DNA of 64,000 bases from Pavona decussata (GCA_977016875.1 CDRNST010000043.1:1364001-1428000); one strand, 5' to 3'. Positions 1-64,000 are shown, counted from the stretch's first letter. A program made the numbers and translations. Notes: generated from the letters alone by a model not told the origin.

Positions 1-245
1 CTTTCTTCGTTTTCTTTTCCTGTAGTTCAAGGGAGATCAGTTCATCAAATTATGCTTTGAATTGAAAGTCATACAAGGATTTTGATGCCTGTTTTGACTG
101 GTACAGTTCCTGTTTCCTGAGAATCCTTAAGTATCATTCGTTGTATTTTACAGTACATATATCGCCGAGTCTCTTGTGCAAGGTGTGTCGAGGATATCCT
201 CAGTTTTCTCGGTGCCAATAAAGCCAACCAACCAACCAACCAAGA
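1..245 (+). mobile_element. Probable 3' end of a LINE (L2/CR1-group) retrotransposon
   Basis: T-rich UTR-like sequence and a short palindrome (GAGGATATCCTC), then AATAAAG followed directly by a (CCAA)n tail at ~217-243. This is the usual L2/CR1 terminus layout. Confidence 0.4.
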
Positions 246-741
246 AACAAAATAAATAAAAGAAAGATCGCATTGCAGCATAACTTGTCCAGGCCCACCA
301 AAATTACACAGTGCATTTTTATAGATTCAGTTCGTGATTTCAAAATACATTTGCAAACAAAAATAAACGACAGGCATAGAGGAGAACAATATTTCAACGT
401 ATAAGTATATAATGTTTGATATTATTAGATGTATCGAAATTTGTTCTCCACCACTATCGATCTTTATCATCTTATGATATATCGAGAACAAATTTTGCAT
501 TGTCGAGATCCACAACTAATTTTATTGGGTTTAATATTCATTATTTTAATAGTACACAAGATATTAGGAAAGGTAACTGGATTAAACTGTATCAAGCTTC
601 GACACGCCAAAAACCTCATTTTGTCCCTCTTATATACATCCCACGCCCAAAATGTATCCGTTTGTCCCCCTGATGCGCCCTTAAAAACTGAAGAGGTATT
701 TTTTAAAGCAAATGTATGCCCCTTCTCCTTTTACTTCTCCT

Positions 742-901
742 NNNNNNNNNNNNNNNNNNNNNNNNNNNNNNNNNNNNNNNNNNNNNNNNNNNNNNNNNNN
801 NNNNNNNNNNNNNNNNNNNNNNNNNNNNNNNNNNNNNNNNNNNNNNNNNNNNNNNNNNNNNNNNNNNNNNNNNNNNNNNNNNNNNNNNNNNNNNNNNNNN
901 N
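742..901. other. Assembly gap (N run)
   Basis: Run of N bases. Confidence 1.
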
Positions 902-1658
902 TTAAATATTCAAGAATACAATTTTAACAATTGCAAAGGAAAGAAAAACACGTAATACTAGTTAATTAAATAAAATAAAACTACAACAGAAACATTAACA
1001 AACAACAATACGAAGTCAATTACAAGGACATTTTGTATTGAAATCCTGTCACTGTTTAAAAACCTTCCATTGAATATCGTCACGTTTAATTATTGGAAAA
1101 TATGAATTAATTTCTCCCATTTCTTAAGATGCTGCAAACGTTTATCATTCTCCCTTGCAATATAGAGCTCAATGTTGTACACACGTTTAGTCCTCGCAGT
1201 AAAAACTGGCAGATTAGGTTCGGATATTTTTTGACATCTATTGGAATAAAGATAGAATTTACCCATTAGCAACATGTGATTGATTAGAGTGAAGTCATCT
1301 GTGGCATCAAATTTTCCAAATATCAAATCTGTCTCTTTTAGTGTATTGATTTGAATTCCATTATCCCTTAACCAGGACAAAACGTGTTGCCAAAATTTAA
1401 AGATACTTTGCAAGAGAAAAGCAAATGCTCGATGGACTCTATGTCCTCTTGGGAAAAGGTACAACATGGAGAGTTAGTTTGGCCTAGCCGAAATAGCTTT
1501 TCATTGGTGTAAAGAATACAATTTAGTATTTTATATTGAAATTCCCTAAGTTTTGATTCTAATGTAACATTAAAGGCTAAGGAGTAAACTTTTTCCCTAT
1601 CAACAATTGTATCTGAATACCTATCTTGTAACTTTTGTTTAGCGGTGGGTGGGATCTG
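902..1658 (-). mobile_element. 5'-truncated, frameshifted L1/Tx1-clade LINE fragment (C-terminal zinc-binding zf-RVT region plus 3' UTR)
   Basis: Two overlapping minus-strand ORFs read KLREFQYKILNCILYTNEKLFRLG..SPCCTFSQEDIESIEHLLFSCK and then FWQHVLSWL...LINHMLLMGKFYLY...KKWEK. This is the typical L1/Tx1 ORF2 C-terminus. The frameshift is near 1400-1410. Confidence 0.88.
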
Positions 1659-1660
1659 TT

Positions 1661-1685
1661 TTCTTCTTCTTCTTCTTCTTCTTCT
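1661..1685. repeat. (CTT)n microsatellite
   Basis: About 8 CTT units. Confidence 0.95.
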
Positions 1686-4283
1686 CAACATTTTAGCGAG
1701 GTTGATCACCCATGAAAAGACAACGACAGTTTAGTTTTGGTGAGGACTCGTAAGCGACAACGACAATTTAATCAACTGAAAGAGAACTATGTATGTTGAT
1801 GTAGTCAGACTTTTCCTTTAGCAGCATTTGTTTCAATTTTCAATCTACGCTCAGACACACTCTTCGTGTAATGAAAAACATGACAATAAAACTGTAGATG
1901 TAAACAGACCATACCTAACTGCTTTAGTAGGCAAATAGGTTAAGCGTTTCCTATTGCCCTAGGATTTCCGTTGGTGCCATTTCTTCAGCTATAGTCCTTT
2001 GATTTCCAGATGACTTTCCTAAAATTTCGCTCTTGATTCCTTTGACCCACTTCCTTTTCTGTTTACTTGAACAGATTTCTTGCTTGGTTCAGGTCCATTC
2101 ATACCGTCATCAAATATTTGATTCAATCGCTTCCTTGTTTCAAGTTTCAGTTTTGTTCTTGATTCACTTGGTTCACTGGTTCGTAATATTTAAAAACAAA
2201 CAGCAGTGAAATATAGTTCCCATGATTTAGACAGCAGAATGGGTGACGCCAGAAACGATTTTCGTCTAGTTTCTAGCATTCCTTTTTCGAAATAAACTGA
2301 AAAGAAGACGCCCTATACCTTGCTAACCAACGTAGTTTCCGTTAAAATAATTTCACAGTGGTTGATCTGCTGAATATGCTTTTCAAGAAAATCAGGGTTA
2401 ATGCATAGATTGTTTCCCTCTCGAGCAAATTTTACTCAGCTGTTTGATTTTTATTGCTTGCGATCGAAGGATTGAATGTGTTTCATTGTTTATTCGTCAG
2501 TTCTATCTTAAAGCCTAGCAATTCACAAGAGCTTTGCAAGCTTCTACCTATGTTCTCCTCTAATTTATTATCAACTTCATCAAAACAAATTACATTAAAC
2601 AATGCAAGTTCAATGATGTTTGCTTTTTCTTGGAATACTGTAGAAGGTGTTTGTGAAGTTCTGAATAAAACGAAACCTGATAAACTCAATTTCGTAATTC
2701 CTTGAAGCCATCGGTATAAGCACCGCGCTTGTTCTTTTGTCACTGTTTGTGATGCCCAGGTATTTTACAAGCATTTGTTGTACTTTTAGGTAATTTTAAG
2801 TAACGTGCCTATCTTTACTTTACTGCTAAGTGTTGCCCATGTCCAAAATGTAGTGTTTGGTGATTTGTACGCACTGCGCATGTGTCCTGTTTGCTGTCTT
2901 GTTTGGAAATGTTTTAGTATCATACATGTCTTTGTTCTAAGTTCAGCACTGCACTTAACTTTTTTACTTTTAACAACCGCGTATGTCCTTGTTCTACCTC
3001 TGGTAGTGTTGTGTTAATGCGCATGTCTTTCTCGTACTTAGCAATGACCTTGCAGTACTTTGCATGTATTTCATGTGATTTGTGGTGATGCCTCAACACT
3101 GCGCGTGCCGTTGTTGTGATGTTGAGACACTTCACTGAAATATCATTTTTCTTCTGTCTTTGTACAGTTTTCTGTGGTTTAAGCTCTGCACATATCTTTG
3201 TCGAAATGTGTGATGGTGATGAAGCGAGGTGTGATGGTGATGAAGTGAGGAAGCCTGACTTTATAAGCCTCGTGGTTTCTTTCAGGTTTCCTCGCCATTT
3301 ATTTTCTTTCGTCAATTTTCATCATTTTTTTTTCCATCTGTAATTGTTGTATGTGGCAAAATAAATATTGTATATTTTATTGTATATTGTATATTGTATG
3401 TTCGTGACGCACTACCGCATCTTTTGTTGTTGTTTATGTTTAAGCACTGTGCATACCTTTGATGCACTGTTTCTTGATATTTCAACTCATCATGCATGAA
3501 CTTGTCTTCGTGCTTGATGATATTGAACACCTTTTAAAGCCACAGGCGCCTCTTATGACAATGTACTGAAACAGGACACGCATGGTAATTTTTTTTAAAT
3601 ATAAACACGACATATGGACTTGAAATATTCCTTCGTTTCCATGTACAGCCCACTCTCACAACGTGTATATGTGGCGTTGCAGTGATATGGGCTTTTTTTG
3701 CGGTTGGGGTGTCCTATTTCTTGGCAATTGATCTGAAATTGTAACAAGTCAGCTCTTTATTGCTTCTATATACGACATATCAAACAGTTACATGCTTCTT
3801 TCAAAAACTTGAAACTTCTCTAGTAAATAAGAAAATTTAGTAAACTAACAGACTCACAAAAAATTTAACATCTTTGAACTCTTGGAAGTTTTCTTTCTTT
3901 TGGTTTTTTTTAATCTTTGACCGCGGTTGCACAAGTCAATTCTATACTGTTACATGGTTAAAGCGCGCCCATGGTCATTTCTTTGCTGTGCTATTTGAAA
4001 ATGTTTAGGCATTTTACCTGCCTCTTTTCTACTGTTTACAGAAGGTCACAAATATTATTAGTGTGCATGTCTTGCATACCTTTTTAAGGTTGTTTACGCG
4101 CTGCGTGTGTATCTTTTGTATTATTTGCTGAAGTCTGGATGATACTGTGAACTGTACATTTTGTACTTTTTGATGACGTTTAAGCTCAGCACGTCTTTGT
4201 TGTATTATTTCATGATGTTTAGTCGCTTTTCGCGATGATTAAGCAAAACGCATTCGTAGATAACAGTGTTCGATGGTGTTAAT

Positions 4284-5019
4284 AGAGACCTTTAGATTCT
4301 AGGACAAGTACGAGTCGGCAAGTACGATATTTTTCAAGAGAGCAAAAATGCGCATGTGAACCAGTGTCATTTGTCGACGAGGGTTGTCTTTTTTGGAGAA
4401 CGGCGTAGGGGCGAAAAAGGTCTTTGAAACCTGTAGGTGATCTCGTCTTTTTGCAATTACAAAAGGGCTCAGAGTAAAATAAAGCTTTCTGAGATATATC
4501 TCTTGTTAGTTTGTTCTTAGGTCTGAGTACACTGCCCTACGCAATTGACAGGCTACTTAGTAAAACGATCACAAAGACATTGTCGATCTCTTAGACATCC
4601 GACATTATTAGATCTACCACTAGTTAAGACCAAATGTGGCCAGACTTCATTTAAGGTCTCGGCTGCGAGTGCCTGGAACAAACTACCAAGAGAGTTACGT
4701 GAGCTAAAAACACTTGTACAGTTTAAGGTCAGAACATTTACTTACTTGACGAACATGGATAGGGCCAATCATATTTGTAAAAGCGATGCTTAGTTCATTT
4801 TGTTATATTTCTCTAACTATTTTTTACCGCTGTTTTCATGTAAATATTTTTACATATTTCCTATGTGCTGGTCACCGATTAATACCAGTCTATCAACCTT
4901 TGTTGTTTGACTGACCGGTCTTTTATCAGGATAAATAAAGTTATTATTAGTACTTCGTTTAAAACTTGAAGTCAAATCTCGTTTTCGTACTCGTATTCGT
5001 ACTACAATCTTAATTCTTA
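4284..5019. mobile_element. Degenerate MITE interrupted by a LINE fragment
   Basis: Left end AGAGACCTTTAGATTCTAGGACAAGTACGAG...GATATTT pairs imperfectly with AAATCTCGTTTTCGTACTCGTATTCGTACTACAATCTTAATTCTT at ~4974-5019. Confidence 0.55.
4545..4950 (+). mobile_element. 3' fragment of a CR1/L2-group LINE
   Basis: ORF ends LDLPLVKTKCGQTSFKVSAASAWNKLPRELRELKTLVQFK, a typical CR1/L2 ORF2 terminus. It is followed by a T-rich UTR and an AATAAAG(TTA)n tail at ~4934-4949. Confidence 0.85.
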
Positions 5020-6109
5020 GACCTGATTTGTAGAATCCATACCCGTTTTTAGGTTTTCAGACCAAAATGGTTAAAATCTAGATCCTATTTCAGACCAAAA
5101 CGGCTCAAAACCCATACCATGCAGTTCATACTTATATAGCTTGTACAGGGGGAGTACGCCCCTCCCGGAATTATTGGGCGGCATTCACAGGGTTACAGTG
5201 AGCGAACAACCCTAAACCCTTACCCTGGAGGCTTTTTCTGTTTTTGATATTTTGTTGTATTCAGTTTCTCGCAGCAGAAAGGTAGTGCTATCAATTTTGT
5301 TTGCATTGTTTTGCATTGTTCAACAAATTAGTTGCTATTTTCTTGGATTGGCATGGGAAATAACATCTTTTTACCCTTTTTCTTTAGCTTTGCACCTGCG
5401 TATTAGGCGAGATAAAACTGGCTGTTTTATCCATTTCTTTCTGACCGCATGGCCAACAAAAACAGTGAAGGGACAATTCTTTGTTGACAAGGCATTTTGT
5501 TTGTTAGGCGCAATTTGAACCATGCGGTGATTTAAAAGACTCATGGGATAATTTTATCATCGGTTAAAAAGAAAAGGAACGAGCATACCAGGGTATTTCT
5601 GAGTCACTACTTTATTCAAAATTGACCCGTTATTTCACATTTCCTTGATAAGTAAAACATCGACAAGATTGATCTTTTGAAACCCCTTAGTTGTTAATCC
5701 TAGACTTTGTTCGTCACCAGCTGTGATCAATTCCATCTGGCATTGTTAACAATTCAAAAGCTTCGCGGAGGTTTGGAGATTAATCCCTTCCGTTCTGAGC
5801 CGGTTGGGTGCCGTTTGTTCTTGTCGACGCTGTTAAGACCACCCAATTCTTGCTTGAACCTGCAAAACACGAAAGCCTCAAAAATAGCTTTTCATGTTTT
5901 GTGACCTAGAAGTAAACATCCAATTTTTGGAAAAAAAATCCGAGTTTGTCTTTAAAATCCGTTCCCTTACATAACCAACACACCTAAACCCATTGCCCCC
6001 TTGCCTACAAAAATTCCTTATTTTTGTGGGCATTTGGTCAGAAAAATAATATGCATCTGTACTTTTTAAGTCTTAATACTAAAGATATCTGGTAAAACAG
6101 ATGATGATC

Positions 6110-6197
<88 letters not shown>
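6110..6197. repeat. (AAT)n microsatellite, ~29 units
   Basis: Perfect trinucleotide run. Confidence 0.99.
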
Positions 6198-6198
<1 letters not shown>

Positions 6199-6748
6199 CA
6201 CTTTATAGTTACCTTCCATGTTTGTGAAATGTGTCCCCAAAATGGCGTTTTGATTTTTTCCAGCGAGGTTTTAACCTATGGGTTATATTGTTTCCCTTAC
6301 AAAGTTTCAAACACCCTTATCCCGTTGTTGCACCTTAGTCACATTAAAAGAAATATTCCGACATATCTTGGTGTGGGTTTTCCACATCATAATTTTAATT
6401 TGTTTTCAGGTTTTCCTTCCCTAGTTAGCTTCTGCTGAACCGAATTTTTTGGGGTGCATAATCGACATTCAGAAGTTGACGTGATTAGAGATCTGTTGGT
6501 TAACTACTACAACTTTCATAGTTAAAAAGGATCTCCGGAAGGGAAGTTGGAACCAGTGTTTAATCCTTGCGACTGGAGAGGCCAAAATTCTAAAGACAAT
6601 ATTCATACTTAGCTAAAGTTTAAACAAAATAAAACGCAGTTGGTTGAAACTCACGAATGGCAATTTGTCGGTGTCTCCGGATCTCTCTCATCTTTTCAAG
6701 TGATTCAAAAGTCTTGCAGTGAGGAAGCGGTCACTCGATATCGTTCTA

Positions 6749-6891
6749 CAGTGGAACCTCGATTTTACGATATGGCAAGGGGACAGCAAAATCATATCGT
6801 TAAATCGGGATATCGTTGTAAACGAATTCCCGATTTATAAATAACTGTTACCGGGACACAGAATGTTGATCGTTAAATCGGGATTCCACTG
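6749..6891. mobile_element. Tc1/mariner (pogo/Tigger-like) MITE
   Basis: TIRs CAGTGGAACCTCGATTTTACGA and TCGTTAAATCGGGATTCCACTG, flanked by TA on both sides. Confidence 0.88.
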
Positions 6892-9800
6892 TAATAGAGA
6901 GATCGCACAGTTAGTCCCAATCAAGGAAAGACTTGGAAACTCTAGACAGTAAAATATTTAAGATATTCACCCATATTTTCTGCCCGCATGAAGGCCGATG
7001 ATGGCAGGTACCGCCGTGTCGCCGCGACACTGTGCGCCTAGTCGCCATATGAGGCAAAATTCAACACGTTCAACCAGTGTTGTATGCCTTCCCTCCCACA
7101 GAAACTGAAGGGAAAATAAGAGGGTCGATCTGTTAGACTCTTCGCTAGTAGTCGGTAGTTCTCGACCAGAGAGCTGCACAAAGAGGCATTTGTTTAAACT
7201 AAGGGATATTCGAAAAGGAGGGATGGAAATTGTGTTGCTTTGTCATATCAAGGCAAGAACGTTAAAAGATTTTGCTGAGGTAAGCGAAGTCTGGTGTATT
7301 AGAACGTAAAACCATATAGGCATGTTGATTCTATCGACCACCAAGAAAACGCAATCCTTTCTTTTTCAAAGACAAGTTTGCCAAGTTTAAAGGGACAAGT
7401 GTTTTATTTGACAATGTTTTCATTACATGTGTTACGTCTTGCCCATAACATCTCGAGGTGAGACTTAATATGTAACTGATTAATCGTAGTAAATAGAAGA
7501 CCATAGAGGGATTTCAAGGAAAAAAACACATCAACCTTCTCAGAAGGTCAAGTAAAATTTTCGCAAGGAACAGATAGTAAATCTTACCAGGTTTTGAAAA
7601 GACATTGATTTAACTGAACAGGTGTTCAATCGTTGATTAAGTTAGTTTGGTGACAAAATAACTGGGTGGTACAACAATTTTGAAACTAATTTTTACCATC
7701 TTATATTCCGTGCCTTTGAGATAAAATGCATAATCTTCAACAGAAATTTGGTAAATTTTTGTGGTCTGTTTCTTTGAGCTGGTTAAAAAGTAAATCCCAA
7801 AACACGTGTTTGGCAACTAACACTAATTGAAAGCTTCTCTCTCAGCGGGGCAGTTTTTGCTTTCTTTGAAATTGTCGCCATTGAAATAAAGCTAGGCTGG
7901 TAGTCGACGAAGTCTCCTCCTCCTGTCGATTGTACAATTTTGCAAAAGAAAAATAAGAGCAGCGACAGAATATACCAAGTGGAATTTGATAGCAAATGTT
8001 TCTAAAGTTGCAAACAAGAAACTTGTAATCGTTGTTAAACGATATCAATTGTTTTGTGCTCGTTTTATTGTGTGTAGGCTATGTTTTCTCCGCCCCATTT
8101 ATATGAGCGCTCGCTTTCAGGGCATATTGCCAGGTAAAACCTTTATACATGATGGAAATTGTTTACAGCAATCGTGTTAAAGCGAATGCTAAGTGAAATA
8201 TTCTTTTAGTCATTTTTTTTTTGAAAATAATAAACCACCAAACATTAAGAACGGGTGTGGTGTTGTGTTCTTCCGTAAAACATCCATGTTAAACAAAGAA
8301 AATACTAGGTAGTATTTTTGTCTTAAAAATTCCAAGTCGTCGTTAGAACATTAATAACCTTGTGCCACGTTTTATCTATCTATCAGCAAATGGCTACTTT
8401 ACGGTTTAAATGGCTTGTAACAATTAAATTTAGTTGCAACATCTTTCAAGAAATGTTTATTTAAATAGGTAGGAATATGATATCCTAGCAGACGCCTGGT
8501 CGATATTGAAACCGTCCTACTTTAAAACATGGGAGTAACTTTTAAACCTTTTAGAACTGGTGTCTGAATTATAGGCATTCCATCTCATTACTGCTATTTT
8601 GAAAAAAGTGATAAAATCATTTCAAGGAAGGAACACTTGTTTTCTCAATTTGCCCATTTATGGTCTTTGTCGTGGGCAAGTGCTTGGCAGATTTGTCTGT
8701 TTGAACAAATCTTGAAAGGTCTCGTTGCAGAATACGTCCTTGTTTGACATTCTATTTCTCTGCGTTTATTTTTTTGAAAGAATCATTAAACGTTTGTTTC
8801 TTGGCAAAAGGAATTTTAAGATCCAGCTTCTTTACCCTATACTACTCAAATAAACGCAATAATGAGCTGTACCCTATATCTAAAAATAATGTTTTTTAGT
8901 GCATAGTATATTATCTCTTCATCAGTGAAAAATATCAAGGTGATACTCTGAGAAAAGAAGACACCAGTTCCACATAGTAATATTGCTTTCCAAGCGCCTG
9001 AAGCAAATTCTTTCCAAGATTTAACATTGTTGATTTTAAAATTGGTCTAACAAGAAGTGGCATATATAAACTGCTTGAGGTTAAAAATGTTGTGAAAATG
9101 ATTGCATGATGGGATTTGAGAAGTGACTTTTCTTTGTCTTCCGCTTCTGTTGTGAGTTTATAAATGGTGATATATGTAGTTACTTTAAGGAAACACTTGA
9201 TTACAGGCGTCAAAAGCGCGTTTCAGTGTTACGCGAGGTTTTGTCCCCTAGCTGCAAGACCTTATCTTTTTTCCTAGGCTGTTTAGAATCAATTTAGGAA
9301 AGAACTTGAAAAACAATTTGACTAAATGAACTACTTTGTATGCTAAAAATTAACTTTGTGATCAGATTTAACTTCAAAGAAAAAATCACTGAAACTAAAT
9401 CGTGTATGTGGTTCCAATTTCATGGAGACTCACTCACATTCCCTATCACTAAGTTAATTCTATTTCGACAGGTTGTATCTGTGTTTATTTGAAGCCGGCA
9501 AGTACCAAATTTCTGAGTAACAAAATAGCCAATAGTGAAAGGGCCTAATATCTGTAACACTTAGTAAAACATTCCTTGGCGGGGAAAAGAAAACAAAGTC
9601 TCGTTTGATTTCTGTGGAATTTATTTCTTCTTCATTTAACGTCATCGCATATAGCTACAGCAGGTATACAGGTGGGAGAAGCTTGTTACATTTGCCAGTT
9701 TTACAACTGTTTCTGTGGACTGGTAAACAATTTTTAAATGAAAGGTTTCTTCACTGTGGGAGTAAAGGAACAAGGTTTCTTTCCGATTCAGTTACTATTT

Positions 9801-11059
9801 CAAAGCGTTTAACTCTGAATTCTACTTCGAAGAAACACTTTCCGTGCATTTGGCTACTATTCTGTCGATAGCTCTTTAAACAGGTTTCGTGAAATATTAA
9901 ATTTGTATTCTTCCACTCAAATTAACCTATATGAAGGAACTTTACCTTGATGCCATAAAACAGTTTGAGCCAAGGGCGATTAGTAACCGTTTGAAGATGA
10001 AAGTTATTAAAATAACGATAAAGTGTCTATTTGGAAAATCTTAAAACATTTTCTCCTCTATCTCAGGACCCGGCACTGCTTGTTGGTTTGACTTGAATCC
10101 GCGGGCATGTTGTAAAGCACAGCTTCTCTGGTCTGGAGGAGCTGCCTGTACTGTCTAGACCACCACAGGAAATAAAATCGTGCAATGCGAAAAATCAGTT
10201 TAATCTTGGATCTGCTCTAGTGCCAAAATCTTTGCACTCAGTTGAAATTTTTTCCTTATTTTTCTTGTTGTAAAAAGTTGACACAAATGCACCACAGTAA
10301 TGTGCTGTGCGAGAGCTTTCATTAGAAAAGTTACGCTCTTGGGATTCCGTTGAAAGATTTAGTGGTTAGAATCACCAAGATAGTTCAAGGCTCAGTGAAT
10401 CAGTAGAGAAGAAGATTTAAGGAATAAATGGCAGCAAGAGACAAGTATGTCGTGGATCATTCTTTCAACAATTTATGAAATTTTCTTCAAATATGAAATT
10501 CCCACTGGCGCTGGCAGACGGCCAAATTGTATCTCAAGATAGCTAAGTTAAATGGAGCTTTATGTTCCATTACATGTTGTCTAGATTAAACATGACACAG
10601 TGAAGTATAGGAAAATATTAAGGAACTTGAAGGTGAAATGTCAAAGAATAAGCAAAGATTAGTTTGCAGTCCCATACTCAAGCTCTTGATAAAGTGATTA
10701 TATACAGATTCCTTTTGCCAAATTGTATTGAATACCGTTTCAGTTTAGGCAGCAATGATTCAAATAGCAAAATCGTGACGAATATATGTGAGCCATGTGA
10801 CATTCCTATTTCGCCGTGGTCAAATATCTAACTTATATTAGCCATATATGCCAACATGAAGCCAGTTTCACTTTTTCACATCTTGTGAATTTCATAATAG
10901 CCATCGTATTCAATGTTTACGTATTTAATGAGCACGTTTAACTTGGGCATTCTCAGGTTAAAATATATCATTTCACCCTCGAGCAACCGGCCTCCTGACC
11001 AGTCATTTTCTTAGTTTGATTGAAGTCTTTCTCTCCCAAGGGCGTCTTAGCTAGAAAGT

Positions 11060-11643
11060 TTATAGCGGACAAACGGTACCACAGGAAAGTACCGCTCAGT
11101 AGCTTTCATTTCAATGGTAGTGCGATAAAATTTCACCCACAGGCCAAAACGTAGGATCACCGCTTACAGCTTAATAGACAAACCCACAAGAAAATACTCC
11201 TCATTGGCTTCCATTTGAATGGTCACAGTTTAGGATTTTATCTGCAGACTCAAAAGCTAGAATTCCTTGTACATCATAATAAACACTACTGCAGGGGAGT
11301 ACTGCTCAGTAGCTTTCGTTTGAACAGTCACACTTTAGATCTTCATCCACAGACTCAAACGTTACAACCACCTTACACAACATAACAAAGAGCATCACTG
11401 GAAAGCATCGGCTCAGTAGCTTTTATTTGAGTTGCGACACTTCAAGATTCTATCCCCAAACTCTAGAGAAGAATCACCTTGTATAGCATATCAGAAAGCT
11501 CCACAGGGGCGTACTGCTTAGTAACTTTTATTTGAATGGTCACACTTCAGGATTTCACTCACAGTGTCAAAAGGTAGAACTACCTTGTACAGCATAATCA
11601 GAAAGAATTACAAGAAAGCATTGCTCAATAGTTTTTGGTTGAA
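11060..11643 (+). repeat. Tandem array (~5.5 diverged units) of a ~106-bp repeat family
   Basis: Unit like CAGGAAAGTACTGCTCAGTAGCTTTCATTTGAATGGTCACACTTTAGGATTTCATCCACAGACTCAAAAG.TAGAACCACCTTGTACAGCATAATAAACAG recurs at ~11081, 11187, 11291, 11398, 11503 and 11611. Confidence 0.9.
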
Positions 11644-13714
11644 GTATATAAACTAGAGACAAATAGCATCAACGTAGGTTTGACTCTAGCCATTCAAAAT
11701 TATCTCCTCAATATTTCCCTTGGAGAAATTACATTATAATTATGATCACTCAAAGCTTGAAGATCTTGTTTTCTGAAATATTCTTGGAAGTACTCAGTAA
11801 TATGTTGAGGTTTCTGTCATTAACCAACTAGCACATATTAGGGAAATTTGCAGGCTGATTTTATATTATTTATTGTAGTCACAAAGGTAAACAGCAGCCA
11901 AAGTGTTCTTCAGGCTGAATTTTCTGGAGACTTTTTTCAATTCCCAAATTGTTTTTCCTCTACTGGACACAACGAGTTAACTACAGAACCTTCAGTAACA
12001 AGTTGTATTATTACGAAATTAATCGAAAGGCATTTTCTTTTGTAATAAGGATTTGAAAGTGGCTAGAGAATTCCAATATGGCTGAATATGGGTTACCACT
12101 GTAGGACTGAATTTTCATTTTACACTTGAAAGCCTACATGGTTATTTTCAAACATCTACTTTAATGACTCCAAAAGCGACAGATTTCGTCAATTTGAAAA
12201 ATTCTGGAAGTTAGGTTACTAGAAGATTCTCGACATTGTTGATTTTTGGAACCTCAATTCTGGGTGTTGCCATTTATAGCTGACATTATCTCCAAGCGAT
12301 GTTGAACACAAACGAGGAAAATGGGTTTCATTTTATACTTCAGTGCTTGTAGAGATTTAACAATAGTACCTCTCAAAAATCTCTTTCTGTTGATTAAATT
12401 GGAAGGTCAAATCAAGCACTTTTTCACCAGAGGAAACGGAGAAGAGGGCCTCAATCAAAATTAGTCACATATGTATCTCGGCTTTAGTTGAATTTAGTCA
12501 GGGTTATTTTTACTCATGATTGGCTTTGCAGAGCTAGTGCTCCTTTGAGGAATACTTAAGTGCTTATATTTTGAAAGACTGAATTATCAAGATTGGTATC
12601 GATTAACTAATAAAACTGAAATTATATTTCTGACTCGGCAATCGAATCAGAAACGATCTATCAGCGATGCATCTATCCTTGTCCAAAGTATACAACTTTA
12701 GGATAGCTTCATGTGCAAAATGAAATGAGATTTTCAAGCCTCACAGGGTACATTTCATTTGATATTTTTGGTTTTTTTTTGCCATGCAACGAGAATAAAA
12801 TCACTCCTCCCGATTGCCATTGTTGTTGTCAAGTTTGTCACAGCTACACATCGAGTAAAGATGAATTTTGAAAAAAGATTTTTCCCTTAAACATAATTCG
12901 ATATTATTTGGTATTCTTCTCTTAACAGAAACTGAAATTTTTTGTCGTTGCATGACTTTAGAGGTTGATTTTTAAGGATTCCGTGATCGCGGGACAAAAG
13001 CTTTTCGATATGGTAAGGCGACCAGTCGTGATCTCCCCGGGGTACCCCTCTTTTAAGAGGAAACAACTATTTAGGCAAGATACAACCTGTCCAAAACGCT
13101 ATCTTTTTCTGTCTGTGTCAATAAAATAACCATTAAAAAAAAAAAAAAAAAATGAAAAGCAATTTCTAACATTACGTACCGAGGGAGCAATTTCCTGATA
13201 TAATAATAATTTTTATAATTTTCTTTGTTTCTTATCGAAATGTAAATTTTTGAAGTTAAATTGGGTTCCATCGCTAATTTTAATAATCGAAGTCGTGGTC
13301 TCCGACCTAATTCTCTGGTATTTAAAAAAGTGCATCAAAAATCCTTCTCTTAGTCAACCCTTCGCCCTTCCAATTCTTTCAAGGAAGTGATACAAGCAAT
13401 GCATCAACCGAACTTTAGTCATTTAGTAGTTTTTGGTCACTTGATTTCTCAACTTGTTCATTGTTACTGTACAACAACTGATGTAATGTATGCAATATCA
13501 AGTGCCCCAATTTGCAAGCATTATAATGGTAAAGAAAAAGAACGTAAACTTGTTTCACTCGTACGGCCAGCTGTTTATTTCATCCTCGAGTCTCACATTT
13601 TGCTGGGAGACAAACTGCACCAGAAATTGTGTACTATGAAACCATTCATTTCAAAGAGCACCTGAACTCAAACAAACAAAAATCATTTTGTGAAAAATTT
13701 ATTTTTAACAATAC

Positions 13715-13800
13715 CGTGGGAAATTACTGCTCGGTAGCTTTCATTTGAATGGTCGCACTTGAGGATTTTATCCACAGACACAAAAACAAGAACCACATTA
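13715..13800 (+). repeat. Single copy of the ~106-bp repeat
   Basis: TACTGCTCGGTAGCTTTCATTTGAATGGTCGCACTTGAGGATTTTATCCACAGAC. A weaker copy lies at ~15945-16045. Confidence 0.8.
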
Positions 13801-16800
13801 ACTAATTTGTGCTAGGAATCGGGTACAATTTCAAAAAAATAACATGAGACGTCTCTGGTAGAGGAAGTGTTTCACAACATCTGATCGGGCTATACTTCAT
13901 TGGCAAAGCTACAGCATCAACATAAAATTCATGTTTGTTTTATGTATCGAGTCATTACCGGTACGGAGCATTTTTTTAGTATTATTTGAAGAACAAGGTG
14001 ATTCAGTCACCATGCACTATATCAGGTTGAACATGGTACTCATTTACAACAAGTTTGACAAAAAATAATTCACGTTTCCGGTGGTCTTTCACTAAGTGAA
14101 TCCACCGGTATTTTTTTAACACAACCGGTAATGACCCAAAGCACATTTTACCTGCTCGAGGGCAAAATAAGTATCTGCTATGGCAAGGCTTTGGGTGTCT
14201 AGAGACTTTGTTGTTTTGGCTATGAATCACATAGTGCTTGTCCTTCTTAGAGTATCAATTGCCTGATTTCTTTTGTCATTTAGGACATATATCAAGTTTG
14301 CTTCAAGATTGCTTTGAGAAAAAAATTTCCTTTGTTTCAGTCGAAACAAATGGTGGATCTAAGAATAGAATGCCATACACGTGTCCCATTCGCTTGAAAG
14401 TAAACTAGACTATCTTCTTCCTCTAAAACCTGTATGATACTGATGATAAACCGTACATGTAAGATGCATTTTACAGTTTGTGGCGTTGCTTTCATCGGTA
14501 GTTGGATAAGAAATAGAAAGCGTTTTGTATTGTGAGAACGTTTTACCGGCGTTCTTAATAATGGCCATCAAGGACTCGAAAGCGATTTGAAATTGCTTGA
14601 GTGACCAACAATACTGTTATCAATCATGATGTCTACGATGAAAAGTGGGAATCTTTGGAGAGCGTTTGTTTATTTGAGAGTGCAAAGAAACCTATGAAGG
14701 AAAACCTATAATTATCTCTCCAAATAATCATAGCTTAATCGATTATTTTATTTTGTACTTCAAGTTGGAATTTTCTTCAATGAAATTCCCACCGGTCACT
14801 TGAATGCGTAGCCATGACTTCTGAGAAGGATAGAACACGTGCCGTTACAATTGGCAAAAAGCTCTCACTAACTTCTCATATTTCACACAGAATCTTTATC
14901 CATGATTTTCGCCTCATGCTAGAACATGACTAAGACTATTCTAAAACAATCCCAATTAAGTACACAAACGGGATATTTTAGTGGTGAACACCGTGCGAAT
15001 GCAACATGTAATGCCCGTTCATCCTTCACCAAATCCCATTTTCACACAGCTGAACACAGTTCTGCTTTGAGTTTACAAGAATTGCAACATTTAATACGGC
15101 TCAAAGGGCGCTCTTCCGGTCTTCCATGAGTTTTATGACTACTTGGGAGACATACAGCTCTATGGTTTTCACAGTTCCTTGCCATATTGAAACCAGATGA
15201 TGATAATAAGTTACTATGACCGATTCGAAACCACCTGAGAAGGACACAAAGACTAATGAGTCAATGTAAAGCATTAGCAGTTGCCCGAAAGAAAACTACA
15301 CCAAGCGATATCCTAAGTGAAACCTTATTAAAAGTGGTCCCATTTGTTCCCAATTTAGATGAAATATATTTCAGGGACTGCACGAGCATCTACGCATTTA
15401 TGAGTGCAAACTATGTGGCTCTAGCTGCATACAAATTCAACTCAATGGCTGATGAATCCAAGCATGTCATTCTGGTCTGTTTCTGAAATTGCAAGTGTAC
15501 TTTACCTTCGGCTTCCAATGGTAGTCAGGCTGCTCTCATCTCTTGCTAAAATTCTCTCTCAATAATTTGTTTCATATTTCCAGAGCCACATGAAAGCAAC
15601 ATTTGTTTTGGACTGGTTGACCCCAGTTTAGAGCCACTGTGTTGTTGATGTGCACCATTCTCTCGACCCGCGAAACACAAGCAAGGTTACAATAAATGCA
15701 ACTTGTGTTTGTACGGTAATGTCGTTACTACAGAGGCTAACCATGCTTCAAAATATTACACCAGTCGGAAACTAACTTTAGTCTTTTAAGCAAAAGTCCC
15801 AGCGTGACGTTATGCACAGCAATTGAAAAGCCAACAGCGCCGAACCACATCACGTCATGTTCACCAGTTTCATTCATAAAAGTGACCAAAATATGCTAAA
15901 AAATAAGTTTAAAGTTTCTTTCGGTGAAATATCGAATGTCAGATTTTACCACGAGAACGTCCTGTTCAGTAACCTTCATTTAAATGGGAACACTATGGAT
16001 TTTCTATAATAGGCTCAAAAGTTCTAACCACTATTACACAGCTCAAGGTTTTGAGTGACACACAGCTTTCAGTGGAAATACTGAACCATTTAACTAGTGC
16101 ATCTAAATTCCAGAAAGATCCCTTACTTTATTTTAATTTTCTTCTTTGTGAACTTCAGTGGACTTGTGGTTTTCTGGTTCAATCGACCGTGCTTACTAAA
16201 CCTGTCCCACGCTTCAGTGAAGATTGATAAATGCTCTAAGCAGCATGACTGCTTAATAAGAAACTGTACTATTTTAAGACCTTCTCGCAAAAGCCCATTG
16301 TTTTGTGTATTTTGTCTTCTTTGAAAAACAAGTGTAAGAGTGAATGATTTTCTTGGCAACGTTCTTGCGACTTAACAGTGTTTGTGGCTTTTGTCGATGA
16401 GCCGCTCACCGGCCCGCTAAATATTCGAATTCACCGGTTCCCTTCGAAACAGCCTTTGGGCAAAAATTCATAGAGATTAAAAACACCATAATAAAGAAAA
16501 GCCTTTGTAGATGCCGGCTTTTGAACGGATACAAACAGCCCAGCCAGACCCCGTGCGATACGGCCACTGACAGGTAATTGGTTAAAAGAAACGGAGCTGT
16601 TTTGTTGGTTTTACTTTGATGTGTTCAAGAACTAAACAAATAGTCTAATCATGGGCATTTGAATCTCAATTTCGAACAGGATGGGACTACTTGGGTTCTC
16701 AGAGTGACAAAGATTAATTAATTATATATGCCGATTTGAGCTGAACAAAAAATATTTCCCCTCGTGTTCATAGTTTTTTACATTTTTAAACGGACAACAG

Positions 16801-18088
16801 TTTTGCTTGAACATTTCTCTCCAAACGTGCCAAACTGGGACTGTAAAATTCAGTAGAATGTGGAATGTTGTTTCTAACAGGCCTCTGGTTACCAGAGTAC
16901 CGAACGACGGTTTTCTTTAGCTAATCATCTTTCTTCCAAGAATTTAATTACAAAGATAAATAGAGCGCGAGAGAGATTCACTGACGCTTTTCTCTTGTGT
17001 ATATATAATTTGTAAATTTTGAATTCTCAGATGCGTCCCTTGTTGCGTAGGAACTATTCTTTGTTTGTAGTTTTACCAAGGTTATAGGATTTGACATGGC
17101 TGGCTGTTAAAAATAGTTGACCGTTTTCTAGAAATGACAAAGGTAGATCTCTCTTTTTTTTTTTTAAAAAAAATGAAAGTCTTGCTGAGCTTCGGACTTT
17201 GAAGTAAGGCGACTTGCCAGAAAAACCCAGGTTTTTAATCCGGATTCTTTTCATGGAAAAAAGAAAGCTCGTTTAACTGTATTGGGGATTTTGACAGTAT
17301 CATACAACTTAGACGGAGAACATTTGAGACTTAAGAGATCTGGAAAAAGCACATTGACTAAATTTGACACTTCAGATCAAATTCCTCTCGTTTCCATCAG
17401 TCTGTTTTCTCTTTAATATCCCACATGAAGTCAAATCCTAAATATGCTATTTACAGTGCCGATTTAGAGCAGGAAATATTCTCACTTAAATAGGAAAATA
17501 TTGTAAGGTAAAACGTAGTCTATTTTTGGTGACGAATCAAGCCGAACCTTTTTTCGTCCTCTGCTGTACAAAAACGGACTCTCATTTCCACGGTTTGAAT
17601 TGCAACAAATCACTTGTTCGCAAACGAAGTTTCATTCTTACGAAAGACAACCTTCTGCCCCAATGTCATGGTTATTGGTGGGATGTGGAGCACGGTCAGC
17701 TTCTAAAATTTTCAGTTTTGTGGTTGTTTTCGTATGTCCTTTTTTGTGTGACACTTCCCTGTATGTCAACCACTGCAACTCAGTATTAAGAATCATTCAT
17801 AAACATCACATTTTTTGTAAAACTGTGATTGCATAAATACATCGCGGAAGTTCTTCGTGCTTTAGTGTACAGTACTTAGATCATATTCCCACCTTTAAAC
17901 GGTTCAAAGGCTGGTCAGTCACCCAAACGAAATTCTAGGTCGCGTATCAGCTGCACCGCAGCCGACACGTTTTCTGAGTGTACTTATCTAATGGAAATGT
18001 CACCGCTTGCTGGTTGAGACGGCTATTTAAATCGTTCTGTCTAGCTTCTGTGCTTAAAAACTGTAGTCTTTATTTCCTCGGTAGGATG

Positions 18089-19342
18089 TCAGTAGGACGC
18101 CAAAGGCGTTTGACCGGCAGCAATGCTACTGGTAGTGTCCATATGAAAGTGCTCATGATTCTGAGTAACCGGTAATCGATTGAACCACTCCGACATTGGT
18201 GGGTACGTTGACGCGGTGTGGAAGGCTGGCGAAGTAGTCCGAGTGGACGATACGCTTTCCTCTTGAGGGCTCGGTGTACCCAGTGATTCTGAAGGCTTTG
18301 CGTGAAGCTTCATGTGTTTACGAAGTGAACTTGGATGAGTATAACTCTTGTTGCATCCTTCAATCTTGCATATGTATGGTTTATCGGACGTGTGGACATG
18401 CGAATGCTTCTTTCTGTCGCTGGAATTTGCGAAGCGTCGATCGCATCCCGGATATTCGCACATAAATGGCTTTTCGCCAGTGTGCGTTCGCTTGTGAATC
18501 TTTAGGTTTTCAGACCTGGCAAACAGCTTTCCACAGCCAGGGAAGGGGCACGAGAAAGGCTTTTCTCCCGTATGCACACGAATGTGGTTGATAAGCTTAT
18601 ACTTGGCCTTAAAGGGAAGTCCATTACGCGGGCAATCCTTCCAAAAGCACACATGTGTGCTGCTTTCCGGTCCTCCAACATGATCCTCAGAGAGATGAGC
18701 CACAACGTCGTGCATTCGAAAGAATTGTCTCCCACAAGGCTTTCCTTTGCTGCCCGGTTCGATCCATTCACAAACCACCACATGACTCAGAGGTTGGCGC
18801 AGGTAACTCGGCATGGCTAGTCCTGGGTGTTGCATGAACTCGTAACGTGGAGCAGCGAAAGGGTTTGCAAACTGCGAATGGTGAGTGGGATCGAATTTTT
18901 CGTCTCGTGGATAATAGTCTATGCCTTTGGAGAATCTGTAAGGCCCTGTTAGTGGCCCGCCAGTTTGTTGATAGTGAGAACCGGGCGGGTCATGAGCGTG
19001 AGCGACGGAATAAAAGCCGTGAGGTGAGCCATTGGTACCGTCGCGATGCGGCTCTTGCAGGCTGTTGTAATGGCTTGGATGAAGCTGGTGAATTACGGAG
19101 CCTGGGAACATGTTGTGTTGTCGCTGGTTGCTCCCTGCTCTAGCGCCAGTCGTGTCAGACGCCAGATTTATACCACTGTTAGGTGGGCGAACAGCTGCGA
19201 CGCTAGAACTTGGAAAATTCTCGGGCCCGGCAAATAGGAACTCATGGGCCGACGGACGAGCCGAGGATCTTACACCTTGAGCTGGTGTAAAAGGATAATG
19301 CGAGCCATTTGGAACGTTGAATGTGTCTTGCACTGTACTCAT
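18089..19342 (-). CDS. zic: Zic (zinc finger of cerebellum / odd-paired) transcription factor, intronless, 417 aa
   Basis: ZF-NC motif [17 protein letters not shown] followed by five C2H2 fingers with Zic-diagnostic sequences ([88 protein letters not shown]). The first ATG is at 19342; the ORF-track start at 19366 is TTG. Confidence 0.98.
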
Positions 19343-19599
19343 TTCTTTTGTCTCTCGCACCTTCAACGGGCTGCTTTTTCCACTATAAAATCGCGTGAGA
19401 AACCGGACAGAAAACTCAAATGATTCAATCGGGCTGGCTCTTTGTTTAATTCACAGTTTTGTCATCCTCCCGTGGAACTAAATAAGCATCTGTGTCGTGC
19501 TGAGCAAGTCGAACGCCACGGCTGAGAAGTGCACGAACATTCCACGGAGCCTCTTCACACAATGTAGCGCGGTTAATTTTCGAAGATGCGCGGAATTCA

Positions 19600-19800
19600 A
19601 ACGCTGCTGTATTAGTTCTCCCCTTTGAAGTCGACTCACGGTTCATACAAGCATCTGTAGTTGCCTGTGTTCGGTGCTCAGCGTGAGTTCTCGGTCTATT
19701 GTAACTGAACTACACCAGTCTTTGATTGGCATTAGCAAGTTGTTGATATTTCGTGATCCAATCATCGCGTTAACGCCCCCGGGGTGTTTGGGTTGATAAA
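19600..19800 (-). promoter_or_regulatory. Putative Zic proximal promoter
   Basis: CpG-rich patch with ATTGG (CCAAT on minus) at 19725-19729, an opposite CCAAT at ~19757, and TCF/LEF-type CTTTGAA (19623-19629) and CTTTGAT (19720-19726). The TSS cannot be determined from sequence. Confidence 0.45.
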
Positions 19801-22800
19801 TATTTTACGATTTGTTCGTCCTATCGAATGCAATTAATTGTTAGTGTTTCAATAGCAGACGTCTTATTGGAACAATCTTATTTGCAATCTGAGAGAAACA
19901 AATGAAAAAAATTTTCGCGCGTCAAACTCGAGAAATCGCTCAAAGAAAAAAATTGGACGGCCATCCTACACACACATTTTAGAGATTTTGTTTGCTTCCC
20001 TCTTCACTGAAATGGGATTAATTTCCATTGTCAATATTTGTCCCGAGGTGCCGACATGTAATTTTCAAATATTTACCATTCGTATAAGGACGGTTTGATT
20101 AAGGGGAGGGAAGCACATGCCACCTCGAAATAAAGAATTTTAATTGCCTATTTTGACGGTTAAACGAACCAAATTCCCCCCCACAGAGTATTCATCGATC
20201 TGAGGTCTCATTGGACATTATGGCAATCCAAGCCATTATTAATAAAATAAATGGTAGTGTTATAGGCTTCTCTTTTCATGTCACAAACAACAGGAAACAG
20301 AATATCAACCAATGCCAATTCGGTTTATTTGTTTCTGAGTACGGGTCACGCGCGGTAGAGCACGCGAGTGTCTGGTGTCAGTTACACCTAGGCAAGAGTC
20401 GTGAGAATTTTATTATCCTCATTGTCATCTTAATGAATGATCTTACTTTAAACGCTCTACTTGAGTGGAGACCCTGCAAAAACCGACCGACTTCTGGGTT
20501 GAGATTATAACTGAAAGACGCCTTCTCCACTGCGATGTTATCGGCAGCGAGCGTGGAAGATGAGTCGATTTTCCATCTCGTTGGGTTAACCGCACACTTG
20601 AGCTAAATTGATAAAAAGCACTAGTTTAAGTTTGTTTGTGCGGTTCCCGCGATTTCCGACATTTTTAGCACCACTGTACTTCTCGTGTTTGCGGCGCCTT
20701 TTGACCCGTCTCAGTTGACTTGGCTGTTGTTGACAGTTTGAAGACAAACAAATTTCAACAGAATCGATAATTTGTCTGATTCGGTTGCGTTACGTAGGTG
20801 CGATACCATTGTGCTCGGTGTCTTTGTTGACACCGACCCTAGCGGCAACACCTAAGTAGTGTTGACAGTCGCCTGTCTTCTTCAAACATAACTATTTGTA
20901 ATTCTATTTATAGAGGAGTTAAGCTGTGATAGTGACAGGTTCGAGTAGTGCTTAATTAATACGATATCACACTTTGTGTTTCCCAAACACTCTACCGCGT
21001 CGTAAGAGCTTTTGAGTGTACAAGAAACGAAATAAATAACTACACAATTCACTTTCTAAAAAAATTGTTTAAATTCCTCACTGGCAGGTTTGAATCAAAA
21101 TAAAGCAAACATAAATAATTGGCGTAAATTTGTACCATCGTCAGCTGTGAAGATTTTTGCTGCACTCTTCAGCCTATGCATTCATACAAGCGATGTGGAA
21201 AATAATGGGTATTACGTATTTATTATTTTGGCGGTCCAAACAACATCTCGATATCAATTTCGAAAGACTCTTCTAGAAAAAAAAAACCAAGGCCGGTAAG
21301 TTCAAGCAAATTTTTTTTAGCGTTGACGACAAGGGGGAGTAATAGTCCATGGCATATACAACACAATTGGGGTCAGGCGTTGAAAAAAATGAATGACGAT
21401 TTGAAGACCAAGCACTCGACGACCCCCTGGAAGCATTATTTGTTCAACTTGCGAAAACTAGCAGTTTTGATGATAGAGGGAGGGAAAGTGAAAGGACCAA
21501 ATCATCATTAGCACCTACGGTGTCAAGGCTTCTCTTTAACAGAGGTCATTTTATCATTAAGTAAATCCTTTAAATCTTCCGTCGAAACCGTCTAAAACAA
21601 TTAGCTCCTCACGTCCTTTAAGAAGATTGTAAGGCAGTCTTCAAAACAATGACGACAAATGAATATGGATTATTCCTTTGAAAGCGGCACTGAAACCTGG
21701 TAGTTTATCTCTAAGCATTTCTGCATTTCTGTACACGATAAATGTTTAGGATCAGATGTATTTGGACAGAGCACGCCAGTGAAAATTTTGCGTGACAGAC
21801 TTAGAAAAACATCGCGCTCGCTACTAGCGGGGAACTTTTGTTTTGCACGCAGCCAACGTAAACTTCACCAACAACTTATCAATGATTCATTCAATACCAG
21901 TGCTAATTTCCATGTGCGATAAATACGCATATCCAAAGGTCAAGCTTCGTGAGAGAAAGCTGCCGTCAGGTTTATACGGATGCAACCAGCTTTTCACAAA
22001 ATATCCAAGTTCGATCTGGCTTGGCCCCGCTATGGGGTCCACAAACTGAGCGCTTCAAGCTGTGAGTGCTCAGATTCAATAAGTTGAGATGCAAATGCGG
22101 ACGATATTTTAATTATGCCTTACAAAAGAAAGTCGGCCAACGCGGAGTTTCCTGTTAATATAAACAACTTTCGTAAGGTCAAGGGTGACTTATTTTATTA
22201 AACGCTTTTATTTTCGAAGAGTTAATGTGAGCAGCGATGGTTCTTATACATTTTATTCGGCCAGTTGTGAAAATTATCTTGTCGACGAAGAATAAAGAGA
22301 AAAACATGAATGGTATAGCTGCATGGAAACTCCCTTTTCCTGTGTTTTGGTAAGCATCACCAAAATAGCCGGATTTTGGCGTGCCGTGTGTGTGTTTTCA
22401 TTGGTTCGATCATTTTGCTTTGATTTATGCAAACATGAATAAAGTTTTATTTCACTTTGATTTGCGATTCGTGGCAAGCCAATGGAAGGAACTAAAAAAT
22501 ATAGAGATTAATTAGATTAATGCTAGTTCCTAATCACGCGAACAAATCAGGAAATTGGTTTCGCGAAAAACCCAAACTACCCAGATGCAGTGAAGCTCTT
22601 AATTTCTAACTCATGCTGTTCGAACCAAATATGTCAAACTATATTTTGATTTAAGCTCAATTGTTCAAATGTTGTTTATATTAAGAGGTTTATATCAGTG
22701 TCATGAAATACTGAAAAAGAGAAAAATTAAATAAAATTCGCGATCTCCAAGTCTTGTGCTGGGAGACCTAGAGTAACCAATTCTGATCAACCTTTTTTTT

Positions 22801-23884
22801 TTACAGTTTTACGAGACTCGAAGGAGTTACAAACTGCTGTTTACCGTGTTAGTTGTGGGGCTTATCAGTTCATATTTCTCAAGTACTTCTCATGGCCGTG
22901 GCAACAAAGCTCAACAAGTAAGAGAAAAAAGAATCAGGAGATATGCTCTGTTTGGGGAAGTTAAAGTGGGTTGTACACGCGAAATTTTAAGCACGCCTTT
23001 GACAGATACGACCGGAATTGACTTATAATTACAAACGCACGCTTTAAACTGTGCCATTTTAGCCTAAAGAAAAAAAGTCCGTTTAGGTGAAGTATCTTTG
23101 TAAATAAGAAATAATAACCGACAACAAAAGCTCCTTGGAACCTTGCTCAGTCTGCAATATGTTCTTCGAGTAATCAACCAGCAGTGGATCTTTTCAAGAT
23201 GACCTTTCAAAGCGTGACTTACAGAGAAGTTATCAGTTAGAAGCTCTAATTTGTTGACAATTAACGCCAGCGGGGCAGTTGCATGGTACTAATCTCTTAT
23301 CTTGGGTAATACTATTACTTGAAGCACGCGAGGGCAGGCGGAAGAGCTTATCTGGATGGTAATTATTCAGTACTTGAGCTTCAGTGATGATATCGCACAT
23401 CATAATTAGAGCCGCTGATTTTTCATGTTGCCTTTTGTACTTCATGAATTTGACCGCGGTAAGAAAGATGACCTCTGTAGTTATACATCTTAAACGCAAT
23501 ATGGGCTATACAATAAATAGAGGGTTCCAGCCTTTTTAGCTGATATTGTGCGTTTATTTCCTCTCCAGACAGGGAGACTCAACGTTCTAACCGTCGTACA
23601 AGAATCTCAAGCACGGGTTGTGTGCAGTGTCTAAATATTTACGTTAAAGTTCACTGTGCCAATAAAGTATGTTTACATTTCAAATTGATGTACTGTTTAC
23701 TTAAGTAATCCACGAAATGGGCAAGTCTGTCTGCCTTTCAATTTCCTGCAATTAAACTAAAAATTCAATTATCGCCTTCTCTATTCTTTTCAGGATCACG
23801 CATGTCACAGGTTACAAAACTACCTTTCTCTGGAGGGTTTTTTGTAAGATATGGCCCTTACTTTGCGTCTATTGAGAATAAAAT

Positions 23885-24260
23885 ATTTAAGTGTACCAAT
23901 CAAATGAAAGCTATTGAGCCGTACCTTCCTGTGGTGCTGTCTGCTGTACAAGGCAGTTCTAACGTTTGAGTCTGTGGATGAAATCTTAAGTGTGGCTATT
24001 CAAATAAAAGCTATTGCGCAGTCCTATCCAGTGTTAATGTGTGTGATTCAATGTTTTACTGAAAAGGGATTTTGAAAACCTCTCTTTTGGGGGAGGAGGA
24101 GAGGAGGAGGGGATTTTGTGTATTGTGTAAAAGCCGCGATTGTCCAAAAACCCTTCACCCTGGCCAAAAGGCAGACCTTGAATCAGTCGTTGCCGTGGTT
24201 CAAACTTTGAATCTTTCGATGAAATCCTAAAGCGTGGCTATTCAAATGAAAGCAGTACGC
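23885..24260 (-). repeat. Inverted copies of the ~106-bp repeat
   Basis: CAAATGAAAGCTATTGAGCCGTACCTTCCTGTGGTGCTG...TTTGAGTCTGTGGATGAAATC is the reverse complement of the unit. Other minus-strand copies lie at ~29960-30045 and ~35275-35390. Confidence 0.8.
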
Positions 24261-25419
24261 TTGGAAGACTTCTTCTTCAATAGCTTGCAAAGTGAATTTT
24301 GGAGTCTTTTCCCATTTTTACTGTATATATAGACAAATTTTTCTGTCAATTCGTTCAATGGAGGAATTCAAGGGAAATATTCTCAAAATAGTGCACTTAT
24401 TCTTTAAATTATTTTACTTACTTACAACATATCGAGGCTCTATCAGAAAATACGGGTTAATAAAACAGGAAAGCACGGTTTAATTGATATTTCCTCATTA
24501 GCTATAAGTATGATTGCCAGAGAAGCTAATGCGTTCAGGAAGATCGTTTACGAGATACAATGTTTCAAGAAATTAGCAAGCTGTGGTACCGCATTTCCGT
24601 CAGGGTTGTAGATGGAAAAAAATTTTGAAACACAACAAAGCAAGGGATATTTTGAGTTTAAAATTCCATAATTGTCCCAGTTTTCATATTTTTTTACTTC
24701 AAACACAAACACTGTATTTCGTACCCTGTTTCCTTATCAGCGCTTTCCAAAGATGACAGATTTTACCGTGATTCAACATTGCTGAACGACATAAAACGAA
24801 CTCCTGAATCCTTTTGGCGTAGGCTTTTAACAACACGACCTTTTGCGGGTAGAACCAACCCTCTGGTCGAACATCCTACGCGCCAACAACGCGACCACAA
24901 AAAAGTAAACAACCTCAGACAAACTTCGTGGTGGTCCTTCTATTAACAACAACTGTGACAGGGCAGAAAGAGTGAATTATTTGCGTTGGAGTAGTGAGTA
25001 GAATTAATAAAGACTATTATTATAGACTACTACTGATTAGTAGAATAAATCACATAATGGTTAACGGTCTCACTACCAAAGATGAAAATAAAACTAGTTG
25101 AATTGCTTTTGAAGCATTCGATTTATCAGCAGATCGAACTTCGTACGGACTTTCCTGACTTTAATTTCTTTGAACTTCTTTCTCGGGCCCAGGGTACCAC
25201 CAGCAAGCAATCCACTGATGTGTGAAGATGTTACATACTAATGGTCCAGAAAAAAAGCGCTCTTGCTGTGATATTAAAGTCGCAGGTTTCCCTTCAAACC
25301 ATTGTTTAGAAGCTAAGTCTTATTATATTGAATATTGGGCGTCACTGAGCTCATAAAATCAGATCCTGGACTTCAAAAGCACCGAAAAATTACATTTTAC
25401 AAAGTATGCAGAAAAACAG

Positions 25420-25832
25420 GCAACACGCGTGAAAGCTTTGCTGAAGCACTTTTGTTTAAATAGTCACACCTCAAGAATTCGTCCTCAGACTCAAAAGTCG
25501 AACCACCTAATACAGCAAAATCATCTTGTACAGCATAAAAAACAGCACCACAGGAAAGTACTGCTCAGTAGCTTTCGTTTGAATGGTTATACTTTAGGAT
25601 TTCATCCACAGACGCAAAAACTAGAATCACCTTGTACAGCATAATAAACAATACCAATGGAAAGCACTGCACGATGGCTTTCATTTAAATGACACAATAA
25701 GAATTCAATTCACAGGGTAATAGGTTAAAACCGCTTTGTTCGGCCCAGTAAACATAGGAAAGAACAAGTTCAACCGCCTTCATATGCATTTGAATAGTCA
25801 TACTGTGATTTCATTCATAGACTCAAACGTTA
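25420..25832 (+). repeat. Tandem array (~4 units) of the ~106-bp repeat
   Basis: AAACAGCACCACAGGAAAGTACTGCTCAGTAGCTTTCGTTTGAATGGTTATACTTTAGGATTTCATCCACAGAC and neighbouring diverged units. Further copies lie at ~43060-43280 and ~62905-63070. Confidence 0.88.
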
Positions 25833-27539
25833 AATGATGACCTCATAAAGTTGAGATTTGTCATCAGGCATTTGCAGGAAAATCTCGACTCGCAAAAAAT
25901 GCATATACAAACAAGAAGACTTTAATTAGAAAAATATTGTTTTAATTGCAAGACATGATGTATACAATATGTGCGTACGTCTTAAAGAAACTTAATTTCA
26001 TATTTTGAAATATACAGAAATTACTTTTAGAAATCTAGTTTTACCGCAATATCAATATTGCTATTACGCTGGTGTTTCGAGTTCCTTGTTCACTAAACCC
26101 GACTATTTTTAGGTTTCTTTTGATGGGCATTTTGCATTATTAAAATACTCTAAATAACGCAAATACTCACTTTATGCGTAGACTCGCTATCAATAGCCTA
26201 TGGTTGGGTATGAAGGATATTATGAGTCCCTTGCCGCACAGATCTTTTTATCAGTCAATTGGCTCCCATTGTTCTATAAAATTCAGATCATTCGTAAAAT
26301 TTCACTGTTAAAAATTGTATTCAACCGGTTAACAAGGTAGAATAAAATAACTTGAGAAGTTAGCAAGGTTCAGAAAATAACTTGGCACAAACCAGACACT
26401 TTGGAGGAAAAGCTGCCGAATACATATCGGAAAACCCATCTTTTTCAGGCGCTTTTAGTGTAAACAAGTTGGACGTTTTTCAGAGTATGATTAACACTTG
26501 AGTATTTAGCTTTCAAAATCATTAAAATTTGATTCTTGTGTCTTGAAAAATTCTTGCCTCCTAAGTATTTTTCATACTAAGGTGCCATTGTTGAGAAACA
26601 TTTAGCATTCGTCTTAAAATTCTTTATGAATCCTTCCTCGGGTTCTCCCCAATTCGGGGGGTGGGGAGGGGTGGGAGTGGGTGGGGGCTGAGGAGTTCAT
26701 TCGGGGTAAAAACAAACCAGGCTTTCAAAGGAACTCGAACTCAAGACCCACGTTTTATCCGCAGTCGGGCAATGAAATGGTCTGGGAAGTAAGATGTTGA
26801 ATGTAAGGAATTGAATATACACTTGGATAACTCGATAATGAAGTCTGGAGAAGTCAGGAAGTCGTGGACTTTGTAAGATGACTTTTCGAGCGGGAATCGG
26901 ACCCATGACTGTGCTGGTCGGGCGTGATAGCCACTCATAGGAGCAACCATGCTTGCACAGTGGCCACCTTACGAGCTGAATAGAATGATGAGTAGGCCAT
27001 TCGGTGAAACGTTTTACTTTCGACGAATGCGTTTGTTTCATAGCTTCTAAATCTCTAAACGGTATCAGGACAATATCTCAAGAAGTGTTTGGAGGCCAGT
27101 AAAGTCCCAGTACAAACGAATGATTATTTCACAATAAGACATGTGCTCTAAATAAATGTTTCTAGACCTGTAAGTGGAATGCGCGAGTAACTAATTGCAC
27201 TTTTTGCACAAACAGTTATAGAGGAGATGAAAAACAGAAGCGTTTGGTGTAACTGATACACCTCACTGCCACGGATATTTTACTGTATTTTCGCCACTGT
27301 TCAAATATTTTAAAAGAACCTTTTTCGTAAAATACACTACAAATAAGTGACGTTGCTCTTATAAGTTAGTCGCATCGAATTTAATTCAACGCTCCACCAA
27401 ACTGGCAAAATTCTCAGTAAATCAACCTAGTAACAACGAGTAATGCACTTAACAAGCATTGGGAGCCAAATGGCCTGCTGGCTTGAAGGAAACGTATTAG
27501 GCCCAAAGAAAAAAAATGCGACCGATTGTTAGGCGTTAA

Positions 27540-27910
27540 AGGGGATTGTTTTGGAGATTTTGACTCTTTTTGGTGAAAATGGTAAAGTACCTTCACTTAA
27601 TAACAAAAGTATTCTAGAACACCGAGCGAAAGAAATCAACTCAATTCTTGAAAGGAACAACTCAAACTCTGTTCTGGAGCATTTCGGATACGAAAATGTG
27701 TGAACTTGAAAAAAAGTTAGCGTAACTTTCTTGAAGTTGCAATCCATTCCGATCCAGTTCAGTTGTGACCAGAGAGACTCATTGACCGTTTCCTACACTG
27801 GAGCGGTACGTGATTTTTAACAAAATTGGACTGTTAGTTTTAGGTTTTTGTTGATAAAAAAACGTTTTGGGGTTTTTGAAATGACCTCAAATCCCAATGG
27901 CACTCTCCCT
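27540..27910. mobile_element. Possible Kolobok-type non-autonomous DNA transposon
   Basis: TTAA on both sides, with short imperfect TIRs AGGGGATTGT / GCACTCTCCCT. Confidence 0.45.
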
Positions 27911-27924
27911 TTAACAAAAAGTAA

Positions 27925-28130
27925 GGGGGCGTTCGATTGACCCTATTCCGGAATAGGAATGCATGCAATGATTACTAGAAATATCTCATAAGAGGTTTTA
28001 GTAGTTACTGGACTACAAGATGGCCCTTAAACAATCGTGTATCACCAAAAGCTTGTAAATACATCTTCCCACGTTTACTTAAAAGACAAATTTAACAGCT
28101 TATCTGGAATACGGTCAATCGAACACAACC
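27925..28130. mobile_element. PIF/Harbinger (Tourist-like) MITE, same family as 38568-38787
   Basis: GGGGGCGTTCGATTGACCCTATTCCGGAATAGGAAT ... GGAATACGGTCAATCGAACACAACC, with TAA/TTA flanks. Confidence 0.85.
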
Positions 28131-31066
28131 TTAGTTATGAAAAAGAATGGTGCGTTTGTTACAAGTCAAACTGCCGAGAAAAAAAGCCGAGCTCCAGCAG
28201 GAATGGAAGCCACGAACTTCCCAGTCAGACTCAGGCTCTGCCACTAGTAAGCCATTGATGACTCGTGGCGACAATTTAGTTAGCTCTACTAAATAATTGG
28301 AGGCCGGCGGTATTCGTGCTGCTCATCTAGGTGTAAAGAGATGTCTTCTAAGTATTGCTGATACTAAGGTGCCATTGCGGAGAAACATTTAGGATTCATT
28401 TTAAAGGAATTCTTTATGTATCCTTCCTTGTTCTCCACATATTGAGGTACCTACAAATCAGCTGCGTTAAAACGAGCTACTGAACTGTATCATGCAGGTC
28501 ACGCTTTTAGTGCGGCTATTAAAGTTATCCTAAAGTGACCTTCATATTTTTGGCAACGTTTCTTATGAGAATTACATTTTGCATCAGAGCCATATCCGCA
28601 GCATATAAACAATTTATTTTTCCAGTATCGTATCTATCTGAAAATTTTGTCCGGAGAAATTATATCTTGATCATTCATCCCCGGCCTTAGGAAGTCAGAT
28701 GCCAAGTGAAATTTACTTATGACAACCAGGCCTGTTTTGCTCCAGTTATGACTTAAAATAGAACCTCTTCGAACAAAACACGAGAAATTCATTTAAAAAT
28801 GAATAATTAAGTCGCAAAATTAAAAAAGGCAAGAGCCCCTGAGGCATTCGCAGACTTTTTTCATTAGTTCATGAAATGACTTCCCCTGTTAAATTTACCT
28901 CTATTCCTAATCGGTGAAAATCTCGTTTCTGTTCATGCTCGAACTGGGGAGTATTCCATCAGCGATTTTAGATTTGTGGTGCATCTCGATGTTTGAACCA
29001 TCTGGTTGTAGAAATGCCTCGGGGCACCTAAATTTAATTTCCTGTTTTCTAACCATCACTCACAGACCCAGTGATCTAACAATGCTTCCAAACTGTAAAA
29101 GTTCTTATTATTGTTTCCGACACAAGATTGTTGAAGGGAGAGGGTCAATTGGGGGATTAAAATAAGCCGATGCATGCTTTTAGAAGTTATTCACTCAATG
29201 AAAACAACGCGTGAATAGATTATTTAGGCAATCAATTATCTCCATGTTGACTTTTATTAGAACAAATTGTGAACCTAAGTTTATTTTATTGACCTCAAGG
29301 CTTCCTATTTCAAATCCTGCCATAAACGAACTTCGTACCCAATGATAACTTCCGCTGTAAGCCAAAATCCTTTCCTGCATTAAAATTTAAAGAATTAACA
29401 GCAATCAAGAATAACTCACTTCAAACATTCGCTAATTAATCGTTTGCTTAAGTAACAATATTGATGGTGGATCAGGAAAACTTTTCGGAAATTCGTCTCA
29501 ATTATACCTTTCTACTTGATAAAGGGTGTGAGGCTAATAATTTTGGTCTGAACTAATGAAAATACTGTTTCATATTATCATGGCGCTCAGTAATGATTTA
29601 AAGGATCAAGTTTTAGGGAGTTTATACCCGGGTTTATACGACGCAAAATCTAAAAGTAAAGGTTTCCGTTTTTCATGAACCTGAACCTAAAAGCATTTCA
29701 TCTAGTTCAAGATTTCAGCGAATCGCGATGAATATCCAAAATAGTTACTGAGATGTTATCCTTTCGTCTTCTTTTCAATTTTTGTACAGACGTGCTTGAC
29801 GGGAGGACCCTCCTCCACTGGAACACGGAGAGTTGTACATTTTAAATGTTCAAACTAAAATGTTCAACCCTGAAGCCTAAATCGTATAATCTTACTGTGC
29901 AGCCCCTAATTTAACTGACACGTATTCTAAAGCCTTAAGCAATGAAAACAATTTTGTCTTTTGAGTTTGTGGATTAAACCCAAAAGTATGAGTATTCAAA
30001 TCAAAGCTACTACGTAAGTAGTACTTTAATATGGTAGTCTTCATCAGTTTTCAATATTTTTACAATCAAGAATTTGAGACTTTTTTAATTGAAGGGTTAA
30101 AAATGACCACCAGCTTCTCGACTCGTTGGTTGGTCATGTTAATTTGCAAACCGCAAAACTAAAACAATATCGTTGTGAAAGAGATACATCCATTTATCAT
30201 CTCATTGTTATGATGTCGGTAAAGTTACCACAAAATTACGGTTTTGTCTTTCTGCGAAGCGGCCCAAGGCGATTTGTTATCGAACAGATGGCGGTGATAA
30301 CTGTGATATATCCGTTGATAAAAGAAAATCGACAGTTTATTCGCAGGTCACCACGTGGAAGGTTCTTGAAAGACGCGGTCATCTGGAATGACTTGATGTA
30401 AATAGATGCTTTGTTTGGGGAATAATTAAATCAAAAACATGGCACAATCGCACAGTTTTTTCTTAAAAATCCGTTTCCTTCAGGAAATCTTTGAATCATG
30501 TTATGACTGAGATGCAGTGTCAATTTTTGGGAACCTGGTTCTGTCCGGTTAAAAATGCTTAAAAGCATAACCGTTCAAGTAATACTCGTCACAGTTGTTC
30601 GTTTTTTAATTTGCCCTAATTGGACAGTCTAGCAACGATTTCTCTTTTCTACTTTACCCTCTTCAGCTGTATTTTTAAAGCAGAACATTGTCTTCATCAT
30701 AATGAATATGACGTTATTTTGTCTAGGTAACGTCGGCGGAAACTGGCTGGAAAGCAACACTTCTTTCACATACAGTCTTGATACATATGAGGTTAATAAA
30801 AAGCGCAACTTTAATATGTCGCTTTTCGGACGCAATATCAATCTTTTCTTTTCAATCAAATAATTTTATTAAGGTCAAATCAATCAAAGCCATGCCGCGA
30901 TCAGACAAAGGAGCTTTTATCTCGTGTGTTTCTGAACAGTTATCTGACAAATGAAATAAAAACATAACAAACATGCTCGGTAACGCAGCATGTGTCAAGG
31001 TTTGTTAATATCCGGGCGTTCATCGATTGTGATAAACATCCAGCAATAAAGAACGATAGAAACTAA

Positions 31067-31291
31067 GTGCGCTTTCCATCTGTCATAACAAGCCTCCCAG
31101 ATCCGGCAGTTCGTCAATCAGTGTAATGCACCATTTTGAAGAAATGGTTCTGCCACATTCTTTAAAATGGTGCATTCAGATAATGGTTGGGCCATTTCGG
31201 CATTTGGAAGGAATTTGAAGGACAGGCATAGACCCGTCTTTCTCGTGCGTTCCATTTTTTCTGGCAATGGTCCTGGCAATGGAAAGTACCT
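31067..31291. mobile_element. PIF/Harbinger-like MITE
   Basis: TAA-GTGCGCTTTCCAT ... ATGGAAAGTACCT-TAA, giving imperfect TIRs with a TAA duplication. Confidence 0.65.
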
Positions 31292-33149
31292 TAAGGCTTG
31301 GCGAGCCGAAACCTACCGAGACCTCGCCAAACCGTACGGTCGCTGAGAAGCGTGTATTTGGCTCGTGTATTAGAACCAGTTTACTCTGGTTTACGCTATT
31401 ATTTGGAGCATCTTGCGAAGTACAGTGATTTTTTGAAGGAAGGCGATATCAAATAACTTTACTCGCATTTTGACATATCCGAAATCGTTAGTCAGCGTTA
31501 AATTCTAGATATATCTGGTGGTGTTTCTAATGTTCTTTCTTTGCCTTTATTCGACAAATACTACAAGAGCGCAAAACGAACAGTTTCGGGACAAGACAGT
31601 CACCCAAGATAATCAGACGGTTTCGCAGGTGAAATATCACCTCAATGGAGATTAATGATTTTTTTCCTTTTAGAAGGACGAAATCGTCATTGGGGGTAAA
31701 AGTTTTTATCTTAGATTTCCGAACATAATGAGATACTGTTGCCAAAAATTGTCGTTATACTTCAAAGATTTCACATTCTGGATATGCCCGGCTGGATTGT
31801 AGTCTTCAAAGATGGTGCAACAATTTTCGGTTTATGCATCACATCAAATGAATTTCGCGCCCAGCAGCTGGAAAAAATCTGAAACAGTACAAACTGGAAT
31901 TAATTAATTTGTAGTTATCTGTTTTAAGTTTGGATCACTTCCCAACTTTAGTTTCCTGTTAGTCAACTGAAATTTAAACTATTTTTAAATAGTTGTTTAC
32001 AGCTATGGCTCTAACTCCGTTTTGGGTTAACGGGACATGGGAGGATTCTTGAATTACGTCACAACTAAGTAAGGTTGGTTCATGCATTAAGTAAATGGAA
32101 GTGAAAAATATGAAACACAAATATTATGGACTGCAGATGAAAGAGTCAACAAACGACAGATCATAGTGGTTAGGCACACAACTTGCAACTATGAAAAGAT
32201 AGCCTGAAAAAAATCAGGCTTGAACGGGGTGCATTAAATAATCAGATATTATTTGTCATATGCTATGAAAGTTTACGTAATGTTTTTAAATTACATTTCC
32301 AAACATCTTCTTACACTTACAACCCACTCATTTTCGCTGTCTTTGGCAACTGTCCTGCAAAAGCTCTTTTATATTGTGCGACGTGCATGCCATGTTTGTT
32401 ATTTATCATTAATCTGGAAAGAGGTTAGAGTTTGACCCAGTTCGCCACGCCTTGATCACAGTATCTTACAGTTTAAAAACTCTGTGGCGAAAGCTTCCAG
32501 TTTCTTAAACCTATACGAGTTTTAAACCAGTTAAGCGGTAGGGGACAGGTGCTGTTGCAGAAAGGGCAACTTTATACAAGTTAAAAAAAAACAATAAAAG
32601 TAAGGAACCTGTTAATTGTGCCATTAAATTCAGGGTTTAAAAATTATTATTAACTTATACATGTTAAAAACAGGGCTTCCTTAACTTAGAAACACGCGTT
32701 GGAGATATTTAGTTGGTATACTAATTCACAGACGATATTTATCTTGTCACCGGAATCGAGATTTCGCCAGATTTTTTTTTTTTGAGCTATTCAATAATAG
32801 GATGGCATTAAGCTTGGTGACGCGAACAAAAGACGCCGTAACTAATTTCTTAATTTATTGAGAAAAGTTTCTGAAATTCTAAGAAATTTTTTTAAAACTC
32901 ATGATTAAATTTTACTAAGATTTCCTATGACATAGAAGAGTTTCTTTCAATTCCTACGATATAAAAGAGTTTCATTTGGGATGAATAATTTCTCGTAAAA
33001 GACTTTTTTTTTCAAACAAACGCGTTACACCGGCCATCCAAACAAGTGACTAGAGTTCAACTGATAAGGCTCTTGACTCTAAGGTCATTTGAATCGCTCT
33101 AAAACCAGCAAGTTTATGAACAAAAGAGGAGACACGCAGCTGTATATGA

Positions 33150-33300
33150 GAAGGATATAATACGCTACCAGTCACGGCTTTGGTTGACCAATCACAAAGC
33201 CCAAAACTCCCTCGTTTAATTGTCCATAACAAAGGGTTACCAAGATTCTGCCACGCATCTCCCATTGATTTCCTTGGAACGATTGAATTCCACGTGCCTT
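33150..33300 (+). promoter_or_regulatory. Putative proximal promoter of the Jun-like gene
   Basis: GACCAATCA CCAAT box at ~33186-33194 and CCACGTG at ~33290, within 250 bp of the ATG. A CRE-like TTACGTCA lies at ~32054. Confidence 0.35.
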
Positions 33301-33420
33301 CAAAAGAAACCAGGAATTTTACAAGATTTCTACTGCATTTAGGGGCTAACTTAGCAAATTTCAGCGATTATATCATAGATTTTAACCAAGACAGTTCAGC
33401 GTAGCTCTGGCGGGCCTACA

Positions 33421-34701
33421 ATGGAAGCAACCATTTATGAGGATCAGAGCTTCTTGTTTTCGAATAAAAATTCCTACGCACAAGACAATGGAAAACTGTT
33501 TTTAAATTTACCGAGCGATTGTAAAAATCCTGGAAAGAAAGAAGACTTTGATATATCTGATTTGCTCAGGTCTCCAGACATTGGAATTTCGTCACCAGAC
33601 CTTGAAACAATAGTGTGGAGGAATTTCCCGGAGACATGTTCGATAAAACTACAATCAAGTTCTCCTCCACCGCCGTCACTTTTTGTTCCACAGGAGGATT
33701 ATTCTACACAACAAGTCACCGCAGAACAAGAGGTATTTGCCAGAGGATTTACTGACGCTCTACAACGCCTTCGGGAAGAGAGAGAAGTAACACAAATAAG
33801 CAATTCCGAGACGCCCACGTCCGATGATTCAACCCGAGTCGTTGATGACTCGAAGTGCACTTTCATTTCTTACAGATTTGATTCATCGTATCGTTTGCCG
33901 TCTTTTCAAGACACTTTCGTACCTGCTAAGTTGACTGGTACGGTAAAATCAAAAACAAGGCAAGAGATAGACAGATTTACGTTTCGCGAGCAGGAAAATG
34001 GACAACAACTTCAAGAATCGGAGGATTCCGAGTGGTTCAAAGTAGAAACATTAGAAGAGGGATTTTCTGGGCAACAACAATGTTCATTCAAAGATAACTT
34101 ATCAAATCAATCCAGCGAAGATTCAGACGAATCATCTACTAATTCTCCTTCTCTCCTCAGTCCTGACTCTGAGGAAGCAACACAGGAGAGCTGCTATGAG
34201 GAATTCGAAAACGACTGCAAAGCTGCAGAAAGCATGGAGGTTCATCATGGCGTCTACGAGCACGACAACTTTGAAGCTGGCGTCGGCTGGACCCAGGCGA
34301 GAGACGATAACATTCAAGATACCCCGACACCTAAACACTGGTTAACGGTCCACACAAAGCTTTATAACATGTCTGTGTTAAAGCAGGAGGTGGACACTTT
34401 AGAGGAACGCTCGCAAACCGCCGCCATTCCCGGCGAGAACATCGATGTGCAGGGATTTATTAAAACGGAACGAAAACGGCGAAAGAACCGTTTAGCGGCG
34501 TGGAAATGCCGTCAAAAGAAACTTATACGTGAATCGAGGCTCGAGACGACTGTTGAAGAGCTTTACGCGGAAAATTCTAGGTTAATGGAAGAGCTGGAGA
34601 AATTAAAACGAAAAAGACAACAATTAGAGCAGACGTTTATTAAACATGTGAGTGGTGGATGCGAAGAGGCCCATGTGCAGTACACTGAATCTTTCAGTTA
34701 A
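33421..34701 (+). CDS. jun: Jun-family (AP-1) bZIP transcription factor, divergent, intronless, 426 aa
   Basis: Matches to c-Jun motifs: MEATIYED (METTFYDD), KLFLNL (delta/JNK-docking LxL), DLLRSPDIGISSPDLE (S63/S73 region), VTAEQEVFARGFTDALQRL (VTDEQEGFAEGFVRALAEL), bZIP IKTERKRRKNRLAAWKCRQKKL, five heptad leucines and terminal HVSGGC (HVNSGC). Confidence 0.95.
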   Translation: MEATIYEDQSFLFSNKNSYAQDNGKLFLNLPSDCKNPGKKEDFDISDLLRSPDIGISSPDLETIVWRNFPETCSIKLQSSSPPPPSLFVPQEDYSTQQVTAEQEVFARGFTDALQRLREEREVTQISNSETPTSDDSTRVVDDSKCTFISYRFDSSYRLPSFQDTFVPAKLTGTVKSKTRQEIDRFTFREQENGQQLQESEDSEWFKVETLEEGFSGQQQCSFKDNLSNQSSEDSDESSTNSPSLLSPDSEEATQESCYEEFENDCKAAESMEVHHGVYEHDNFEAGVGWTQARDDNIQDTPTPKHWLTVHTKLYNMSVLKQEVDTLEERSQTAAIPGENIDVQGFIKTERKRRKNRLAAWKCRQKKLIRESRLETTVEELYAENSRLMEELEKLKRKRQQLEQTFIKHVSGGCEEAHVQYTESFS

Positions 34702-34769
34702 TGGTGATAGTTAACAATAGAGGCTTCTGATTTCTTTGCCGCCTGGTAAGTAAAGAATTCAATCTCAGC

Positions 34770-34785
34770 ATTATTTAAGAATAAA
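34770..34785 (+). terminator. Candidate AU-rich element and polyadenylation signal of the Jun-like gene
   Basis: TTATTTAA followed by AATAAA at 34780-34785, ~80 nt after the stop codon. Confidence 0.4.
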
Positions 34786-35899
34786 TGAAAAACAGTGGAC
34801 AATGAACTTAAATACTAAGGTATACAATTTTGGTCATACAGTTATGTTTTGATTTAGCTTTTAAAAAATGTCTACTTAACAATTTGATTTTGGAAAGAAA
34901 TAATTGCCGAATTAATATTTTCCTGTCTCAATTTCCTTCTGCGCTTTTGTCAAATGTTGAATAGAAAGTAAGTATTCGTTCATTCAAATAGAGACGTTTT
35001 GTCACCAGCTGCGCTATTACAACATCAACAGTTTGCACAATGCACTGCATGTGTGAATGCCTCATGAAGTGTCACATCTAAAACGAGTGTAGTTCTGAAT
35101 GCTGTTGTTCATTTATACTTAAGTCGTTTATCTATAAACGCATTCCCAGTCAGCTTTCACGAACTCAAGTGTAATTGTTCTTGGTTACTATGATGTTTGG
35201 GCACGAAAAAATCCTTTCCTAAGTGACAGATTAAATTTTGCTACTGCTTACTCCCAACCAAGTTACCCGTTCATGTTCAAACTCACACTTCGAACATTTA
35301 ACTGGTTCAAACTTTGGATGAAATCCTCAAGTGTGAATGTTCACACGAAATCTATCCTGCAATTCTTTCCTGTTATCATGGCGTACAAAGTGTTTCTTAA
35401 GCTTTTATTTTACGAACGAAATGCTGCAGGGTGGCCATTCAACTGGGAACGCTATTGAATGCTATTTTTATGCTGGACGAGGTGATTGTCACTTGAATCT
35501 AATTCTTGGATCATTGCCATAGAAATGCTTCCCTAAGGTACTTTTTTAGAGAAAATTTTGCAGCTCCAGCACATGGACGCTGGGCTTGAAACGATTCAAC
35601 AGTCAGACACTTATGCCTTCTCTTGCTAAATTCATTCATTCCTGCCAGAATTTGGATTTAATATTCTTCAAATGATAGAAATGGATTTAAGTCGTAAACA
35701 TCTCGTTATTTGGTATCATTTGAGACCAAATTCAAAATCAAATTCTCCTCACTGTGAATAAAGCAGAATCCCGAAGTGATAGCTTCTTTAAATCTGCCGT
35801 CTGTTCCCTTTTGTAAGAAAAAATAACATTTTGATTATACCAGAAGAGAAATTTAATTGTAGTTTGCAGTTTTTAACGAAATACACTTGACCGTCAGTA

Positions 35900-36751
35900 C
35901 ACCTTTTGCCCTTCATTATCAGGAAATACATTTTCATTAGTGTTAAAAATTAAATCATAAAAGCGAATGTGTAATCATTGTATGAAAATAGACAAACGTT
36001 TTAATTTTCGGTGTCGTCAATAAGGCGTTTTACACAGAGAAGAATATTCATTAATGCGAATATCAGTTCAATTTAATGGAAATAACAAACTTTTAAGAGA
36101 ATGAGCAAACATTAGACGCTTCGTAATGTTCTTTAACGAGGAAAAAAATTCATTTAAACAGAGATACAGTCAGCGTTACAATCAAGCAAGTCTTAGCTCT
36201 ACCTTCAATCAACTCCCTATTCAAACATCGTGGTCTATGTAACTCTGCCTAAACCTAAACCACGCTGCACATTTTCTTGCAATTATCGTGTTCACGTTTC
36301 TCCTCTTCTCGCGGGGATCTTCAAACGCCCTAACTATCCTTTCACGATGCTCAATTGGGACACGGTTTCGACAAACTCTGTGCTCCATTACTGCGAAACC
36401 AGTGTGCACATGTTCAGCATCGTTTTTAAATTTAAGCATCCATATAAATCCATTTGGAAATTAGTCAGAAACCACGTATCTAAAAATCTTTTGTAGTTGA
36501 AATTTTATTCGCGCAATGGAACGTTAACCCTAGGTCAATGAATCTTCATTCGCACTAAAGAATGTTGCTTTCGATAAAACGCTTTTCTGATTGGCCTTAA
36601 TGAATCTTCTTTTCGATGCAAAACTCCTTAATGACTCTGCCACAAATTGAAATGTTTCATTTCCTAGTTAAACTGATTATACATTAATTTTATTGACCAA
36701 TGTTTTCGCGCTAATGAAAATATATTTCCTGATAATGAAGGGCAAAAGGTG
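35900..36751. mobile_element. Non-autonomous DNA transposon with long TIRs and CAC...GTG ends (Transib-like)
   Basis: CACCTTTTGCCCTTCATTATCAGGAAATACATTTTCATTAG matches the reverse complement of the right end at 40 of 41 nt. Weaker complementarity continues for ~250 bp. Flanks are CAGTA / CAATA. Confidence 0.8.
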
Positions 36752-38141
36752 CAATAGCAGCACCGCCTTTTAACTGACGTAACAAACAGCAGCAAAGGAG
36801 AGCGTTCTGATCAAGACCTTTCATTTACTAAACCGCGTTATACTACTTCGGTAAAGCTTGGCTCTGATGTTAAGGGTTAATACTCTTCGAAAAATATTTG
36901 CTGGGCGCGTGGCCCGCCTGTCCTTTTTTAGGACCAAATGTGTCATCTTCCCTTTCCACTTTGAGGGTTCTTACCATACCATTTGGATCGGTACATACAT
37001 TATATGCAGGGTATGTCAGGGAATTTAAAGTTTAGATTTTGTTCATACAGAATTGTCAGACATCAAGGCAAAACTGCGTTGACTATTGACTATTACAGGG
37101 AATAACTATAACAATTACTCGTTATAAGTAAGATTTAATACGATAAACTACTAGAGATCCAATTACAGACTCCCTGGGGAGGTGTAATTTTTTAATTAAA
37201 CAACAAATATGAAAGATTGCAAATATAAATTACAAATATTTTTTATTCCTTTTTAGGTATTCACCTAATGATATCCTAAACAAGCAGAAGTTATCTGACC
37301 TGACTGGATGAATTGTAGAGGTCTAAAGATCTCTTACTTGACGTTAAACTGATTTAAAGATAAGAAACTTTCTCTTTATTTTGCTTTTTTATGACGTTTT
37401 TCTCTTTCTTTTGTTGCTCATCCTTTCTTCTCTTTAAGTTTTTTTGGGCGGTGGTCGCACAAAACTGAGATTTTTATGCAAAATCATGTTTTTTTAAATA
37501 TTTTTTCCCTGCGCGATTCGTAATCTCACTGAAATATCAATTTTCCACCACCATATTACCATGAAATTTGCTCGTGAGAAGTTCAAATAGTTAGTACTCT
37601 AAAATGTCCCAAGGGGTCCAAACCTACTGGGCCATCATCAGCCAGTTTCTAGAATCGACCCTGCAAGTGCTTTGCCAAGTTTGTACCAGTTACTCTGATG
37701 AGCTTTTCCAACACTTACAATCAACCTTGAAATCAGAAGTATATCTACTAATCGTCTTAAACTGAATTTACAAAGACATTTCAATTTTAAAACATTTGCT
37801 AAATTTTCAATTTACGATCCTAAGCACGGGAAAGGGAAGAAAGGAGAATAGGGCAAGAGAGCATTATTGGTGATCCTCCTTTGATAAAAGTAGTACTTCA
37901 ATGTTAAGGCTCCTCCTTCACTTATCCCTTTTCTAAACGTCCTTTTTTCGTTTTACCGATAATGCATCAAAGGCCTCGCGTCCACACTATCGTTTTCGAA
38001 GCGTTTTCCCCGTCCACGCAATAATGCCTGGAAATGCTAATAAACAACTTGGAAACATTAGCACAACCATTTGTGCATGTGACAAATAGACGCGCACTCT
38101 TCGAAAGCCTTTACAGAAAAATACGAGCGATTTCTCTCGTT

Positions 38142-38546
38142 AAAACAACACCAACGACAAAAACAACAACAACTTTATTACCTTTAAAATAAATATTACA
38201 AACGTAATAAAAAGTGAACGAAAACTGGTAAAAGTTACTCAGAATAACTAAAGAGCTATCCCAGCTGAGTAACAAAATTGAATATTTGGACTTAAAGGTT
38301 GTTGGCAATAAAGCGTTAAAGGGATAAAAGGAATAAGAAAAAAAGTAGTTATAACTAGAAGGTCAGGAAAGTAATAGGTACCAGTTGACAGCTATGGATA
38401 TTTGATCACCAAAGTATTTGTTTTATTTATACATAGGCCTGTATGAGAATTCAGTTTCAGTTTTTGTTTGAATGAATTTAGGGGAAGTTGTTTCAAGTTC
38501 TCGTCTAGATCATTCCAGATAGCTGCAGCAGCAAAGCGAATGTTCA
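38142..38546 (-). mobile_element. 3' fragment of a CR1/L2-group LINE
   Basis: Minus strand reads NIRFAAAAIWNDLDENLKQLPLNSFKQKLK, then UTR and an AATAAAG(TTG)n tail. Confidence 0.8.
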
Positions 38547-38567
38547 ATTGTCATGAAGAGTTAGTTA

Positions 38568-38787
38568 GGGTGCGTTCGATTGACCCTATTCCGGAATAGG
38601 AATACATATAACGATGACAAGAAATCCCTCTAAAGAGGTTTTAGGAATTACTGGAGTACGAAATGCCTCTTAACTTATGATGTGTCGGTGAATTTTTGCA
38701 GAAATGGCTTTCCAGATAGCTTAAAAGAGAAATTTAACAACTATTCTGGTTATTCCTATTCCGGAATAAGGTCAATCGAACGCAACC
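38568..38787. mobile_element. PIF/Harbinger (Tourist-like) MITE
   Basis: 37-bp TIRs GGGTGCGTTCGATTGACCCTATTCCGGAATAGGAATA with 2 mismatches and a TTA target-site duplication. Confidence 0.92.
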
Positions 38788-39534
38788 TTAGTTAGTTGGT
38801 TAGTGTGGACGCTGGTATGGGCAAAACGCATTGGAGTGCATTCATTTTCAACGAAAACACATAATTAGTGTGGAGTGGCCCAAGCTAAGCTCGCATTTCA
38901 ATTGTGAATGTTCCAGTTATTTCGTATTCGACTGGCCTTTGCTTCTCCAACTTTTAACCAATAGACAAGTAAGGCCGGAGAATGGAGATTTGTGTGACAC
39001 GTAAATTATAGTATGTTCACGTCATCAGATTGGATCCTTGGAATGTCTCTTGTCTCTTGCTTTCTCTCAATTCCTTTGGATAATTGTTTAATTCAATTAC
39101 ATCTCGCGTGAATTCCTAAGCTGTGTTCTGCGGAAGGAGTGGAGGTCGCGAAAGGAACTTTTTTTATTCAGATTATGTGCTCATATTAACAGAAACATTA
39201 AACAATTCTTAGAATCCTGATTTTTTTCAATTATGATTTTAACTCGTTAGAACGGCTGTCATAATTGAACATGATAAAGTTAGAAACCAAAAAATGTTCT
39301 CAAGCTCGAAAGATGTAAGGGTTTTGGTATTCACTTGTGGATTTTGTTATAAAATTGTTATTTTGATAGAGATGCATTTATGAACAGCTTAATGCCAATA
39401 TTAAGCGATTATTCTATAACGTAAACATTTTGTAATAAACGAATTAGTAAAAACAAGGGTCTGTATTACTTTGTGTATCCAATGGAAAACCTGTACGTGA
39501 GGTGAAGAAGTGGTTAGTGGTTATTGGTGGTATA

Positions 39535-39796
39535 TGGTCGTATCAACAGAGCTGGGAAAAGTAATTTGGCCACCGTAAAGAGATTCAAGCGCTGACGTTT
39601 CGAGCGTTAACCCGTCGACCCTTAAGCCCTTGGATTCGCCATACTGACAGTAGACTACCGCTCGAAACGTCAGCTCTGGAATCTCTTTATGGGGGCCAAA
39701 TTACCTTATCAACTCAGGTGATACTGAACCAACTTTTTGCTTCCACTTCCTCACCAACGCAGCACCACAGTTTCTCTAGAAACTAACCCCCTTATC
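39535..39796 (+). mobile_element. Palindromic Penelope-type non-autonomous retroelement with degenerate hammerhead core
   Basis: Inverted arms (AATTTGGCCACCGTAAAGAGATTC..GCTGACGTTTCGAGCG / CGCTCGAAACGTCAGC..GAATCTCTTTATGGGGGCCAAATT), then the tail ACGCAGCACCACAGTTTCTCTAGAAACT shared with the 44725 and 49497 copies. Confidence 0.7.

Positions 39797-64000: not shown

Follow-up and report, generated by a model that had tools for sequence, protein, structure and literature searches.

W-Jun, a coral Jun paralogue with an aromatic residue in its basic region and an arginine in its zipper core

The basic regions of bZIP proteins are among the most conserved DNA-reading helices, and the position that follows their Ala-Ala pair normally holds a small or polar residue. 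In the DNA complexes of GCN4 and of Fos-Jun, the residue at this position lies beside the base-contacting face and is directed towards the DNA backbone, not the bases. AP-1, to which the Jun and Fos proteins contribute, has been repeatedly implicated in heat and UV stress responses. The closest described cnidarian system is that of Cnido-Jun (NVE16876) and Cnido-Fos1, which are cnidocyte-specific paralogues in Nematostella (Sunagar et al. 2018, PMC6161364).

Here we describe a Jun gene of a different kind, which we name W-Jun, from a window of 64,000 nucleotides of Pavona decussata (GCA_977016875.1, CDRNST010000043.1:1364001-1428000). All positions below are those of this window, and all features lie on its plus strand. 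W-Jun occupies 33421-34701 as a single open frame of 426 amino acids plus stop, and the ORF list and Pfam agree on a complete, single-exon coding sequence whose product is identical to database protein P0001. We consider it reasonably probable that W-Jun is a functional, transcribed member of a hexacoral-restricted family of Jun paralogues, and that it serves as a specialised AP-1 component with a changed set of partners. Pfam recognises a bZIP_1 domain at residues 347-404 (3e-11) and a Jun domain (PF03957) at residues 45-133. The latter is marginal, at 27.0 bits against a curated cut-off of 26.7, which counts against our reading; relatives in the same family score 28-33 bits, and the locus itself scores 28.1 bits in a Jun search of its own genome. 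The best matches among solved structures are bZIP chains of JunD and c-Jun (7e-8 to 1e-5), and the match to Fos (0.02) is five orders of magnitude weaker than that to Jun.

The comparison with c-Jun and JunD shows how much of the family plan has been kept. W-Jun shares with them a Jun domain with a docking-like motif and two Ser-Pro sites, the Asn, Ala, Ala, Cys and Arg base contacts, Asn at zipper position a2, five Leu at d, a terminal His, the H-V-x-x-G-C motif and a coding sequence in one exon. Unlike them, it has Trp for Ser after Ala-Ala and Gln for Lys after Cys-Arg; its a3, a4 and a5 residues are L, R and F where theirs are A or I, V and V, and its g/e charges are self-complementary. 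It also has three residues fewer between the Ser-Pro sites, no T-P-T-P motif, and a disordered insert of about 200 residues that carries three family-specific motifs. W-Jun thus has the Jun domain, the base-contact residues, the docking motif with its Ser-Pro pair, the HVxxGC motif and the tree position of a Jun protein, and departs from two usual Jun characters, namely a small or polar residue such as Ser following Ala-Ala, and Val or Ile as an aliphatic a4. From the Fos/ATF3 side it has the basic a4 residue (R399), and it lacks both a Fos-type basic region and an intron in the bZIP. On this sequence evidence, W-Jun is a Jun-family member by descent and not a Fos/ATF3 member by descent. The preliminary description of this DNA had called the gene a Jun paralogue, and the Pfam Jun and bZIP domains, the JunD and c-Jun structure matches, the C-terminal HVxxGC and a clade placed inside Jun in the tree all bear this out.

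The most conspicuous departure lies in the basic region (34459-34530), which reads ...K-N-R-L-A-A-W-K-C-R-Q-K-K-L... and in which the listed read variants are all synonymous. Codon 34501-34503 is TGG and encodes W361 within N356-R-L-A-A-W-K-C-R364-Q, and the five base-contacting residues, N356, A359, A360, C363 and R364, are all present. The earlier observation of Trp where Jun has Ser, with N, A, A, C and R intact, is thus correct, as is the codon given for it; the interval named there, 34459-34662, takes in the basic region and the zipper. Among 342 Jun-like proteins, which are all those fetched with a recognisable basic region, this position is W in 77 and Y in 4, and all 81 belong to the W-Jun clade; the other Jun proteins have S (208), T (22), R (16) or Q (12), with M, A and D once each. 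Tyr takes the place of Trp in one acroporid lineage. As the step from Trp to Tyr requires two substitutions in the codon, it seems to be aromaticity as such that has been retained. Three linked changes of the bZIP are fixed in W-Jun, namely Trp (or Tyr) after Ala-Ala, Gln after Cys-Arg and Arg at a4, and the zipper further has Leu at a3 and Phe at a5. Compared position by position, the basic region of W-Jun nonetheless remains on the Jun side, with 15-18 of 30 identities to the coral Jun genes versus 9 of 30 to the Fos-like genes.

What the aromatic residue might do can be approached through known complexes. We take the position of W361 to be equivalent to Arg240 of GCN4, Ser of c-Jun and Ala of Fos. 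A W-Jun dimer would still bind TRE- or CRE-type half-sites. Because the position equivalent to GCN4 Arg240 contacts the backbone, the side chain of W361 would most likely leave the core half-site as it is and instead affect affinity or the contacts with backbone or flanks; this structural role is transferred from the GCN4 and Fos-Jun structures, which is a weaker point of our reading. A Trp fixed through the whole history of stony corals can be regarded as a natural experiment in the change of bZIP recognition.

A residue this unusual invites the suspicion that the gene is misassembled or is a decaying pseudogene. We reject this reading, found nothing in its favour, and regard its probability as negligible. 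The frame is open throughout, and X1, which is a contig from a separate run, covers the gene and differs from it eight times, never at 34501-34503; the difference nearest to the Trp codon, 34509 C>T, is synonymous. The preliminary description had asked for the TGG to be checked in reads and orthologues, and it is found both in this contig and, as W or Y, in about 80 orthologue sequences that cover both main stony-coral lineages. A word search returned 20 related cluster representatives, and the named orthologues, from Acropora (five species), Montipora, Stylophora, Oculina and Desmophyllum, are 66-83% identical to W-Jun with an identical basic region; Stylophora LOC111325407 and Acropora millepora LOC114956912 are among the orthologues. 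The listed read variants include four in the bZIP, none of which changes a residue, and five upstream of it, of which four do.

W-Jun is transcribed. A second contig (X6), probably derived from RNA, follows the genome to 34748, and its loose end maps at 37260-37289. It defines a GT-AG intron in the 3'UTR (34746-37256), with donor CCTG|GTAAGT and acceptor TTTTTAG|GTATTC, and it is because this contig is spliced at a canonical intron that we take the gene to be expressed. The donor lies 44 nt after the stop codon, so that the coding sequence occupies one exon and is followed by a 3'UTR exon. A metatranscriptome contig from a related coral covers the whole W-Jun ORF without joints. We looked for TGASTCA and TGACRTCA sites that might serve autoregulation: the roughly 6 kb flanking the ORF in each direction contain none, and across the whole window these sites occur at chance level.

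W-Jun is the fourth Jun paralogue in its genome and was previously undescribed. Contigs C78, C46 and C128 of the same 602-Mb genome each carry another Jun gene, and an identical copy of the C128 gene lies on C375; all three are single-ORF genes with Ser after Ala-Ala, encoded by TCC, TCT or TCA. It had been conceivable that the gene was the sole canonical Jun of the species, with the same residues throughout Cnidaria. This does not hold, as three Ser-type Jun genes coexist with W-Jun and the W or Y residue is confined to its clade. The coral AP-1 toolkit therefore includes four Jun genes, not one. A literature search found no publication on members of the W-Jun clade, on coral Jun paralogues or on aromatic residues in bZIP basic regions. 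In databases, the clade members are labelled 'Jun-like', 'uncharacterized' or 'hypothetical', and behind the 'Jun-like' labels stands a paralogue with, probably, targets of its own.

Since a second kind of Jun is already known from Nematostella, W-Jun could in principle be the coral orthologue of Cnido-Jun, and a long insertion, which W-Jun has too, speaks for this. Both are cnidarian Jun paralogues beyond the stress-type c-Jun, and both are single-exon genes. We nevertheless reject the identity as scarcely tenable. Both published Cnido-Jun morpholinos, when reverse-complemented, match the locus of one Nematostella protein (P0113, 'transcription factor Jun [Nematostella vectensis]' at NCBI) exactly, one across the ATG and the other in the 5'UTR, so that P0113 is NVE16876. 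Unlike W-Jun, this protein has a canonical basic region, N-R-I-A-S-S-K-C-R-K, and Val at a4, and it falls in a different clade. Across its entire length it shares 57% identity with the C46 gene, which is thus the coral orthologue of Cnido-Jun.

The same separation appears in a maximum-likelihood tree of 38 proteins with ATF4-like and C/EBP-like outgroups, from which the spliced coral Fos-like genes were left out. P0113 groups there with Exaiptasia, the C46 gene, an octocoral protein and Aurelia Jun3 (starred support). The W clade is monophyletic (support 95/99), separate from the Cnido-Jun clade, and is borne on a stem of 1.31 substitutions per site. Relative to the outgroups it lies inside the Jun group; the tree fixes no sister clade for it among the other Jun proteins and carries a warning of long-branch attraction to the outgroup, which is a further point against our reading as it stands. 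The length of the stem shows that W-Jun evolved fast after duplication, and the gene then froze.

The family extends beyond the corals in an altered form. In an exhaustive search, only three 50%-identity representatives had a W-type bZIP, and four proteins matched W-Jun residues 1 to about 250 much better than an ordinary Jun does. Two relatives are P0217, encoded in Nematostella vectensis (GCA_000209225.1), and P0220, encoded in Actinia tenebrosa (GCA_009602425.1; species from PMC10700113). Both share with W-Jun the Jun N-terminus and two family motifs, F-I-S-Y-x-F-x-S-x3-L-P-x-F-x3-F and W-x-x-V-E-T-L-D/E-E-G-F, whereas their bZIP is decayed or missing: in Nematostella the Asn, Cys and Arg contacts are gone from the basic region, and the Actinia ORF ends before any bZIP, with no bZIP remnant found downstream. 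The intact W-type bZIP has been kept in Scleractinia and in proteins P0019, P0020 and P0021. By the presence of the family motifs in sea anemones, the W-Jun family is older than the stony corals. Sea-anemone relatives that lose the bZIP while keeping the JNK-type motifs point to a DNA-independent role of the N-terminal half. This complicates our reading of W-Jun as an AP-1 component, in that the conserved function of the family may lie in that half.

Several conserved motifs lie in the N-terminal half. K25-L-F-L-N-L30 (33493-33510) is the counterpart of the JNK docking motif in the c-Jun delta domain; L28 is invariant and L30 nearly so across W-family, other cnidarian and bilaterian Jun proteins, and a docking function is presumed here by analogy with c-Jun. 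Two Ser-Pro sites, L49-R-S51-P-D ... S58-P-D-L-E62 (33565-33606), align with S63 and S73 of c-Jun as putative phospho-acceptors, and S51, P52, S58, P59 and E62 are invariant in an alignment of W-type, other cnidarian and bilaterian Jun proteins; it is between these sites that the W clade as a whole has lost three residues, and the T-P-T-P motif is absent throughout it. The suggestion that JNK-responsive motifs are retained at the N-terminus therefore holds at the level of sequence, in that L-x-L-N-L and both S-P sites are invariant. Further on, the Jun-domain helix V-T-x-E-Q-E-x-F-A-x-G-F-T-x-A-L... (33715-33801), predicted at residues 101-127 with a pLDDT of about 80, has T100, E102, Q103, E104, F106, G109, F110, A113 and L114 invariant.

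Three motifs are peculiar to the family. K-C-x-F-I-S-Y-x-F-x-S-x3-L-P-x-F-x3-F (33853-33918) occurs in 25 family members and is absent from the other Jun clades; F148, Y151, F153, S155, L159, P160, F162 and F166 are invariant in all 25, including the sea-anemone proteins without a working bZIP. In W-x-x-V-E-T-L-(D/E)-E-G-F (34033-34065), W205 is invariant and E209, T210, E213, G214 and F215 are nearly so. The third, K-H-W-L-T-V-H-T-K-L-Y-N (34333-34368), lies upstream of the bZIP and is found in all clade members with an intact bZIP. The AlphaFold model of W-Jun (mean pLDDT 51.5) is confident only in helix 101-127 and in the long bZIP helix, residues 343-424. The family-specific motifs fall in sequence predicted to be disordered, and they look like short linear motifs.

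The leucine zipper (34531-34647) has changed as well. When the heptad register is set by the invariant Asn, the a residues are E371, V378, N385, L392, R399 and F406, and the d positions are five Leu followed by H409, which ends the zipper. The reading of the a positions as E, V, N, L, R, F against I, V, N, A, V, V in c-Jun, the latter taken from vertebrate sequences, is therefore accurate. Glu at the first a position is common to all three canonical Jun genes of this genome and is no peculiarity of W-Jun. The Arg at a4 (codon 34615-34617) is: it is present in 80 of 80 scorable W/Y-type proteins and in none of 260 other Jun proteins, where a4 is V (214), I (38), L (6), S (1) or A (1), and never charged. 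The Trp and the zipper-core Arg are strictly coupled, which suggests a joint rewiring of DNA recognition and of the choice of partner. Beyond the zipper, a Jun-type C-terminal H-V-x-G-G-C is followed by a clade-specific tail, E-E-A-H-V-Q-Y-T-E-x-F (34645-34698); in our alignment (A1), H90 and C95 are invariant across W-type, cnidarian and insect Jun proteins, and the tail occurs in the W clade only.

A basic residue at a4 is the state of the Fos side, as the preliminary description had proposed: it is K in FosB, and K (C15) and R (C486) in the two Fos-like genes of this coral. W-Jun is like the zippers of Fos, FosB, ATF3 and JDP2 in its basic a4 (checked on FosB and the coral Fos-like genes), its hydrophobic a5, its His at d5 and a Gln/Asn-type residue after Cys-Arg. 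It differs from these proteins in lacking a bZIP intron, an acidic g/e surface and the N-K-x-A-A-A-K-C-R-N string, and in having a Jun N-terminus. The description of the zipper core as Fos/ATF3-like is also supported by identity counts, which are 16 of 36 with the C15 Fos-like gene of the same genome versus 10-13 of 36 with its three coral Jun genes. W-Jun may have converged on a Fos-like role.

We compared the partners that the zipper would accept by counting charged g-e' pairs, a matter of qualitative rules and not of energies. The W-Jun homodimer has six attractive pairs (R-E, E-K and K-E, twice each) and none repulsive, with R-R at a4. With each canonical Jun there are three attractive pairs and one repulsive, with R-V at a4; with the C15 Fos-like protein, three and one, with R-K; and with the C486 Fos-like protein, three and two, with R-R. 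The attractive homodimer pairs are kept in the most distant members of the W clade, and the core contains a single clash, R-R at a4. Judged by such customary rules, W-Jun would be capable of homodimerisation, would fit Jun partners and would be a poor match to Fos-like proteins. The self-complementary charges would allow the homodimer, while the Arg at a4 would disfavour pairing with the Fos-like proteins of the coral, whose own a4 is Arg or Lys, and would tolerate partners with Val at a4, the canonical Jun proteins, much as Fos, ATF3 and JDP2 pair with Jun. Of the earlier proposal on dimers, the attractive g-e' pairs stand; its 'obligate heterodimer' is not supported, because the homodimer scores better than any heterodimer that we counted.

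A stricter form of the same idea would have W-Jun unable to homodimerise and acting only as the Fos-like side of heterodimers with canonical Jun, in a modulating or repressing role like that of JDP2 or ATF3. We consider this unlikely, while granting that several facts fit it well: the clade is fixed for an Arg at a4 that no other Jun protein has, this Arg matches the state of FosB and both coral Fos-like genes, it would face a Val in canonical Jun just as in Fos-Jun, and the zipper is nearer to a Fos-like gene than to the Jun genes. The balance of homodimer pairs, six to none compared with three to one for each Jun partner, and their preservation in distant clade members point the other way. 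It also speaks against this form that ATF3 and JDP2 homodimerise with an a4 residue like that of W-Jun. Our preferred reading, in which the homodimer is allowed, has its own weak point here, since the R-R pair at a4 and the E-E pair at a0 could in combination leave a homodimer that is in practice too weak.

The Fos-like genes of this genome, whose spliced bZIP exons we read one by one without joining them, add another dimension to the comparison. One of them (C486) has T, R, R, R and L at the a positions. The small gene on C15 has the basic region N-K-V-A-A-F-K-C-R-Q-R-R, a residues S, N, L, K and F, and a zipper that ends in His; its full ORF of 193 amino acids, the one Fos-like ORF that entered our comparisons at full length, is found in a naturally contiguous, cDNA-like contig (L033), and its best solved-structure matches are FosB and c-Fos (about 5e-14). 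The Phe or Tyr at its aromatic position is conserved in four related loci, and Gln after Cys-Arg is common to it and W-Jun. In these coral Fos-like genes an intron lies inside the bZIP, and the bZIP of W-Jun is uninterrupted. As a bZIP, W-Jun scores 62 bits against Jun and 43 bits against the Fos-like protein (43% identity over 54 residues). Behind the shared aromatic residue and Gln there could be a common DNA target, partnership between the two proteins, or gene conversion.

Partnership would mean that W-Jun and the C15 protein form a hexacoral-specific AP-1 pair, both aromatic and reading a modified site. Their a2 to a5 residues (N, L, K, F in the Fos-like protein) and the final His are almost the same, the aromatic position of the Fos-like gene is kept as Phe or Tyr in its four related loci, and Gln follows Cys-Arg in both. 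Set against this are the Arg that would lie opposite Lys at a4, one repulsive E-E pair, and the Nematostella and Actinia relatives of W-Jun, which have no working bZIP, and together these make the pair decidedly unlikely. Gene conversion or recombination, in turn, would have put the bZIP part of the F-type Fos-like gene into a Jun gene, in place of convergence by point mutation. The shared aromatic-K-C-R-Q string, the excess of zipper identities and the 43% identity over 54 residues agree with such a mosaic, which we nonetheless find very unlikely: the intron inside the Fos-like bZIP has no counterpart in W-Jun, the N-terminal part of the W-Jun basic region and the residues after its zipper are of Jun type, and the bit scores favour Jun, while the margin in identity is small. 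A broader conjecture, which we put forward as speculative and rather unlikely, is a hexacoral 'aromatic AP-1' code in which Jun paralogues (Trp or Tyr) and small Fos paralogues (Phe or Tyr), with the aromatic side chain at one and the same basic-region position beside a common Gln and with near-identical zipper cores, would, alone or together, read a site that canonical AP-1 does not, insulating a lineage-specific programme from the stress AP-1 network.

As an observation in its own right, the parallel aromatic residue in W-Jun and the C15 Fos-like protein is the most intriguing unexplained feature that we encountered.

The window's tryptophan-bearing Jun-type bZIP protein belongs to the W-Jun family. 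In sea anemones, we observe one family member in Nematostella vectensis (L037, 1501-2742) whose basic region has decayed, and another in Actinia tenebrosa (L038, 1501-2523) from which the bZIP is entirely absent. Because both retain the N-terminus of Jun proteins together with the motifs specific to the family but lack a working bZIP, their sequences suggest a DNA-independent role for the N-terminal half of the protein. P0216, a close relative of the W-type bZIP protein P0019, has lost its basic region while keeping the K-R-K-R zipper heptad (L039, 1501-2715, whose translation is not exactly identical to the database protein); in this lineage of the family, DNA binding may have decayed a second time, independently.

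The coral genome also has two Fos-like genes. A small Fos-family gene on the minus strand of contig C15 (exon parts L021, 1501-1608, and L030, 9176-9400; related loci L033-L036) encodes a product of 193 aa, as read from the cDNA-like contig L033. Its basic region, A-A-F-K-C-R-Q-R-R, carries Phe where W-Jun has Trp, a position occupied by Tyr in one of the related loci, and the core of its zipper, with N, L, K and F followed by His, almost matches that of W-Jun. It is a candidate for the coral equivalent of Cnido-Fos1. A second Fos-like gene, on the plus strand of contig C486 (exon parts L017, 1471-1581, and L031, from 6835), has the basic region N-K-I-A-A-T-K-C-R-K-R-K-R-E, and the a residues of its zipper read T, R, R, R, L, with Arg at three a positions in a row. 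Its core is even more charged than that of vertebrate Fos.

Among Jun proteins, P0249 (297 aa) has Met at the position of the W-Jun Trp and Gln after Cys-Arg (A-A-M-K-C-R-Q-R-K), and is otherwise an ordinary Jun, with a Jun domain scoring 127 bits. In our tree, the clade of Nematostella Cnido-Jun (P0113, P0126, P0136 and locus L002) has starred support and includes both Aurelia Jun3 and a protein from an octocoral. With the sequences sampled here, the paralogue therefore seems to predate Hexacorallia, an age that differs from the origin proposed for Cnido-Jun previously (PMC6161364). The third canonical Jun gene is present in two copies encoding identical proteins (L004, C128:402516-403382; L005, C375:17646-18512), probably because one contig is a haplotig or because the gene was duplicated very recently.

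Within the window, the W-Jun 3'UTR contains a canonical GT-AG intron (34746-37256) that starts 44 nt past the stop codon and is seen in one spliced contig. Elsewhere, a GC-rich block (48% GC, versus ~38% in the surroundings) contains a minus-strand ORF of 425 aa (18092-19366) with C2H2 fingers as well as a zinc-finger domain of the Zic type, which is probably a single-exon Zic-family gene.
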